In this document: positions 1 through 64,000 of the stretch, one piece after another | Layout: every line of letters starts with the position of its first letter | Numbering within the stretch: position 1 is the first letter of the stretch | Assembly (NCBI GenBank): GCA_004292675.1 | Contig: RDXO01000015.1 | Span: 9,115 to 73,114 of the forward strand | DNA length: 64,000 nt | Origin: Alphaproteobacteria bacterium | GTDB lineage: Bacteria; Pseudomonadota; Alphaproteobacteria; Rickettsiales; UBA998 | Direction: 5' to 3' | Notes under the pieces: model-generated | The model's database searches: none | Told to the model about the DNA's origin: nothing | What the model saw: only the letters and a program-made list of their open reading frames with translations | Translations under genes and position numbers: made by a program

Positions 1-454
1 GATCACATCTCGGTATTTGAGCATGAGCTATAATTTTATCACGAACTGGTTTGATTTCATTTTTGTAAAAATCATCCATATTCTTTCTTATGGTTTCTGT
101 TTCTGTCATTAATCTGTCAAAATCTTGTTTATTAAAAATACAGTTTTTCTTATTTTCAGATGCTTTTTCAAGTTTTTTAATAAACCCTTTAAGATTGTAT
201 TTTGAATCCTTATGATTATCCAAGATTCTAGAAATTCCCATGTAAAATTGACGTTGCTTTGAAAAACAAATTTCGTGATAAAAACAACCATATACATCAT
301 AATCTAAAATAATGAGTTTGGCTATATTGCCATTTTTCATTTTTTCACTAAGGGCAAGGTGGAATGCAAATGCAGCTATAACTTCATAAATTTCCTTCGT
401 CATTTCCCCTGACAAGCGAATTAATTGTTGCTCAAAACTTTCATTACTTTCCAT
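1..454 (-). CDS. HEPN-motif (Abi-like) protein, partial; the 3-prime end runs off the left window edge
   Basis: My own minus-strand translation from the ATG at 454-452 stays open to base 1 (MESNESFEQQLIRLSGEMTKEIYEV...DDFYKNEIKPVRDKIIAHAQIPRCD, at least 151 aa). It is absent from the ORF track because no stop lies inside the window. VRDKIIAH fits the HEPN Rx4-6H motif. GC is about 30 percent by eye. Confidence 0.5.
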   Translation of the reverse strand, partial: MESNESFEQQLIRLSGEMTKEIYEVIAAFAFHLALSEKMKNGNIAKLIILDYDVYGCFYHEICFSKQRQFYMGISRILDNHKDSKYNLKGFIKKLEKASENKKNCIFNKQDFDRLMTETETIRKNMDDFYKNEIKPVRDKIIAHAQIPRCD

Positions 455-481
455 CCCTACTAAACCCTACTCCCTAGCCCC
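455..481 (-). repeat. TAGGG-type G-rich repeat forming a G-quadruplex motif (G-rich on the minus strand)
   Basis: The minus strand reads GGGGctaGGGagtaGGGtttagtaGGG: four G-tracts with loops of 7 nt or less. It contains the stop codon of ORF 467-667. Confidence 0.6.
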
Positions 482-667
482 TAACTTAGCAATCACATTA
501 TACCCCTCTGCTATGTTGGATGGAATGGAAACCGCTGATTTCAAAAGCTGCGCTGTCAAACCAAAACGATGTTCTGCGGGAAAGGAGGTAGAGCAAGTGA
601 AGCAAACATTCGCAAGCGCAAAACTGCGTTGCCATATCTTCATTTCTTTGAAACTTTTTAGCTTCAC
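467..667 (-). pseudogene. truncated four-helix-bundle protein gene (23S rRNA intervening-sequence / Avd-like family)
   Basis: The 66-aa ORF (MKLKSFKEMKIWQRSF...AVSIPSNIAEGY) matches the N-terminal half of this family up to the NIAEGY motif, then stops. Full-length members are about twice as long. Confidence 0.5.
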
Positions 668-671
668 TAAA

Positions 672-694
672 CCCTACCCCCTAAACCCTAACCC

Positions 695-695
<1 letters not shown>
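672..695 (-). repeat. TAGGG-type G-rich repeat forming a G-quadruplex motif (G-rich on the minus strand)
   Basis: The minus strand reads GGGGttaGGGtttaGGGGGtaGGG. It overlaps the ilvC stop codon (695-697) and is similar to the repeat at 455-481. Confidence 0.6.
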
Positions 696-1774
<1,079 letters not shown>

Positions 1775-1808
1775 TCAAAATGCAAGCATTCTGTGCATGT
1801 TCCCGCGA

Positions 1809-2891
1809 CTATTTGCGTTCTTTATGAAAGCCACACCCTTCCATCTTTTGAAGCACACGCCATTGGGTATCCGTCATCATGGGTGTGAGTGACGATTGTT
1901 CCTGCGGATAGGATGTGAAAAAATCAATGCGTGATTTATGGGTTGGATGGGTAGAGAGCCAAGAAAACTGCTCGAATAATCCGCTTTCTTCCTTCATGCT
2001 ACGCGCAAAAAAATCTGCCACTTTGTGTACATCATAATGCTTTGCGTGCATGGCACGAGCTGCAAACTCATCAGCTTGCTGTTCTTTATCACGGCTATAG
2101 GCATTATGATATAATTCTGTGCCTAAAAACAACATAGTACCACCGCCACCTGTCGCCACTTCTAGGATCAATCCCATGCCCAAAACACGCACAAAATTTT
2201 CCATACTGTGATTATAGGCAACATGTCCAATTTCATGGGCAATGACTCCCGCCAATGCTTCAGGGCTTGCCGTTTGTTGAAGCAAGCTGTCAAATAGCAC
2301 GATCTGTCGTGCTGGCAAAGCAAAGGCATTGATTTCATCAGAATGCACGATCACAATGCTCACTGGTGCAATATTGTTTGCATGTGCGAAATCATCAGCC
2401 AAAGCCTGAAGCATCATGTGCGGTTGCGCATCCTGCGGGCAAACGAGCTTGCCCCGCGTGATTTCATCAAGCACTAATGCACCAAGTCTTTTTTCAACCG
2501 TTGCAGGTATCATTGTAGCAATCACAGGGGCAGAGGCGGGAATAGTTACGAACACGATCAATCCCACCAAAACCACCAATATGGCGATCATGACAATGAT
2601 ATTCCATGGTGTTTTTGTCTGTATATGGGGTTTTATCGCCTTAAATAAAGCATCATCAAGTAAAAGTTGCGATTCAGGAAATTGCGTGCAATGCGCATAG
2701 CCAGATTGCCCATCACGTGGAACATCCATGATCTGCAAATTCTCATAGGGGCAGAAGAATTTTTTATGCTGCTCTTTGTCACAAATCTCAATCCCCGTAG
2801 CAAAAACAGATACATCCACGGCTCTAGCGACGGCGTGCATTCCATCATAAAATGTAGTGTGATGCTGATGATTTCTATCAAATAAAACCAA
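1809..2891 (-). CDS. M48-family zinc metallopeptidase, membrane-anchored
   Basis: Has HEIGHVAYNH (HExxH), a central hydrophobic segment, and a 14-nt overlap with the upstream DUF898-like gene. Confidence 0.85.
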   Translation of the reverse strand: MVLFDRNHQHHTTFYDGMHAVARAVDVSVFATGIEICDKEQHKKFFCPYENLQIMDVPRDGQSGYAHCTQFPESQLLLDDALFKAIKPHIQTKTPWNIIVMIAILVVLVGLIVFVTIPASAPVIATMIPATVEKRLGALVLDEITRGKLVCPQDAQPHMMLQALADDFAHANNIAPVSIVIVHSDEINAFALPARQIVLFDSLLQQTASPEALAGVIAHEIGHVAYNHSMENFVRVLGMGLILEVATGGGGTMLFLGTELYHNAYSRDKEQQADEFAARAMHAKHYDVHKVADFFARSMKEESGLFEQFSWLSTHPTHKSRIDFFTSYPQEQSSLTPMMTDTQWRVLQKMEGCGFHKERK

Positions 2892-3843
2892 GGTCTACAT
2901 CCATTCCTGTATCAAACTGATCCGACAAACCCTCACCAATGCCACTCAACTGTGATTGCTGTTGCAGAATCGCTACATCTTCCAATGTGCCAACAATAGA
3001 CACATTGCGCGCATGGAATACCATCATACGATGTACAATAAGTGGCAGCCCTAAACCAAGCGTAATAATGAATAGCCCGATATTACCAAAAAAAAGTTTC
3101 GCATATGCTCCGCCTGTATACGCACCATGAAACCGAATATTGCCCAATGAGAGGTTCTCTAATTTTTTATTGGCAAGGGCGGCACGATACCAAAAACGTG
3201 AAATAAACAAGGTGGGTGCAGCAAGCAAACCTGTGATGATATTTGTTTTCTTCAGCCCCGATATATCCTCAACAAAAACCGCAGCTTGATTGCCAAGGAA
3301 CAGATGATTCATGATATAACTATGTTTCTTGATGTCGCTTTTGGGAATCGCGAAACCAAGCGTGAAGATATTCGCAAACATCCGCCTTATTGCTACGCTA
3401 GCATATTTATACGCATCACCCGTAAGCCGAAGACGAATACCCCTCCATGTCGTGCGCCCTAAGCGATAGCGTAATCCAGAATAACGAGCAATGAAGAACA
3501 GAAGCAACCATACATAATTAAGATAAAATGAATGTGTTACGGTTTCACTATTAGAAATCATAGCTATGATGTATGGTATTCCAGAAAGCAATCCATAGAT
3601 TAACGCTGCAATCACATAACCTTTGAAGATTTCTCCCCCCGTACCCGTGTAGCGTAGAGGATCACCCGCAATAACATAATGAGACCATATATATTTGCGC
3701 ATCCGCGTCTTTGCCCATGCACGGTACACCAATAACGTCACGATCATCAGCAGCAAGTTCTTAATCCATACCTTATAGATCTCACCCTTAGTTCCGCAAT
3801 ATTGCAATAAATTATTCTGAGATACATTACGCTGTTGCTGCAT
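2878..3843 (-). CDS. YjgN/DUF898-family polytopic membrane protein
   Basis: Multiple TM segments and a repeated G-x-GGE-[IY]-[FY] ... Y..WAK pattern typical of DUF898. It is paired with the M48 peptidase, as is often seen for this family. Confidence 0.7.
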   Translation of the reverse strand: MQQQRNVSQNNLLQYCGTKGEIYKVWIKNLLLMIVTLLVYRAWAKTRMRKYIWSHYVIAGDPLRYTGTGGEIFKGYVIAALIYGLLSGIPYIIAMISNSETVTHSFYLNYVWLLLFFIARYSGLRYRLGRTTWRGIRLRLTGDAYKYASVAIRRMFANIFTLGFAIPKSDIKKHSYIMNHLFLGNQAAVFVEDISGLKKTNIITGLLAAPTLFISRFWYRAALANKKLENLSLGNIRFHGAYTGGAYAKLFFGNIGLFIITLGLGLPLIVHRMMVFHARNVSIVGTLEDVAILQQQSQLSGIGEGLSDQFDTGMDVDLGFI

Positions 3844-3932
3844 CCGATGAATCCTTAAATTATGGCTTTTGAAAAAATGATATATCGATTTAGCACGTTC
3901 GGAATAAAATCACAAATTTATTTGTGTGACAA

Positions 3933-4168
3933 CTCACCACCCTTCACATTATGTAAATATTGCACGCTACGCATTCGGTCTTATGCTCTCCCGCCTGCGG
4001 GGGAGCTAGTGAAGCAAGGATTTCTCAAAAGAAATCCGATGCTGAACAGTGGGGGGGCATTCTATCCCCCCACCCAATCATCTGCGGTTTTTCGTTGAAA
4101 AACCTTGATTCTTGGACTCCCCCGCAGACGGGAGAGTAAACCATTCCTACCTCATGAGAGGTGGTGGG
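3933..4168 (+). mobile_element. MITE family 1, copy 1 (~236 bp, five-hairpin non-coding element)
   Basis: About nine in ten positions match the copies at 55905-56143 (reverse orientation) and 63314-63551, by eye. It is flanked by a perfect 9-bp direct repeat, gtgtgacaa, at 3924-3932 and 4169-4177. Imperfect terminal inverted repeats: ctcaccaccc... and ...ggtggtggg. Confidence 0.75.
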
Positions 4169-4200
4169 GTGTGACAATTTTGAGATGGATGCGACTTTGT

Positions 4201-4641
4201 TTATCCGCGCACCCCATAGATGGATGCGCTTTTACCCCAATGCCGTCTCCTGCCTGTGTCAATATGCAGGAATGTTGCATAAAAACCAAAACCCGTAAAA
4301 CCCGCTGTAAGGGCTGCATGATAAAGCTGCTCCCTGTTGTGGTTTAGCTCAACATTTCGCCCATCTATGGGGTGAAATGTACGTAAAGAAATGTCAAACG
4401 CCCGCCCGAAGCGATGCATACTCATAGGTGCGCCACCTACCTTGGCATTATGGATGGGATCACGATAAGCGGAAGTAATGATGAGCGGTTTGCCGATAAT
4501 CTCGCGCATCCGCTCCAACCTTGAAATTGCATCCTGATTCACCAATAATGAACCATCACCCTTGCTTGCCAATTCACGCGGGGTGAAATAGCGATACTGC
4601 CATCCGTTGGTAGGGATTAAAGAATAATGTTCAAAAAACAT
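4201..4641 (-). CDS. peptidase M15A-family cell-wall hydrolase (phage endolysin-like)
   Basis: SAYRDPIHNAKVGGAPMSMHRFGRAFDI ... FLHIDT fits the H-x6-D ... H zinc-site layout of the M15A/VanY-like family. No signal peptide. A GGGAGG Shine-Dalgarno lies 9 nt upstream of the start. Confidence 0.75.
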   Translation of the reverse strand: MFFEHYSLIPTNGWQYRYFTPRELASKGDGSLLVNQDAISRLERMREIIGKPLIITSAYRDPIHNAKVGGAPMSMHRFGRAFDISLRTFHPIDGRNVELNHNREQLYHAALTAGFTGFGFYATFLHIDTGRRRHWGKSASIYGVRG

Positions 4642-4871
4642 CAGTGTTCGCCTCCCATGTTCTGCTTAAGTTCGCTAATTGCCTCTGCCATGGCGCGGGT
4701 GCGTTCATCGATGCGGACTAATAATTCACGATCGGTGTGCATGTTTGATGTGCGTTTTTCTAGCACTTCCACCCGCGCTGATAGTTGGCTCGCATACCAA
4801 ATACCTGCTCCCATATTCCCAATCATCGCAATGATGATGCCTATCGCATTCCAATTTATAGTGTGATTCAT
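4641..4871 (-). CDS. small membrane protein (N-terminal TM plus coiled coil), holin-like candidate
   Basis: I placed the start at the internal ATG (4871) because GAGGAAGGGG lies upstream. One TM (WNAIGIIIAMIGNMGAGIWY) is followed by a charged helix. Its stop overlaps the M15 gene start (TGATG). Confidence 0.5.
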   Translation of the reverse strand: MNHTINWNAIGIIIAMIGNMGAGIWYASQLSARVEVLEKRTSNMHTDRELLVRIDERTRAMAEAISELKQNMGGEH

Positions 4872-4950
4872 TGAATAAAACCCCTTCCTCAACATAGGTT
4901 ATGCTGATTATGCATCATTGCCTTAGAGTTTTAATGACGGGAAGGGAAAA

Positions 4951-6321
4951 TTATGATGATTTAATAAACGCTACCATCTCCGCTTTAATGCGACTGCGCA
5001 AAACATACAAAGCAATGATATTCGGCAATGCCATGCCAAGGATAAACAAATCCGCTAAATCCAACACAACCGAAAAATGGCTGATGCCCCCAATAAAACA
5101 TGCAACGATATAGAACATATAATAGATACGAATGCTAGATTTTCCAAACAGATGACACCATGCTATTTCACCATAATAGCTCCATCCGATCGTCGTGCCA
5201 TAGGCAAAGAGCAGAACGTTAAACGCCAACATTGCCGTAAACCACGGACTCACCGTCGCAAATGCCTGTGCTGCAATCACCACCCCATCATCAATAGTAG
5301 CGTTGATGTGTGCATTGGTCACCACAACCATTAAACCAGTGAGCAGCGCGATAAAAGCAGCAAAGAGCGGCTCTACCAACGCTAATGTTCCTTCATGAGC
5401 AGGGCTTTGTACCGTGGCAGCAGCGTGCGCAATCGGAGCAGAACCAAGCCCCGCCTCATTGGCAAATAAGGCACGCTTAAACGCCAAGGCAATCATCACG
5501 AACATACCCCCTTGCGCAGCTTGCGCCGTGAATGCTTCCGTCAGCATGGCGTGCAGAGCGCGTGGCACTTCCTCATAATTCACCGCGAGAATAATCAGGG
5601 TGCAGAGCAGATACATAATGCCCTTCATCGGTGCGACCGCCCCCGCCACTTTTGCAATACGCTTAATCGAACCAAACAATACTAATCCTACCACTAAGGT
5701 GAACGCCCCTGCCACAATCCATGGCTTATCCTGCAACCACGCTATTTGATGAGAAAAAATCTTCACCGTCTGATTGGCTTGAAACATGCTCCCCCCACCC
5801 ACAGCACCACCAAGGCAAAATACCGCAAATAATGTCGCAAGGGCGCGCCCTAACTTCGGATACCCACGTTCTTTGAACCCTGTTTGCAGATAATGAATCG
5901 GACCACCATAGATTTTTCCGTCCGCATCCACAGTGCGGTAACATAAGGATAACGTCACTTCGGCAAATTTCGTCGCCATGCCAAATATGCCCATCACAAT
6001 AATCCAAAAAATTACTCCCGGACCTCCCACCGCGACCGCCACCGAAACACCCGCAATCGATCCCAACCCCACTGTTGCAGAAACCGCGGATAACACGGCT
6101 TGAAACGGACTAATCTCCCCCACCTCAGAACGCGATGCAGGGCGACGTATCAAACGACACGCAGTGGGCAATAAACGCAGATTCACCCCACCAAGATAGA
6201 CAGTAAAGAACAAAGCAGCACAAACCAACCATGCGACAATAAAAGGAAAACCTGCTATATCATAAAATAATAATGAAGAGAGGATTTGTACTAAAAAAGC
6301 AAGGAAGGATTCTATCATCAT
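4951..6321 (-). CDS. alanine/glycine:cation symporter (AGCS family)
   Basis: 456 aa and polytopic. GGPGVIFWIIVMGIFGMATKFAEVTL is typical of the AGCS family. Confidence 0.9.
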   Translation of the reverse strand: MMIESFLAFLVQILSSLLFYDIAGFPFIVAWLVCAALFFTVYLGGVNLRLLPTACRLIRRPASRSEVGEISPFQAVLSAVSATVGLGSIAGVSVAVAVGGPGVIFWIIVMGIFGMATKFAEVTLSLCYRTVDADGKIYGGPIHYLQTGFKERGYPKLGRALATLFAVFCLGGAVGGGSMFQANQTVKIFSHQIAWLQDKPWIVAGAFTLVVGLVLFGSIKRIAKVAGAVAPMKGIMYLLCTLIILAVNYEEVPRALHAMLTEAFTAQAAQGGMFVMIALAFKRALFANEAGLGSAPIAHAAATVQSPAHEGTLALVEPLFAAFIALLTGLMVVVTNAHINATIDDGVVIAAQAFATVSPWFTAMLAFNVLLFAYGTTIGWSYYGEIAWCHLFGKSSIRIYYMFYIVACFIGGISHFSVVLDLADLFILGMALPNIIALYVLRSRIKAEMVAFIKSS

Positions 6322-6368
6322 CTTAGTTCCACATAATTATTGCTGCAATCTCCTTAACCCCTACACTA

Positions 6369-6390
6369 TTGTCATAGTTTTGTCATATAG
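6369..6390 (+). promoter_or_regulatory. Pho-box-like direct repeat upstream of ORF 6424
   Basis: TTGTCATAGTT TTGTCATATAG: two 11-bp units, each starting with TTGTCAT (6 of 7 to the PhoB half-site CTGTCAT). A degenerate third unit follows. The repeat lies 34 nt upstream of the ATG and is followed by an AAGGGGA Shine-Dalgarno. Confidence 0.35.
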
Positions 6391-6423
6391 TTTTGTTAGT
6401 GTGCAGAAATAAGGGGATAGTTT

Positions 6424-7563
6424 ATGACCGCAATGGCAACACAACAGCAAACGAACGACCAACAAACGCAAGAAAAAGATGCTTCTCCTACGCTGAAAAT
6501 CGCAGGGCTAAGTTATATATTTGGTGATCTCATGATGCTGGGAAATGGACTAGCACGAGGGAACGATGCAGGCGGTCTTATCACGGGGGCAGCGATATGG
6601 TTAGCGGGTGGCATTGGTGCTGCCATGTTTGGCAACCCTGATACCGCAACAAGGCTGGATATTCATGCGCAACAAATAGAAGATTATCTCTCAAAACAAG
6701 GTATCGATCTTTCCCCTGAGATGCGACAAGGAGCGGATCTTTTTAAGGAAAAAAACGCTCTTGATAAAGCACGCATTTTTCTTTGTCAGCACCCATCGGA
6801 GCTACTCAATGCCGCTTATGCCTTAGGTGCAGCAGGGCTACTATATGATGGCATAAAGGAGATTCAGAATACCACGGAGATTCAGAATACCACGGAGAAC
6901 AAGGACAAGAACAAGATCCTGATACCAACAAAATTTCAAGACATTGGCAATGTGTCATCAATGTTTTGGATGGGCGCGCTGGTGATGTCAGGTGCATTAT
7001 GCAGCTTGCTTGTGAAAGAAGATCCAAAAGCCGTGGAACAAGCCAAAGATGGTAACTTCCTTGAGCAAACATGGGCAAAAATCAAACAGCAACCTCTGAG
7101 CGTCAGTGGTTCACTCTATTTTCTCAATAATGGCTTTACTGGGTTAAAAATAGCACAAGAGTTCAAGGAACGCAACGGCGATTATGCCAATGCTCCCATC
7201 AAACCACATTATTTTTCTTCCCTACAATTAGCATCTTATCTTTTTGGTAATTACAATTTAGCGCATTCCAAACGCGATCAAATAGCAGCAACGCCACTGC
7301 CAACGGAAGCGTTGGAACATTTGGAGATGTCCGTTGCGAAAATCATTGCCGCACAGCCCGAGCATCTACAGCAAAAATTGTTGGATGGTATCTGCAAAGA
7401 ACTTGCCGCCAATGATCCTTCGCTCAACGCAGAGACACTCAAAACATCCCTGCAGGATCATCTATCTACCCTTGCGCCACAAAACCCTAAGCCTACATCC
7501 TTTGCAGCCAAAGTTGCAGCGCAACAAATGGAATCCGCTGATCTTTCTATTAGGGCGCGGTGA
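6424..7563 (+). CDS. hypothetical membrane protein with an internal tandem repeat
   Basis: 379-aa ORF with a good Shine-Dalgarno, Gly/Ala-rich hydrophobic segments, and no family recognised. Confidence 0.6.
   Translation: MTAMATQQQTNDQQTQEKDASPTLKIAGLSYIFGDLMMLGNGLARGNDAGGLITGAAIWLAGGIGAAMFGNPDTATRLDIHAQQIEDYLSKQGIDLSPEMRQGADLFKEKNALDKARIFLCQHPSELLNAAYALGAAGLLYDGIKEIQNTTEIQNTTENKDKNKILIPTKFQDIGNVSSMFWMGALVMSGALCSLLVKEDPKAVEQAKDGNFLEQTWAKIKQQPLSVSGSLYFLNNGFTGLKIAQEFKERNGDYANAPIKPHYFSSLQLASYLFGNYNLAHSKRDQIAATPLPTEALEHLEMSVAKIIAAQPEHLQQKLLDGICKELAANDPSLNAETLKTSLQDHLSTLAPQNPKPTSFAAKVAAQQMESADLSIRAR
6858..6898 (+). repeat. in-frame 18-bp tandem repeat (2 units plus a partial unit)
   Basis: ggagattcagaataccac occurs twice in tandem, then ggaga. 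It encodes EIQNTT-EIQNTT-E. Confidence 0.9.
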
Positions 7564-7616
7564 TTTTTTCTGCTCCAACTTATCTAAAATATACTCACCA
7601 AAGTCGGGGATTATAA

Positions 7617-8117
7617 ATGAAGATAGGAGCGGTTGATCATAGCCATTTGGAGAGCATACGCCATATTGAACATGGCAATTATCCTAAACATCTGCATGAT
7701 ACGAATTCGGTCTTGAACACTATAGTATCATATAACAATGATTTTTGCTTTATAGCACAAGAAAATGCTATCATTGTTGGGTATCTTATTGCATATCCAA
7801 GTGATTCTCAAAGAGAGGATTTTCATCTTGGCTACATTAAAACCGATGTGATTGATTGTATTTATGTACATGATTTATGTATTTGCACGAGTGTAAAAAA
7901 TAGAGGGATAGGGACGATTTTATTTAATCACCTACAAACAACGGCAAAATCAGCAGGCTTTCAAAAAATTATTGGCATTTCTGTTAATGATTCCATTGAG
8001 TTCTGGAGAAAAAATGGGTTTATTCGTGTGTCATCTCATAATTACAATGGAGCAATAGGTCATAAAATAGAACATACCATTAGTTTCACTTGCACTAACT
8101 CAACATCTTTGAAGTGA
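7617..8117 (+). CDS. GNAT-family N-acetyltransferase
   Basis: The VKNRGIGTILFNHL ... FWRKNGF acetyl-CoA-binding pattern is present. GC is low (about 30-33 percent on the two lines I counted). Confidence 0.75.
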   Translation: MKIGAVDHSHLESIRHIEHGNYPKHLHDTNSVLNTIVSYNNDFCFIAQENAIIVGYLIAYPSDSQREDFHLGYIKTDVIDCIYVHDLCICTSVKNRGIGTILFNHLQTTAKSAGFQKIIGISVNDSIEFWRKNGFIRVSSHNYNGAIGHKIEHTISFTCTNSTSLK

Positions 8118-8122
8118 AATTG

Positions 8123-8171
8123 GGTATAGTCGTTTGACTAAACATGACTATACCACAATGATTTACAGTGC
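8123..8171 (+). repeat. palindromic repeat family 2, shortened copy
   Basis: ggtatagtcgtttgac...gactatacc acaatgatttacagtgc parallels tatagtcgtttgac...acgactata acactatgatttatagtgc at 24761. Confidence 0.6.
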
Positions 8172-8207
8172 ATCGCAAAAAAAATAGCATTTGTCTAAGC
8201 CTTTACC

Positions 8208-11200
8208 GTGTGTTATATGCAATCTATGACACATCTCGATCTTCTCTCCCTTAGTTATCACGCTTTTGATGATGAACGCACCATCATCCAGCATTATTGT
8301 GGATTACTCGCGCATCTTAAACCGCATGAGACGGAGATCATCACACGAGCAACACGCTGGGTGGAAGCGATTCGCGCTCAAGGGATAGGGCATGGCATGG
8401 AAGCCTTTTTGCAGACCTATGGCTTAGATACCAAAGAAGGAGTCGCGTTGATGTGCCTCGCGGAAGCACTCTTGCGTATTCCTGATAGCCATACTGCCAA
8501 CCAACTAATTCAGCTCACGTTTGATGATAAAAATTGGCGACAATATATTACAGGCAATGAATCATGGACCATCGCAGCATCCAGTTGGGGATTATTACTC
8601 ACAGGCAAGGTCATCGATTTAGAGCAAGAAGAACGTGGCTTTGGTGGCATTATCAAGCGCATGGTGACACGGGTAGGTGAACCCGTTATCCGTGAAGCAT
8701 TAAAAAAAGCCATGCGCGTGATTGGCAATCAATTCGTGCTAGGAGAGAATATTGACGATGGTTTGAATAATGCACGTCCGTGGCACAAAAAAGGCTACCG
8801 TTTTTCCTTTGATATTTTAGGAGAAGGTGCGCGTAGCGATGCGCAAGCGCAATCATACCTTGCAGCTTATCGTGACGCGATTGTGCGCATTGGCAATCAT
8901 AACAGCTACGATTCCCTCTATGAAGCCCCAAGCATTTCCATCAAATTATCCGCACTGCATCCACGTTATCACATGATTAAACGCCAGCAAGTGCATGAAG
9001 AACTTGTGCCACGCATCAAAGAAATTATTACCATCGCGCAACAGCACCATATATGCGTTTCGATTGACGCAGAAGAAGCCAACCGCCTAGAAATTGAAAT
9101 GGAAATCTTTGAAGCATTGCTAGCAGACCCTGCTTTTGATGGATGGAATGGCATTGGTTTTGTACTGCAAGCCTATCAAAAACGTGCCGTCCATGTGATT
9201 GATATGCTCGCCCATTTAGCGCAAACCTATCAACGCATCATTCCCTTACGTCTCGTAAAAGGTGCTTATTGGGATAGTGAAATCAAAAGCGCGCAAATCC
9301 AAGGATTAGATGGATACCCTGTCTTTACGCGCAAAGAACATACCGATGTATCCTACCTCGCTTGTGCTGATAAAATCTTACAAAAAACCCAATATTTCTA
9401 TCCGCAATTTGCAACGCATAATGCCCGCACCATTGCCACTATCCAAACCTTAGCGGAGCAATATCGTATTGCACCTGAGGCTTATGAGTTTCAAAGATTG
9501 CACGGTATGGGGGAAGCCTTGCATGATCACATGCGCCCCACTTATGCGTCACGCATCTATGCACCTATTGGAGAGCATAAGGATTTGCTTGCTTATCTCA
9601 TCCGTCGCTTGCTTGAAAATGGTGCGAATAGCTCCTTTGTGCATCTATTGATGGATGCCAATGTGAGCATGGAAGAACTATTAGCCGATCCTGTACGCAT
9701 CAGCGAATCAGGCTTAGATCGCCCGCTTGCTCTTGCCTTGCCTTGCGATCTCTATCCCGATCGCCGTAACTCAAAAGGGGTGGATTTAGGGTATCATGTC
9801 GCACTGAATGCCTTGCAGCGTGCGCTTGAACAACATCACACACTGCCCCCTGCTCCCAAAGATCATGCACGCGACGATGTGGCACACATGATTGCGACGG
9901 CTTATGAAGCCTATCCTGCATGGGGGGCAACCGATTGTGAACAGCGCGCCATCATCCTTGAAAAAATTGCCGATCTCTATGAACAAGAGCGTGATCAGTT
10001 GCTTGCACTTTTGGTACATGAAGCAGGCAAAACCCTTATGGATGCGGTAGCGGAACTACGTGAAGCGATTGATTTTTGCATCTATTATGCCCATGAAGCA
10101 CGCCGAACTCTTGCGCCTATCACCCTCCATGGTCCTACAGGTGAGAGCAATGAACTACATTATCATCCGCGTGGTGTCGTTGGTTGCATCAGCCCGTGGA
10201 ACTTTCCCTTGGCTATTTTCACAGGGCAAATTGTTGCTGCCTTGGTTAGTGGGAATGCCGTCATTGCCAAACCTGCGGAGCAAACCCCACGCATCGCTAT
10301 GTTGGCAACGCAACTCATGCATCATGCGGGAATCCCCCAAGCGATCTTGCAACTGGCAATCGGTGCAGGGGAAATTGTGGGTGCTGCCATCACCGAAGAT
10401 GAACGCATCGCTGCAATGGTCTTTACGGGATCGGTGGACGTGGCTAAAATCATTCAACGTACTCTAGCGCACCGCAAAGGGGCAATCGTCCCCTTGATTG
10501 CAGAAACGGGTGGCATGAATTGCATGGTCATCGATAGCTCTGCTTTGCTTGAAACGGCGGTGGATGATGTTATGCTTTCTGCCTTTGGTAGTGCTGGACA
10601 ACGTTGTTCCGCATTGCGCGTCCTCTATATTCAAGAAGATATTGCCGATGCATTTTTAACGCTCCTTGAAGGCGCGATGCACGGCTTGGTCGTTGGGAAT
10701 CCTGCTCTGTGCGCAACCGATATTGGCCCTGTCATCGATGCCTCCGCCTATAAAATGCTGCATGATCATATTAATATAATGCGTACACAAGGAATCTTGC
10801 GTGCGGTAGCCCCCCTTACCTCATCGCATCCACTATGCATTGCCCCGCATGTCTTTGAAATCACCTCCATCGATATGCTAAAACAAGAAATCTTTGGTCC
10901 TATTCTGCATGTGATTCGTTTTAAGGCGGGTGCATTAGCAGAAGTGGCACAAGCAATCAACCGTGCTGGATATGGTCTCACCTTTGGCGTGCATAGCCGT
11001 ATTGAGAGCAACATCCAATTTCTGCTTCAGCATGTCCATGTGGGTAATTATTATGTCAATCGTAGCATGATTGGTGCAGTGGTGGGCGTGCAACCTTTTG
11101 GTGGTGAAGGATTATCAGGAACAGGCCCAAAGGCAGGCGGCCCGAACTATCTTATGCGTTTTGTGCATGAACGTGTGGTCACCATCAATAGTGCAGCCAT

Positions 11201-11237
11201 TGGTGGCAATCTGCACTTACTTCATGGGGCTGCGTGA
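8208..11237 (+). CDS. putA: bifunctional proline dehydrogenase / 1-pyrroline-5-carboxylate dehydrogenase
   Basis: 1009 aa with a PRODH barrel region followed by an aldehyde dehydrogenase domain (FTGS, EAGKT, ETGG motifs). There is no N-terminal ribbon-helix-helix domain. The start may be GTG 8208 or ATG 8217/8226. Confidence 0.9.
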   Translation: MCYMQSMTHLDLLSLSYHAFDDERTIIQHYCGLLAHLKPHETEIITRATRWVEAIRAQGIGHGMEAFLQTYGLDTKEGVALMCLAEALLRIPDSHTANQLIQLTFDDKNWRQYITGNESWTIAASSWGLLLTGKVIDLEQEERGFGGIIKRMVTRVGEPVIREALKKAMRVIGNQFVLGENIDDGLNNARPWHKKGYRFSFDILGEGARSDAQAQSYLAAYRDAIVRIGNHNSYDSLYEAPSISIKLSALHPRYHMIKRQQVHEELVPRIKEIITIAQQHHICVSIDAEEANRLEIEMEIFEALLADPAFDGWNGIGFVLQAYQKRAVHVIDMLAHLAQTYQRIIPLRLVKGAYWDSEIKSAQIQGLDGYPVFTRKEHTDVSYLACADKILQKTQYFYPQFATHNARTIATIQTLAEQYRIAPEAYEFQRLHGMGEALHDHMRPTYASRIYAPIGEHKDLLAYLIRRLLENGANSSFVHLLMDANVSMEELLADPVRISESGLDRPLALALPCDLYPDRRNSKGVDLGYHVALNALQRALEQHHTLPPAPKDHARDDVAHMIATAYEAYPAWGATDCEQRAIILEKIADLYEQERDQLLALLVHEAGKTLMDAVAELREAIDFCIYYAHEARRTLAPITLHGPTGESNELHYHPRGVVGCISPWNFPLAIFTGQIVAALVSGNAVIAKPAEQTPRIAMLATQLMHHAGIPQAILQLAIGAGEIVGAAITEDERIAAMVFTGSVDVAKIIQRTLAHRKGAIVPLIAETGGMNCMVIDSSALLETAVDDVMLSAFGSAGQRCSALRVLYIQEDIADAFLTLLEGAMHGLVVGNPALCATDIGPVIDASAYKMLHDHINIMRTQGILRAVAPLTSSHPLCIAPHVFEITSIDMLKQEIFGPILHVIRFKAGALAEVAQAINRAGYGLTFGVHSRIESNIQFLLQHVHVGNYYVNRSMIGAVVGVQPFGGEGLSGTGPKAGGPNYLMRFVHERVVTINSAAIGGNLHLLHGAA

Positions 11238-12137
11238 TTGCTCTGTGGTAGCTTGCTCATCATGGATGCGTTGCGTCCATGATGATTGCGGTTTTTCTGT
11301 ATGCAACCAACGTGATCCTTCACGGTAGTTTTTTTGCTCTGCAAACACATGTTCAACCGTATCGTTCTTAATGCCCAATAAGCCGCTAAGAATACGTGTT
11401 GCAGGCTCAGCAATATGCTCACTTCCCCATCGATCCCAGTTGCGTGCTGCTTCAGGGTTAAAAGCGCGTGTTCCTAAAACCCCAATAAGACTTGTTGCCA
11501 TCCCTGCCACTTTCGCGGCAGCATTCACCATGATCGGTGTTTCATCCTTTAGCAAGCGCAACGATCCAAGCGTTATAGCGGTTGACCATCCCGTCCAGAC
11601 GACCGCTTGGGCAACATGCTTGATTTCATGCGTATAAATTTCTCTCTGACGATTTTTTACTTCTTCTGAATCCTGCGCGAAGCCATGTTTTTCACCCCAT
11701 GTCGTCGCATCTTTTTGTGCGCCTGCATAAAACAAATCCCCCACAACATAGGTACATGCTTGCCCGATACCATCCATAATCATAGGCGTATGACGTTGCA
11801 TCAGCAAGGTAGGGATCGCGCCCATCCAATCACCAATTTGTTCACACACAACCCATCGTCCAATATCCCAACCAAAGGCTTTAATTTTCTCACCATTGAG
11901 TTGCTTGGCATGGACACTACCATGTTCAACCCCTGCCTCGCACGCCGCGCAATGACTAATGCTTAACTTTGCCCCTAAGAAGCGTTTGGTCGCATATTCC
12001 ACAAAGGTATTGAAAAAATCCAAAAAGGTGCAGGCCGTGGCATGGTTCAATACATAAACGACATCTTCCCCGCGCTCTATCGCGTGACGGTGCGCTTCAT
12101 CGGTGAGGTTGGTTTCATCATGCATGGAATCCCTCAC
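11217..12137 (-). CDS. hypothetical His/Cys-rich protein with an HExxH motif and hydrophobic segments
   Basis: HEIKH at 11616-11630 is followed by hydrophobic helices. The more likely start is ATG 12125, preceded by GAGGGA. The gene overlaps the upstream gene's stop and overlaps the putA 3-prime end convergently by 21 nt. Confidence 0.55.
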   Translation of the reverse strand: MRDSMHDETNLTDEAHRHAIERGEDVVYVLNHATACTFLDFFNTFVEYATKRFLGAKLSISHCAACEAGVEHGSVHAKQLNGEKIKAFGWDIGRWVVCEQIGDWMGAIPTLLMQRHTPMIMDGIGQACTYVVGDLFYAGAQKDATTWGEKHGFAQDSEEVKNRQREIYTHEIKHVAQAVVWTGWSTAITLGSLRLLKDETPIMVNAAAKVAGMATSLIGVLGTRAFNPEAARNWDRWGSEHIAEPATRILSGLLGIKNDTVEHVFAEQKNYREGSRWLHTEKPQSSWTQRIHDEQATTEQSRSPMK

Positions 12138-13192
12138 TTCCCATGCCCATGACTGTGATCATGAGAACATCCTCCGATCATGTTCTTGATCATCTCATCA
12201 TCCGCAAAAAGTTTCTGCCCACACTGGTTGATATGCCGCCCTGTTACCATACGGTACAGCAACGCCGCTCCGACACCCAACTCACCAACACCCACGGCTA
12301 AACGTAAAAAATTCACGCCTTCTTGTGGGGCATGATGCCCTATTTCTTCTACCTCAAGCTGTTTATCTTGTTCTGGCACAAAGGCGCGATGCACATTATG
12401 CACGCCATGCAGCATCACGCCCACGCATGAAATGCTTGCTAAAATCGCCCCTGTTTTCTTGAGTGCGGTATCGAGATGGACAACCTTCCCAAAATCTTGC
12501 AAACCACGCCCTTGATGCAACAATTCATGAACCGTTGTTTGAGGGTCTGCTTGCCCACTCCAACGCTTGCCGATGATGTCTGCTTCATAGCCAAACGCGC
12601 CTAGTTCATGATGCAGCTTTTCTTGACCTTGATTGAAGGATTGTTGTAGTTCTTTAATTGCGTTGTGTGCTTGTGCATGGAAATTTTGCTTACTGCCCTT
12701 TTTTAGAAAATTCTTTATATCTTCTTTCAGCAACGGTTCCATTGCGGTTTCACCCAGCCAACCATAAGAATCTAATCCTAAAATTGAACGAGAGTTATTT
12801 CCTATTTTAGACAGCTCTCCATCTTCTCCTATATCAATGTTAATCAACGTAAGATCATCAAACACGTTCGCTTTATTCCCCCAAAATGAAACGCGTGAAT
12901 CCTTAAAGGTACTATCAACATTATTATAAAAACCCACGAGCAACTCACGCATACTCCTGTGATCTTCCTTGAATCCTAGAACGTTACCCTGCTTTTTTGT
13001 ACTAGGAATAGCAGGTGGATTTTTAATCGTTTTATCAAGATTATCTGGAAATTTTTTAAGAACATCTTGATAAGGCGCACCTAATAATGTGCTTAATCCT
13101 TCGCGATCGAATTGCTGAATTGCACCAATCACTTGCTTGATCCACAGCACACAATCTTTTATAGCTTCATCCTGTTCTGGCGTTGCTACCAC
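12134..13192 (-). CDS. hypothetical protein with an HExxH motif, two C-terminal hydrophobic helices and a His-rich tail
   Basis: GTG start preceded by GAGGA. HELLH at 12515-12529. C-terminal tail GGCSHDHSHGHGK. No family recognised. Confidence 0.55.
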   Translation of the reverse strand: MVATPEQDEAIKDCVLWIKQVIGAIQQFDREGLSTLLGAPYQDVLKKFPDNLDKTIKNPPAIPSTKKQGNVLGFKEDHRSMRELLVGFYNNVDSTFKDSRVSFWGNKANVFDDLTLINIDIGEDGELSKIGNNSRSILGLDSYGWLGETAMEPLLKEDIKNFLKKGSKQNFHAQAHNAIKELQQSFNQGQEKLHHELGAFGYEADIIGKRWSGQADPQTTVHELLHQGRGLQDFGKVVHLDTALKKTGAILASISCVGVMLHGVHNVHRAFVPEQDKQLEVEEIGHHAPQEGVNFLRLAVGVGELGVGAALLYRMVTGRHINQCGQKLFADDEMIKNMIGGCSHDHSHGHGK

Positions 13193-13222
13193 GATATTTC
13201 CTCAATGCATGACATACATTAT

Positions 13223-13251
13223 ATTCTAGCCATTATATCAAACCTTGTAAA
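13223..13251 (-). promoter_or_regulatory. candidate sigma-70 promoter for the 13192 operon
   Basis: The minus strand reads TTTACA-N17-TAGAAT. The -10 element ends about 30 nt upstream of the GTG start. Confidence 0.3.
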
Positions 13252-13266
13252 GCACTATATGTGGAT

Positions 13267-14664
13267 TCACGCATCATAGAGCGGTACATAGACTGAGAAC
13301 ACCGATCCTTTACCAACAGTGGATGTAATAGAAATCACCCCCTTATGGCGTGTCAGGATGCCTTTCACAATGGCAAGCCCAAGCCCTGTTCCCCCCACCT
13401 GACGAGTACGCGCTGAATCCACACGATAAAAACGCTCCGTCAACCGCGCAAGATGCTCTTTTGCAATCCCCTCACCTTCATCACGCACGGAAAAGAGTAG
13501 CATCCGCGTATGAGATCGCACCACTATATCAGGCGGAAGCTCCGTTGTCACCCGCACCGTAATTAATACCTCGCTGTTCGCACTGCCATATTTGAGCGCA
13601 TTACCAACCAAATTATGCACCACTTGCGCGAGTTCATTGCGCTCCCCAATCACATCAGGCACATCATCGGGAACATCCAAGACAATATGCACTTTTTTCT
13701 GACGCGCAATCAAATCAAACATTTTAATTTCACGTTGCACCACTTTCACAAAATCCACCCGATCAATCGGAGGCGTATGGGCATTCATTTCAATTTTGGA
13801 AAGCGACAAGAGATCATTGATCAGTTGACGCATACGCTCCGCTTGTTCTGCCATGATTTCAAGAAACTCATCAATGGCTTTATCATCATCGCGGGCAGGG
13901 CCTCGTATCGTTTCAATCAGCCCCGAAATACTCGCAAGCGGGGTGCGTATCTCATGGCTCGCATTGGCAACGAAATCTGCGCGCATTTGCTCCACGCTCT
14001 TTAATTCGGTGATGTCATTCATGGTAATAACCAAACTCACCCCACCTTTATCCGATGCCGAAAGCCGTTCAATCACCGCAAGAAAATCACGCACCACTGG
14101 TTCTTCCAGACGAAATTCCACCTCACGACCACGAAAATCTTCATTCACCGCTACCACTGCATCTAATAATAAACGGCTTGGTATCACCGATTCAATCTTC
14201 TTTTTCGCAAGATTCTGCCCAAATACGGTACGTGCAGCGCGGTTGGTACGGACAATATGCAACCGATCATTGAGCATCAAAAGAATATCAGGCAAGGTAT
14301 CCACAATCACCTCACCCTCACGGATCACCATTTGCATATCCATTGCTTTATGATCCCACACCGCCCGTAGCCGCAATAATGCTTCGGGTATATTAAAAAT
14401 GGTTTTTAATACATTCAATTCAGGAACAAGTGTTTTTTTATCCTCCGAGAGATCGAAAATATATTCGGTAAGGGCGCGCAGATTCATCAGCAATGGCACA
14501 ACCACCATCCATGTTCCAACCCACACCGCAATATAACCAAACAAAAACGAAGAAATACTCAGACGCTCATTGACCGCAAAGAGCGATAACACCACCAAAG
14601 ATGGCAGGGTTGCTATCCCTACCACTTTGATGATGGTACGTAAGGGAACACGTTTCAGTGCCAT
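13267..14664 (-). CDS. PhoR-like sensor histidine kinase (2 TM, PAS, HisKA, HATPase)
   Basis: H-box FVANASHEIRTPL plus C-terminal N/G1/G2 boxes (GTGLGLAIV). No response regulator gene is adjacent. Confidence 0.85.
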   Translation of the reverse strand: MALKRVPLRTIIKVVGIATLPSLVVLSLFAVNERLSISSFLFGYIAVWVGTWMVVVPLLMNLRALTEYIFDLSEDKKTLVPELNVLKTIFNIPEALLRLRAVWDHKAMDMQMVIREGEVIVDTLPDILLMLNDRLHIVRTNRAARTVFGQNLAKKKIESVIPSRLLLDAVVAVNEDFRGREVEFRLEEPVVRDFLAVIERLSASDKGGVSLVITMNDITELKSVEQMRADFVANASHEIRTPLASISGLIETIRGPARDDDKAIDEFLEIMAEQAERMRQLINDLLSLSKIEMNAHTPPIDRVDFVKVVQREIKMFDLIARQKKVHIVLDVPDDVPDVIGERNELAQVVHNLVGNALKYGSANSEVLITVRVTTELPPDIVVRSHTRMLLFSVRDEGEGIAKEHLARLTERFYRVDSARTRQVGGTGLGLAIVKGILTRHKGVISITSTVGKGSVFSVYVPLYDA

Positions 14665-14671
14665 AGAGTCG

Positions 14672-16192
14672 CTATACTTCGTAATAACGCGCCACTAAGG
14701 CATCCAGCAAGCGCACCCCATACGCTGTTGCACCTTTCGGGCTGGTTGCCGTTGCTTTTTTACGCCATGCAGTACCCGCAATATCTACATGCGCCCATGC
14801 GACATCTTTTTGAATAAAGCGTTGCAAGAATTGTGCTGCCGTGATGCTCCCTGCTTCTTTATCCGTTCCCACATTTTGCATATCGGCTATATCGGAATTA
14901 ATTTGCTTATCGTAATAATCCCCCATAGGCAATCTCCATGTTTCATCGCCCGTTTCATCGCCAAGCCCCATAATGCGCTGTGCTAATTCATCATTATTCG
15001 AGAATAATCCCGCATATTTTTTACCCAACGAGACGATAATCGCCCCTGTGAGCGTTGCCAAATCAATCACCGTATGTGGACGGAACTTTTCCTGCACATA
15101 CCACAAAGCATCCGCCAATACTAAACGCCCTTCAGCATCCGTATTATTCACCTCAATCGTCTGCCCTGAATAAGAGACTACCACATCACCGGGGCGTTGC
15201 GCATTACCATCGGGCATATTTTCTACCAAGCCCAAAATGCCTACCGCATGGACGCAGGCTTTACGCAATGCTAAGGTACGCATCACGCCATAGACTGCCC
15301 CTGCACCGCCCATATCCCATTTCATTTCTTCCATGCCGGCAGCGGGTTTAATACTGATCCCCCCAGAATCAAAGCATACGCCTTTTCCCACAAAGGCTAT
15401 CGGCGCGCTATCCTTCTTTGTTGTGCCGTTCCAACGTAACACCACTAATTGCGATGCACGCACACTACCCTGCCCCACACCAAGCAAAGCATTCATACCA
15501 AGAGCGCGCATTTCATCTTCACCCAGCACCTGCACCTCTAAACCAAGGGCGCGCATATCCTCACATTTTTGTGCAAAAGATTGTGGATGCAGCACATTGG
15601 CAGGCTCTGACACCACATCACGTGTAGCAATCATGCCCTCTGCCAATGCCTCCAACCGTGGATGATGCGTCTGTGCTGCTCCATCATCCCCGCAAATAAC
15701 CACATGCTGCACGCACGGCAATTCATGCTCTTTTTTGGTCGTGAAATATTTCCCGAAATAATACGCACCAAGACGCGCTCCCAGCATCATATGCGCTTCT
15801 GCAATTCCCTTAGCGCACTCCGCAACAATCATTTCTTCTTCAAGCATGATGGTGAGATGGGTCGCGCCCAACTCATTGGCACGTTTCACTGCTTCTCCTG
15901 CTGCTTGTTCATAGCTCATAGAGGTGCGTGACGCTGCATCGCCCATCCCACACACAACCACCCATGACCATGCCACGCCTTGCGAAGGAATCACCGTCAC
16001 TGATTGCCCTGCTTTGCCCTTCATATACGGGCTGTGCAACGCTTTCGTCAATGCCCCATCCATCTGCACATCCAAACTTTTAGCGATTGTTCCTAGTGTT
16101 TTATCTTCATTGACAAACAGCACACATAATGATCGCTCTTGGTTTGCCTGTTGTTGCCATTCGGTACGCGGTTGATACTGAAAATGTGTCAT
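14672..16192 (-). CDS. pepA: leucyl aminopeptidase (M17)
   Basis: NTDAEGRLVLADAL signature, 506 aa. Confidence 0.9.
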   Translation of the reverse strand: MTHFQYQPRTEWQQQANQERSLCVLFVNEDKTLGTIAKSLDVQMDGALTKALHSPYMKGKAGQSVTVIPSQGVAWSWVVVCGMGDAASRTSMSYEQAAGEAVKRANELGATHLTIMLEEEMIVAECAKGIAEAHMMLGARLGAYYFGKYFTTKKEHELPCVQHVVICGDDGAAQTHHPRLEALAEGMIATRDVVSEPANVLHPQSFAQKCEDMRALGLEVQVLGEDEMRALGMNALLGVGQGSVRASQLVVLRWNGTTKKDSAPIAFVGKGVCFDSGGISIKPAAGMEEMKWDMGGAGAVYGVMRTLALRKACVHAVGILGLVENMPDGNAQRPGDVVVSYSGQTIEVNNTDAEGRLVLADALWYVQEKFRPHTVIDLATLTGAIIVSLGKKYAGLFSNNDELAQRIMGLGDETGDETWRLPMGDYYDKQINSDIADMQNVGTDKEAGSITAAQFLQRFIQKDVAWAHVDIAGTAWRKKATATSPKGATAYGVRLLDALVARYYEV

Positions 16193-16225
16193 GATACTAC
16201 TCCTTGCTTGTGACGAAAATTATAC

Positions 16226-17506
16226 TTAAAACCGTTCCTTAAACCAACGCACCAAACGCTCCATCCCAAATGAAACATCACCTTGGGCAGGTTTGCGCAA
16301 TAAATCATCTTCAAATGAATGTTGCGTGGCATAATAGAGCATCCCTATGGGAACAGAAAAATTCGGAGAACTTACCGATTCCGCCAAGCCAGGGAATAAT
16401 TTAGGTTTACCCATACGCACTTGTTTTCCAAACATCGTGGTTGCCAACTCACGCACCCCCACAAGCTGCGATGCACCGCCTGTCAAAACAATCGTGCGCC
16501 CCATCATCGATGTAACACCTTGCTTTTGCACTTGATCCCGCACCAGTTCAAAAATCTCTTCGATCCTCGGGCGGATAATGCGTACAAGCTGTGTGCGTGG
16601 CACTTGCGCATATTCCACCGAATCTTCATCACCCAGTGGCATCACATCCACCATCATATGTTCATCTTGTTCCGAATCCAACACACTTCCATAGAGCGTT
16701 TTAAGGCGTTCAGCGTGCTGCAAGCTCGTGGATAAACCTTTTGCCACATCATTAGTCACATGCTTGCCACCAACTGGCACGATTGCGGAGAAGATATTAC
16801 ACCCGCCTTGAAAAATCGCCACACTGGTAGTTGATGCCCCCATATCGATCACGGTGACACCCAATTCTTGCTCATCTGTCTCTAAACAGCCTAGCCCCGT
16901 GGCATAGGGGGTAATCACCCAATCCACCACATCTAAATGACACCGTGAGACTAAATGCATCAGATTCATCAAACGTCGTTCATCAACAGTAAGTACATGC
17001 ACATCCGCCTTCAATAACATACCATACATATGTCGCGGATCACGTATACCCTTCGCACCATCCAACTGATATTGCGTCACCATGCAATGTACCACTTGAC
17101 GATGCGGTTGTGCTAACTCACGGCACGCGGTGCGTAGGATCGTTGCGATCGACTGATCGGTCACTTCACCATGCGCAATCGGCAATTCCACATGCACATT
17201 ATGCGATGCAAGATCAGAAAAAGAAACATTGGCAATCACATGATCCAGCGTGCCACCTGCCATTTTTTCCGCAGCATTCACCGCATGGGCAATAGATGCT
17301 TGCGCCTCTTTGCTATCCGTTACAATACCACCACGCAAGCCCTTAGCATGATGATGCCCTATGCCAATAATTTGCATCTGCCCTTGCGCATCAGGTTCAG
17401 CAATAAAGCATCCTATTTTATTGCTGCCAATATCAATCACCGCAACACTATGTTTACTACCGCGCAATGCATAAAAATGAGAAGAAAGATGAGGTTCAAC
17501 TATCAT
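16226..17506 (-). CDS. ftsA: cell division protein FtsA
   Basis: Actin-like ATPase motifs (VIDIGSNKI, VIDMGASTT) and a position directly after ftsQ. Confidence 0.9.
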   Translation of the reverse strand: MIVEPHLSSHFYALRGSKHSVAVIDIGSNKIGCFIAEPDAQGQMQIIGIGHHHAKGLRGGIVTDSKEAQASIAHAVNAAEKMAGGTLDHVIANVSFSDLASHNVHVELPIAHGEVTDQSIATILRTACRELAQPHRQVVHCMVTQYQLDGAKGIRDPRHMYGMLLKADVHVLTVDERRLMNLMHLVSRCHLDVVDWVITPYATGLGCLETDEQELGVTVIDMGASTTSVAIFQGGCNIFSAIVPVGGKHVTNDVAKGLSTSLQHAERLKTLYGSVLDSEQDEHMMVDVMPLGDEDSVEYAQVPRTQLVRIIRPRIEEIFELVRDQVQKQGVTSMMGRTIVLTGGASQLVGVRELATTMFGKQVRMGKPKLFPGLAESVSSPNFSVPIGMLYYATQHSFEDDLLRKPAQGDVSFGMERLVRWFKERF

Positions 17507-17514
17507 ATCGTGGC

Positions 17515-18477
17515 TTAAACATCCCCATCAGGTTCATCGCGTTCAACTGCTTCCAAATCATCAGGTAGGGATAGATATTGCGCGTTCGGATCACGCATAT
17601 CAATCTCTTTGATCGGTTTTGAAAGGATATTTTCTGTTTTTTGCAATTCAATCATCTTCTTCCATGCACCTATGGGCTTTTCTTCGGGAAGTTTCACATG
17701 AATACCTGTATCAAAATGAATATCCCAACGGCGATCACTCACCAAAACAGAGGCAACAATACGACGCGCCAACTCTTTATCTTCTTTGAATAATTGCACT
17801 AATTCATGCATGTGCTGTGGTGCTTCACTGCCAACCACCGTGATCATATGCGGATAATCTTCAGGGCGTTCCCCCTCCAATACCACGCCATCTTCATCAA
17901 TCACACGCACCAGCCCTTCATGTTGCCACAATACATAGGGTTGACGCTCGATTAAATTCACCGTAATCGTTCCCGAAAGATCACGCCCCACATGTGCTTG
18001 ACGTACCGTTGGGATTTTTTCCAACTGCTGGCGTATATGATCCAACGAATATAAAAATAGCGGATCGCCCGAAGCCATACCAACGGCTGAAACAATCGCG
18101 TCCGCAGGCGTAACCTTACGCCCCTCAACCACTAATTCCTTAAACTCATAGCCCGCATCATAGGTTACACGCACCCATTGCCTATGCCCCCAATCAACAA
18201 TATCTTGATGCACGCCAAATGCTACGCCCAACCCCACCATCAACGTAGTCATGCCGATCGTGCCATAAAGCATCATGCGGCGTTGTTTCTCACGTTGCTT
18301 TTTACGCCCACGCTCCCTCACCACATTGACATTGCTTCCTGATGCCACATGCGCTTTGCTTTTCTTGGGCGCAGAAGCAGGCTTTGAGGGTGGTTTTGCT
18401 TTCGCTTTCGCCTTCGGTTTCGCTTTGGTGGAGGTATCAACCATAACGCACAGCCTCATCCGTTGTCGCATGATCAA
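17515..18477 (-). CDS. ftsQ: cell division protein FtsQ
   Basis: Lys/Ala/Pro-rich N-terminus, a single TM, then a POTRA-like region. Lies between ddl and ftsA. The start is uncertain; an internal ATG sits near 18447. Confidence 0.8.
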   Translation of the reverse strand: MIMRQRMRLCVMVDTSTKAKPKAKAKAKPPSKPASAPKKSKAHVASGSNVNVVRERGRKKQREKQRRMMLYGTIGMTTLMVGLGVAFGVHQDIVDWGHRQWVRVTYDAGYEFKELVVEGRKVTPADAIVSAVGMASGDPLFLYSLDHIRQQLEKIPTVRQAHVGRDLSGTITVNLIERQPYVLWQHEGLVRVIDEDGVVLEGERPEDYPHMITVVGSEAPQHMHELVQLFKEDKELARRIVASVLVSDRRWDIHFDTGIHVKLPEEKPIGAWKKMIELQKTENILSKPIKEIDMRDPNAQYLSLPDDLEAVERDEPDGDV

Positions 18478-19378
18478 GCAAATGCTTCACGAGATCGGTA
18501 AAGCTAATGCCGTGATGGGCAGCAATTTCTGGTGCAAGCGAAAATTGCGTCATCCCCGGTTGCGTATTAATTTCTAAAATATAGAACATATCTCTACCAA
18601 TGGTTTGATCATCATAGCGAAAATCTGATCGGGTTAAGCCACGGCATCCAAGCGCATTATGGGCGCGCTCTGCCAAACGCAACACTTCCAGATAATCTTC
18701 TGCAGGAATTGGTGCCGGCATCATATGATCTGCTTTGCCTGCCGTATATTTAGCCTCATAATCATAAAATTTATTCTTTGGACGAATCTCGATTGCACCA
18801 AGTGCCTTGCCGTTGAGTACCGCAACCTGAATCTCACGCCCCGGAATATAGGGTTCTACCAACATCAGTGTATCATCAGGAACACATGCGAGAGAACGCA
18901 GATCATATTCTTCAAAAATCAAAAACACATTGACGCTTGATCCATCTGCTGGGGGCTTCACCACAAAAGGATAAGGAAATGGGGATTTATTTTTGATTTC
19001 TCCAATCGTGAATACACCGCCATCGGGTGTGCGGATACCATAATGACGGAACATCGCTTTTGAGCAGACCTTATCCATCGCCATTGCCGAAGCCAACACC
19101 CCTGAATGGGTATAGGGAATGCCTAACAATTCTAATACGCCTTGAATTGATCCATCCTCGCCATATTTACCATGCAGTGCATTAAACACTTTGGTAGGCT
19201 TCAACTCCGTCAATATCTTGCCAATATCAGGCTGCACATCAATAACGCTATAGGGATAGCCCAACTGAATCAATGCTTGCTCCACCGCAAGACCACTCGC
19301 AAGCGAAACTTCACGTTCACTTGACCATCCACCTTTTAATAATGCAATATGTTCACTCATGTTTTTATTACCCTTCAT
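18437..19378 (-). CDS. ddl: D-alanine--D-alanine ligase
   Basis: SEREVSL ... GEDGSIQGVLELLGIPYTHSGV, ATP-grasp fold. Shares an ATGA overlap with the murB stop. Confidence 0.9.
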   Translation of the reverse strand: MKGNKNMSEHIALLKGGWSSEREVSLASGLAVEQALIQLGYPYSVIDVQPDIGKILTELKPTKVFNALHGKYGEDGSIQGVLELLGIPYTHSGVLASAMAMDKVCSKAMFRHYGIRTPDGGVFTIGEIKNKSPFPYPFVVKPPADGSSVNVFLIFEEYDLRSLACVPDDTLMLVEPYIPGREIQVAVLNGKALGAIEIRPKNKFYDYEAKYTAGKADHMMPAPIPAEDYLEVLRLAERAHNALGCRGLTRSDFRYDDQTIGRDMFYILEINTQPGMTQFSLAPEIAAHHGISFTDLVKHLLDHATTDEAVRYG

Positions 19379-20289
19379 TCTACCGTATCACACACTTTGC
19401 CGACACGCTTAATTTCCCATTCCAACATCACGCCACTTGTTTCTAGCACACGACGGCGCACTTCTTCCCCAAGCGATTCTAGATCATTCGCACTAGCTTT
19501 ACCATGATTTATCATAAAATTGCAATGCATCAATGATATTTGCGCATCACCATGGGTAAGTCCACGACACCCCGCTGCATCAATCAGCTCCCACGCTTTA
19601 TGTCCCTCAGGGTTTTTGAAGGTCGAACCACCTGTTTTGCTACGCACTGGCTGCGTTGCCTCACGTGAGCGCATAATATCTTCTATATGCGCATGAATAG
19701 TTGCGGGATCATGCCCTGCACCACCACGCACCCATACCCGTGTTATAATCCAATCCTGTGGAAGCGTTGAACTACGGTAACGAAAGCCGATCGCTTCAGC
19801 ATCCACATGATGAATCGCACCCGCACGATCCACCGCCTCAATGCGCACCACGCATCCTGCCATATCACCACCATAAGCACCTGCATTCATCCGCACTGCA
19901 CCGCCCATCGTACCGGGTATGCCCACCAAAAACTCTAAACCTGCAATGCCTGCATCAGCAGCACAGCGAGCAACATGCGCATCAAGCACCGCTCCCCCTG
20001 CGCACAACATATCCCCGTCATGCGTCACCTGCGCTGCGTCACGTCCTAAACGAATCACGACACCTTCAATGCCACCATCACGCACCAACATATTTGAGGC
20101 AACCCCCATCACCATCACAGGAATATGAAGGGGAAGTTGCGCTAAAAAATCACTTAAATCCTGAGTATCTTCTGGCGTAAAAACGCAATCAGCATTGCCA
20201 CCAACCGCAAACCAACAACGCGATGCCAATGGCACATCAAAACGCAACCGCCCGCGCACCTTCGGCAGATGATCCCGCAACTGCATCAT
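19375..20289 (-). CDS. murB: UDP-N-acetylenolpyruvoylglucosamine reductase
   Basis: Motifs [11 protein letters not shown] and GGSTFKNP are present. I trimmed the start to ATG 20289, which forms an ATGA overlap with the murC stop. The longer track ORF is an upstream extension. Confidence 0.9.
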
Positions 20290-21758
20290 GAACCTACTTT
20301 TGCTGGTTGACTGCCCATATATTCTTGAAGCGCATTCGGCAATGCATTTGCCCATGCAGAAATTGAACCTGCCCCTAGGCAAATGACGTAATCACCTTCT
20401 TGGGCAATGTCCGCAATCGTTGCTGCAAGATCATGTTCCGATTCCAATGCACGCACCTGATGATGCCCATGCTGGCGCATCCCTGCCACCAACGCATCAC
20501 GGCTTATGCCCTCAATAGGTTGCTCCCCTGCAGCGTAAATTTCTGTCACAATCACATAATCCGCTTCATTGGCGCACACGCAAAAATCTTGGAATAGGTC
20601 TCTTAAGCGCGTATAACGATGCGGTTGAATCACTGCAATCACCTTATGATCACTACCTGCGGCTTGACGTGCGCTTTTGAGTGTGGCAACAATCTCAACA
20701 GGATGATGCCCATAATCATCGACAATCGTCACCCCATCCACGCATCCAGTGCGCGTAAACCGACGTTTCACCCCACTAAATTGCCCAAGACCTGAACGGA
20801 TAAGCGTTTCACTCATCCCTAGTTCCAAAGCCACCGCGATGGATGCCAACGCATTACTGACATTATGCACCCCATGCATCGGTAAAAATATCTGTTCAAT
20901 ACGTCGCCCTTGCCCAACTAAATAATCACTTAATTGCACCGTGAACACTTGCCCATCACCATTAATTTGAATATCCAAAGCGCGTACATCTGCTTGCGCA
21001 CTCATACCATAGGTAATAATACGGCGATCAGACACCTGCCCCACCAATTCTTGCACCATTGGATGATCCAAGCACAGCACACAAAAGCCATAAAAAGGGA
21101 TATTTTCTAAAAACTGCTTAAAGGCTTTTTTGAGTGCGTCAAACGAGCCATAATAATCCAGATGCTCAGGGTCAATATTCGTGACAATCGCAATGGTTGC
21201 AGGCAACCGCGTGAATGTACCATCCGATTCATCCGCTTCTACCACCATCCACGCACCTGCACCAACACGTGCATTCGTGCCATAGGCATTGATGATCCCG
21301 CCATTAATCACAGTTGGTTGAAACCCGCCATGCTCCATCAAGGCAGCCGTAAGCGAGGTAGTCGTGGTTTTACCATGCGTCCCCGCAATCGCTACCGTCA
21401 TTTTTAAGCGCACCAACTCCGCCAACATATCGGCACGCTTAATCACAGGAATACGGGCTGCTTGCGCTGCTTCTACTTCGGGATTGCCTTGCTTGATTGC
21501 GGAGGAAATCACCACCACCGCTGCATCGTTCACATTCTGTGCTTCATGCCCAATATGAACCGTAATGCCCATATCCCGCAAGCGTGTGATATTGCCATTT
21601 TCTGCAATATCCGATCCTTGCACCTTATAGCCCAAACTATGCAAAACCTCTGCGACACCACTCATGCCAATGCCACCCACACCGACAATATGAATCAGCC
21701 CGACATCATGCGGAAGCGTGTGGGCAATAGGTAATTTTTTTAAGGGAATAATTGTCAT
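20286..21758 (-). CDS. murC: UDP-N-acetylmuramate--L-alanine ligase
   Basis: [18 protein letters not shown] and the [10 protein letters not shown]-loop. Confidence 0.92.
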
Positions 21759-21776
21759 ACGTACCTCTTTAATATT

Positions 21777-22895
21777 CTATGATAGGCGTGCAACACGCTC
21801 TACTAAATCTGCTAAATGCTCCGCTGCTTCAGGTTTACCCAATGCCCGTGCGCTTGCTGCAGCTTTCGCTAAGCTATGTGGCATGGTCAGGAAATATTCC
21901 AGTTTCGCTGCCAATGCTTCAGGAGTGAAGGCATTTTGGGGCATCAACCACCCTCCCCCCATGTCATCGATGGCTTTAGCATTATATTTCTGATGATCAT
22001 CCGCTGCTGAAGGGAGAGGCACAAGAATTGCGGGTCGCCCTGCTGTGGTCAATTCACAAATGGTTGATGCTCCTGCCCGCGCAATCACTAAATGCGCTGA
22101 GGCTAAACGGTTCGGTATATCCGCAAAAAACGGTGCTAAATCTGCATGTACGCCAATAGCTTCATATTCAGCGCGTAATCCTTCCAACTGCTCAGCACGC
22201 ACTTGCTGATCAATACGCACCCGTTTACGCAATGGTGCAGGCAACAACGCCACCGCCTTAGGCACAACATCCCCCAAAATCGCTGCCCCTTGCGATCCTC
22301 CCGTTACCAACACATGCAAAATACCATCAGCAAGCATGGTAGGATAATCTACAGCGCGCAACGATTGAATCGCCGCACGTACAGGATTGCCGATACACTG
22401 CACACGGGTTCGATCTGCTAATTTTATTCCCCCTGTTTCTTCAAAGGAAGTCGCTATGACATCAACACGAGATGCCAATACGCGATTAGCTTTGCCTAAA
22501 ATCGAGTTTTGTTCATGAATAATCGTCGGAATACGCCCCGCTGCAGCACACAAGGTTGGAAAAGAAGGATAACCCCCAAAACCTACGACCACATTCGGGC
22601 GCACTTCGGATAGAATCTTGCGCACCACACGATACGCAATGATATTTTTCACCAATGCTTTGACACGCACCATCAGCGATCCACTCATGCTTGCTGCATC
22701 AATCACATGGGTAGGAATCGATCCTAAAACATAATTACTCGCACGCATATAATGTTCAAAGCGTCGATCTGTTATCACATGCACCTTATAACCACGCGCC
22801 AAAAGACATTCTGCCAACGCTTCTGCAGGGAAAATATGCCCTCCCGTACCTCCTGTTGCTAAAACAACGGTACGTGCCTGTGATGATAGCGTCAT
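21777..22895 (-). CDS. murG: undecaprenyldiphospho-muramoylpentapeptide beta-N-acetylglucosaminyltransferase
   Basis: GGTGGHIFPAEALA N-terminal motif and dcw context. Confidence 0.92.
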   Translation of the reverse strand: MTLSSQARTVVLATGGTGGHIFPAEALAECLLARGYKVHVITDRRFEHYMRASNYVLGSIPTHVIDAASMSGSLMVRVKALVKNIIAYRVVRKILSEVRPNVVVGFGGYPSFPTLCAAAGRIPTIIHEQNSILGKANRVLASRVDVIATSFEETGGIKLADRTRVQCIGNPVRAAIQSLRAVDYPTMLADGILHVLVTGGSQGAAILGDVVPKAVALLPAPLRKRVRIDQQVRAEQLEGLRAEYEAIGVHADLAPFFADIPNRLASAHLVIARAGASTICELTTAGRPAILVPLPSAADDHQKYNAKAIDDMGGGWLMPQNAFTPEALAAKLEYFLTMPHSLAKAAASARALGKPEAAEHLADLVERVARLS

Positions 22896-24061
22896 CCTTT
22901 TTGCCCTTCCATCGGTTGATAATGTTCAAATGATTGCCGTGAGCGCATCCCATATTGTTTGCGCGTTAGCCCCAAAATCGCCCCTGCTGTACACGCCACC
23001 GCAACCAGCGACGAACCGCCATAGCTTAAAAACGGCAACGTCATTCCTTTGGCTGGAAACATACGCACGGCAACCCCCATATTAACCAAAGCCTGAATCC
23101 CGATTTGCGTCACCAATCCTGCCACAGAAAGCATGATGAACATATCCTGAGCTGCCCCTGCCCGGCACAATCCTCGATAAATAATCGCAAAAAATAAACC
23201 AACAATAATCAACGCTACCAAGCCAAATTCTTCCCCAGCCACAGCAAAAATAAAGTCTGTGTGCGCATCTGGTAATTGCCATTTTACCACGCCTTCACCC
23301 GGCCCCTTGCCAAGCAACCCACCCGACGCAAACGACTCCAATGATTTATCAATCTGATAGCTATCCACAGAGGTGGGATCAAGAAAGCCATCAATACGCT
23401 TGGTAACATGTGGGAACGTAAAATAAGCAATCACACCGCCAACAAGCACCACAGCTCCTAAAAGAAAAATCCACCCTAAGGCAATCCCGCCCAACAACAG
23501 CTCCACACCGAGCAGCGTACTCACCACAAAAAACATACCCACATCAGGCTGAATCAATAATAATAAGGCACAAGCCAAATAAATCGCAAACACCAGACGG
23601 TATGCAGGAAAATCAACCGTGCGTTGTCGTTCTGATAATAACCATGCCAGAACCATCACAAAACATGGCTTCATAAATTCCGATGGTTGGATTTTTAACC
23701 CAGCAATCGCAATCCAGCGTGTTGCTCCCTTCGTCTGATCGCCTAAAATAGGCAACACCACCATGAGCAAGAGCGATCCCATAAGCCCTAAAACTGCCAT
23801 ACGCCGAATAGTACGCACCGACAACATCGATACACCAATCATCACCGCAAAGGAAATCACAAGAAATTTATGCTGTGCATAAATAAAATGGTACGGGTCA
23901 TAATCTAGTCGCTGCGCCACAGGCGGAGAAGATGCCGTCACCAACACCGCACTCAGCACCATCAAGAGCGAAAAGCAAATCAACAATACGCGATCTGTCT
24001 GCCACCACCAACGCCCAAACCTTGTGGTATTCGTCCGATCAAACAACATATAATCCCTCAC
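22892..24061 (-). CDS. ftsW: SEDS-family peptidoglycan glycosyltransferase FtsW
   Basis: FtsW/RodA/SpoVE polytopic pattern, and an ATGA overlap with murG. Confidence 0.88.
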   Translation of the reverse strand: MRDYMLFDRTNTTRFGRWWWQTDRVLLICFSLLMVLSAVLVTASSPPVAQRLDYDPYHFIYAQHKFLVISFAVMIGVSMLSVRTIRRMAVLGLMGSLLLMVVLPILGDQTKGATRWIAIAGLKIQPSEFMKPCFVMVLAWLLSERQRTVDFPAYRLVFAIYLACALLLLIQPDVGMFFVVSTLLGVELLLGGIALGWIFLLGAVVLVGGVIAYFTFPHVTKRIDGFLDPTSVDSYQIDKSLESFASGGLLGKGPGEGVVKWQLPDAHTDFIFAVAGEEFGLVALIIVGLFFAIIYRGLCRAGAAQDMFIMLSVAGLVTQIGIQALVNMGVAVRMFPAKGMTLPFLSYGGSSLVAVACTAGAILGLTRKQYGMRSRQSFEHYQPMEGQKG

Positions 24062-24166
24062 GCATGGGTATCTCCCCTTTCATGCTTCGCACCATACACC
24101 GAAGATAGCACATACTCCAGCGTTATTTGATGATGATGCGAGGGTTTTTTTATGATGCCCTATCCG

Positions 24167-24712
24167 CTAAAGTGCTTTCTGCACTTCCGTCTCCTGCACG
24201 CGCCCTTGATGCTGCACATCGGTGAGGTTAGCAATCTCTGCTTCCAGTTCGTGAATTCTAGACTGCATCTGATAATGATTTTCACGCATCATATGCGCTT
24301 GTTTTGCACCCACGCTAAAACCAACCATAGGGGCAACCACTGCTGCCACTAAGGCAGCTCCTACAATAACATTCATGGGTGTGCTATTTCCTTTGAAGGA
24401 CACGTCAGCAATAGCCTCGGCTTCCATGCCAAGTTGGCGTCCGACAAGCCCGGCAATATCCTTAGGATGGATGACAGAGGTATTTTGACTGATATTGTGA
24501 TATTTCTCGGCTACTGCTGCTGCTCCAGATAACGCGATTTCCCCAATACGCTCAAGCGCAGGAACATTGCGATGTATTAATTCCATAACCGAAGCAATCG
24601 ATACGCCCATTAAAACGGTATTCGCAATAAGGCTGTAGCGTTGTGATATGGCATTGCCCACAAGCAATTCATCTACCCCTTGATATTCTACATTTTGTGA
24701 TTTGTTAGCCAT
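24167..24712 (-). CDS. hypothetical protein (one hydrophobic segment, C-terminal coiled coil)
   Basis: 181-aa ORF with no competing ORF and no family recognised. Confidence 0.5.
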   Translation of the reverse strand: MANKSQNVEYQGVDELLVGNAISQRYSLIANTVLMGVSIASVMELIHRNVPALERIGEIALSGAAAVAEKYHNISQNTSVIHPKDIAGLVGRQLGMEAEAIADVSFKGNSTPMNVIVGAALVAAVVAPMVGFSVGAKQAHMMRENHYQMQSRIHELEAEIANLTDVQHQGRVQETEVQKAL

Positions 24713-24760
24713 GTCTCACCTTGCGCCATCATATATGCTATTTGCACACATCATAACCCT

Positions 24761-24885
24761 TATAGTCGTTTGACAAAAAATGATTCATTTTTCATGTCAA
24801 GAAACGACTATAACACTATGATTTATAGTGCTTTCACTATTTAATCATTGCCTGTTTATCGGCAATGATTGAATAGTAGCACTAT
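24761..24885 (+). repeat. palindromic repeat family 2, full copy (two long hairpin modules)
   Basis: Module A is tatagtcgtttgac...gaaacgactata. Module B is atagtgctttcactatttaatcattgcc-loop-ggcaatgattgaatagtagcactat. This copy is the reverse complement arrangement of the copy at 59843-59969. Confidence 0.7.
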
Positions 24886-24947
24886 TGACACACAACCAAA
24901 ACAAAATTCTTATGAAGATTTTGTGACAATGTCAACCCCAGCACGCC

Positions 24948-26891
24948 CTACTCAGGCATCGCCCCTTCATGCGCTAACTGTTCCAACGCCTCATCCAACG
25001 GCATCACTTGTTGTTGCCCACTACCCAAACGACGCATAGCAACAGTGCGCTGATCACGTTCACGATCCCCCACGGCAAGCAATACAGGCACTTTATGGGT
25101 GGAATGATGACGCACCTTATAGTTGATCGTTTCATTGCTGCTATCCGCGAAAGCACGCAAGCCCTTTGCGTTCAACGCTGTGACCACTTCTTGCGCATAG
25201 GATGCATGATCTTGACCAATGGTGAGTACACCCACCTGCGTTGGCGCAAGCCAGAACGGGAATTTACCCGCATAATGCTCAATGAGAATCCCCATAAAGC
25301 GTTCAATCGACCCCATAATCGCACGATGCACCATACACGGACGATGCTTCGCACCATCTTCGCCCATATAGGTGATGTCTAAGCGTTGCGGTAAATTCAT
25401 ATCCACTTGAATCGTACCGCATTGCCAATCGCGCCCAATCGCATCACGCAACACAAAATCCAGTTTCGGAGCATAAAACGCGCCGTCACCTGCATTAAGT
25501 TCCCACGCAAAACCAATGCGATCACATACTTTTTGCAGTACCGCTTCAGCGCGATCCCAATCTTCTTCCGAACCGATACGTTGCTCGGGACGGGTAGAAA
25601 ATTTCACACGCACATCGTCAAATCCTAATTGCGTATAGACCTCACGGATAAGATCGCACATTATGATCACTTCATCTTCTAGCTGATCGGGACGGCAGAA
25701 AATATGTGCATCATCTTGAGTGAAACCCTGCACGCGCATCAAACCATGACGCGCCCCATGTGCTTCATGACGAAACACTTTACCAAACTCCGCCATCCGT
25801 AGTGGTAGATCACGGTAGCTTTTGAGTCCTTGTTTGAATAATTGCACATTCCCCGGGCAACTCATAGGCTTGAGTGCGTAGGCAGCGTCGCTTTCTTCAC
25901 CAATCACAAACATATTTTCACGATATTTATCCCAATGCCCTGAATATTGCCAGAAGGATACATCCAACATTTGTGGCGTGTTGACTTCTGTATAGCCATA
26001 TTTGGTGATTTTCTTGCGCATATACTCAATGAGCAAGCTATAAACCTTCCAGCCATTATGATGCCAAAAAGGTTGCCCCGGTGCGGCATCCTCAAAATGG
26101 AATAAATCCAATTCACGCCCCAATTTACGATGATCGCGCTTTTCTGCTTCTTCTAGCATGGTGATATGCGCTTTGAGTGCCTTATCATCTGCAAAAGCAA
26201 TACCATAAATGCGTTGCAGCATCTTATTTTTGTTATCTCCCCGCCAATATGCCCCTGCAACTTTGGTAAGTGTGAAGGCAGTCGAAATTTTGCTAAAATG
26301 CGGCACATGCGGCCCACGGCATAAATCAACAAAAGCATCTGCACCTTCGCCTTGACGGTACAGTGAAATTTTACCACGTTCGGTTGTATCATCTTCGGCA
26401 GCACCACGAATCAGCTCAGCTTTATAAGATTCTCCACGCGCTTCAAACAAGGCAATCGCTGCATCACGATCCCACATCTCCCGCGCCACGGGCATGTTAC
26501 GCCCTAAAATCTCACGCATACGCGCTTCAATACGTGGCAAATCTTCGGTACTGATCGCCGTTGCGCAATCCACATCATAATAAAAGCCATGATCAATGGT
26601 TGGTCCAATCGCTAATTTTGCATCTGCATAAAGTTCTTTAATCGCCAACGCAAGCACTTGCGCCGTGAGCGTATGACGCATCACATCCAAACCTTCCGCA
26701 TCTTTGAGTGTGAGGAATTGTACAGTTGCCCCCTCAGGGATAATCTCACTTAAATCACGTTGTACGCCATCAACCTTCATCGCAAGAGCTGCTTTGGCAA
26801 GCCCTGCACCAATCGATTGTGCTACCTCAAAGCCTGTCACTGCCGTATCATAATGGCGGGAACTGCCATCAGGCAATCGAACAGAATACAT
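24948..26891 (-). CDS. thrS: threonine--tRNA ligase
   Basis: Reads as ThrS over its full length. I chose the start at MYSVRLPDGS by family convention; the track ORF extends to 26939 via a TTG start. Confidence 0.92.
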   Translation of the reverse strand: MYSVRLPDGSSRHYDTAVTGFEVAQSIGAGLAKAALAMKVDGVQRDLSEIIPEGATVQFLTLKDAEGLDVMRHTLTAQVLALAIKELYADAKLAIGPTIDHGFYYDVDCATAISTEDLPRIEARMREILGRNMPVAREMWDRDAAIALFEARGESYKAELIRGAAEDDTTERGKISLYRQGEGADAFVDLCRGPHVPHFSKISTAFTLTKVAGAYWRGDNKNKMLQRIYGIAFADDKALKAHITMLEEAEKRDHRKLGRELDLFHFEDAAPGQPFWHHNGWKVYSLLIEYMRKKITKYGYTEVNTPQMLDVSFWQYSGHWDKYRENMFVIGEESDAAYALKPMSCPGNVQLFKQGLKSYRDLPLRMAEFGKVFRHEAHGARHGLMRVQGFTQDDAHIFCRPDQLEDEVIIMCDLIREVYTQLGFDDVRVKFSTRPEQRIGSEEDWDRAEAVLQKVCDRIGFAWELNAGDGAFYAPKLDFVLRDAIGRDWQCGTIQVDMNLPQRLDITYMGEDGAKHRPCMVHRAIMGSIERFMGILIEHYAGKFPFWLAPTQVGVLTIGQDHASYAQEVVTALNAKGLRAFADSSNETINYKVRHHSTHKVPVLLAVGDRERDQRTVAMRRLGSGQQQVMPLDEALEQLAHEGAMPE

Positions 26892-27154
26892 CAAAGTGGA
26901 AGGTGCATGGATCATAAAAAAACAACATTCAAAAATCAAAATTACGTATTAAACATTGATGCTATCATGCGTTGCGACAAAAATACAAGCATAAAATGCC
27001 ATCACCCCCCAAGAACCGTACTCATCTCTTTATTTCTGTGTCGACTTGAGCATTCTTTAGCATTATAGTGATTCCCGTAATGATAGACGAGCATTTCTTG
27101 CATTTATGATCATGACGTGCTAAGAAGACGATCCATATATAAAACCATCAATAG

Positions 27155-28195
<1,041 letters not shown>

Positions 28196-28206
28196 AAGAT
28201 GACGCT

Positions 28207-30567
28207 ATGAAATTTACCCTTAGCTGGCTGCATGAATTCCTCGATACCTCCCTTAATGCACAGGATATTGCGATAAAACTCACCCATTTAGGCTTAGAGA
28301 TTGAGTCCGTCCACTTTATGAGTGCGGGATTAGAATCCTTCACGGTGGCGCATATTCTTTCAACTACTCCGCACCCCAATGCTGATAAATTGCGTGTGTG
28401 CCAAGTGCAGACCCATCATGGCGTGCGTCAGATTGTATGCGGTGCGCCTAATGCACGCGCTGATATTAAGGTGATTTTGGCTGATATTGGTGATGTGATT
28501 CCCACCTCTGGCTTAAAAATCAAAGCAAGCAAGATTCGTGATGTTGAAAGCAATGGGATGTTATGCTCTGCCCGTGAACTTGGCATTGGCACAGATGATG
28601 ATGGCATTATGGAACTGGATGCATCGCTAGATGTTGGCATGAAAGCCGTGGATGCGCTAGGGCTTAATGATGTCTTATTTGATGTATCCATCACGCCGAA
28701 TCGTGGTGATTGCTTATCCGTGCTGGGGATTGCACGCGATTTGGCTGCTGCAGGTTGTGGGACGCTGAAAGCACTGCCACCACTCGCTGCAATCGAACTC
28801 CCTCAAGGGCGGGCAGTGACGCTTGCAAGCGATGTATGTCCGCATTTTATACTCTATGAGATTGACAATGTGGTGAATGGCACAAGCCCCGCATGGTTGC
28901 GTTCACGTTTGGAATCTGTGGGAATGCGTTCCATTTCAACCTTGGTGGATATTACCAATTATTTTATGCTTGCCTATGGTCGCCCGCTGCACGTCTATGA
29001 TGCACACAAAGTGGCAGGAGCATTCAGTTTACGCAGCGCACATAGGGATGAGCCTTTTACAGGACTGAGTGGCACGAACTATACTTTGCCTGAAGGACTA
29101 TGTGTGATTGCAGATATGCATGGCGCATGTGCTGTGGGTGGGATTATTGGGGGCAATGCCTCTGGATGTTCGGAGTCCACCACGCATGTACTCTTAGAAG
29201 CTGCATGGTTTGATCCGATTGCTATTGCGGGAGCGGGGCGCACACTCAGCATTGATACAGATGCACGTTATCGCTTTGAGCGCACCGTTGATCCAAGCAC
29301 GACTGAACCTTTTGCGAGGCGCGCTGCTGAGATGATTGTCGCACTTTGTGGGGGTAGCATCACAGCCCGTACTTGCGCTGGAGTCGCCCCGAACCTTGCA
29401 CGCACCATCGCCTATGATCCTGCATTCATGATGCAGCGCACAGGCATGATGGTGGATGAAGCACAACAAGAAACTATTCTGACCGCGATTGGATGTACTA
29501 TCACCAAAGAACACGCCCTATGGCAGGTGTCCACGCCATCGCACCGTCCTGATATGGAAGGCAAAGAAGATATAACGGAAGAAATTGCCCGCATCATTGG
29601 CTATGAGCATCTACCATGTACACCGCTTCCTCCTGCACGCTTGCACGTTCAATCCCCTTCCCTCACTGATAAAGCACGTAGTGTGATGGTAGCACGTGGT
29701 CTGGATGAGGCAGTACATTTCGCCTTTACCTCAGAAGCGAATGCCTCCTTATTTACGGATGATGCAGCATCCTTAGTACGGGTACGCAACCCGATTAGCT
29801 CTGAACTTAGCGTCATGCGTCCGCATTTATTTGCTGATCTCTTACCCGCCGTAGCACGCAACCATGATTACGGACGCACCAATCTTGCACTCGGGGAAAT
29901 TGGCACGGTATTTTTTGGCTGCACACCCGCCGATCAACCGCTTCGGGCATGTGGTGTACGCACGGGAACAACAGGGATGCATTGGCGCGATCAGCATAGC
30001 TATGATGCCTATGATGCCAAAGCGGATCTGCTGCATCTGTTAGAAGGACTAGGGCTAAGTAGTGCTGGCGTGATGGTCGATACCACGAATATTCCGCCTT
30101 ATTATCACCCCTCACAAGCGGTACGTTTATCATTGGGCTATAAAATAACGCTCGGTTTTGCAGGCGCATTGCACCCCGCAACATTACGTGCCTTTGGTCT
30201 AGCGCATCCCGTGATGGGCTGGGAATGCTGGCTAAACCACGTTGCAACATCGTTAAAACCAAAAAAATACACCGCCTTTGTGCCTTGCGCCTATCAAGCG
30301 AGTGTGCGCGATTTCGCCTTTGTGATGGATGCATCCGTTGCTGCGGGGGATGTACGCAAACTCATCGTGAAAGCCAACAAACAATTCATTCGTGATGTGA
30401 CAATCTTTGATGTCTATGAAGGCAAGAATGTTGAGGCAGGGAAAAAGTCCGTGGCTTTTTCTGTGACACTGCAAGCGCATGATCGTACACTTACCCAAGA
30501 GGATATTATGACGGTATCAAATGATATTATTACATCACTACACGCCGTTGGTGCGGTATTACGATAG
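28207..30567 (+). CDS. pheT: phenylalanine--tRNA ligase beta subunit
   Basis: MKFTLSWLHEFLDT start, tRNA-binding, B3/4 and B5 domain order, 786 aa. Confidence 0.92.
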   Translation: MKFTLSWLHEFLDTSLNAQDIAIKLTHLGLEIESVHFMSAGLESFTVAHILSTTPHPNADKLRVCQVQTHHGVRQIVCGAPNARADIKVILADIGDVIPTSGLKIKASKIRDVESNGMLCSARELGIGTDDDGIMELDASLDVGMKAVDALGLNDVLFDVSITPNRGDCLSVLGIARDLAAAGCGTLKALPPLAAIELPQGRAVTLASDVCPHFILYEIDNVVNGTSPAWLRSRLESVGMRSISTLVDITNYFMLAYGRPLHVYDAHKVAGAFSLRSAHRDEPFTGLSGTNYTLPEGLCVIADMHGACAVGGIIGGNASGCSESTTHVLLEAAWFDPIAIAGAGRTLSIDTDARYRFERTVDPSTTEPFARRAAEMIVALCGGSITARTCAGVAPNLARTIAYDPAFMMQRTGMMVDEAQQETILTAIGCTITKEHALWQVSTPSHRPDMEGKEDITEEIARIIGYEHLPCTPLPPARLHVQSPSLTDKARSVMVARGLDEAVHFAFTSEANASLFTDDAASLVRVRNPISSELSVMRPHLFADLLPAVARNHDYGRTNLALGEIGTVFFGCTPADQPLRACGVRTGTTGMHWRDQHSYDAYDAKADLLHLLEGLGLSSAGVMVDTTNIPPYYHPSQAVRLSLGYKITLGFAGALHPATLRAFGLAHPVMGWECWLNHVATSLKPKKYTAFVPCAYQASVRDFAFVMDASVAAGDVRKLIVKANKQFIRDVTIFDVYEGKNVEAGKKSVAFSVTLQAHDRTLTQEDIMTVSNDIITSLHAVGAVLR

Positions 30568-30668
30568 GTTTATTACCCTAAAAGTGTGCGATACATTGTA
30601 CATTTTTGATATATTCTGTGATAACATGACAAGGATTTATATCTGCCACATCATCATGGGTTTACTCT

Positions 30669-31226
30669 ATGCCAACATTAGAAGAAGTTCGCGCACAAAT
30701 TAACAACCTGCCACCTGAACTACGTTATGTGTTTTATACCAAGCGTGAAATTGCCTGTTTACCTGATTTGATGGTGGATGGTGAATATATCCGCGCTGCC
30801 GTATCGGGCTATGTGGGCAAGAAAACCGTGCTTGTGGCATGTACCAATAAGCGTTTATTATTTATCAATAAAGGGATGATTCTTGGGATGAATCAGTGGC
30901 AAATATCCCTTGATCGCATTCAATCAATGGATGGCAGTTATATTATCTTATTCGGTAACATTAAAGTATGGGATGGTGCAGCCGCAACCTTAGTCACCAT
31001 GGTATTGGCAAGCCGTATTGATCCGTTCATCAAAGAAGTACGCCGTGCGATTGATGATTACAAACATCTCACCTATCAAGAAGCTGCCGCCGTTGCCTCC
31101 GCCCATGTTCGCCCGCAGGCAGTCGATGTTGCCTCACAGATTGAACGATTAGTGCAGCTCATGAACGCAGGACACATCACGCAAGAAGAATTTCAAGCCC
31201 AAAAAGCCCGCATTTTGAATGGATAA
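30669..31226 (+). CDS. bacterial PH-domain protein with a C-terminal SHOCT domain
   Basis: YokE-like PH pattern (GEYIRAAVSGY ... LLFINKG) and a C-terminal IERLVQLMNAGHITQEEFQAQKARIL that fits SHOCT. Confidence 0.6.
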   Translation: MPTLEEVRAQINNLPPELRYVFYTKREIACLPDLMVDGEYIRAAVSGYVGKKTVLVACTNKRLLFINKGMILGMNQWQISLDRIQSMDGSYIILFGNIKVWDGAAATLVTMVLASRIDPFIKEVRRAIDDYKHLTYQEAAAVASAHVRPQAVDVASQIERLVQLMNAGHITQEEFQAQKARILNG

Positions 31227-31305
31227 ATATATAGACACACATAAGAAATTGTGCTAGAATTAAGCCTTACCCTTATCTAAAGCAACATTTGTTGCTAACC
31301 ACTCT

Positions 31306-31662
31306 ATGAAACGCACCAATCTGATTGATGCCATGCTATCCGATCTTGTACTAAGAACCGAAGAGATAAACACTGTTGCAAAAACTGTTGCTTCTGCGAG
31401 CAAATGTTTTACGGAAGATGACAATGCCGAAACATGCATTGATCTTTTAACAGACGTGTATTGGGAGATTCTTGTCGATCCCACTTTGTGTCAATTTTCA
31501 CTGCCCCATATCGCACTTACATGTGCGTTGCTTTGCGAATTTGATGGTTCGCACTATTTCAAGCGTCTTTGGGCGAAACGCGCCAAAGCACACTTTAATC
31601 GAGTAAAATCGTTCAATACCCATCACATGGAGCTATTGAGTTCGATGCTCGCAAACAACTAA
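31306..31662 (+). CDS. hypothetical protein
   Basis: 118-aa ORF, preferred over the overlapping antisense 74-aa ORF. No family recognised. Confidence 0.4.
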   Translation: MKRTNLIDAMLSDLVLRTEEINTVAKTVASASKCFTEDDNAETCIDLLTDVYWEILVDPTLCQFSLPHIALTCALLCEFDGSHYFKRLWAKRAKAHFNRVKSFNTHHMELLSSMLANN

Positions 31663-31809
31663 AGCTGCTTTGTCATGCGTATCTTTATGATACGTATGAC
31701 AAACGCACCTTGCGCACCGCGCATTATTTCACCTTGTTTGTATTTCACGTTGTTGATGTGTATTTTTAGGCTTGTATTATGTGCATTATGCGCTAATATA
31801 AAGCCCCTT

Positions 31810-33015
31810 ATGAAACCACTGCATCAACCTCATATTCTCCTTATCATAAGTGGCTCTATTGCAGCCTATAAATCTTTGGATATGATACGCTTATGGCGTG
31901 CGCAAGGTGCTATCGTGCGTTGCGTCTTAACGCAGGCGGGTGCGCAATTTGTCACCCCCTTAAGCCTTGCCGCACTTAGTGAACAGCCTGTTTATGAGGC
32001 TATGTTTTCCTTAAAAGATGAAACCGAAATGGGGCATATTCGTCTTGCCCGTGAAGCAGATGTGATCGTCTTTGCCCCTGCTAGTGCGGATCGCCTTGCA
32101 CGCATGGCAACAGGATATGCCGATGATTTAGCAGGGGCGATCTATCTTGCAGCGGGCAATTCTATTCCCATATGCGTTGCACCTGCCATGAATCCGCATA
32201 TGTGGCATCATCCTGCCACGCAGCGCAATCTTGCTCAGATTCGTAGTGATGGCATACATATCATCGCACCCACAAATGGCGTGATGGCGTGTGGTGAAGA
32301 AGGTATTGGGCGATTAGCCGAACCGCAAGCAATCACGCAGCGCGTCCTCGCATTAGCAAAATATCCCACCCAACCCTTAGCAGGAACACGGTTTATTGTG
32401 ACGGCAGGGGCAACCCATGAAATGCTTGACCCAGTGCGGTTTATCTCGAATCATTCTTCAGGCAAACAAGGTATTGCGATTGCCCAAGCTCTATATAATC
32501 GTGGTGCGGAAGTTGTGTTATTACATGGGCGTGTCGATATTCCCCTCCCCTATGGCATTACCTGCCACCATACACCTACTAACGCCTCTATGCTCCTCGC
32601 GGCACACGAAGCCCTGCCCGCCGATGGATTCATTGCCGTTGCTGCCGTTGCCGATTGGAAGCACGCGCAACCGCTTGAACATAAGATGAAAAAAGCAAGC
32701 ACGCAGGATGGTTGGCATCTTCACCTTACCCCAACTGATGATATTTTAGCAACCATCGCACAGCACCCTACAAAGCGTCCTCGCCTTGTGATTGGATTTG
32801 CAGCAGAAACTCAGCATCTTCTCGAACATGCCCATGCAAAACGCCTCAGTAAACAATGCGATTGGATCATCGCTAATAATGTTTCAGGGGGCGCGATATT
32901 TAATGAAGATACCACCAAAGTACATATCCTTGATGCGCATGGTACGGAAAGCTGGGAATCATGCAGCAAAGAAGAAGTCGCTCATCGTCTTGCTGATCGC
33001 ATAGTTCATTTTTAA
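31810..33015 (+). CDS. coaBC: bifunctional phosphopantothenoylcysteine decarboxylase / phosphopantothenate--cysteine ligase
   Basis: ILLIISGSIAAYK flavoprotein motif followed by a CoaB domain. I trimmed the start to MKPLHQPH; the track ORF carries a hydrophobic upstream extension. Confidence 0.9.
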   Translation: MKPLHQPHILLIISGSIAAYKSLDMIRLWRAQGAIVRCVLTQAGAQFVTPLSLAALSEQPVYEAMFSLKDETEMGHIRLAREADVIVFAPASADRLARMATGYADDLAGAIYLAAGNSIPICVAPAMNPHMWHHPATQRNLAQIRSDGIHIIAPTNGVMACGEEGIGRLAEPQAITQRVLALAKYPTQPLAGTRFIVTAGATHEMLDPVRFISNHSSGKQGIAIAQALYNRGAEVVLLHGRVDIPLPYGITCHHTPTNASMLLAAHEALPADGFIAVAAVADWKHAQPLEHKMKKASTQDGWHLHLTPTDDILATIAQHPTKRPRLVIGFAAETQHLLEHAHAKRLSKQCDWIIANNVSGGAIFNEDTTKVHILDAHGTESWESCSKEEVAHRLADRIVHF

Positions 33016-33024
33016 GGAGATAAT

Positions 33025-33480
33025 ATGATTCACGTTGCCATCACTCAACTTCCCCACGCACACAATCTTCCACTCCCTGCATATGCCACCGAGCATAGTG
33101 CGGGGATGGATTTGCTTGCAGCGATTGCGCAGCCTCTTACCTTGCAGCATGGTGAACGTGCGCTTATACCCACAGGCATCGCCATTGCACTGCCCGAAGG
33201 ATATGAAGCACAAGTGCGCCCACGATCAGGGCTTGCACTAAAAAACGGCATTACCACCCTCAATAGCCCCGGCACGATTGATGCAGATTATCGCGGTGAA
33301 ATTGGTGTGATTCTTATTAATCATGGCAAAGACAGTGTCCTCATCGAACGCGGTATGCGTATTGCACAAATGGTGATTGCACGTTATAGCCGTGTGGAAT
33401 GGCAACAGGTGGACGCACTCGATGCCACAGCACGTGGCACAGGTGGCTTTGGTTCAACGGGCATAAAGAATATACCTTAA
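33025..33480 (+). CDS. dut: dUTP diphosphatase
   Basis: RSGLALK and [11 protein letters not shown] motifs. Confidence 0.93.
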
Positions 33481-33494
33481 GGAGCGCAGCATCG

Positions 33495-33962
33495 ATGTTA
33501 GGTATTTCCCATAAATTATACGTCCTTGTGGAAGCATTGATTTTCATTGCCTATAATGGTGATGCACACCCATTGGGTGGCAAGAAACTCGCAACCATTT
33601 TGCATGTTGCGCCACGTTATCTTGAACCTTTGCTGCAAGCCTTAGTGCGCGCACAGATTTTACGAAGCACTCGCGGCCCACGAGGTGGCTATACCTTGGC
33701 ACGCGAACGTCGTCAAATCAGCCTTGATGAAGTACTCTTAGCCATGGATTACATACGCTCCGATCGCGATACCCCCGCACGTTTTTCTTATGCTAATGAA
33801 ACCTTAGTGCAACCACTCTTTGCTCATGCTCGAGGTGCATATATTCATGAACTCGGGCGTTATACCTTGGAAGATATTTGTGCGATGGTGCAAGAAGCGG
33901 ATTTGAAATCCACCTTTTTGGTGCAGGATCATGAGATGGTACGTTATGATTTTTCTATTTAA
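33495..33962 (+). CDS. Rrf2-family transcriptional regulator
   Basis: Start at MLGISHKLYVLVEAL. Has the wHTH signature and RGPRGGYTLAR. The track ORF start overlaps dut. Confidence 0.75.
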   Translation: MLGISHKLYVLVEALIFIAYNGDAHPLGGKKLATILHVAPRYLEPLLQALVRAQILRSTRGPRGGYTLARERRQISLDEVLLAMDYIRSDRDTPARFSYANETLVQPLFAHARGAYIHELGRYTLEDICAMVQEADLKSTFLVQDHEMVRYDFSI

Positions 33963-33986
33963 TTCACTCCTTGGCATATAATTTTC

Positions 33987-34709
33987 ATGGTCAACCTCCT
34001 TTTTATTGTTACTTCTCACGGCGAACTTGGTATACATGAGGATGATGCGGGACTCTTTCTTGCAGAACTTTCCGTTCCCTACATGATTTTTGCACGTGCA
34101 GGTTTTTCGCTTGATATTGCCTCTCCGAAAGGAGGCGTGATCCCGATTGATCCGACACCGTGTACGGTATGCGATGTTGATCCTATGATGTTTGATGCAG
34201 CCGTGCAACGCTTCTGCGCAAGTAAGGGAGCAATGAAGCGATTACATGATTCTATACCGCTCGCAAAGGTGCAACGCACGCAGTATGATGGTATGGTGCT
34301 GGTTGGAGGATATGGCGCATTGTGGGATTTTTCGCATAATAGTTTTCTTGCCTTGATCATTTCGCATATGCTGAATGAGGGGCGTATGGTTGCTGCATTA
34401 TCACATGGAACAGCGGCGTTAATGGATGTGCGTGCTACTGATGGCTCATACGCACTGAAAGGACGCACCGTATGCGCACCTACCTTTGAAGAAGAAGAAA
34501 TCCGCCAACGTGTCAGCAAAATACCCTATGTGCTGGAACATCAAATGAAAGACCTTGGTGCAACCCATTGCAAAGCCCCCGCCTTTTCACCGCTCGCACT
34601 CGCCGATCACAACCTCATTACAGGACAAAATACCGCATCTGCTGCGCATCTTGCTCAGCTTATTCTGGATTATTTTCACATCACATCACTGCAAGGGAGC
34701 AGTTTATGA
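33987..34709 (+). CDS. DJ-1/PfpI (class I glutamine amidotransferase-like) family protein
   Basis: Family pattern: LFIVTSH ... ELSVPY ... ASPKGG ... YDGMVLVGGYG ... LITGQN. The position expected to hold the nucleophile reads ALSHG, with Ser in place of Cys. Confidence 0.7.
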   Translation: MVNLLFIVTSHGELGIHEDDAGLFLAELSVPYMIFARAGFSLDIASPKGGVIPIDPTPCTVCDVDPMMFDAAVQRFCASKGAMKRLHDSIPLAKVQRTQYDGMVLVGGYGALWDFSHNSFLALIISHMLNEGRMVAALSHGTAALMDVRATDGSYALKGRTVCAPTFEEEEIRQRVSKIPYVLEHQMKDLGATHCKAPAFSPLALADHNLITGQNTASAAHLAQLILDYFHITSLQGSSL

Positions 34710-35671
34710 CATCATCACACAATGAAACAGCTCTAGGTGGGCGCATCTATGATAATATCACCCAAACGATTGGCAATACACCGCTGGTGCGTTTGAACCG
34801 ATTGGCGCAGCAACATCATGCTAAGGCAACCATCCTTGCAAAATTGGAGTTCTTCAATCCGCTTTCTTCCATAAAAGATCGTATCGCCCTTTCGATGATT
34901 GAGGAGGCTGAAGCCTCAGGGAAGTTGAAGAAAAATACCGTTATTGTTGAACCAACATCGGGCAATACGGGCATTGCACTTGCTTTTGTCTGTGCCTCAA
35001 GGGGCTACAAACTCATTTTGACGATGCCTGAAAGCATGTCACTTGAGCGTCGTAAGATGTTGAAGTTTCTTGGTGCATCGCTGGAACTTACCCCCGCTGC
35101 CAAGGGGATGCGTGGCGCGATTGAAAAAGCAAGTGAGATTGTAGAGAATAACCCCAACGCCATTATGCTGCAACAATTCCAAAACCCCGCCAATCCTGCA
35201 GCACATATTCGTTCTACCGCCCAAGAAATCTGGCGCGATACGGGAGGTGTTGTTGATGGTTTTATCAGTGGTGTGGGAACAGGTGGCACGATTACAGGCG
35301 TGGGTACATTCTTAAAACAGCATAATCCGAAAGTAAAAATCTTTGCCGTTGAGCCTGAAGATAGCCCCGTTTTGTCGGGTGGTGTTGCGGGTGCGCATAA
35401 AATACAAGGGATTGGTGCAGGATTTATCCCCGATGTGTTGGATAGAACCATGATTGATGAAATTATGCGTATCAGCAATCAAGAAGCTTTTGATATTGCG
35501 CGTAGTGCTGCGATATTGGAAGGCATCCCTGCGGGTATTTCTTCAGGCGCGACTCTCGCTGCTGCACTCCACATTGCCGCACGCAAAGACATGGCAGGAA
35601 AAACATTGGTCGTCATTGTCGCTTCTATTGCAGAACGCTACATCTCCACGGATTTATTCGCACCGTTCTAA
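34706..35671 (+). CDS. cysK: cysteine synthase A (O-acetylserine sulfhydrylase)
   Basis: IGNTPLVRLN and EPTSGNTGIALA PLP-enzyme motifs. The start at MTSSHNE forms an ATGA overlap with the upstream stop. Confidence 0.92.
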   Translation: MTSSHNETALGGRIYDNITQTIGNTPLVRLNRLAQQHHAKATILAKLEFFNPLSSIKDRIALSMIEEAEASGKLKKNTVIVEPTSGNTGIALAFVCASRGYKLILTMPESMSLERRKMLKFLGASLELTPAAKGMRGAIEKASEIVENNPNAIMLQQFQNPANPAAHIRSTAQEIWRDTGGVVDGFISGVGTGGTITGVGTFLKQHNPKVKIFAVEPEDSPVLSGGVAGAHKIQGIGAGFIPDVLDRTMIDEIMRISNQEAFDIARSAAILEGIPAGISSGATLAAALHIAARKDMAGKTLVVIVASIAERYISTDLFAPF

Positions 35672-35674
35672 CCT

Positions 35675-36463
35675 ATGCCCCTTACCCACGATCAAGAACG
35701 ACGTTATGCGCGTCACCTCATCATGCCACAGATTGGACGCGCTGGGCAAGAGCGTTTGCTTGCATCTCGCGTACTCGTCATTGGTGCGGGGGGGCTTGGC
35801 TCTCCCGTACTCACCTACCTAGCTGCCTGTGGCGTGGGTACATTGGGGGTGATGGATGATGATGTGGTGGAACGTTCCAACTTAAGCCGTCAGATTTTGC
35901 ATGAAACGGCGGATATTGGGCGCGCTAAAGTGTTCAGTGCCGAAGATCGCATCACCGAACTTAATCCAGATTGTATAGTACATCCCTATAAACGTATCTT
36001 TGATGCACATGCAGCAGATGAACTCTTACCGCATTATGATTTAGTGATCGACGGCACAGACAATTTTGCGACACGCTATATCATTAATCATGCCTGTTGC
36101 CACCATCAGATGCCATGGATACATGGTGCGGTGCGTGGTATGGAAGGATACATTACACATTTCAACCCTGCTCACTCAGATACACCCTGCTACCAATGCT
36201 TTGTGCCTCAACCTCCACATGAACATGAAAATGATTGTCAAACACGCGGTGTTCTTGGGGCAGTCGTTGGGGTGATTGGCACGATGATGGCGGTCGAAGC
36301 AATCAAAATATTACTACATCTCAATCCTCATGAGATTGGAATCTTGCACCGCTATGATGGGCTATCGGGCATATGGAAGCGTAGCCATATCGTGCGTGAT
36401 CCTGAATGCATGGAATGTGGTACTCACTCCACCGTCACAGATTTTGCCAAATTACGCGGTTGA
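35675..36463 (+). CDS. HesA/MoeB/ThiF-family adenylyltransferase (MoeB-like)
   Basis: RYARHLIMPQIG ... VIGAGGLGSP nucleotide-binding motif and two CxxC pairs (CYQC, CMEC). Confidence 0.8.
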   Translation: MPLTHDQERRYARHLIMPQIGRAGQERLLASRVLVIGAGGLGSPVLTYLAACGVGTLGVMDDDVVERSNLSRQILHETADIGRAKVFSAEDRITELNPDCIVHPYKRIFDAHAADELLPHYDLVIDGTDNFATRYIINHACCHHQMPWIHGAVRGMEGYITHFNPAHSDTPCYQCFVPQPPHEHENDCQTRGVLGAVVGVIGTMMAVEAIKILLHLNPHEIGILHRYDGLSGIWKRSHIVRDPECMECGTHSTVTDFAKLRG

Positions 36464-38250
36464 TCAATATCCGCCCCCTTATGCAAGGCGACATAATAAG
36501 AAAGTAATTGCAACGGCACAGCATAAAGAATCGGCGCAACAAATGGATGACACGCTGGCACAGCCACACTATGCGTCACATTACCATGAAAATTTGCGAC
36601 ACGCTCCTTGCTGCTGATCAGCACAATATTGCCTTTGCGTGCTGCGGTTTCCTCAAGATTCGATGCGGATTTATCAAATAAATCATCATCGGGTGCAATA
36701 ACAATGATTGGAACGCCATCATCCACCAACGCAATCGGTCCATGCTTAAGTTCCCCTGCAGCATAACCTTCCGCATGAATATAAGAAAGCTCTTTCATTT
36801 TCAAAGCCCCTTCATTGGCAAGCGGATAACTCGTGCCACGCCCAATAAACAGCATATCACGGGCATACATCAACGCTAACGCCAAGCGATCATAGTGCAT
36901 TTTCTCATCCAGCACCTGCTGCGTTTGTTCAGCAACTCCAGAGAGATGATGCATTAAATGCGCTGTTTCCTCCGATGAAAGCGTGGATCGCGCTCCCCCA
37001 AAGCACAAGACTAACGCCGCTAATGTTGTTAGTTGCGCAACAAATGCCTTGGTTGATGCCACCCCAATTTCCGCCCCTGCTAGGGTGCGAATCACACTAT
37101 CCGCTTCACGCGCCATGGTACTTGTCGGTACATTCACCAACGCAATCGTATGTGCGCCATGCTCTTTGGCATAACGCATAGCTGCAAGCGTATCTGCGGT
37201 TTCCCCTGATTGCGAGATAAATAATGCTGCTGAACCTTTCGGCACAATCGGGTGACGGTAACGATATTCGGAGGCAATATCAATACGCACAGGAATATGG
37301 GTTATTTGTTCAAACCAATAGCTTGCAACTTGCGCTGCATAAAAGGACGTGCCACACGCTACCATCGTGATGGAGGAGATCGTAGTAGGGTCTAATGTTA
37401 AGCCCTCAAAATGCACAGATTGGGTCTCATGATCATAATAATGACTCAGCGTCTTACGGATCACATCAGGTTGCTCATGAATTTCTTTAAGCATGAAATG
37501 TGCAAATCCCTGCTTATCATGAATCTCAGCACCAACATTCATTGATTGCATCGTCACCTGTATCGGTGTGTGATCTGCTGCAAAAAAACGCATATTCGAT
37601 GGTTGCAAAATCGCATATTCCCCATCCGCCAGATAATAACCTTGCGTTGCATATCCTGCCAATGCCAGCATATCCGAACCTACCCAACATTCCTGCGCAT
37701 CGTTCGTTCCCACGACCATCGGTGAACCTTTGCGCGCTACATACAACGTATCAGGTTCATCTTCATGCAGTGCGACAATCGCATAAGCCCCGTGCAATAG
37801 GGGCAACATCATCCCAAATGCTTCCGCAAAGGAAACCCCTTGCGCACAACGATCATGCAGCCATTGGCTCATCACCTCTGTATCTGTATCGCTTAAAAAG
37901 CTCGCACCGCGCTCAATCAGTTCCATTTTTAGCGTGGCGTAATTTTCGATAATGCCATTATGCACCAAGGCAATTTGCCCCACGCGATGGGGATGTGCAT
38001 TGCGCTGCTCTGGTGCGCCATGCGTTGCCCACCGTGTATGCGCAATGCCTGCCGTTCCTTCAATAGGATGATTGACAAGTTCTGCATCAAGCGCACTGAC
38101 TTTGCCCTTTGTTTTGGCAATCGCCATACCCGAAGCACTCAAAACCGCGACCCCTGCAGAATCATAGCCACGATATTCTAACCGCCTCAACCCCTCAATT
38201 AACAAAGGCGTTGCGTTACGTTTTCCAACAAATCCGACGATACCACACAT
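36424..38250 (-). CDS. glmS: glutamine--fructose-6-phosphate aminotransferase
   Basis: MCGIVGFVG N-terminal nucleophile, two SIS domains, and the canonical C-terminus NLAKSVTVE. Confidence 0.96.
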   Translation of the reverse strand: MCGIVGFVGKRNATPLLIEGLRRLEYRGYDSAGVAVLSASGMAIAKTKGKVSALDAELVNHPIEGTAGIAHTRWATHGAPEQRNAHPHRVGQIALVHNGIIENYATLKMELIERGASFLSDTDTEVMSQWLHDRCAQGVSFAEAFGMMLPLLHGAYAIVALHEDEPDTLYVARKGSPMVVGTNDAQECWVGSDMLALAGYATQGYYLADGEYAILQPSNMRFFAADHTPIQVTMQSMNVGAEIHDKQGFAHFMLKEIHEQPDVIRKTLSHYYDHETQSVHFEGLTLDPTTISSITMVACGTSFYAAQVASYWFEQITHIPVRIDIASEYRYRHPIVPKGSAALFISQSGETADTLAAMRYAKEHGAHTIALVNVPTSTMAREADSVIRTLAGAEIGVASTKAFVAQLTTLAALVLCFGGARSTLSSEETAHLMHHLSGVAEQTQQVLDEKMHYDRLALALMYARDMLFIGRGTSYPLANEGALKMKELSYIHAEGYAAGELKHGPIALVDDGVPIIVIAPDDDLFDKSASNLEETAARKGNIVLISSKERVANFHGNVTHSVAVPACHPFVAPILYAVPLQLLSYYVALHKGADIDQPRNLAKSVTVE

Positions 38251-38362
38251 AAGAATTTTTACTCATACCAAAAACAAGGATTATACATCTGAAAGCCAAT
38301 GCATAATGTACAAAGACGCACACCATACAGCCTTTTCACAAAAAATCCAGAAAAACTACAAA

Positions 38363-41300
38363 CTATCGGTTATAATGTGTATGTCGCGCACGCCCGCCTT
38401 GAATCATGATGGCATCAGCAATTTCAGCGGGAGCAATCTCCGCACGAGGATCATTTTGTTGCCTCGAGAGAATTTTTTGAATATGCGAACCAATTTTATC
38501 TTTCTTTTTATTCACTTCATTCACAGCCTCACCAACGACTATTCCCCCGCCCGTCATGGCGATGCCTGCTACAATCGAAGGATCCATGCGCCCTGAACTC
38601 ATGAATGTACCAAACATTTTCGCATAATGCGCCGAAGATTCCTCAGATGATAAGACGGAGACATAATCTTGTTGTGCTAATTGCGCTTTTGGTATTTCAA
38701 ATAAATAATTTGCAGTCTCCTTATCACCACGATCTTTTGCGGCTTGCGCATAATGAAGTAATGTGGTACGTAGGGCTGGAACAAAAGGTTGATCATTAGC
38801 ACGTGCATTGGTCAATGCTTCCCCTACTGCTTTGCCAAATTCCATGCGTGCTTTGTGCGTTGGACGCTGCGTCAACAACGCCCCAAGATCAAAGATATTC
38901 ACCTGCCACCCTGTCATCTCCCCAGCATCATTGCGGATAGGTTGCACTTTCACATTAGCTCCATGACGATCACTATCAAACATTTGTCCCGTACTAAGCC
39001 ATAGATTTTCAACCGTGATGATGGATTTTGCCAATTTTTTAATATCATCGTGTTCTAAGCTCTCATCATTGAGCAATTTTTTGAAGGATACACCTTCTGC
39101 TATGCTTTCAATCTTAAAATCATCGCCATGAGTTTTCCAATCAACCACCTTGAAATGTACGGGCATATCACCAATGGTAACTTTAAGGTCATTATACATT
39201 TTTTGCGCTTTCTGCACCTGCCATTTGCCTATGGAATAATTATGTTCTGTTTTCATCACATCATAGGATCGTTCCAAAAGCCCTTCTGCTAACCGCAATG
39301 CCGTCGTATCATTGCCCATTTGATCATATTTTTGATGCACCGCACCTAATGCACCTTGTAACATCTCTGCTTCAAATTTGGCACGTTCACGCACGGCATC
39401 ATGCAGGCACGTCAAGGCTGATGCTTCGCCTTGATAGGTGACAATCCCCGTAAATTGATTCGATCCTGCGGCAAGCACAGGACCAAAATGGCTAATATCA
39501 TCCCATACTTCAGGAGTAACGCGATTCTCAATCTTATGGAAATATTCCCAACGTGGCATATCGACACTGCGTTCTTTGCTGCTAGACATTCCCGCCCGCA
39601 ATTCATCACTCACATGGGGCATTCCTTCAATCGCTTGCGCGAATTTGACTCCTAATGGTCCAAACGATGATAATATCTGCGTGAGCATTTCCCCCTGTTG
39701 ATGCTCTTCACTGCGCCCTTCGTGCGTGGTTGCCTGCATCGGCTTCGCTAATGCTAAGGCATATCCAAGAATCGCCATCTCATCATAGGCATTGGTGTTA
39801 TGGACATAATGATCCATGAATATTTCCACCTGCATACGGGTTTGTTCATCCAATGATGCAGGGATAATGCGTGCTTTAATAAAATCTCTGATAGAAAGCG
39901 ATGGTTCATCGTCTGCATCTATAGTAGGCATCATGGCATCTGGAGTTCTACCATCAGCAAATAATAATGCCGTTGTGACCAAGCCACGAACTTCTGGTAC
40001 GGTATCCCAAAAAATGGCATTACCCACATTCACCAACGATTCTAAGGCATCGAAATCTATTTCTTTTCCTGTATAGGATGTGATGTATTCTTTAATATCT
40101 CCCCATTCCATCGTATTGGCTTTGTGATAATCTTCAGACAATTCTTTCATTATGGCTATGGTTTGACGTAACGGCGCAACCATTTCACGATACGCAGACA
40201 TGGCATCGTCTCCTGCAAATAGAACGGCAAGATTGATCATATGATCCACTATATCAACCGTCTCTTGTAGGTTCTGCAATCGTTCGGCACGTGCCTCAAA
40301 GTCCGCCATGAAACAATCATGCAATCGGTTTTTAACATCATCCAAAAGCACCGTCCCCGGAGTGGGATGTATCAATAATCCCAGCATCTGCACGCTCGCT
40401 TTAGGATTCGTCACCAGCATCTCTCCTAACCACTCACTGACACCACGTAGATGAACATTATTCTCACGCTCCCCTTGCGCATGATGCTGTAGTTTTTTTT
40501 CCAACATATAGGCATGTTCAGGTTGTGCCTCAGTGAGTGTCGCTAACATGGCGATCATATGAGGGGCAAGCAAGGGTCGTGACACATGCCGCAAGATATC
40601 CTCTGCAATCGATTCCATCTGTGCGCGTAGTTCGTCCTTATCACCGACAGGATGAGCTTCCGTACCAAGTGCCAATGCCACGCCTTCCTTCCAATGCGTA
40701 AGTACGTCACGGACACTATCAGGTTGAACAATGCCGCATGAGGTCAAGGCATAATGCGCCATGCGCCCAGCTAATTGCGGATCATCTTCGGCAACGGCAC
40801 GTATTTCATCCGCGATCGTTCTCTCCCATTGCATCCGCGCATTGACATTATACTGATTTGCGGGCTTCTCCAACCATTCAGAAAATTCGCGCAACACAGA
40901 AGGCACATCCTCCGATGCATCCCATTGCAACACATGTTCTATCGGGTCTTCTTGTGCTTGTTCTATGGATAAACGATTCCTCATCGCTGCTTTTAGAGGG
41001 TCTCTAGTCGCTTCAATCAGACGATCAAACTGCATCCGCGCTGGCACAATAAAGCCGAAATCATCATGAAAGGATAGAGGATGCGCATGTAATGACATAT
41101 CTATGACTTTTGATGCTATCAGTTCGTCTTCGGATCGATAGACATAATCAGTCACCCCAGCATCCTGCGTTGCCTCCCTAAATGCAATGCGCAACTGATT
41201 CGATGCGGCATGTTCTCCTGCTTGTGATAATAATACATCCAAATGATAGGCATAGGATGATGCATCATGCCAAAATCCCATATAGGGAATCTCTGATAAT

Positions 41301-42073
41301 GACGGCAATGTTTCTAATGCTTCTTGAAAAATCTGTGTTTGCTCTCTAAGAGATGCACCATGATAACCATGTGCATTCAACCATTGTTCAAGAGCAGATG
41401 TACGCCTTGCGGAAGCAACATCTATTTGAAAATCACTATAATTGCCCTCCCCTGCAAAATCACGCATCGTGGCAGAACTATCATAGGTTTCTTGCCATCC
41501 TTGGGTACGTGTGCGCTTTGCAATGCCCATGCGCGTAGTAAAATCCCGCGCTCTATCACTCATGTCACTGCCTAATACCGTCTCAACAACCTGTAATGGT
41601 TGCGCATTATTAAATTCATTCAGCAATTCCAATGCGCGCATCATGCCCTGTTCATTATAGTGCGCATCGCGCATATAATCCATGGCATCCATGGTATAGG
41701 CAAGCGGACTATAGCGTTGATGGTGTGTGTGGGCAGTACGTTCTGGCAATAATTCATTTTTAAGCAACTGATAGGTCAGCATAGCCGCAAGCGTATCTTC
41801 ATCCTTGGTTGCAGCAATCAAACCTTTGCTGATAATGATGGAAGAGCGATTCATCCCCTCATAGGACGCATCGGGCAAAAGCGCATCATCCACCATCATA
41901 TAGGGTGCGGGATCATCTGCCAAAATAAAATCTATCTCAGGAAGAGGCAGATCATCATCTGCCCCTTGGTAGATGCGTTCTAACATCGCACGCATTGCCG
42001 CATGAAACGCCTGCCCATCCTCACTTTCAGGGTCAACAGCGCGCCAGCGATCTAGGTGTTCTTCATATGCCAT
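38363..42073 (-). CDS. large (1236 aa) hypothetical protein with an ABC1/UbiB-like atypical kinase-like region
   Basis: A single long ORF. FGPLGVKFAQAI (39632-39664), FDSDRHGANVKV (about 38946-38985) and IFDLG (about 38882-38900) mirror the ABC1 motifs GPxFIKxGQ, H-x-D-x-H-x-GN and DFG. The N-terminal ~780 aa were not recognised. Confidence 0.7.
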   Translation of the reverse strand: MAYEEHLDRWRAVDPESEDGQAFHAAMRAMLERIYQGADDDLPLPEIDFILADDPAPYMMVDDALLPDASYEGMNRSSIIISKGLIAATKDEDTLAAMLTYQLLKNELLPERTAHTHHQRYSPLAYTMDAMDYMRDAHYNEQGMMRALELLNEFNNAQPLQVVETVLGSDMSDRARDFTTRMGIAKRTRTQGWQETYDSSATMRDFAGEGNYSDFQIDVASARRTSALEQWLNAHGYHGASLREQTQIFQEALETLPSLSEIPYMGFWHDASSYAYHLDVLLSQAGEHAASNQLRIAFREATQDAGVTDYVYRSEDELIASKVIDMSLHAHPLSFHDDFGFIVPARMQFDRLIEATRDPLKAAMRNRLSIEQAQEDPIEHVLQWDASEDVPSVLREFSEWLEKPANQYNVNARMQWERTIADEIRAVAEDDPQLAGRMAHYALTSCGIVQPDSVRDVLTHWKEGVALALGTEAHPVGDKDELRAQMESIAEDILRHVSRPLLAPHMIAMLATLTEAQPEHAYMLEKKLQHHAQGERENNVHLRGVSEWLGEMLVTNPKASVQMLGLLIHPTPGTVLLDDVKNRLHDCFMADFEARAERLQNLQETVDIVDHMINLAVLFAGDDAMSAYREMVAPLRQTIAIMKELSEDYHKANTMEWGDIKEYITSYTGKEIDFDALESLVNVGNAIFWDTVPEVRGLVTTALLFADGRTPDAMMPTIDADDEPSLSIRDFIKARIIPASLDEQTRMQVEIFMDHYVHNTNAYDEMAILGYALALAKPMQATTHEGRSEEHQQGEMLTQILSSFGPLGVKFAQAIEGMPHVSDELRAGMSSSKERSVDMPRWEYFHKIENRVTPEVWDDISHFGPVLAAGSNQFTGIVTYQGEASALTCLHDAVRERAKFEAEMLQGALGAVHQKYDQMGNDTTALRLAEGLLERSYDVMKTEHNYSIGKWQVQKAQKMYNDLKVTIGDMPVHFKVVDWKTHGDDFKIESIAEGVSFKKLLNDESLEHDDIKKLAKSIITVENLWLSTGQMFDSDRHGANVKVQPIRNDAGEMTGWQVNIFDLGALLTQRPTHKARMEFGKAVGEALTNARANDQPFVPALRTTLLHYAQAAKDRGDKETANYLFEIPKAQLAQQDYVSVLSSEESSAHYAKMFGTFMSSGRMDPSIVAGIAMTGGGIVVGEAVNEVNKKKDKIGSHIQKILSRQQNDPRAEIAPAEIADAIMIQGGRARHTHYNR

Positions 42074-42114
42074 CGCATGATGTTAGCAGAAGATCATATG
42101 AAAAATTATTAAAT

Positions 42115-42783
42115 TTATATGACATTTTTAGCGCATTGCACCATAGGTTCACCGTGGCTCACCTTATCCACCCCACGACTCAGCAAAAAGATTCCCTTTT
42201 GTCCAAAAACATTCGCACACCACGCATGTTGCATCAGCGCATCAGGCATATAATGCGCACTTTGTATCATCGTGTGATCAATACGTAACTCTAACATCGT
42301 CACAAAATCTGAAAAATCCCGCAGCGTACAAAAGTGAATATTGGGTGTTTCATACCATTGATAGGATAATTGCTTGGTAACGGGCATACGTCCATGCCAT
42401 GCAAAATACCAACGATTACGCCAATGCCCAAAATTAGGAACAGAAACAATCACATGACGTGCAATATGAGAGGCTTGTTTCAGCATCTGCACTGGATCAC
42501 GCATTTGCTGCAAAATTTGATTGAGGATGATATAATCATAAGCATCATGCTGATAATGATGAATATCTACCTCCGCATCCCCCTGCACAACCGAAAGCCC
42601 ACGGGAAATGGCATATTGCACCTTTTCATTGGATAGTTCAATCCCGCGCCCATGCACAGATTTATGATGCGTCAACCATGCCAATAAATGCCCCCGCGCA
42701 CAGCCAATATCTAAGACCCGCGCATGTTCTGGAATCATATCAGCAATAGTACGAAGATTTTCCGTGAGTTTCACATGATGCAT
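42115..42783 (-). CDS. metW: methionine biosynthesis protein MetW (SAM-methyltransferase fold)
   Basis: VLDIGCARGHLL ... GIE ... SVPNFGHWRNR ... GRMPVT ... WYETPNIHFCTLRDF matches the MetW family pattern. Confidence 0.8.
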   Translation of the reverse strand: MHHVKLTENLRTIADMIPEHARVLDIGCARGHLLAWLTHHKSVHGRGIELSNEKVQYAISRGLSVVQGDAEVDIHHYQHDAYDYIILNQILQQMRDPVQMLKQASHIARHVIVSVPNFGHWRNRWYFAWHGRMPVTKQLSYQWYETPNIHFCTLRDFSDFVTMLELRIDHTMIQSAHYMPDALMQHAWCANVFGQKGIFLLSRGVDKVSHGEPMVQCAKNVI

Positions 42784-42789
42784 ACAGAC

Positions 42790-44076
42790 TTACTTATCAT
42801 CCTGTTGGTGCAAACGCTGCACCGATAAACGTACAATTTGATTGCTCCGTTTCTCATCCACGGTAAATTGATAACCATAAAATTGGAAGCTCGCCCCCAC
42901 TTCTGGAATAGAGCGCGATTCATGGATCACAAGTCCCGCAATAGTTGTCGCTTTTTCATCGGGAAGATTCCAATCAAGCAATCGATTCACATCACGAATC
43001 GTGGTTGTTCCGTCAATTTTATAAAATTGCTCTCCTATGCGCTTCACCCCAACCGATGCAGCAACATCATGTTCATCATTAATATCCCCAACAATTTCTT
43101 CAAGAATATCTTCCAATGTGATGATACCTTGACACACACCATATTCATTCACCACCACAGCAAAATGCCGTTTTTTCGTGCGAAAATCATAGAGTTGTTG
43201 GCTAATACTCGTCGTTTCAGGGACAAAAAGCGGAGCAGATAATAGGGCTTCAATTTCTTCTTGTGAGGGATGCTTATTTTTTGCCATCACCAAACGCATC
43301 AAATCACGCACATGCAGCACGCCAATAATATTCTCAGGTTCATTGCGCCAAAAAGGCAAGCGGCTATGGTTGGATGCTAAAACCGCTTTAATAATCTCTG
43401 GCGGTGACAAGGCGATATTCACACTCTCCATCTTTTTACGGTGCGTCATCACATCACACACCTCAACACTACTTAAATCAAGAATAGAACCCAGCATATC
43501 GCGTTCTTGCTTGATCATATCCCCTTCTTTATGGTGCATCTCAATAGTACCACGAATCAGTTCAGAAGCAGAAACAATGCTAGAAGATAGTGAAAAATCA
43601 ATCCCAAAAAGCCGCATGAAGCGCGCAATAAACCATTGTACGCTTTTCGTTATGGGCAAAAACACCTTCACCAACCACATCATCGGTGTTGAAACAAAAA
43701 GCGAGACTTGTTCTGCATAATAAAATGCAATCGTTTTAGGTAAGATTTCACAGAAAATAATCACGATCACCGTCAAGGCTGCTGTCGCAAATGCCACCCC
43801 ATGATCCCCAAAAAATGCAATAGCAAGGCTGGTAGAAATAGCTGTTGCGCCGATATTGACGATATTATTTCCGATTAAAATGGTTGTGATCACCGCATCC
43901 CTTTTCTCATGCAAGCGCATCACCTTACGCGCCCGACGATTGCCCTCCAAATGCATCTGATACATGCGGGCGCGTGAAACAACCGTTAGCCCTGTTTCTG
44001 AGCTGGAAAAAAACATCGAGCAACAAAATAAAAAACATACCAAGACCAGTTCAAAAATAATATTAGCTTCTGCCAT
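42790..44076 (-). CDS. CNNM/TlyC-family protein (DUF21 + CBS pair + CorC_HlyC)
   Basis: N-terminal 4-TM DUF21, a CBS pair region, and a C-terminal transporter-associated domain. Confidence 0.85.
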   Translation of the reverse strand: MAEANIIFELVLVCFLFCCSMFFSSSETGLTVVSRARMYQMHLEGNRRARKVMRLHEKRDAVITTILIGNNIVNIGATAISTSLAIAFFGDHGVAFATAALTVIVIIFCEILPKTIAFYYAEQVSLFVSTPMMWLVKVFLPITKSVQWFIARFMRLFGIDFSLSSSIVSASELIRGTIEMHHKEGDMIKQERDMLGSILDLSSVEVCDVMTHRKKMESVNIALSPPEIIKAVLASNHSRLPFWRNEPENIIGVLHVRDLMRLVMAKNKHPSQEEIEALLSAPLFVPETTSISQQLYDFRTKKRHFAVVVNEYGVCQGIITLEDILEEIVGDINDEHDVAASVGVKRIGEQFYKIDGTTTIRDVNRLLDWNLPDEKATTIAGLVIHESRSIPEVGASFQFYGYQFTVDEKRSNQIVRLSVQRLHQQDDK

Positions 44077-44078
44077 AT

Positions 44079-45200
44079 TTAGATAAACTCTGCAAAAATA
44101 GATTGCACCTGCTGCGGCATCACATCATGACGCACGCACGCATCACCGATATGATTCAGGGCAATAAAGGTAAGCCCACCCGAATGTGCTTTTTTATCAT
44201 GATAACATAATGCCGTCAACTCCTGTGCATCCCACGCAATATCAGAGCATAATGCAGACAAACTCGTTGCCATCCCTACTGCTTCCATATGCTGACGAAA
44301 CGCCACACATTCCTCAATGGTCATGTTTGAAAGATGCAACGCCATCAAACATCCAAGTGCCACGGCTTCCCCATGCAAAATACGCCCATCATATCCGCCT
44401 TTATGCTCGATCGCATGAGCAAATGTATGCCCAAGGTTTAATAATGCACGCCGTCCTTGTTCTTTTTCATCTTCTGCAACAATAGTAGCTTTCATACGGC
44501 AACAATGCATGATCATCTCTTCTGTCCATGAATGTTGAGGTATAGACGGCTCTGCTAAGGTTGCCAAAACTTCCTGCCCATCACGAAGCAATCGCTGGTA
44601 GAATGCCGCATCCCCCAATAAGCCATATTTCAGCACCTCAGCATAACCCGCCACTAATTCACGCCGTGGCAAGGTGCGCAACGTCGATCGATCCATCACT
44701 ACACATTGCGGTTGATAAAAACTTCCGATCAGATTCTTGCCCGATTGCGTGTTAATGCCCGTCTTGCCACCTACTGAGCTATCCACCTGCGCTAGCAAGG
44801 TTGTTGGTATTTGAATAAAAGGCACACCACGCAATAACACAGAAGCGACAAAGCCCGTGAGATCACCCACCACACCGCCACCGAGTGCCACGAGCGTAGT
44901 CCGCCGATCAGGTTGATGCTTCAGCATGGCTTCACATAGATGCGCAAAGGATGCAAAGGATTTCGCGCCCTCACCAGCCTCCACCACAAATGACGCAATC
45001 TGATAGCCCCCAAGACGCAATGATTGCTCCACCATCTCTTGATAAAGTGGTGCGACATGGCTATCCGTCACAAGAAATATCTTTTTACCACGCACATAAG
45101 GTGCGATAAATCTATGCAGGTTTTCTAATAGATGCTCACCATAAAAAATTGGATAGGAAGCCGATGGAATGCAGACATGATAGGAAGAAGGAGTGTTCAT
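44079..45200 (-). CDS. aroB: 3-dehydroquinate synthase
   Basis: GGGVVGDLTGFVAS and HGEAVA motifs. Start ATG 45200 forms an ATGA overlap with the aroK stop. Confidence 0.92.
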   Translation of the reverse strand: MNTPSSYHVCIPSASYPIFYGEHLLENLHRFIAPYVRGKKIFLVTDSHVAPLYQEMVEQSLRLGGYQIASFVVEAGEGAKSFASFAHLCEAMLKHQPDRRTTLVALGGGVVGDLTGFVASVLLRGVPFIQIPTTLLAQVDSSVGGKTGINTQSGKNLIGSFYQPQCVVMDRSTLRTLPRRELVAGYAEVLKYGLLGDAAFYQRLLRDGQEVLATLAEPSIPQHSWTEEMIMHCCRMKATIVAEDEKEQGRRALLNLGHTFAHAIEHKGGYDGRILHGEAVALGCLMALHLSNMTIEECVAFRQHMEAVGMATSLSALCSDIAWDAQELTALCYHDKKAHSGGLTFIALNHIGDACVRHDVMPQQVQSIFAEFI

Positions 45201-45772
45201 GACGATGTTCCTTCGCACGGTGTAAGAAAAATATGGGGGTGTGATTCACGCAACCTACGGATAATGCAACGAATAATTTGTTCTTGCGTTCCCTCACCAC
45301 TATCCACCACTACATCCGCGAGTGCATAATACGGATTACGCTCCTCCGCCATTTTGCCTAATATGGCAAATTTATCACCCTGCTCAAGCAAAGGGCGCGT
45401 ATTCTTGCGTGAGACTCGCTCTACCAGCACATCAATATCAGCGCGCAACCACACACTCACCGCATATTGTTCCGCTAAATCACGCACGCTCGGGTTCATC
45501 CATGCCCCCCCGCCCGTTGCTAACACGCGTGGCGGACCTTCTGAAAGCAACCGCGCAATGACCCGCCGTTCAAGATCACGAAAGATAGACTCACCATGCA
45601 CCGAAAAAATATCGGAAATGCTGCACCCTGCAGCAACGGCAATATCATCATCAGAATCACTAAATTGCATATGCATAGCTTTCGCTAAGCGTTTACCAAC
45701 ACTTGATTTTCCTGCTCCCATAAGCCCAACAAGAATAATTGTTTTGCTTGATTTGTTTTTGTTCGTTGCCAT
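45197..45772 (-). CDS. aroK: shikimate kinase
   Basis: LVGLMGAGKSSVGKRLA P-loop, and the gene lies upstream of aroB. Confidence 0.92.
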   Translation of the reverse strand: MATNKNKSSKTIILVGLMGAGKSSVGKRLAKAMHMQFSDSDDDIAVAAGCSISDIFSVHGESIFRDLERRVIARLLSEGPPRVLATGGGAWMNPSVRDLAEQYAVSVWLRADIDVLVERVSRKNTRPLLEQGDKFAILGKMAEERNPYYALADVVVDSGEGTQEQIIRCIIRRLRESHPHIFLTPCEGTSS

Positions 45773-45879
45773 GCTTTCTTTTATATGCTATATGAACATT
45801 AAGTTACAACGTATAATTTGATTTTTACCAGAAAAAAATGATACATTAACAACGGATCTAAGAATAAATAGGGCTTTCT

Positions 45880-46047
45880 ATGGCAAAGAAAACGAATAAA
45901 ACGAATAATAAAAAGAAGCTGATCATCATCGCATTGGCGGGAATGTTCCTTATCTCCCTGATCACACTCTGCCTGCTGGATCTCGCACCGCAACAGCAGG
46001 GGCAGAAAGTTGATATACCTATCACCACCATATTAAAAAACTCATAA
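45880..46047 (+). CDS. possible small membrane protein (55 aa), below the ORF-track cutoff
   Basis: My own translation: MAKKTNKTNNKKKLIIIALAGMFLISLITLCLLDLAPQQQGQKVDIPITTILKNS. Lys-rich N-terminus plus one TM. It competes with antisense track ORF 45799-45993. Confidence 0.3.
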   Translation: MAKKTNKTNNKKKLIIIALAGMFLISLITLCLLDLAPQQQGQKVDIPITTILKNS

Positions 46048-46121
46048 ATATGACGACCCGTTGAGTGATTCTGAATGCTAGCAGAATCGCTCTTTTTTTC
46101 ATTCTAATGCATGGAGGATGC

Positions 46122-46595
46122 ATGAACCAAAAAATCACACCGTCGTTCTATCGTTTTGCGCCACGTTTTACTGTCATGCAAATACTCACCGTTTCTGGTC
46201 TCGTATGTATGATTGTTTTTGGCTTGGTGGATGCCTTATTTGCTACCGATGGCGGTCATAAACATCGTGTTCGTCATTATGAAAAATCCTCCCCACAAAC
46301 TCCCGAACTAGCTCGCGATCAATTTCATAAAGATATGCGCCAGATTCAAAAGATACTTGCGCAATCTAATATGGGCGCACCTCAACTTGAAGCGATCCAT
46401 GAAACCACCTACTCCATGGAATCATCTCTTAAAACACTTTCTACTACATGGGGCGCAAAACCGCTCTTTGCTGATGTGGTTGCCTCTTTAGAATTGCTGC
46501 ACAAAGCCTCTGAAGATCATCATGAACAAGAGACGCGTGCGCATTTTGCCGCTCTTTTAGAAAAATCAACGAAGTTGTTTGCACCTACAAATTAA
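46122..46595 (+). CDS. hypothetical protein with an N-terminal TM
   Basis: Start chosen at the ATG preceded by GGAGGA. TM: VMQILTVSGLVCMIVFGLV. No family recognised. Confidence 0.5.
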   Translation: MNQKITPSFYRFAPRFTVMQILTVSGLVCMIVFGLVDALFATDGGHKHRVRHYEKSSPQTPELARDQFHKDMRQIQKILAQSNMGAPQLEAIHETTYSMESSLKTLSTTWGAKPLFADVVASLELLHKASEDHHEQETRAHFAALLEKSTKLFAPTN

Positions 46596-46673
46596 TATTC
46601 ATTTTTCACTAGCATTATGTGAAATTTGATTTATAATGCACATTATTATTTTAACAAAACTTAAGAGGTCATC

Positions 46674-46934
46674 GTGGGTTCATTTGTTGATAAAATTATT
46701 GCAAAAAAAGGGCATTTGATTCACAAACTCAAAGCAAAAGACTCAACAGGGCGTTGGGCATATTATTTTGTGTTGGTGGAACAAGCGCGTGAACAGGCAT
46801 TTCTTGCAGCGTTGGAATCGAATCAGTCGATTGACTTGCTAGATTATGGGAAAGTCGTTGCTTCTAATTATGGTGAAGAACCAAGCGATGAAGTGAAGGC
46901 TATGCTCAAAGAAAAATATAATTTTGATGTGTGA
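46674..46934 (+). CDS. hypothetical small protein
   Basis: 86 aa, GTG start preceded by AAGAGG. No family recognised. Confidence 0.5.
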   Translation: MGSFVDKIIAKKGHLIHKLKAKDSTGRWAYYFVLVEQAREQAFLAALESNQSIDLLDYGKVVASNYGEEPSDEVKAMLKEKYNFDV

Positions 46935-46939
46935 TGCGC

Positions 46940-47587
46940 ATGAAATTATACATCTATGATCATTGCCCCTATTGCGTTAAAGCACGTATGATCTTTGGCA
47001 TCAAGGATGTTCCATTTACCTTGGTCACCCTCCGCAATGATGATGAAGCAACGCCCATCTCGATGGTTGGCAAAAAACTTGTTCCCATCCTTGAGAAAGC
47101 TGATGGGCAATGTATGCCTGAAAGCATGGATATTGTACGCTATATCGATGCGTTGGATGGCACGCCTATGTTACGAGCAGAGGATGATCACCACCCAATC
47201 GCAGCATGGTGCGCGGGTGCGCGTGATTATCTCTATGCGCTTGCCATGCCACGTTGGGTATGTGCGCCATTGGAGGAATTTGCCACGGAATCGGCACGAT
47301 CCTATTTTATTCACAAAAAAGAGCAGATGATCGGCAATTTTTCTGATCTCATACAGCAATCGGAAGGATTGATTGAACAAGCGAATCAGCATCTGCTTGC
47401 CCTAGAGTCTTTGTTGCACCCTAATCGTCTTAAGGCGGGATGGAGTGAGCATGATATTCATCTTTTTGCAATCCTGCGTAGCCTTTCGATTGTGCGTGGT
47501 CTGCGCTATCCAACGCATGTGGATGCCTACCGCTTAGAAGTCGCGCAACGCACCCATATCCCGCTTCATGATGAGTATGCATCCTGA
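46940..47587 (+). CDS. grxB: glutaredoxin 2
   Basis: [20 protein letters not shown] (CPYC active site) and a GST-like C-terminal domain of about 215 aa. Confidence 0.85.
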
Positions 47588-47594
47588 AATATCT

Positions 47595-48236
47595 ATGATC
47601 GAGCGCATAAAAGAAGATATTCTCGCCTATCTGACGCGTGACCCAGCCGCAACCTCGCGCCTTGCCGTGATTTTGTGCTATCCGGGATTGCACGCTCTTT
47701 GGCTGCACCGTATCGCACATAAGATAGATAAATTCGGATGGCGTATCATAGCGCGCTTTATTGCGATGATGTCACGCTTTATGACGGGCATTGAGATTCA
47801 TCCCAGTGCCATCATCGGACGACGCATCGTCATCGATCATGGGATGGGCGTAGTGATTGGTGAAACAGCAATTATTGGTGATGATGTCACCATCTATCAT
47901 GGCGTGACTCTTGGCGGCATATCGCTACATAAAGGGCAACGCCACCCCACCATCGGTGATGGTGTCATTATTGGTGCAGGCGCAAAAATACTTGGACCTA
48001 TCCATGTGGGGGCGCGGGCGCGTATTGGCTCGAACGCCGTTGTCACCAAAGATGTAGACGAAGATAGCACCATGATCGGAGTGCCTGCCCATTCAACTCA
48101 CGATGTGCGCGTCGCAAGCGATGCTTTTGTTGCCTATGGGGAATGTGTGAGTGAGGGTGAGCGCGACCCTATCTATGCCGAACTCAACGCCTTAAAAGAA
48201 CGGCTGGATGCACTGGAAGCACGCACGACGCTGTAG
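47595..48236 (+). CDS. cysE: serine O-acetyltransferase
   Basis: RDPAA ... TGIEIHPSA ... [13 protein letters not shown] hexapeptide-repeat pattern. Start at MIERIKEDI. Confidence 0.88.
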
Positions 48237-48281
48237 GTTCTGTTGCAAATCCCAATAAATGATAATGTTGATCATTAAAAA

Positions 48282-48408
48282 AGACTTCTGCATAAACCAT
48301 AAAACCAACACATTCGTCATGCCTGCGTAGGCAGGCATCCAACAATAATAGCAGTGATGGATACCAGCCTTCGCTGGTATGACAAGGCTTGAGAGTTATG
48401 CAGAGTCT
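48282..48408 (+). mobile_element. MITE family 3, intact copy (~127 bp)
   Basis: Terminal inverted repeats: agacttctgcataa (48282-48295) and ttatgcagagtct (48396-48408). Two internal 8-bp-stem hairpins (atgcctgc-gtag-gcaggcat and ataccagc-cttc-gctggtat). A related copy lies at 63197-63568. Confidence 0.65.
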
Positions 48409-48420
48409 CTAAAAGAAAAA

Positions 48421-51126
48421 TCACGAAGACTTTTCTTTTAACACCGCATGTGCTGCCGCTAAACGGGCAATCGGCACGCGAAATGGTGAACAAGAAACGT
48501 AATCCATCCCCATCTTATGACAAAAAGCAATGGATGCAGGATCACCGCCATGCTCCCCGCATATGCCAAGTTTAATATCAGAGCGCACGGCTCGCCCACG
48601 CTCACATGCAAGGTGAATCAGTTGCCCTACGCCTTCCACATCAAGCGTCACAAACGGATCATGGTCAAACATACCATGCTTCTTATACGCCCCAAGGAAA
48701 CTTCCCGCATCATCACGTGAGATTCCGAGCGTGGTTTGCGTGAGATCATTCGTACCAAAACTAAAAAATTGGGCATGAGGCGCGATTGCTCCTGCAAGAA
48801 GTGCTGCACGTGGCAATTCAATCATTGTCCCAACCATATAAGGCAATACCTCCTTATGATGCTGCGCCACATCTGCTGCCACCTCGTCAATCGCGTTCTT
48901 TAAGATACGCACTTCATCAGGATGCATCACTAACGGTATCATAATCTCTGGAAGTACAGTGATATTATGTTCGGCACGCACTGCATAGGCTGCCTCTAGG
49001 ATAGCGCGTGCTTGCATCGTATAAATCTCAGGATAGGTAATACCCAAACGGCAACCACGATGCCCCAACATCGGGTTCGCCTCATGCAAGGCATGGGCGC
49101 GTTCCCGAATCCGCTCAATGCTGATCCCCGCATGGTTTGCCACTTCACGCATTTCATGCTCGCTACGCGGTAAAAATTCGTGCAACGGCGGGTCAAGCAA
49201 GCGAATCGTCACAGGCAAGCCATGCATGGCATGGAAAATCCCTATAAAATCTTGGCGTTGCATCGGAAGAATTTTGGCAAGTGCCACTTGGCGTTCTTCC
49301 AAGGTTTCAGATAAAATCATCTGACGCACGGCTATAATCTTTTGTGCATCAAAGAACATATGTTCAGTACGGCACAATCCTATCCCCTCCGCACCAAAAT
49401 TGCGCGCAACTTTCGCATCTTCGGGCGTATCTGCATTGGTGCGAATCTTCAGCGTGCGTACCGCATCTGCCCAGTGCATCAAGCGTTCAAAATCACCCGA
49501 TAAATCCGCTGAAATCGTTGGTACAACACCTTCATAAACATCCCCTGTCGCGCCATCAATCGTGATCCAATCGCCTTCAGAAAATTGATGCGCCCCTGCG
49601 TGCATGGTGCGTGTTTTATAATCAATATGAACGCTGCTTGCCCCTGAAACGCATGGCTTGCCCATACCACGTGCCACCACCGCCGCGTGCGAGGTCATCC
49701 CCCCACGCGCTGTCAAAATCCCTTGCGCCACATGCATCCCATGAATATCTTCGGGGCTGGTTTCAATCCGCACCAATAATAATTTTTCTCCCATTTTGGC
49801 ACGTATTTCTGCTTCATCCGCAGAAAAGACTATGCGCCCAGACGCTGCCCCCGGGGAGGCAGGCAAACCACGTGTGACAAAATGCTTCGGTGCATTCGGA
49901 TCAAGCGTGGGGTGCAGTAATTGATCGAGTGCCAAGGGATCAACGCGCAATAATGCTTCATGTTGGCTGATAAGTCCTTCCTGCGCCATATCAATCGCAA
50001 TTTTCACAGCAGCAGCAGCGGTACGTTTACCTGCACGCGTCTGCAAAATCCACAATTTATGATTTTGTACCGTGAACTCAATATCTTGCATATCTTTATA
50101 ATGCTTTTCTAATAGGGAGCAGGTGGATTCGAGTTGACGAAACACCTCTGGCATGGATTCTTCCATAGCAAGCGTGGTATCTCCTGCTTCTTTCGATGCG
50201 ATGGTCAAAGATTGTGGCGTGCGAATCCCCGCTACTACATCTTCCCCTTGGGCATTAACAAGATATTCACCGTAAAAATGTGCAACTCCCGTGGATGGAT
50301 TGCGCGTAAAAGCAACGCCCGTTGCACAATCATCGCCCATATTGCCAAACACCATTGCTTGCACATTCACCGCTGTTCCCCACGATTCAGGGATATGATG
50401 CAATGTACGGTAGGTGATGGCACGGCGGTTCATCCATGAATCAAACACCGCTAAAATCGCGCCCCATAATTGCTCTTGTGGGTCTTGCGGGAACGGCACA
50501 CCCGTATGCGCTTCGACACGGCTTTTATAATGATCGCATAATTCACGCAAATCATCTGCCGTTGCTTCGGTATCTAACACATAGCCCTGCTCCATTTTGA
50601 GGTTTTCAATCGCATCCTCAAAATAATAATGCGGCACACCAAGTACCACATCGGCATACATCTGGATAAAACGACGATAGCTATCATAGGCAAATCGTGC
50701 ATTCTGTGTGCGCTGCGCAAGCCCTTCGACGGTCACATCATTCAAGCCAAGATTCAATACTGTATCCATCATGCCCGGCATAGATGCGCGTGAACCTGAA
50801 CGTACAGATACTAAGAGGGGATTGCTTGCATCGCCAAAGCGGGCATCAACATCGCGTTCAATGCGGTCAAGAGCTTGAGATAATTGCTCTTTTAACCCAT
50901 GAGGCAGTTGCTTGCCTTGTTCATAATAAGCATTACACACCTCCGTTGTGATGGTGCATCCCGGAGGCACAGGCAAACCAATCGCGCACATTTCTGCAAG
51001 ATTCGCTCCCTTGCCACCTAATAAATTGCGCATAGTAGCGTTGCCTTCCGCCGTACCGCCACCGAAATAATACACATACTGATCATCCTGATGAGGAAGG
51101 TTGGCAGAATTCACGGGTAGGTTCAT
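48421..51126 (-). CDS. ppdK: pyruvate, phosphate dikinase
   Basis: 901 aa with ATP-grasp, phospho-His (GGMTSHAAVVARG) and PEP-utilising TIM-barrel domains. Confidence 0.96.
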   Translation of the reverse strand: MNLPVNSANLPHQDDQYVYYFGGGTAEGNATMRNLLGGKGANLAEMCAIGLPVPPGCTITTEVCNAYYEQGKQLPHGLKEQLSQALDRIERDVDARFGDASNPLLVSVRSGSRASMPGMMDTVLNLGLNDVTVEGLAQRTQNARFAYDSYRRFIQMYADVVLGVPHYYFEDAIENLKMEQGYVLDTEATADDLRELCDHYKSRVEAHTGVPFPQDPQEQLWGAILAVFDSWMNRRAITYRTLHHIPESWGTAVNVQAMVFGNMGDDCATGVAFTRNPSTGVAHFYGEYLVNAQGEDVVAGIRTPQSLTIASKEAGDTTLAMEESMPEVFRQLESTCSLLEKHYKDMQDIEFTVQNHKLWILQTRAGKRTAAAAVKIAIDMAQEGLISQHEALLRVDPLALDQLLHPTLDPNAPKHFVTRGLPASPGAASGRIVFSADEAEIRAKMGEKLLLVRIETSPEDIHGMHVAQGILTARGGMTSHAAVVARGMGKPCVSGASSVHIDYKTRTMHAGAHQFSEGDWITIDGATGDVYEGVVPTISADLSGDFERLMHWADAVRTLKIRTNADTPEDAKVARNFGAEGIGLCRTEHMFFDAQKIIAVRQMILSETLEERQVALAKILPMQRQDFIGIFHAMHGLPVTIRLLDPPLHEFLPRSEHEMREVANHAGISIERIRERAHALHEANPMLGHRGCRLGITYPEIYTMQARAILEAAYAVRAEHNITVLPEIMIPLVMHPDEVRILKNAIDEVAADVAQHHKEVLPYMVGTMIELPRAALLAGAIAPHAQFFSFGTNDLTQTTLGISRDDAGSFLGAYKKHGMFDHDPFVTLDVEGVGQLIHLACERGRAVRSDIKLGICGEHGGDPASIAFCHKMGMDYVSCSPFRVPIARLAAAHAVLKEKSS

Positions 51127-51199
51127 AGGTGCAATCTCCGAACAAAAAATCAGACATCATCCTAACAAAAAATCATGCTGGTTGCGAATGATTTTTCAC

Positions 51200-52249
51200 T
51201 TATTGCACCAAATGCATCTGCAACACTTCCTCTAATGCGACATTCATGCGCTTTGCACATTGCGTCATAGAAAAACGTGCCGCAACATGCGCATGGGCGC
51301 GTTGCCCCATATCATGCGCGTCTGCTTCATGGGTGATGACTGCAATCAATGCCTGCGCCATCGCTTCTGGATTATCTTTCTCCACGATTTTAGCACAATC
51401 AAAGCCTGATAAAATCTCGCTTGGTCCTTCACTATCAGTAGCAACCAAAGGCAACCCATGCGCCATCGCCTCAATCACAACAATGCCAAAAGGCTCATGC
51501 AATGATGGCACACAGCACACATCAATCGATTGATAAAAATCACGATTATCACTCACCCAGCCCTTAAAGATGACACAATCATCCAATCCCAGTGAGGTGC
51601 ATAATGCTTCCAACGGTTCGCGCTCTTTGCCGTCCCCCGCAAGCCACGCTTCAAATGCATAGCCTTGATCACGCAGCAATGCCAAAGAGCGCAACCATAC
51701 ATCAAAGCCTTTTTTGGGAACTAAGCGTCCAATAGCCCCAAGGCGCACCGGATGATGCCACCTTGGGCGGGCGTGCAAGCCTTGAATCGCCACCATATTG
51801 GGCATATAGATGCATTGCTTTTGATGCATCCGTGGATGAAACTTCAAAATTTCCTCACGCATATGCTCGGTGATCGCAAACACTGCTTGAGCTTTATTGA
51901 GATCATTCATGCTGTAATTATGGGACACGGCAATAATAGGCACATGCGGCACATGCGCACGGGATACCAAATTCAACGCACGATTCCCGTGGGTGATAAT
52001 AATATCCGCTTGGAAGCCTGTAATGATTTTACGCAACCGTGATGATGCCCATACATCCCACTTGCTACGTTGCGCCAAGTGCGTTAAACCACAGCCAAGG
52101 CGCGTTGCACGCAGATTCACATCGGCTTGCGGATCAGTAATCATGAGGACATCATGCTGTCCATCTTGAAGCACCATAGCATAATCCAAGGAGGCTTGCT
52201 CTATGCCCCCTGATCCCTTGCTTAACATGATATTGATAATACGTAACAT
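51200..52249 (-). CDS. GT4-family glycosyltransferase (possible LPS core glycosyltransferase)
   Basis: EPFGIVVIEAMAHGLPLVATDSEGPSEIL (E-x7-E region). The gene lies directly downstream of lpxK. Confidence 0.8.
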   Translation of the reverse strand: MLRIINIMLSKGSGGIEQASLDYAMVLQDGQHDVLMITDPQADVNLRATRLGCGLTHLAQRSKWDVWASSRLRKIITGFQADIIITHGNRALNLVSRAHVPHVPIIAVSHNYSMNDLNKAQAVFAITEHMREEILKFHPRMHQKQCIYMPNMVAIQGLHARPRWHHPVRLGAIGRLVPKKGFDVWLRSLALLRDQGYAFEAWLAGDGKEREPLEALCTSLGLDDCVIFKGWVSDNRDFYQSIDVCCVPSLHEPFGIVVIEAMAHGLPLVATDSEGPSEILSGFDCAKIVEKDNPEAMAQALIAVITHEADAHDMGQRAHAHVAARFSMTQCAKRMNVALEEVLQMHLVQ

Positions 52250-52252
52250 ATT

Positions 52253-53239
52253 CTAAGAACTATACTCTAAATTCGCTAATAAAACATCTAACATATCAGT
52301 AAGGCGTGAATCAGGATGAGTACGCACTTCTATAGGAATTGCTACAATGGATGCACGCGATGAAGCATCGAAGCGCACCCAGTCTTTCTCTGTTGTGACA
52401 AGCGTTGCCCCTAATGCATGTGCGCGTTGCTGTAATTGCATTAATTCTTCTGCACTGTAGGGGTGATGATCAGAAAATGCAACAGTTTCTTGTACATTGA
52501 GCGCATATTTGTGCAACATCGTAAAAAACTTATCAGGTCTGCCAATCCCTGCAAAAGCGATAAGAGGTACATCGCGCACCGCATCAGGAATGGTGGGAAC
52601 AATCTCGGCGCGTAATAATGTGGTGGCACGAGGCACGTTGTGAATCAATAATGTATCATCTTTGCCCATCAATACCAGCACATCAGCGCGTGCTAATGCC
52701 TGCACAAACGGTTCACGCATAGGACCTGCGGGAATCATCCGTCCATTGCCCGTGCCATAAGCACCATCCACGACTAAGAATGATATATCCTTCTGAATGG
52801 TTGGATTTTGAAAACCATCATCCATCACAATCATGGTTGCCCCTGCCCTATGTGCCGCTTCAATAGAGGCACGACGATCACGCCCCACCCATACAGGGCT
52901 ACTACGCGCAAGCAACAAGGGTTCATCCCCCACCTCATCGAAATGATGCACTTCTGTTTGTACTCTTGTCGCTTTGATGATACTGCCACCATAACCACGT
53001 GAAATAATATGTACCACTTCGCCACGTTCGTGCAAAATACGCGCAAGTGCGCTAACGATGGGTGTTTTTCCTGCCCCACCTGCCACGCAATTTCCAACAC
53101 AAATCACAGGAATGGGAGCGCGATAAGGCGTGGTTGTACGCATACGCACACGATGCGCTGCATAATATAATGCCCCAAACGGAAGCAACATCCGAGCGTT
53201 CCATGAATCTTTTTGATGCCAAAAAGCAGGAGTGCGCAT
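52253..53239 (-). CDS. lpxK: tetraacyldisaccharide 4-prime-kinase
   Basis: VGNCVAGGAGKTP P-loop and ISRGYGG. Confidence 0.88.
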   Translation of the reverse strand: MRTPAFWHQKDSWNARMLLPFGALYYAAHRVRMRTTTPYRAPIPVICVGNCVAGGAGKTPIVSALARILHERGEVVHIISRGYGGSIIKATRVQTEVHHFDEVGDEPLLLARSSPVWVGRDRRASIEAAHRAGATMIVMDDGFQNPTIQKDISFLVVDGAYGTGNGRMIPAGPMREPFVQALARADVLVLMGKDDTLLIHNVPRATTLLRAEIVPTIPDAVRDVPLIAFAGIGRPDKFFTMLHKYALNVQETVAFSDHHPYSAEELMQLQQRAHALGATLVTTEKDWVRFDASSRASIVAIPIEVRTHPDSRLTDMLDVLLANLEYSS

Positions 53240-53243
53240 GAGC

Positions 53244-53585
53244 TTAGTCGCTTAACGGTTTTACAATAGGTGCATAACGCGCTTTTTTCGCAGCAATGCC
53301 AGAAACTCCCTGACGTTGTTGCAGCTCCGCCATGACATCACCGAAGGATAAATCTGCCTCTTCCAACGCGATGAGGATATGAAATAATAAATCTGCCGTT
53401 TCACAGATAATTTCTTGTTTGTTCTGCAACACCACCGCAAGAGCAAGCTCTACGCCTTCTTCCCCAATTTTTTGCGCAATTTTTGCACGTCCTTTAGCAA
53501 AACGCTTGGCAACATAGGAGGTTTCAGGATTACCATGTTTATGCGCTCTAATCGTCTCAATAAGTGCATCTAACGTGGATTCCAT
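53244..53585 (-). CDS. hisE: phosphoribosyl-ATP pyrophosphatase
   Basis: Small MazG-like protein: SYVAKRFAKG ... EEGVELALA ... ETADLLFHILIAL. Confidence 0.88.
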   Translation of the reverse strand: MESTLDALIETIRAHKHGNPETSYVAKRFAKGRAKIAQKIGEEGVELALAVVLQNKQEIICETADLLFHILIALEEADLSFGDVMAELQQRQGVSGIAAKKARYAPIVKPLSD

Positions 53586-53603
53586 CAGTCCTATCCTCTT
53601 TTC

Positions 53604-54368
53604 TTATAAACGTACTGGCACGCCATGCTGTGCCATAGTTGCTTTTACTTGTGGAATGGTGAACGTACCAAAATGAAATACGGATGCTGCCAATAAGGCT
53701 GAAGCGCGTCCATCACGATAGCCTTCCACAAAATGTTCTTTCGTTCCCACCCCGCCTGAGGCAATAATCGGTACACATACCGCATCGCTAATAGTACGAG
53801 TCATAGGAAGGTCAAAGCCCTCACCCGTCCCATCCCGATCCATCGAGGTAAGTAGAATCTCTCCCGCGCCATACTCCGTCATTTGCTTTGCCCATGCTAC
53901 GGCATCAATGCCCGTTTCTTTGCGTCCGCCATGCGTGAAAATCTCATAGCCACTCGGACTATTTCCCGATGCCCGCACATCCATGGCAATCACAATACAT
54001 TGCGAACCAAATTTTTGTGCAGCCTCGCGCACCAATTCGGGATTATGCACTGCAGCGGTATTTATGCTGACTTTGTCTGCCCCCGCACGAAGCAAACGAC
54101 GAACATCATCCACCGTGCGCACTCCTCCACCCACGGTAAACGGGATAGAACAACGCAACGCCACGGCTTCCACCATATCATACAACGTGCCGCGTTGCTC
54201 ATGCGATGCGCCAATATCCAAGAAACATAATTCATCCGCCCCTTGCGCATCATAAAGAGCCGCTTGCTCAACAGGGTCTCCTGCATCACGTAAATTGACA
54301 AAGTTCACTCCTTTGACAACGCGCCCATCCTTCACATCAAGGCAAGGAATTACACGACATTTAAGCAC
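53604..54368 (-). CDS. hisF: imidazole glycerol phosphate synthase cyclase subunit
   Basis: [16 protein letters not shown] motif. I set the start to GTG 54368 ([12 protein letters not shown]); the track ORF extends further into hisA. Confidence 0.9.
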
Positions 54369-55077
54369 GTAATGCCTCCTGATAGGGAATCGTCCCTTCA
54401 TAAAGGGCGCGTCCGATGATCATACCTGCAATACCGTCCGCTTCATAACGCTTAATCGTTTGAACATCCTGCATATTCGTCACACCGCCAGATAAAATCA
54501 CAGGCGTAGAAATGCTACGCGCAAGCATAGCGGTTTCTTCGATATTCGCCCCTTGCATCGCGCCATCGCGTTCAATATCGGTATAGATAATCGCTTCCAC
54601 ACCCGCATCTTCAAAGCGTTTGGCAAGCTCAATGGCTTCTAATTCAGAATCATCAACCCATCCTTCCACCGCTACCATACCACAACGCGCATCAATCCCC
54701 ACCGCAATTTTATTAGGATACATTCGACACGCTTGCTTGACTAATTCGGGATTTTTTGCTGCGATAGTACCAAGAATCACCCGTGAAATACCACGACTCA
54801 ACCAATGCTCAATATGGGCAAGTTCACGAATCCCACCGCCCAACTGCACAGGAATGGTAATTTTGGCAAGGATCGCCTCAATCGATTCCGTATTCATGCT
54901 TTTACCCGCACACGCTCCGTCTAAATCGACTAAATGCAGCCATGCGAACCCTGCTTCTTGAAAGCTATAGGCTTGATCTGCGGGATGCTGTGAAAAGACG
55001 GTGGCTTTGTCCATGTCACCCTTAAAAAGGCGCACACACTGACCTGATTTAAGATCGATCGCGGGATAAATAATCAT
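54361..55077 (-). CDS. hisA: 1-(5-phosphoribosyl)-5-[(5-phosphoribosylamino)methylideneamino]imidazole-4-carboxamide isomerase
   Basis: [17 protein letters not shown] start and GGGIR motif. Confidence 0.92.
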
Positions 55078-55631
55078 GCATCTTCTTCATTGGCTTGTTT
55101 TGTTTGTTCTGCTGAGGCTGGTGTGTCTTGCCCCTTTTGGAACACATCAAAGGGTGAAAATAATGTGAACGCCTGACGCATCATATCGACATTGCGTTTT
55201 TGCAATGCCTCCATCTGCTCCACACTACGCCGTTGAATGGCTTCTATTTGCTCCAAAGGATTATAGCTGCCCCATATATCACGGAAATGATCAACGATTT
55301 TTTCTTGATTGGTTATAAAACTTTCCATACTCCCTTCAAGATAATAAGGGAAAATCTCACTGGCTTTATTATCATACAGAGAAATCATCTGCTTGAGGAA
55401 TCGTGCAGGAAGCATCTGATTTGTGCCGTTCAACTCTTGTTCAAAGATAATTTGTGCCAAAACTTGCCGTGTGAGGTCATCATTGGTTTTGGCATCTCGC
55501 ACCTCAAATTCTACACCTTGCGTCACCATCTTTTTTACATCTTCTAAGGTGATGTAGCTGCTCGTTTGCGTGTCATACAACCGACGGTTAGAGTATTTCT
55601 TGATGATCACAGGATAATCACGTTTAGCCAT
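55074..55631 (-). CDS. phaR: polyhydroxyalkanoate synthesis repressor PhaR
   Basis: IKKYSNRRLYDTQTSSYITLEDV ... DDLTRQVLAQIIFEQE is the PhaR N-terminal signature. Confidence 0.88.
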   Translation of the reverse strand: MAKRDYPVIIKKYSNRRLYDTQTSSYITLEDVKKMVTQGVEFEVRDAKTNDDLTRQVLAQIIFEQELNGTNQMLPARFLKQMISLYDNKASEIFPYYLEGSMESFITNQEKIVDHFRDIWGSYNPLEQIEAIQRRSVEQMEALQKRNVDMMRQAFTLFSPFDVFQKGQDTPASAEQTKQANEEDA

Positions 55632-55904
55632 AAAATTTTTGAACCCTATCTTTCTTATAGAAATGAACGCATAGAAAGCACGACTATATACCCATTTTAC
55701 TTCAAGGAGTTGAGTCCTTGACGTGAAATTAAGGGTATATCTTATTAAAGATACTCATCGTTTCCACATTTTGATACTACGTATCTTCATGCGCGATGAG
55801 TATAGTAGCTTTTTATACATCACGCAACGACTTAATATAAAAAAGTTAGGGTGCTTGATTTTTTATGCAGTCGTCCAGCCATTAATCTCAGGAAAATTAC
55901 TTAG

Positions 55905-56143
55905 CTCACCATCCCTCATGAGATATGAATGGTTTACTCCCCCGCCTGCGGGGGAGTCCAAGAATCAAGGCTTTTCAACGAAAAACCGCAGATGATTGGG
56001 TGGGGGCGAATAGGATACCCCCCCCACGGTTCAGCATCGGATTTCTTTTGAGAAATCCTTGCTTCACCAGCTCCCCCGCCTGCGGGGGAGCATAAGACCG
56101 AATGCATAGCGTGAAATATTTACATAATGTGAAGGGTGGCAAG
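55905..56143 (-). mobile_element. MITE family 1, copy 2 (reverse orientation, 239 bp)
   Basis: Flanked by a perfect 9-bp direct repeat, attacttag, at 55896-55904 and 56144-56152. Internal sequence is collinear with copies 1 and 3. Confidence 0.8.
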
Positions 56144-56198
56144 ATTACTTAGTTTTTGCGCTAGACAGATTATCAAAAAAAGCCTATAAATTGATTCC

Positions 56199-57278
56199 AT
56201 GAATCATCCGACGCTTACTGTATCACTCCCTGCCATTGTGGATAATTGGCAGAGTTTGCGTAATCGTACACGCAGCACATGCACGGCGGCTGTGGTGAAG
56301 GCAAATGCGTATGGCTTGGGCGTAGCGGAAGTGAGTACGGCACTTGCACGCGCTGGATGCGATGATTTTTTTGTTGCCACCTTAGAAGAAGCCCTTACCT
56401 TACGTGCTGCACTTCCAAATGTGCGTATTTATGTATTTCAAGGAGTGTTGCGTGGAGAAGAAGGTGCGTATCTTAAGCATAATCTTCGCCCTATTCTTAA
56501 TACGCCCCAAGCAATCGAGCAATGGTTAGACATTCAATCAAACCATAACCATGCCCCCTCCCCTATCGTCCATATTGATAGTGGGATGCAGCGTTTGGGC
56601 TTAAATCCTTCGCATCTTGATGATACTGCCTTGCGTGAAAAAATTAGGGCAACCAACCCAACGCACATCATGACGCATTATGCGTGCGCTTCTGATCTGC
56701 ATCACGCAATGAATGCTGCACAACGGCGCATCATGCAGCGTATTGAGCAACTTCTACCCACATTCCCCACCTGCTATGCCAATTCTGCAGGGCATTTCTT
56801 GCCACATGATTATCATGGGGATATGACACGCCCCGGATGCGCGCTTTATGGCATTAACCCGTGTGATGATTCCCCTGCTACCCTCATGCGTCCTGTCGTG
56901 ACGCTTTGCGCCCCCATATTACAAGTGCGTGATATTGATGAGGTGAGTACCATCGGATATAGTGCAACCGCGCCAGTACGCCCCGCCATGCGTACACTCA
57001 CTGTGGGTATTGGCTATGCTGATGGTATTCACCGCACCGCAAGCCACCATCTTAGTGCCTCTTTGGGGGGCATTCCTATCCCTATGCTTGGGCGCGTGAC
57101 GATGGATATGCTGTGCTTTGATGTCACCCATGTGCCGCAGCGCATTCTTGAACAGCATGATTCAGTGATATTAATGGATGAACGGCAAACGGTGGATGAT
57201 GTAGCACGCATCTATGGCACGATTGGCTATGAAGTCCTCACCAGCCTAGGCAACCGCATACAACGTATCTATCACTAA
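56199..57278 (+). CDS. alr: alanine racemase
   Basis: AVVKANAYGLG PLP-lysine motif. Confidence 0.92.
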   Translation: MNHPTLTVSLPAIVDNWQSLRNRTRSTCTAAVVKANAYGLGVAEVSTALARAGCDDFFVATLEEALTLRAALPNVRIYVFQGVLRGEEGAYLKHNLRPILNTPQAIEQWLDIQSNHNHAPSPIVHIDSGMQRLGLNPSHLDDTALREKIRATNPTHIMTHYACASDLHHAMNAAQRRIMQRIEQLLPTFPTCYANSAGHFLPHDYHGDMTRPGCALYGINPCDDSPATLMRPVVTLCAPILQVRDIDEVSTIGYSATAPVRPAMRTLTVGIGYADGIHRTASHHLSASLGGIPIPMLGRVTMDMLCFDVTHVPQRILEQHDSVILMDERQTVDDVARIYGTIGYEVLTSLGNRIQRIYH

Positions 57279-57291
57279 TACAGGAACGCTT

Positions 57292-57879
57292 ATGACACAG
57301 AAAGCTCGCACCGCAGTGTTTATCTCAGGAAACGGATCAAACTTGCAGGCACTCATGGATGCCACACGCAATGATACCAGCTTTCCCGCTGAAATCGTGC
57401 TTGTTTTATCCAACAAAGCCGATGCCTATGGTCTCACACGCGCCCACGAAGCAGGGATTGCCACCATCGTCGTTTCACACAAGGATTACCCGAATCGCAC
57501 CGCCTTTGATGATGCTATGCATCAGATCATGAAAGAACATGAGATTGAACTCATATGTTTGGCTGGTTTTATGCGCTTGCTCACCCCTGATTTTACCCAA
57601 AAATGGGCAGGGCGCATGATCAACATCCACCCTTCCTTATTGCCTGATTATAAGGGGCTAGATACGCATCGTCGCGTGTTAGAAGATGGCTGCCATGAAA
57701 CAGGATGTACGGTGCATTATGTGATTGCTGATATGGATGCAGGGGAAATCATCATGCAAGAACGTGTGCCAATCCTCGCTGGGGATACAGTCGAAGCATT
57801 ACAACAACGCGTTCACGCAGCGGAACATCGCATCTATCCCTACGCACTTAAAGAAGTCGCAGAAAAACTTTTGGGGTGA
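57292..57879 (+). CDS. purN: phosphoribosylglycinamide formyltransferase
   Basis: ISGNGSNLQAL and NIHPSLLP motifs. Confidence 0.92.
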   Translation: MTQKARTAVFISGNGSNLQALMDATRNDTSFPAEIVLVLSNKADAYGLTRAHEAGIATIVVSHKDYPNRTAFDDAMHQIMKEHEIELICLAGFMRLLTPDFTQKWAGRMINIHPSLLPDYKGLDTHRRVLEDGCHETGCTVHYVIADMDAGEIIMQERVPILAGDTVEALQQRVHAAEHRIYPYALKEVAEKLLG

Positions 57880-57987
57880 TCGCATGGCACAGTCTAGCTT
57901 TGCTTTTTTGCACCTGCACCGTGTTTTCTGCTTGGATTTTGCAGGAAATACCGCTAAAGTAGCGCGGTTATTAAAAAAGGACAGAAT

Positions 57988-58419
57988 ATGCACATTATTG
58001 TTGGTTCAGATCATGCAGGTTATGCACTTAAGAAGTACATTATCCACCATATCGAGCAAAATTATACAACCGATATTTTGCATGATGTCGGAGCGGATGG
58101 CGAAGACTCCGTAGATTATCCTGATTATGGCTACGCCGTAGCACGTCGCGTTGTAGAACACACAGGATCACTTGGTATCGTGGTGTGCGGTTCTGGCATT
58201 GGCATATCGATTGCAGCGAATCGTGTTGCGGGGGCGCGTGCCGCTCTATGCACAGGCGTGGAAATGGCGCGTTTAGCACGTGAACATAATGATGCCAATA
58301 TCTTAGCATTAGGGGCGCGTTTGATCACCCCTGAACTAGCCCTTGCATGTGTGGATACATTTCTCACCACACTCTTTGAAGGTGGTCGCCATGAACAGCG
58401 CGTCAAAAAATTAGGTTAA
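57988..58419 (+). CDS. rpiB: ribose 5-phosphate isomerase B
   Basis: [13 protein letters not shown] and [13 protein letters not shown] motifs. Confidence 0.92.
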
Positions 58420-58444
58420 TAATAAAAAAAGGTATATTAAGACT

Positions 58445-59806
58445 ATGACACAAGCAGTACAAAAAAATCAACCATCCACGCACGCACACGTCACGGAAGC
58501 AGGCTTCTTCCATACAGGATTGCGCGAGCGTGACTCCGCCATTTTTGATGCGATTGCGAGAGAATTTAAGCGTCAAAGCACAGGTATTGAGCTGATCGCC
58601 TCTGAAAACATCACCAGCAAAGCGGTGATGGAAGCGCAAGGATCGGTACTCACCAATAAATATGCCGAAGGTTATCCGGGTAAGCGTTATTATGGCGGTT
58701 GTGAGTTTGCTGATGTGGTGGAGCAATTAGCCATTGATCGCGCTAAAGAGCTTTATGCGTGCGATTATGCCAATGTGCAACCCAATTCAGGCTCGCAGGC
58801 CAATCAAGGCGTATTCACCGCTTTGTTGCAACCGGGTGATGTGATTTTAGGACAATCCCTTGCCGCTGGTGGGCATTTAACGCATGGTGCAGCACCGAAT
58901 CAATCAGGTAAATGGTTCAAGGCAGTGCAGTATGGTGTACGCCAAGAAGATGGCTTGTTGGATTATGAAGAAGTAGAACGCTTAGCACTTGAGCATAAGC
59001 CGCGTTTGATTATTGCAGGATTCTCTGCTTATCCGCGTGTGGTGGATTGGGCGCGTTTCCGTGCGATTGCAGACAAAGTGGGTGCATGGTTCATGGTGGA
59101 TATGGCGCATATCTCAGGCTTGGTTGCCGCTGGATCATACCCATCCCCACTCCCCTTTGCGGATGTGGTCACAACGACAACGCACAAAACCTTGCGCGGG
59201 CCGCGTGGTGGTATGATTCTTGCCAAAAATGGTGGGCTTGTCGTGCGTCAAACAAAATCAGGTGCAGACATTACCCTTGCGCAGGCGATTAATTCCGCTG
59301 TATTCCCCGGCATTCAAGGCGGCCCATTGATGCATGTCATCGCAGGAAAAGCCGTGGCATATGGTGAAGCCTTGCAACCATCTTTCAAGCGTTATGGTCA
59401 CGCGGTGATTGAAAATGCGCGTGCATTGGCGCAAACATTAGTCGAACGTGGTGTGGATATTGTCACGGGTGGCACAGACAACCATATTGTGTTGGTGGAT
59501 TTGCGCCCAAAAGGTTTAACAGGCAATATTGCTGCGGATAGTATGGAACGTGCAGGTCTCACCTGCAACAAAAACGCTATTCCTTTTGATCCGCAACCAC
59601 CCACTATCACGTCAGGGGTACGCCTCGGTACACCCGCAGGCACAACGCGTGGCTTTGGTGTGGAAGAATTCCGCCAGATTGGCAACATGATTGGTGATGT
59701 GTTGGATGGCTTAGTGGCGAATCCTCAGGATAATAGCGCGGTTGAACAGAAGGTTATAGAACAGGTGCGTGCCTTATGTGCGCGTTTCCCGATCTATGAT
59801 CTGTAG
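58445..59806 (+). CDS. glyA: serine hydroxymethyltransferase
   Basis: [10 protein letters not shown] and [14 protein letters not shown] (PLP lysine). Confidence 0.96.
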
Positions 59807-59842
59807 GGGCATATGCCTAAAAAAGTGGATGTTCCTGATGTG

Positions 59843-59969
59843 CTATAGTGCTTCCATTATATAATTACCGATCAATCGGCAATTATATAATGGTAAAAGC
59901 ACTATAAATCATATGATTATAGTCGTTCCTTGACATAAAAAATGAGTATTTTTTTGTCAAACGACTATA
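59843..59969 (-). repeat. palindromic repeat family 2, full copy (reverse arrangement)
   Basis: ctatagtgcttccattatataattaccgat-caa-tcggcaattatataatggtaaaagcactata, then aatcatatgat, then tatagtcgttccttgac...gtcaaacgactata. Confidence 0.7.
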
Positions 59970-60101
59970 AATAAACATGGTGGGCGTACCATAATTCACA
60001 ATCCTATCTCAAAGGAATATGGCTTCCGAGGATTGCGCCCAGCTATTAATAAAACTGTAACACAAGAAGCGCATAATGGAATTGACGGGAAGGAACATGC
60101 G

Positions 60102-60569
60102 ATGAGCGATGATATAGTGAAAGCAGTGGGCAAGCTAGAAGCTAATTATGAGCATCTGCGCGAACATCAACAAAAGCTAGAAGCAAGCATTGAAGCGATG
60201 CCCAAAAAGATCAATGATATGCTTGCGCAAGAATTGAAGAATCAAATAACAACCTTAAACGCCGACATAACTGTAAAAATTGGCAAAGTTCAATCTGAAC
60301 TGGAACTTAAACTGGGAAGAGTTGAATCCGAATTACCTAAAAAATGGGTTTTTTATCTTTGGGCTTTTAGCACTATGTTTGCACTCTTTAGTCTTATGTT
60401 TGGATTTGGATATTTTGTATATAACCAAACGGATAAAAATAAGCCTAACATTGATATAGTTGATTCTATAAATACTACTAATCAGTTGCTAACAGATTCT
60501 TTAGTGCAGCAGAACAAAACTATGGTAGATACCACTTCACCACAAACAGAGAAAAAAGTACAGCCATGA
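60102..60569 (+). CDS. hypothetical coiled-coil protein with one TM
   Basis: Start at the ATG preceded by GGGAAGGA. N-terminal coiled coil, TM WVFYLWAFSTMFALFSLMFGFGYFVY, and an AT-rich 3-prime half. Its stop overlaps the nrdR start (ATGA). Confidence 0.55.
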   Translation: MSDDIVKAVGKLEANYEHLREHQQKLEASIEAMPKKINDMLAQELKNQITTLNADITVKIGKVQSELELKLGRVESELPKKWVFYLWAFSTMFALFSLMFGFGYFVYNQTDKNKPNIDIVDSINTTNQLLTDSLVQQNKTMVDTTSPQTEKKVQP

Positions 60570-61033
60570 AATGCCCCTATTGCGGTCATCATGATACGCA
60601 GGTGAAAGATTCGCGTCCGTCAGACGATGGTACAACCATCAAAAGACGACGGCATTGCCCAAGTTGTGATGCACGTTTCACGACACTTGAACGCGTCCAG
60701 TTGCGTGAGCTTGTGGTGGTGAAGCGCGATGGCACGCGCAAGCCTTTTGATCGGGATAAAATCATGCGCTCCATGCTCATGGCAACACGCAAACGCCCCA
60801 TTCAAGCAGATGCCCTAGAGCAAGCGGTCAATCGCATGGTGCGTGAATTAGAACATCAAGGGGCAGATAGTGGGGATATAGCCAGCGCAGCTATCGGGGA
60901 AAGAGTCATGGATGCGTTGCGCGCCTTGGATCAAGTCGCTTATATTCGCTATGCTTCCGTCTATCGTGATTTCACTGAAAAGGGTGATTTTGAAGCCTTC
61001 GTCAAACATATGGACGGTGGGGAAGAAATATAA
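60566..61033 (+). CDS. nrdR: transcriptional repressor NrdR
   Basis: MKCPYCGHHDTQVKDSRP zinc ribbon plus an ATP-cone domain. Confidence 0.96.
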   Translation: MKCPYCGHHDTQVKDSRPSDDGTTIKRRRHCPSCDARFTTLERVQLRELVVVKRDGTRKPFDRDKIMRSMLMATRKRPIQADALEQAVNRMVRELEHQGADSGDIASAAIGERVMDALRALDQVAYIRYASVYRDFTEKGDFEAFVKHMDGGEEI

Positions 61034-61043
61034 TTCTTCTTTA

Positions 61044-61096
61044 TATAGCGCGTAGCGATAGGTTAGTTAAAGAACTTATCGCTAGGTCGCGCTATA
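61044..61096. repeat. long palindromic hairpin between convergent genes (possible bidirectional terminator)
   Basis: tatagcgcg-tagcgata-[16-nt loop]-tatcgcta-ggt-cgcgctata. There is no flanking T-tract, so it is not a canonical intrinsic terminator. Confidence 0.4.
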
Positions 61097-61130
61097 GTGC
61101 TTCCATTATATAATGGTAAAAGCACTCTAT
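61092..61130. repeat. palindromic repeat family 2, module B deletion derivative
   Basis: ctatagtgcttccattatataatggtaaaagcactctat equals the 59843 module minus the central ttaccgatcaatcggcaattatataa. It overlaps the stop codon of gene 61127-61774. Confidence 0.6.
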
Positions 61131-61774
61131 ATTTTCAAAAGAAATAGCTCGATTTTTTCATCATGCAACGCTGCAAGAGTCGGCACATCTTTATATTCCA
61201 CCGTATGCGCTAATTCATAACCGAAATCACGGCAGGCTTTTTGCGTACCTTTTGATGAGGCTTCTACCATTGCAACATCGAAACCCTTTTTACGTGCCAC
61301 CTCTAATGACATGCGCATGAGTTGGCGCAAATGTCCTTTGTTGCGCGCATCACGAACCGTTCCTGCAAAAAATAAATGATAAAATTTCAGCCCTTGTGCG
61401 TGCATGGCTTGCTCCATCACGCTTTCACCGTGGAGTTTGCCTAATAAATCAAATACAGGCTGCCAATAGCCTTCCCATTGTTGTTCATTAGGATAAGGTA
61501 CGTGATCCTCATTATTATCATCACAAAAAATAGTAGAAACCACACGATCACCTTCCACCGCAATCACCGATAACCCTTGTTCAATCGATGTATGCAATCG
61601 TGGGCGCAAAATATCTGCCGTTGCCTGATAGGGAATGTTGAGAAACTTCAACAATGGTTCATCAAGGAATGCCTCTGCTAAGCAATGCAGCGCAGATTCC
61701 ATATGGCAATGATCCAAAACTTTATATTCTGTTGCGTACTCTAATTGACGTGCTGCTAATGCCATGATGATCAT
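61127..61774 (-). CDS. GNAT-family N-acetyltransferase
   Basis: FFAGTVRDARNKGHLRQLMRMSLEVARKKGF fits the acetyl-CoA-binding Q/R-x-x-G-x-G/A region. Confidence 0.7.
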   Translation of the reverse strand: MIIMALAARQLEYATEYKVLDHCHMESALHCLAEAFLDEPLLKFLNIPYQATADILRPRLHTSIEQGLSVIAVEGDRVVSTIFCDDNNEDHVPYPNEQQWEGYWQPVFDLLGKLHGESVMEQAMHAQGLKFYHLFFAGTVRDARNKGHLRQLMRMSLEVARKKGFDVAMVEASSKGTQKACRDFGYELAHTVEYKDVPTLAALHDEKIELFLLKI

Positions 61775-61872
61775 TCTATATAGTTCGTTGAGTTATAATG
61801 CTGCTGTGCAGCATGAGACGCTTCAGTAACGGACAATACAGAAAAAGTCAATAGGAAATCTCTAGGGCAACT

Positions 61873-62571
61873 CTATAATGTTATCGTGCCATCAAAAACA
61901 CTATGCAATTTCGGGCTATGCAAGATGCTTGCAGGGGTTACCGTTTCCCGCTCCCACGGAATTCTCCCAAAATACCATATGCGCCAAAATAATAAATCTG
62001 CTTTCGGATTATTCGTCAACAGGGTGCGCATATTTTCTATTGTACCTAGCTCAATATTCAATGCTTCACTGACAACTTCATGCACATAGCGCGAGCAAAA
62101 TTGTTTGCGTGAATGCAGGTTAAAGCCTGTATCGTACCACCGCCCTAATTTTTTATTGGCCGCCTCTTTAATGGCTGCTTGTTGCGCCGTTGAAAGTGGA
62201 TCATGCAAGCGTTTGATTGCGACGCGATGATCTTTGGATCGTTTGAGGAACTTAGAAAATGGCGTCGTGGTAGAACGGGGGAAGGTACTTTCCGCCACGA
62301 TGGGTTCATCACCCGCAACATCAATAATGATCCCCACATGGTTTGTCCAACTTTGCGTATCTTTGGCTATTTTACGAAAAGGCAAAATATCAATATGAAT
62401 AAACACAATATCACCAACACGCAGTTCTTTTGATAAACTATCGATATGCATCTTATCCTCTCGATTATAATGTAGCGTTACCGCTCCGATTTCACGCGAT
62501 TCCGATGCATGAGCCAAGGGGGAGAGCATAAGCACGGTGAGTGCCAAAATAAATGATAGGATGTATTTCAT
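61873..62571 (-). CDS. secreted YiiX-like permuted papain/NlpC-P60-fold hydrolase
   Basis: GDIVFIH ... WTNHVGIII (His) ... QFCSRYVHEV (Cys), in the permuted order typical of YiiX/DUF830-like enzymes. Its N-terminal 32 aa are identical to those of the divergent creA-like gene. Confidence 0.7.
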   Translation of the reverse strand: MKYILSFILALTVLMLSPLAHASESREIGAVTLHYNREDKMHIDSLSKELRVGDIVFIHIDILPFRKIAKDTQSWTNHVGIIIDVAGDEPIVAESTFPRSTTTPFSKFLKRSKDHRVAIKRLHDPLSTAQQAAIKEAANKKLGRWYDTGFNLHSRKQFCSRYVHEVVSEALNIELGTIENMRTLLTNNPKADLLFWRIWYFGRIPWERETVTPASILHSPKLHSVFDGTITL

Positions 62572-62583
62572 GATCGTGTGATA
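62477..62583. repeat. left arm of the 107-bp inverted repeat
   Basis: Its reverse complement equals 62674-62780 at 106 of 107 positions (mismatch at 62576/62681). It covers 12 nt of 5-prime UTR plus codons 1-32 of gene 61873-62571. Confidence 0.95.
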
Positions 62584-62673
62584 GTTTGTTCATATTATTC
62601 CTTTATAGCGTGTTCACAAGCAAAATCATAGATAATTTGTATAATTTTTCTTGTATTGTACTCTAGTACAAGG

Positions 62674-62780
62674 TATCACATGATCATGAAATACATCCTA
62701 TCATTTATTTTGGCACTCACCGTGCTTATGCTCTCCCCCTTGGCTCATGCATCGGAATCGCGTGAAATCGGAGCGGTAAC
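62674..62780. repeat. right arm of the 107-bp inverted repeat
   Basis: See the left arm. It covers 12 nt of 5-prime UTR plus codons 1-32 of the creA-like gene. Confidence 0.95.
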
Positions 62781-63198
62781 AACGGGGTTTAAGATCATCG
62801 GGCCAAATCATAAAATTGCTATTGTTGCCTTTGATGATCCCAAAGTCAAGGGGGTTACGTGTTACGTAGCGCGTCCGAAAACGGGCGGGATTAAAGGTGG
62901 GCTAGGTCTTGCCGAAGACCCGTCAATCGCAAGTGTTTCATGTGTTCAAACAGGTGTGATTACTTATATTCGTCCTATTGAAGCCGATGAGAATGGCGAA
63001 GAAGTGTTTGATGAAAACCGCTCACTGATTTTCAAATCCCTTGAAATCATACGATTATTCGATAAGGTTACGCATAGTTTGGTGTATGTAGTGCGCACAC
63101 ATCGCGTGATTGAAGGTTCTCCCGATACATCCATATCGGTGGTCGCCCCTATGGCATGGAATGGCACTCCGCCACAAAAGCCTTTACTCGATGATTAG
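62686..63198 (+). CDS. creA: CreA-family periplasmic protein
   Basis: FKIIGPNHKIAIVAFDDPKVKGVTCYVARPKTGGIKGGLGLAEDPS is the CreA signature. Start set at MKYILSF (signal peptide ...PLAHA/SES); the track ORF begins 10 codons upstream. Confidence 0.85.
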   Translation: MKYILSFILALTVLMLSPLAHASESREIGAVTTGFKIIGPNHKIAIVAFDDPKVKGVTCYVARPKTGGIKGGLGLAEDPSIASVSCVQTGVITYIRPIEADENGEEVFDENRSLIFKSLEIIRLFDKVTHSLVYVVRTHRVIEGSPDTSISVVAPMAWNGTPPQKPLLDD

Positions 63199-63568
63199 AG
63201 CGGCATTACATCTATTGGTCATACCGGCGAAGGCTGGTATCCATAAACGACTAGCGTTACTGGATTCCTGCCTAAAGCAGGAATGACAAATGTGGTGGTT
63301 TTATGGGTTATACCTTGCCACCCTTCACATTATGTAAATATTTCACGCTATGCATTTGGTCTTATGCTCCCCCGCAGGCGGGGGAGCTAGTGAAGCAAGG
63401 ATTTCTTAAAAGAAATCCGATGCTGAACCGTGGGGGTGCATTCTATTCACCCCCACCCAATCATCTGCGGTTTTTCGTTGAAAAACCTTGATTCTTGGAC
63501 TCCCCCGCAGGCGGGAGAGTAAACTATTAATGTATCATAAGGAGTGATAAGGGGCTATGCAGAAGTCT
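63197..63568 (-). mobile_element. MITE family 3, second copy, interrupted by a MITE family 1 insertion
   Basis: The hairpins (ataccggcgaaggctggtat, attcctgcctaaagcaggaat) and the right terminus tatgcagaagtct match the reverse complement of 48282-48408. The left terminus is degenerate and abuts the creA stop codon. Confidence 0.6.
63314..63551 (+). mobile_element. MITE family 1, copy 3 (nested in MITE family 3)
   Basis: Collinear with copies 1 and 2. Flanked by gggttatac (63305-63313) and gggctatgc (63552-63560), a 7 of 9 direct repeat. The uninterrupted family-3 copy has a single ggtttatgc at that point. Confidence 0.75.
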
Positions 63569-63988
63569 CTATATATGCAAGTGAAAATAGCTCATGGATG
63601 GCACACGGGCATATTTCATGACATCGCGCTCTTCAAGATAGGTGACAGAATTATCGCGTGCATTGCTTAAGCGTATAATAAAACGTCCGTGCGTATCTTT
63701 GAAAATCGTAAAACGTCCCTCACCTATTCCATAGACATCGCGTACTTTCTGCTCACGCATAATTTGTTCCAAATAATGCATACGGCGCATATCAATATGT
63801 TTGAACATATTTTCTTGAATCGCGCTAATGAGAACGGGTTCATCGCTTACATCAGATTTTTTCACAGGCGCAGTCACAGCTAGTTTGGGAGTGTTGTACA
63901 CCTCATTCGTAGCTTGTTTATTCTGAGTGGTGAGCGCGCTTAGTTCCATACTATGCTCCTTCGGTGCATATGCTATCATTAGAGGCAA
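63569..63988 (-). CDS. hypothetical protein
   Basis: 139-aa ORF whose stop codon abuts the MITE terminus. No family confidently recognised. Confidence 0.45.
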   Translation of the reverse strand: MPLMIAYAPKEHSMELSALTTQNKQATNEVYNTPKLAVTAPVKKSDVSDEPVLISAIQENMFKHIDMRRMHYLEQIMREQKVRDVYGIGEGRFTIFKDTHGRFIIRLSNARDNSVTYLEERDVMKYARVPSMSYFHLHI

Positions 63989-64000
63989 AATCTATGCCCT

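Follow-up and report, generated by a model that had tools for sequence, protein, structure and literature searches.

A hairpin-rich MITE family with 9-bp target-site duplications in an uncultured alphaproteobacterium, and an IS4-like insertion sequence as its probable source of transposase

When a 64,000-nucleotide stretch of alphaproteobacterial DNA (the window, positions 9115-73114 of contig C25 of the source assembly, G000) was analysed, a repeated element of about 237 bp with a hairpin-rich core was found to belong to a family of about 50 copies, and this family is a MITE, a non-autonomous transposon, for which a 1,161-bp IS4-like insertion sequence (IS) of the same genome most likely supplied the DDE transposase in trans. 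The element itself carries no gene; we propose that a transposase-recognition sequence is present in inverted orientation at its two ends and that the palindromic, hairpin-rich core between them is filler without relation to a transposase gene. The preliminary description had already read the element as a MITE, and this is borne out by its small size, lack of coding capacity, inverted-repeat ends, 9-bp duplication, dispersal and variable insertion sites.

Three copies had been placed in the window, at 3933-4168 (plus strand), 55905-56143 (minus strand) and 63314-63551 (plus strand), and these positions proved exact. Copy 2 (239 bp, 55905-56143), a full-length copy, was used as the query of all genome searches, and position e of the element corresponds to window position 56143-(e-1). 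It lies in the divergent phaR-alr intergenic region and is flanked by two perfectly matching (9/9) copies of attacttag at 55896-55904 and 56144-56152. Its left terminal inverted repeat (56130-56143, minus strand) reads CTTGCCACCCTTCA on the element strand, and its right terminal inverted repeat (55905-55918, plus strand) reads CTCACCATCCCTCA inward. The outer 10 bp on the left differ from the IS terminus CTYACCACCC only at position 4, which is G in copy 2 and A in the IS. Copy 1 (236 bp) has perfect gtgtgacaa flanks (3924-3932 and 4169-4177). Copy 3 (238 bp) is nested in another small repeat, the third repeat family of the preliminary description, and is flanked by the degenerate pair gggttatac / gggctatgc. 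Thus, the 9-bp duplication claimed for every window copy is perfect at copies 1 and 2, and copy 3 retains it at only 7 of 9 positions. An uninterrupted copy of the third family at 48292-48394 serves as a paralogous empty site for copy 3, with a single ggtttatgc there. When the three copies were aligned they were collinear, with a mean column identity of 87 % (flanks included); roughly nine in ten positions had been estimated by eye. ORFs of 55-57 amino acids occur by chance within the element, and these are the near-identical spurious reading frames noticed before. It had also been stated that the window lacks a transposase gene; none of a type fitting the element was found there, and the matching IS ends lie on the same contig just beyond the window, at C25:1-98 and C25:88083-88180.

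The source assembly (1.60 Mb in 45 contigs, 45.7 % G+C, 85.6 % complete) was searched by BLAST, and the family counted at three copies in the window was found in about 50 copies on 27 contigs and in several deletion size classes. The full-length class consists of 20 copies of 236-242 bp, together with four nearly full-length copies. A 105-bp form (13 copies) joins positions 1-73 to 188-239 with the junction inside two GC hairpins, and a form of 109-110 bp (about six copies) has the left terminus fused at the CCACCC motif to position ~143. Three copies are of a 158-bp form, and the remainder are a few copies of 93 and 121 bp plus fragments. All of these size classes have the same termini. The inverted-repeat ends reported earlier were recovered as CTYRCCACCCYTCA... 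plus its inverse, and CTYRCCACCCYTCA was located at both termini, with no more than two mismatches, in 37 of the 50 copies. Among these 37, the 9-bp flanking repeats match at 9/9 positions in 15 and at 8/9 in eight (23 of 37 in total), and randomly paired flanks reach eight or more matches in 1.7 % of cases. Consistent termini and flanking direct repeats therefore accompany the family genome-wide, and the short forms have duplications of their own at sites of their own. By our estimate, the 15 perfect duplications are about what a decay of 4-5 % per copy would leave. Full-length copies are 85-96 % identical in pairwise comparison (median 91 %), and no near-identical pair was seen. No ORF of at least 120 amino acids runs across any of the 50 copies, so all copies are intergenic or reach only into gene ends. 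They occur in both orientations relative to neighbouring genes.

The whole genome of the one other species of the genus (G001) was compared, as were 39 additional genomes from the same family and order. The element is restricted to the two species of the genus and is absent from these 39 genomes. The sister species carries about 15 copies, three of them full-length. Both flanks of a site were found together there for 33 of the 50 sites, about 29 of which have no element, and the flanks lie within 25 bp of one another at 16 sites. Clean empty sites with a single 9-mer in the sister species are those of C17:36432 (GCATATAAT) and C25:5772 (CTCAATTAA), and further ones were observed for C26:20615, C6:21958, C6:36747 and C45:2439. 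The reverse case is a full-length copy private to the sister species at C32:17043, where the matching site of the source genome is empty. At the site of copy 2 the element is also absent from the sister species; the neighbouring ~40 bp are rearranged there (an 18-bp tandem duplication), so this is not a clean empty site. The preliminary description had named syntenic positions across species as the observation that would speak for a conserved structured RNA gene, and the empty sites show variable insertion instead. Four insertions are orthologous (C44:8545, C22:26033, C39:15901 and C3:53340), and at two of these four sites the species differ in the internal deletion of one ancestral copy. The shared site with the duplication CAGGCATCC, for example, holds a 105-bp form in the sister species and positions 1-127 plus a stub in the source genome. 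These differing deletions at orthologous sites indicate that part of the size variation arises in place.

When the source genome was scanned for the terminal motif outside the MITE copies, many contig ends were found to carry, ~98 bp inside, one of two sequences, A (CTTACCACCCGACAAGTTTAGCG..., 15 ends) or B (CTCACCACCCGACAAGTTAATAG..., 11 ends). Together, A and B bound a single IS, whose 18-bp inverted repeat is CTYACCACCCGACAAGTT. The 26 ends are 100 % identical and represent at least 15 IS copies; on the contig of the window, the B end occupies 1-98 and the A end 88083-88180. Pairing of the A and B flanks across contig ends gave seven 9-bp duplications (five perfect and two with one mismatch), and one further pair fits a 10-bp duplication by our own reading of the flanks. 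The IS termini resembling CTYRCCAYCC that had been proposed as a search target are thus those of a co-resident IS with the outer terminus CTYACCACCC.

Contig C45 extends 908 bp into an IS copy. Joined to a B end it gives 969 bp with a 263-amino-acid ORF, which matched Pfam DDE_Tnp_1 (PF01609; E = 2.4e-9) and had 'IS4 family transposase' as its best NCBIfam model. The motifs AGDRFYG and YGMRWGIEPMFSDFK (the Y-2-R-3-E-6-K signature) could be read directly. A database search returned a 327-amino-acid protein identical to this ORF save for two in-frame gaps in C45, of 57 and 7 amino acids; most relatives of this protein have 326 amino acids and are encoded on contigs of 1.1-1.3 kb. The metagenome contig encoding the 327-amino-acid protein contains everything from the B terminus through the complete gene to the A terminus, a span of 1,161 bp that makes up the IS. 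The C45 copy is defective because the 57 lost residues include ILMMDQT, which likely holds the first catalytic Asp. This copy, with its two in-frame deletions, is the only IS copy assembled. An intact interior was not found in the source assembly, presumably through collapse or filtering.

The transposase family, left open in the preliminary description, is accordingly given as IS4-like. The best family by far is NF033591 (transpos_IS4_2), to which the 327-amino-acid transposase scores 135.1 bits against a curated cut-off of 152; the IS is called IS4-like and not a confirmed member because the score falls below this cut-off. No significant sequence match to the transposase was found among solved structures. 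Features in common with the IS4 family are the DDE_Tnp_1 domain, the Y-2-R-3-E-6-K motif, ends starting with CT and a compact size of ~1.16 kb. The family is characterized by inverted-repeat ends and duplications of 9-12 bp, and both traits are seen in the IS, whose inverted repeat measures 18 bp and whose duplications measure 9 bp. IS10/Tn10 and IS50/Tn5 are IS4-family elements with 9-bp duplications. Compact elements of the ISAba1 type are among the annotated IS4-like relatives, and identity of the transposase to ISAba1, ISAs18 and ISSysp2 is 21-27 %. The closest annotated relatives (41-46 % identity) are unnamed and are found on plasmids of Methylobacterium, Skermanella and Methylomagnum. 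The 46 %-identical Methylobacterium relative has the ends CTTGCCATC... (also given as CTTGCCATCTATCAGTTT) and CTGACCATC... and a 9-10-bp direct repeat, and both the CTYRCCAYC terminus and the length of the duplication therefore characterise the IS clade as a whole. In the sister species the IS is represented only by a 176-bp remnant (94 % identical), and beyond that remnant a single degenerate copy (49 % identity) was found among 40 relatives. The number of MITEs thus follows that of the IS: the source genome has about 50 MITEs along with 15 or more IS ends, and the sister species has about 15 MITEs, about a third, along with the 176-bp IS remnant.

MITE and IS have in common the outer 10 bp (CTYACCACCC), CA at positions 13-14 and the 9-bp duplication length, and the rest of the 18-26-bp inverted repeats differs. 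From these likenesses we infer that the IS lineage mobilised the MITE in trans. A DDE transposase making 9-bp staggered cuts and acting in trans had been anticipated, and the co-resident IS4-like element, its probable source, fits in terminus and duplication length. Only chance 8-11-mers are common to the MITE core and the IS interior; hence the MITE is not an internal-deletion derivative of the 1,161-bp IS. A MITE of this kind corresponds to 'type II', a term quoted in PMC6382973. The MITE copies, ~91 % alike, point to an older burst than do the IS ends, all of which are identical. Our reading is that the MITE burst would be old, dating from around the species split, and the IS burst recent. 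The contrast between identical IS ends and the lack of any near-identical MITE pair also means that no sign of MITE mobilisation can be seen from the current IS burst.

The same difference in age, together with the fact that only 10-12 terminal bases are common to MITE and IS, would suit a MITE moved by a different, lost or unassembled transposase with a longer end match, the likeness to the IS then being family-level conservation of the terminus. The genome is only 85.6 % complete, and a possible trace of such an element exists: a 151-bp sequence with an unassembled interior begins with CTTACCACCCCTCA, a terminus that matches the right end of the MITE perfectly over 14 bp, and is confined to two places, the end of C35 and, in inverted orientation, the start of C7. 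However, this 151-bp arm occurs once per orientation, has no recognisable gene and lacks matching 9-bp flanks, and the assembly contains no other DDE_Tnp_1 gene with fitting ends. The IS, on the other hand, has the same 9-bp duplication and clusters at MITE ends, and its 94 %-identical remnant in the sister species implies that the IS lineage dates back as far as the genus itself. We therefore consider a different transposase unlikely and retain the IS4-like lineage as the probable agent.

We also analyzed other elements as candidate parents. The IS5-like element on C9 has an inverted repeat, CTAGGCTGTGTTGAC, that differs from that of the MITE, and the ends of an IS5-like pseudogene on C24 do not fit. 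A second high-copy IS, with the inverted repeat TGTCCATCCCCGTCARGTTGGGT and at least 27 contig ends, yielded no pairs of 9-bp flanks and has ends less similar to those of the MITE.

IS insertions cluster at MITE ends. Of the 15 A ends, five fall no more than 40 bp from a MITE end, against an expectation of ~0.03 TIR-like motifs per 60-bp window, and in two of these five the gap to the MITE is exactly the 9-bp target. C20 carries, in order, GGCAAAAAC, MITE, GGCAAAAAC and IS end, and on C34 a B end is followed by GGCAAAAAC again; the join of C20 to C34 is made by the duplication alone, in a region not conserved in the sister species. Such an arrangement might arise if the IS transposase used resident MITE ends as landing beacons, a suggestion that we put forward tentatively and regard as doubtful. 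If true, a transposase bound at a MITE end would steer target capture beside the MITE, and IS-MITE composites would be able to move flanking DNA; end-directed targeting is not established for IS4-type elements.

The core of copy 2 (55937-56091, minus strand) is an imperfect palindrome, ~70 % identical to its own reverse complement. It had been described as a string of five hairpins, and all five were found, at about 56070-56091 (hairpin 1), about 56039-56058 (hairpin 2), about 56000-56027 (hairpin 3), 55969-55987 (hairpin 4) and about 55937-55957 (hairpin 5). In the predicted minimum-energy fold, though, they are not independent: the GC hairpins 1 and 5 pair mutually and enclose a three-way junction of hairpins 2-4, and the two terminal inverted repeats are base-paired together. 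The pairing of hairpins 1 and 5 agrees with the ~70 % self-complementarity of element positions 54-207 seen by BLAST. According to this folding model, one closed multi-branch fold is more likely than five separate hairpins. Folding was carried out for both strands, as had been suggested, and both are far more stable than shuffled sequences (RNA -112.5 kcal/mol, z = -8.65; other strand z = -6.65; DNA z = -7.1).

This stability on both strands (z -8.7 and -6.7) could also be expected of a functional structured RNA or regulatory module (terminator, insulator or mRNA stabiliser) whose core is kept by host selection and whose spread is secondary. It would suit such a module that all copies are intergenic, that one weak terminator-like hairpin is predicted at 55987-55969 and that one orthologous copy is 100 % identical in both species with flanks of 92-98 % identity. 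However, no Rfam match was obtained for the whole window at the gathering threshold or for the element at E <= 1, and a promoter and terminator scan did not rise above shuffle expectation. Across 22 full-length copies 94 % of cells are paired, yet double-change cells number only about 10 (slid controls, 2-5), and pairs are often broken by single changes (e.g. pair 191-204, which is C-A in 11 of the 22 copies). Copies stand in both orientations relative to their neighbours, and they lose the core readily, as the differing in-place deletions at orthologous sites show. There is thus no convincing covariation, a structured-RNA or regulatory role is unlikely, and we give host selection for the core as the origin of the family very little weight.

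The palindromic, GC-hairpin-rich, intergenic character of the element and the small alphaproteobacterial genome bring to mind REP/BIME-like or Rickettsia-palindromic-element-like repeats, for which a Y1 (RAYT) transposase or recombination would be the means of spread. Such a repeat is excluded, with a probability that we regard as negligible, because the copies have defined inverted-repeat termini with 9-bp duplications, because the source genome has no Y1_Tnp (PF01797) gene in a search that gave matches in control genomes, and because the location is strictly intergenic, none of the 50 copies lying within an ORF of 120 or more amino acids, unlike Rickettsia elements.

For the MITE mobilised by the IS4-like lineage, we propose the following course of events. 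The 327-amino-acid DDE transposase (DRFY, Y-2-R-3-E-6-K) would bind the common outer terminus CTYACCACCC and cut the MITE out, and the MITE would integrate at 9-bp staggered cuts, the repair of which would yield the 9-bp direct repeats. This particular transposase is the probable agent, and the mechanism would be cut-and-paste of the Tn5/Tn10 type. Insertions would persist only in intergenic DNA, and resident copies would then decay by point mutation. Shrinkage in place may have produced the 105-bp form, when the two near-identical GC hairpins recombined, and the ~110-, 121- and 158-bp forms, when CCACCC or G-run motifs did so.

The element family is a clear but ordinary case of a known kind of mobile DNA. 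Other abundant short palindromic repeats include the Correia elements (NEMIS) of Neisseria, which have a TA duplication and 26-bp inverted repeats, and the Rickettsia palindromic elements, which insert in frame within genes and without duplications. The present element resembles both in its long hairpins, its internal-deletion size variants and its presence in small or host-restricted genomes, and differs in having 9-bp duplications and a strictly intergenic location. The closest described analogue is MITEAba12 of Acinetobacter with its proposed parent ISAba12 (PMC6382973). Both are bacterial MITEs with imperfect terminal inverted repeats and 9-bp duplications (PMC6382973), and in both the parent was assigned from a common end sequence and an equal duplication length in a co-resident IS. 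Duplications are intact in 40 % of MITEAba12 copies (PMC6382973) and perfect in 15 of 37 here. MITEAba12, in contrast, has 113 bp, 78 % A+T and an unstructured 81-bp core, whereas the present element has 237 bp, a core of GC hairpins around a three-way junction and a deletion series. The parents also differ, being ISAba12 for MITEAba12 and an IS4-like element here, and transposition of MITEAba12 was caught experimentally (PMC6382973), whereas here it is deduced from sequence comparison.

Although current understanding of transposition is unchanged and a specialist would not be surprised, a mobile pair of MITE and probable IS4-like parent can now be assigned to an uncultured alphaproteobacterial genus of river cyanobacterial mats, probably those of the Eel River for the sister species (PMC6776057). 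Full-length copies, four deletion classes, nested insertions and differing in-place deletions at orthologous sites form a natural series that could be used to study how MITEs originate, decay and attract further insertions. For gene calling, the element is a source of spurious, near-identical small ORFs. In addition, the two high-copy IS of the source genome occupy over half of the contig ends, and this accounts for the fragmentation of the assembly.

When the site of copy 2 of the MITE, a hairpin-rich non-coding element of about 237 bp (window 55905-56143, minus strand), was inspected, a promoter-like sequence (TAGACA-17 nt-TATAAA) was read directly downstream of the element, at window 56162-56201; the promoter scan did not list it. 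The insertion has left this putative core promoter of alr intact. Only 8 nt lie between the -10 box (TATAAA) and the alr ATG, so that the alr transcript, judged from this spacing, may be leaderless or near-leaderless. In the sister species of the same genus (G001), the orthologue of window ~55867-56152 (C27:~24791-24838) carries an 18-bp tandem duplication (GGGCATCTAAGTACGCCA twice) in place of MITE copy 2. The CTAAGTA within this duplication resembles the reverse complement of attacttag, the target duplicated by copy 2 in the source genome (G000).

The two near-identical GC hairpins of the MITE core, hairpins 1 and 5 (56070-56091 and 55937-55957 in copy 2), share a palindrome whose two central loop bases are hypervariable across all MITE copies (AG, CT, TT and GT). 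AG is the reverse complement of CT. Such variation would be expected from occasional flipping of the palindrome or sequence exchange between both hairpins.

Hairpins were also observed among the insertion targets. The palindromic target TATAGTCGTTTGACTATA, which is part of another repeat, has received the MITE three times and once the parent IS, the 1,161-bp IS4-like element proposed to mobilise it (G000 C38:167, C45:37922, C37:2546 and C10:~99, all outside the window). Several further targets are hairpins as well, for example AAGGTGATAGG...CCTATCACCTT at C26:20615. The parent IS is assembled in just one copy, which lies outside the window at G000 C45:57708-58615 and differs from the 327-aa transposase form by two in-frame deletions of 57 aa and 7 aa, the larger of which takes out the first catalytic-Asp region.

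A second high-copy IS, with the inverted repeat TGTCCATCCCCGTCARGTTGGGT, was found in G000 outside the window. Its sites, of which 15 are 'left' and 12 'right', lie nearly all at contig ends (e.g. C41, C1, C4, C36, C34, C18, C12, C27 and C33). More than half of the contig ends in this genome are due to either this IS or the parent IS. Many of its flanks have TA or TAG at the end, and when pairs of 9-bp duplications were sought among its flanks in G000, none was found. At the start of C39, one copy of this IS truncates a MITE. Two other contig ends in G000, also outside the window, carry a 151-bp sequence, once per orientation (C35:73435-73585 and C7:1-151). It starts with CTTACCACCCCTCA, of which 14 bp are identical to the right terminus of the MITE, and may represent either a foldback element or one terminus of a transposon that was not assembled. 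An IS5/IS427-like element of about 815 bp, whose inverted repeat is CTAGGCTGTGTTGAC and whose transposase is frameshifted, is present on C9 of G000, outside the window.

Within the window, a 116-bp non-coding repeat distinct from the MITE lies 100 bp from MITE copy 2 (55689-55804; first bases TACCCATTTTACTTCAAGGAG, last bases GCGATGAGTATA). G001 lacks this repeat at the orthologous site, which is cleanly empty and has TATA at each of the two junctions. The copy counts are about 36 for G000 and about 33 for G001. One copy interrupts an IS5-like transposase pseudogene (G000 C24:~600-1700, outside the window). The family 3 repeat (~103-127 bp), which is intact at window 48292-48394, gave 36 matches in G000 as against 92 in G001. 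Another of its copies is split (63218-63311 and 63552 onward) and hosts the nested MITE copy 3 (63314-63551, plus strand).

Follow-up and report, generated by a model that had tools for sequence, protein, structure and literature searches.

Two divergent and otherwise unrelated genes in the window (the whole 64-kb stretch of DNA that was analysed) open with the same leader, and this arrangement is best explained by an old inverted duplication of the 5' end of creA, which would have been fused in frame to a neighbouring YebB-family hydrolase gene and would later have been homogenised by gene conversion. We assign a probability of about 0.7 to this explanation as a whole. The window was compared with a sister genome, MAG PH2015_06S_46_36 (contig RDZH01000028.1, locus L001), hereafter the sister.

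Structure of the inverted repeat

The features of the locus are as follows.

61873 to 62451, minus strand: ancestral YebB-family permuted papain-like (Peptidase_C92) gene, read from Met41, 192 aa (NCBI TAE34708.1)
61873 to 62571, minus strand: extended ORF of 232 codons comprising borrowed leader, linker and hydrolase; the frame is open, also in the sister
62452 to 62476, minus strand: linker, formerly 5' UTR of the hydrolase gene and now codons 33-40 (LHYNREDK), preceded by the last base of codon 32
62477 to 62583, minus strand: left arm, the creA 5' end copied in inverse orientation and placed in frame upstream of the hydrolase (ATG of Met1 at 62571-62569)
62584 to 62673, no strand: AT-rich spacer, 78-90 nt depending on the arm ends (TATAAT at 62640-62645, palindrome at 62656-62671)
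62674 to 62780, plus strand: right arm, creA's own 5' end (5' UTR of 12 nt, tatcacatgatc; ATG at 62686; up to the second base of codon 32)
62686 to 63198, plus strand: creA-family gene, 170 aa (Pfam and NCBIfam CreA models)

Base-by-base comparison of the arms at 62477-62583 and 62674-62780 gave 106 matches in 107 bases, which confirmed the original prediction of a near-perfect inverted repeat covering 12 upstream nucleotides and 32 codons. A repeat search of the window returned arms of 113 nt at 62477-62589 and 62668-62780, 97% complementary and 78 nt apart. The arm core consists of 12 nt of 5' UTR and 95 coding nt, ATG included; position -5 relative to the ATG holds its sole mismatch (G at 62576, A at 62681), the first mismatches beyond it are at 62584/62585, and the third base of codon 32 falls just outside it (ACG against ACA, Thr in both). 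The 32 residues MKYILSFILALTVLMLSPLAHASESREIGAVT open both the hydrolase and the creA reading frames. The window contains exactly two occurrences of a 66-nt arm segment at three or fewer mismatches (0 expected, 100 shuffles), no third copy of the shared peptide was found in the 64-kb window, and the leader copies likewise number two in the sister loci. Past the shared block, the two proteins fall into different families, Peptidase_C92 (domain from residue 50) and CreA (from residue 28), and the gene remainders are indeed unrelated, as had been claimed.

The single mismatch has a consequence of its own, as 62681 A gives the creA side a further in-frame ATG, located two codons 5' of the start (ATGATCATG, read as MIM...). 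The hydrolase side reads ACGATCATG and is devoid of this ATG, and the hydrolase side of the sister has the ATG version. An origin of the arms from a MITE or other mobile element was ruled out, the arms being plainly creA sequence.

Assignment of the shared leader to creA

By profile score, the right gene is a member of the CreA family and not the equivalog. It was matched by Pfam PF05981 at 161 bits over residues 28-156 (gathering cut-off 25), and the E. coli CreA equivalog model NF008026 gave 165.7 bits, under its cut-off of 241. Both the Pfam and the NCBIfam models start within the shared block, and CreA homologues carry a signal peptide followed by the motif ...SRDIGAVST..., so that the 3' end of the block can be read as CreA domain sequence. 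The right arm encodes a signal peptide, with predicted cleavage after AHA (residue 22), together with the first CreA-domain residues. Gene callers place the start of creA differently and report a protein of 170 or 179 aa (window 62656-63198; L001 4974-5513).

The left gene had been called a YiiX-like hydrolase, a label that has to be replaced: it scored 88.6 bits with the YiiX model (NF007458, cut-off 216) and failed membership of that family, and with the YebB model (NF008547, cut-off 227) it scored 258.9 bits, residues 45-228 corresponding to profile positions 9-192. The score with Pfam PF05708 was 125.8 bits. The YebB profile starts near hydrolase residue 37, and the nearest hydrolase homologues (63-66% identity) are proteins of 192-195 aa whose first residue is aligned with Met41. 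In the short-form relatives L010, L012 and L015 an in-frame stop occurs 4-21 codons upstream of the start, and these relatives are therefore genuine short forms. About half of the family members, 60-61% identical to the window protein, have signal peptides of their own that are unrelated to this one; to judge from these leaders, proteins of this fold evidently work on either side of the membrane.

The CreA models that start in the block and the hydrolase relatives that start at the Met41 position together establish, at the level of sequence, that the leader is native to creA and was acquired by the hydrolase. The proposal that the hydrolase gene carries a captured 5' end was thus upheld.

Age of the duplication

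Among 80 related hydrolase loci, creA was located within 3 kb in the sister alone, where the GNAT gene is adjacent too. Over the 10 kb that they share, the sister and the window are 87-97% identical, and the divergence between the two lineages amounts to about 8-12%. The gene order of the sister is that of the window, namely glyA, nrdR, GNAT and hydrolase, with creA diverging from the hydrolase. The junction, GTAAC followed directly by GCTACATTATAATCGAGAGGATA, is identical in both genomes and the 232-codon frame is open in both. The arms of the sister, at 14 differences in 96 bases, are 86% alike. The sister region was reproduced at 100% identity in three independent Logan assemblies (SRR7244344, SRR7244345, SRR7244353), and since the MAG and these assemblies reproduce the structure, the architecture is real and older than the lineage split.

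As the sister has the identical junction and gene order and yet arms that are 86% alike, the duplication is, on this comparison, older than the split of the window and sister lineages. The synonymous identity of the window arms had been attributed to recent duplication or ongoing gene conversion. The former is excluded by the junction shared with the sister, and the latter agrees with the decay of the sister arms; the accompanying view that selection on the peptide was not the cause was also borne out, the sister having the same junction with arms that differ.

A further observation was made directly 5' of the sister creA ATG, where a 19-nt direct copy GTAACAACGGGGTTTAAGA of creA codons 31-37 was found at 4980-4998 (also in L087-L091). 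This copy matches the window creA (62776-62794) at 19/19 positions and the sister's own creA at 17/19. Its start coincides exactly with the inner boundary of the inverted repeat, and it is in frame with the sister creA, the Logan caller reading MIVTTGFKN-MKN.... The microhomology GATCAT between creA codons 36-38 and the UTR/start suggests that the creA 5' end was once duplicated in tandem and that the 19-nt copy may be a remnant of this, and the coincidence of boundaries suggests that it was connected with the event behind the inverted repeat; more than two genomes would be needed to polarise the original rearrangement at the creA 5' end.

Gene conversion between the arms and its direction

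Differences between the arms over the 96 coding bases were counted as given below.

Window left versus window right: 1
Window right versus sister right: 9
Sister left versus sister right: 14
Window left versus sister left: 19

It can be seen that the paralogous arms are closer to each other than the orthologous arms in the window, which does not hold for the sister. The orthologous divergence of the right arm (9/96, changes distributed 1:0:8 by codon position) is the same as that of the creA body (39/417; 51/579 for the hydrolase body), and that of the left arm (19/96) equals the third-position divergence of the gene bodies. From orthologous divergence without conversion, about 10 differences would be expected between the window arms against the 1 in 107 observed (Poisson P about 5e-4). 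At seven sites both window arms differ from both sister arms, which is the classic pattern of concerted evolution. These counts demonstrate, as far as two sequenced lineages can, that the window arms were homogenised later by intrachromosomal gene conversion, and it is because conversion overwrote the hydrolase-side copy that every synonymous site matches.

The sister arms disagree at 13 sites, of which the window matches the sister creA arm at 12 and the hydrolase arm at one (p = 0.003). This 12:1 agreement identifies the creA arm as the conversion donor in the alignment, although with two lineages only, some of the polarity could reflect fast drift of the sister's left arm. The latter has 12 private changes distributed 4:3:5 over codon positions, against 2:0:37 in the creA body; taken as positions 1 and 2 versus position 3 (7:5), they are indistinguishable from neutral drift (p = 0.55).

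Proposed origin and use of the borrowed leader

We propose that the creA 5' end underwent an old inverted partial duplication, and that the duplicated piece would have run from the 5' UTR (at least 12-17 nt of it) through the start codon and the Sec signal peptide into the mature part, of which it would have taken in about 10 residues. The copy would have landed head-to-head before the YebB-family hydrolase gene, in frame with its former 5' UTR and native start Met41, before the window and sister lineages separated. The sister arms would then have drifted to their present likeness, and in the window lineage a later conversion from the creA arm would have overwritten the hydrolase-side copy across the whole homologous tract. 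A hydrolase mRNA started in the spacer would carry the translation-initiation region of creA, and such a transcript could yield a signal-peptide-bearing periplasmic hydrolase, possibly beside a cytoplasmic Met41 form.

By inspection, the leader in both window copies reads MK / YILSFILALTVLMLSPL / AHA-S (cleavage at the hyphen) with a hydrophobic core of 17 residues, and both copies have the positive n-region, the h-region of at least 10 residues and the small residues at -3 and -1 that are typical of Sec/SPase I substrates. The corresponding leader on the hydrolase side of the sister, MTNT...AYA-S, has lost the n-region lysine (Lys2) and is left with no positive charge; its seven replacements leave the hydrophobic core and the AxA site intact.

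The start at Met41 is equipped with the Shine-Dalgarno sequence GAGAGGA-taag, the only strong one among the starts examined (glyA, nrdR, GNAT, creA and Met1 are without). It lies in the linker (GAGAGGA, 62456-62462), which differs from the sister at 1 of 24 nt. Since most genes here have no canonical Shine-Dalgarno sequence, its lack at Met1 and at the creA ATG is no argument against translation from either. PGAP begins the hydrolase at Met41 in both genomes (192 aa), and the Logan gene caller reads the sister hydrolase as 232 aa (L001 4173-4871), so that different annotation pipelines lead to different predicted locations for the hydrolase.

The leading alternative holds that the left arm is a dead relic, untranslated within the 5' UTR or promoter region of a hydrolase that is cytoplasmic and made from Met41 only, the open frame being accidental and conversion of the arms proceeding regardless of function. 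The strong and conserved Shine-Dalgarno sequence at Met41 and the PGAP start there speak for it, as do the neutral-looking substitutions and the loss of Lys2 in the sister left arm, a prior of about 0.2 for an in-frame, stop-free junction arising by accident, and the example of the Ehrlichia ntrX partial duplicate, which is also thought to be unexpressed. On the other hand, the frame has stayed open in both lineages despite the 12 private changes, and the sister replacements spare the hydrophobic core and the AxA site. The arm also bears the working initiation region of creA, which should serve for the translation of any transcript from the spacer. The relaxed pattern is weak evidence for a relic, given that signal peptides as a rule evolve rapidly. 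We consider the relic a serious contender that falls somewhat short of even odds, and translation of the hydrolase from the borrowed start Met1 is slightly favoured on the present sequence evidence; both starts, Met1 and Met41, may well be in use.

Spacer, promoters and the question of an invertible switch

The spacer presumably carries the divergent promoters of creA and the hydrolase, and the promoter of the latter almost certainly lies in the spacer, beyond the left arm. An AT-rich spacer with a TATAAT-like box and a palindrome had been described, and in the window this description holds: the GC content is 26% against 46% for the window, the TATAAT box is present and the palindrome reads TTGTAC-tcta-GTACAA. 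The left 65-70 nt or so are conserved and collinear with the sister at about 8% divergence, below that of third codon positions. The creA-proximal 35-50 nt, palindrome included, are unconserved in the sister, and this part of the description is specific to the window. A scan for promoters and terminators found no promoter site above threshold inside the spacer; it gave 5 weak promoter-like sites against 2.1 expected, two of them symmetric and located inside the arms, downstream of the ATGs. An Rfam search of 61700-63700 returned no RNA family.

The original prediction had further envisaged an inverton-like promoter switch, and this idea went unsupported. In this reading the arms would be the recombination sites of a recombinase-free invertible cassette, and a flip of the spacer would swap the creA and hydrolase promoters, in a regulated or bet-hedging manner. 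Inversion by homologous recombination between the arms would be physically possible, the geometry fits, with identical 107-bp arms (the one mismatch aside) around the only possible promoter region, and the arms evidently interact, since they have undergone conversion. At a length of about 100 bp, however, inversion driven by homology is expected to be rare. Inversions between coding-region repeats of 85 and 298 bp are documented in the pneumococcal cod locus, where they need neither PsrA nor RecA and persist in psrA and recA mutants (PMC4948785). Against a switch, the conserved part of the spacer has, at the assembly level, the same orientation in the window and in four sister-lineage assemblies (the MAG and the three Logan assemblies), and no recombinase gene was found within about 5 kb of the repeat, where the neighbours are Ala racemase, formyltransferase, RpiB, SHMT, NrdR, GNAT, an unknown protein and flagellin. 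The sister arms, moreover, have decayed to a degree that argues against any selection keeping the repeat as switch sites. The switch is accordingly regarded as improbable. The more elaborate version, that frequent recombination holds the arms identical and also flips the spacer in some cells, and that the exchange of promoters is coupled to exported (Met1) and cytoplasmic (Met41) forms of the hydrolase, is likewise improbable.

The least credible reading is an assembly artefact, either a fold-back chimera or arms that the assembler collapsed or homogenised. It draws on the window-type sequence coming from one MAG contig and on the behaviour of de Bruijn graphs, in which perfect repeats that exceed k in length do not fix the orientation of the spacer between them unless individual reads cross an arm. 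It is made very improbable by the recurrence of this architecture, with its junction and orientation, in an independent MAG and in three independent Logan assemblies whose arms have diverged, by the one internal mismatch that the window arms keep, and by the normal orthologous genes as flanks. The window-type structure is known from a single assembly, and exact-protein look-ups of the hydrolase (232 and 192 aa) and CreA (170 and 172 aa) returned no second record of it. A metagenome-wide scan with a 19-mer common to all four arms gave only chance 20-mers with no protein homology.

Other observations in the neighbourhood

A REP/MITE-like element was noted in the window, in which the hairpin CTCCCCCGCAGGCGGGGGAG, rich in G+C, forms pairs spaced by about 131-134 nt at three sites (3986-4136, 55937-56090 and 63360-63519; 0 expected by chance). 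It appears to be mobile, because the orthologous intergenic region of the sister has no counterpart of the copy that lies downstream of creA. Between glyA and nrdR, which are 21 nt apart in the sister, about 760 nt are inserted in the window (59807-60565). The insert has an ORF at 60033-60569 on the plus strand for a 178-aa protein with a coiled-coil plus transmembrane look, the only family match being weak and MapZ-like. Downstream of creA, a 139-aa ORF (63569-63988, minus strand) has no Pfam or NCBIfam match and is kept in the sister at 97% nucleotide identity, there adjoining a flagellin gene.

Implications

If the proposed history is correct, the locus would be a clean and datable natural example of a bacterial protein gaining an export signal, in which a short inverted duplication of a neighbour's 5' end made a chimeric start in one step. 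The two sister lineages would illustrate two fates of the duplicate, decay and homogenisation by gene conversion, and a bacterial case would be added to a mostly eukaryotic literature on chimeric genes. For annotators it serves as a warning, as start calls (192 or 232 aa; 170 or 179 aa) hide an ambiguity on where the protein is located. Overall, the locus is best viewed as fairly ordinary bacterial gene tinkering, and no new mechanism, system or genetic switch is revealed by it.

Comparison with known systems

The nearest documented case is the ntrX duplicate of Ehrlichia ruminantium, likewise an alphaproteobacterial gene with an inverted partial 5' copy close by that is ancestral and under conversion. 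That nearby inverted partial duplicate is ancestral to the compared strains, and parent and copy agree within a genome and differ between genomes at some sites, which was read as recurrent gene conversion between inverted repeats; the copy, 421 bp long and without a start codon, is found at a distance of about 2 kb and is regarded as unexpressed (PMC9937504). The copy in the window differs in that it comprises UTR, start codon and signal peptide, lies about 80-90 bp away in head-to-head orientation and is fused to another gene.

A shared upstream region and leader on otherwise unrelated mature proteins also brings to mind the Erp and Elp ('OspE/F-like leader peptide') lipoproteins of Borrelia burgdorferi. 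The Borrelia upstream homology box and leader were spread by recombination. Those proteins form a family encoded in many copies on the cp32 prophage plasmids, and their leaders are of the lipoprotein type, with a lipobox; the window has two copies, which are chromosomal, adjacent and inverted, with an SPase-I type leader (AHA-S) and no lipobox Cys. In Borrelia, otherwise unrelated mature proteins are described as having a near-identical upstream region and leader (PMC12242104, citing Akins et al. 1999).

Invertons (fimS, the Bacteroides and C. difficile switches) and pneumococcal hsdS resemble the locus in having inverted repeats around a regulatory or coding segment. The locus is unlike them in that it has no recombinase nearby, one orientation at the assembly level and far longer arms, and the arms are a decaying gene fragment in the sister lineage. 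The origin of chimeric genes by partial duplication, reviewed mostly from eukaryotic cases (PMC3449122), offers a further parallel, as a partial duplicate there recruits neighbouring sequence and a new N-terminus results. A literature search found no description of a bacterial head-to-head signal-peptide capture. What is particular here is the geometry, in which the copy stands head-to-head with its parent, some 80-90 bp away, and is fused in frame to a different gene.

Follow-up and report, generated by a model that had tools for sequence, protein, structure and literature searches.

Insertion of a 238-nt family-1 MITE, with a 9-bp target-site duplication, into an older family-3 element between creA and ORF126 of an uncultured alphaproteobacterium

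Two mobile elements, one inserted within the other, lie between the converging genes creA and ORF126 in the metagenome-assembled genome of an uncultured alphaproteobacterium. We analysed a 64,000-nt stretch of this genome (hereafter, the window) and found that a miniature inverted-repeat element (MITE) of family 1 interrupts an element of family 3, that both breakpoints coincide with a 9-bp duplication and that the host element is the older one. A first-pass annotation, made from the letters of the window alone, had described the flanks of the family-1 copy as two pieces of one family-3 element, and the pairwise alignment and the gap-free excision described below bear this out. It had placed the composite at 63197-63568: the position was correct, but the true span is 63198-63569, one base off. 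The coordinates of the elements and their flanks are listed in Table 1. For comparison we used RDZH01, the metagenome-assembled genome of Alphaproteobacteria bacterium isolate PH2015_06S_46_36. Because its coding flanks are 87-97% identical to those in the window, RDZH01 looks like a related species and not another strain; it is called the sister species below.

Table 1. Positions of the family-1 and family-3 elements, their duplications and the adjoining gene ends in the window
Feature	Position	Strand	Remarks
Family-1 copy 1	3933-4168	+	236 nt; perfect 9-bp duplication GTGTGACAA / GTGTGACAA (3924-3932, 4169-4177)
Family-1 copy 2	55905-56143	-	239 nt; perfect 9-bp duplication CTAAGTAAT / CTAAGTAAT on the element's strand (55896-55904, 56144-56152)
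Family-1 copy 3 (inserted, younger MITE)	63314-63551	+	238 nt, from the three-copy alignment; flanks GGGTTATAC / GGGCTATGC, 7/9 identical
Family-3 window copy A (uninterrupted; paralogous 'empty site')	48281-48409	+	Between cysE and ppdK; then TA
TA flank, creA side	63196-63197	+	
Stop codon TAG of creA	63196-63198	+	Flanking TA + family-3 terminal G
Family-3 larger piece	63198-63304	-	Degenerate right inverted repeat, both REP-like hairpins and sub-terminal segment
Target-site duplication, left copy	63305-63313		GGGTTATAC; belongs to the family-3 sequence; 1 base off consensus GGGTTATGC
Target-site duplication, right copy	63552-63560		GGGCTATGC; 1 base off consensus; 7/9 against the left copy
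Family-3 remainder	63561-63569	-	9 nt of the left terminal inverted repeat; AGAAGTCTC on the + strand
Stop codon TAG of ORF126	63569-63571	-	Flanking TA + family-3 terminal G
TA flank, ORF126 side	63570-63571	+	
ORF126	63569-63949	-	Orphan ORF, 126 aa

The evidence for nesting is a comparison of the filled site with an uninterrupted copy of the same element. When 48260-48430 was aligned pairwise with the reverse complement of 63180-63590, a single block of about 247 nt, present only at 63.3 kb, interrupted an otherwise colinear match. The copy at 48282 runs uninterrupted, as the first-pass annotation had stated, the flanks at 63.3 kb are homologous to it and the duplication coincides with the breakpoint. 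In a BLAST search within the window, 63218-63311 and 48292-48383, on one side of the block, matched at 82% identity over 94 nt, and 63556-63568 and 48282-48294, on the other side, shared an exact 13-mer, AGACTTCTGCATA. This block is one of three copies of a repeat; the others lie near 3.9 kb and, in reverse orientation, near 56 kb. It should be mentioned that the empty site at 48281-48409 is a paralogous copy at a locus other than the insertion site.

We then removed the family-1 element together with either one of the two 9-mers in silico and aligned the remainder with other family-3 copies, namely the intact window copy A, the sister-species copies L027a, L068a, L067a and L001a (both ends recognisable) and partial copies. 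This excision restores a family-3 element of 125 nt, at full length and in register, and in the alignment with six other family-3 copies the restored copy crosses the junction without a gap, as seen against window copy A, L027a and L068a. At the junction, window copy A reads ...CTGCATAAACCATAAAACC..., L027a reads ...CTGCATAACTCATAAAACC... and L068a reads ...CTGCATAACCCTTACAACC..., while the restored copy reads ...CTGCATAGCCCATAAAACC... or ...CTGTATAACCCATAAAACC..., depending on the 9-mer that is kept. The family-3 consensus at the target site is GCATAACCC, as in L068a (reverse complement, GGGTTATGC), and the uninterrupted copies have GCATAAACC, GCATAACTC or GCATAACCC at this site. Because each flanking 9-mer is one substitution away from the consensus, the two 9-mers differ from each other at two positions. 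The single 9-mer of the intact copy had been equated with the two flanking 9-mers; this correspondence holds, but the 9-mer at 48282, GGTTTATGC, is itself a variant of the consensus GGGTTATGC.

The ends of the family-1 element were fixed by alignment of its three copies within the window and by their exact coordinates. The imperfect pair of 9-mers at 63.3 kb stands in exact register with the perfect 9-bp repeats at the other two copies, and the probability of at least 7 matches in 9 by chance is 0.0013. Accordingly, a 9-bp duplication accompanies family 1 in 3/3 copies (two perfect, one 7/9), exactly at the breakpoints, in agreement with the transposition mode proposed at first. All three copies start with CT(T/C)(G/A)CCACCCTTCAC and carry an imperfect inverse at the other end; the 63.3-kb copy has CTTGCCACCCTTCAC... 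and ...GGAGTGATAAG as terminal inverted repeats, and its right end reads CTCACCATCCCTCAT when reverse-complemented. The element is small (236-239 nt) and has no transposase gene; the sole ORF inside it is a frame of 62 codons that runs through the G+C-rich hairpins with which the interior is packed. Over their full length the three copies share 89-92% identity; a stretch of 123 nt reaches 98% between two of them. A terminal 20-mer of family 1 had no match in the metagenome scan; a 109-nt right-end fragment was found in the sister species, at locus L068. Because family 1 lacks coding capacity of its own, it must have been moved by a transposase acting in trans, and we infer a cut-and-paste enzyme that makes 9-bp staggered cuts. 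The length of the duplication fits IS10/IS50-like enzymes of the IS4 family and also some enzymes of the IS5 group. In this way the confirmed duplication points to the class of transposase that moves family 1.

Because family 1 is nested inside, it arrived later than the family-3 copy that hosts it. In addition, family-3 copies are only about 65-80% identical, with boundaries of the sister copies that are approximate in this comparison, as against 89-92% for family 1; therefore family 1 is the younger family. Both observations agree with the earlier proposal that family 1 was active after family 3. The composite is very probably explained as follows. An element of about 125 nt, in which 15-nt terminal inverted repeats, (TA)GAGACYTCTGCATAA, enclose two inverted REP-like hairpins, would have settled between converging creA and ORF126 with TA on each side. 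Later, the 238-nt family-1 MITE would have inserted 9-18 nt inside the left end of family 3. Fill-in of a 9-bp staggered cut at GCATAACCC would have produced the flanking duplication, whose two copies would since have gained one substitution each. Some points stand against this explanation: no orthologous empty site was found, the sole close relative at hand having another element at this locus, the 9-mers at 63.3 kb differ at 2/9 positions while the other family-1 duplications are perfect, and the right inverted repeat of the 63.3-kb family-3 copy is degenerate (TAATGCCG-CTC against TTATGCAGAGTCTC). Both families occur in the sister species, family 3 at several loci and family 1 as the fragment mentioned above. 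A nested insertion is in itself an ordinary, textbook event for bacterial mobile DNA; here it cleanly orders two repeat families in time, in an uncultured alphaproteobacterium with a small genome.

The class of the host element is less clear than that of the insert. Family 3 consists of 15-nt terminal inverted repeats, GAGACYTCTGCATAA, sub-terminal arms and a core of two inverted hairpins. The terminal repeats are conserved in at least six copies from two species. The hairpins have the form GTCAT-NCCNGC-loop-GCNGGN-ATCC and lie about 20 nt apart, and their stems covary between copies; the hairpin at 63218-63242 is an exact match to GTCATNCCNGCNNNNGCNGGNATCC. Copy A folds at -47.7 kcal/mol with a z-score of -5.4. 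Counted by eye, TA follows the right end in 5/8 family-3 copies and directly abuts a recognisable left inverted repeat in 2/6 (WinB and L067a). Rfam contains no family that matches family 1 or family 3; the search gave just two microRNA hits at chance level.

A 20-mer of the second hairpin, ATACCAGCCTTCGCNGGTAT, occurs in at least 119 genome stretches from many phyla in a scan of one genome per species. Our own estimate from the size of the collection and the length of the pattern puts the chance expectation at about 4. Among the matches listed are Alpha-, Beta-, Gamma- and Deltaproteobacteria, Dehalococcoidia, Elusimicrobia, Peribacteria and others, with isolates such as Sandarakinorhabdus glacialis and Tahibacter soli. 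The 20-mer usually lies in an inverted pair, GTCAT...ATCCAG, then about 20 nt, then CTGGAT...ATGAC. The hairpin pair is a cross-phylum module like REP/REPIN sequences. Tandem arrays of about 11 units, with a period of 115 nt and two hairpins per unit, were also observed (L079 5142-6474; further arrays in L119, L120 and L019); their hosts are an uncultured gammaproteobacterium and a Luteibacter MAG.

These features raise the question of whether family 3, instead of being a MITE driven by a transposase, is a REPIN that has conserved outer arms and is copied by a RAYT tyrosine transposase. The core has two inverted REP hairpins less than 130 bp apart, as in REPINs, and its architecture is the same as that of the hairpin seed of Neisseria REPIN/dRS3, ATTCCCGCGCAGGCGGGAATC (Bertels and Rainey, bioRxiv 10.1101/2021.07.10.451892); it shares with REPINs the variable spacer and the location outside genes. 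The covariation of the stems and the excess of the exact 20-mer, usually as an inverted pair, also favour this reading. However, in the window the hairpins occur solely inside family-3 copies (48359-48383 and 63218-63242) and never alone. Moreover, unlike REPINs, family 3 adds the sub-terminal arms and, outside the hairpins, the conserved 15-nt inverted repeats, usually followed by TA. We therefore regard copying by RAYT as a possibility that is open to considerable doubt. If it were true, the nesting of family 1 would still hold, the host element would belong to another mobility class and its TA flanks would reflect a preference for that sequence instead of a duplication. Because the core is a REPIN-like doublet of REP hairpins, family 3 is classified as a MITE less securely than family 1. 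In our description, family 3 is a REPIN-like core within a MITE-like shell, and either a DDE transposase or a RAYT may move it.

In the sister species the gap between ORF126 and creA carries a different element. ORF126 was found on six public contigs, among them those of the sister species and one Logan contig with the allele of the window; homologues outside these two species were not found, and an exact CreA look-up for the orthologous locus gave no match. Thus, an orthologous empty site at ORF126-creA was not found by the ORF126 and CreA look-ups. The gap in the sister species measures 221 nt and holds a TA-flanked element, X (L001 3382-3602), which begins directly after the same CACTTGCATATA-TA as family 3 in the window. 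Because X or family 3 follows the same TA, the stop codon of ORF126 is TAA (TA+A) in the sister species and TAG (TA+G) in the window. X ends in AGCTGAGTTTTGGATAAG and its inverse, and its inverted repeat agrees with that of family 3 at 11/16 positions in a hand alignment. The arms of X exceed those of family 3 in length and do not align with them. The two-hairpin core is the same, and 25 nt of its first hairpin are identical in X and window copy A. A 10-bp direct repeat around X, TATATAAGCT, was considered as a target duplication and dropped, since L134 shows that AGCT is the element end and that TA forms the flanks. At L134 1700-1862, a left arm of the X type and a right end of the family-3 type enclose the same hairpin pair. 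This hybrid suggests that arms were exchanged between subfamilies. From the related inverted repeats, the common core and the hybrid, X and family 3 are subfamilies of one group.

The two species may have gained their elements independently at the TA between ORF126 and creA, or one element may have replaced the other. The sister species keeps AGCTC-TA beside creA, which corresponds to the last bases of the family-3 copy in the window; this could be a relic or chance. It is conceivable, but unlikely in our estimation, that the stop-codon TA between these converging genes is a recurrent landing pad, which received family 3 and then family 1 here and X in the sister species; the L134 hybrid is a third copy. 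If so, a cross-phylum REPIN-like hairpin pair would be carried by, and shuffled between, MITE shells of the inverted-repeat type, and this would link two mobility systems that are commonly kept apart. The hairpin core found in many phyla and the different group members at the same TA in close relatives are more useful leads than the nesting itself, and this genus may be suited to studies of the combination and turnover of REP-type hairpins and inverted-repeat-type MITEs.

At the locus of copy A, the sister species shares the flank up to CATTAAAA and then diverges, which confirms the left boundary of the family-3 copy. Comparison of window positions 48236-48423 with L125, L131 and L132 showed that the sister species has an extra gene of 181 aa between ppdK and cysE and that the last codons of ppdK differ (…VLKAEQ* in the sister species, …VLKEKSS* in the window). 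Because of the extra gene and the different C-terminus, there is again no clean empty site: with the other sequence and the contig breaks in the sister species, the comparison gives the left boundary only. Copy A sits at the junction of this cysE-ppdK rearrangement. Elsewhere in the sister species, L068 2992-4018 is a repeat cluster in which a palindromic repeat of family 2 (2992-3088) abuts a family-3 copy (3091-3224), with the family-1 fragment 700 nt further on.

Clusters of this kind, with family-2, family-3 and partial family-1 copies within 1 kb, and the exchange of arms between family-3-type elements, as in the L134 hybrid, might suggest that the family-3 halves and family 1 at 63.3 kb form one compound unit or arose by recombination between separate copies. 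To this idea we give very little weight. A search of the window and of about 50 kb of sister DNA gave no second composite, both breakpoints fall on a 9-bp direct repeat, as long as those at two independent family-1 insertions, and excision gives back a complete family-3 copy in register. In practice, a compound or recombinant origin is refuted by the duplication and by this register. An assembly artefact, in which the assembler joined two contigs through the shared family-1 repeat, might be suspected in a metagenome-assembled genome and from Logan contigs that end inside these repeats, but such a mis-join appears very unlikely, indeed close to negligible: the sequences that border family 1 complement each other as halves of a single family-3 element, and their 9-mers match, the adjacency of ORF126 and creA in the sister species too argues that the contig is not mis-joined, and the ORF126 / family-3 / family-1 junction is independently present in the Logan assembly of run SRR7244341 (L003, a contig that ends within family 1) and so is not peculiar to one assembly. 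The insertion of family 1 into a pre-existing family-3 copy is the reading that we retain.

MITEAba12 and ISAba12 are an example of MITEs that are derived from insertion sequences of the IS4 or IS5 family and that produce 9-bp duplications. Like such elements, for instance MITEAba12 of Acinetobacter (mentioned in PMC10969869), family 1 is short and non-coding and has inverted repeats, 9-bp duplications and several copies; it differs in being longer (238 nt) and packed with G+C-rich hairpins. The insertion of mobile elements into MITEs is already documented in Coxiella burnetii, where IS1111 is inserted in copies of QMITE2 (Wachter et al. 2018, PMC5896051). In that case the missing bases of the MITE were found on the far side of the insert and the nesting was used to order events, IS1111 was site-specific for the MITE (20/21 copies) and the MITEs overlapped the 3′ ends of genes by a few bases (PMC5896051). 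The composite described here is similar in that a mobile element lies within a small palindromic MITE that overlaps gene 3′ ends by a few bases, in that the remaining bases of the host element stand beyond the insert and in that the nesting gives the order of events. In contrast to the full insertion sequence in Coxiella, the insert is a non-coding MITE. Moreover, because only one of the three family-1 copies in the window lies in family 3, no targeting like that of IS1111 is shown. A literature search for nesting of one MITE in another in bacteria yielded, within the collection searched, only plant and fungal papers. The Correia elements of Neisseria are small, palindromic, TA-flanked MITEs at gene ends and between converging genes. 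Family 3 resembles them as a small palindromic element that, at 63.3 kb, has TA flanks and lies at gene ends between converging genes, but it has no sequence similarity to them, and duplication of TA by family 3 is only suggested.

Because the family-3 copy at 63.3 kb is bordered by TA on both sides, the TAG stop codons of creA and ORF126 are each composed of the flanking TA and the terminal G of the element. The composite fills the whole intergenic gap, as had been noted at first. It forms a dense set of hairpins (-146.7 kcal/mol, z-score -7.2 by folding), including one terminator-like hairpin with a T-run; a role of the composite in ending both converging transcripts is a conjecture. Elsewhere in the window, 62477-62589 and 62668-62780 form an inverted repeat of 113 nt that is 97% complementary, by which creA and its divergent neighbour obtain the same start and signal peptide.
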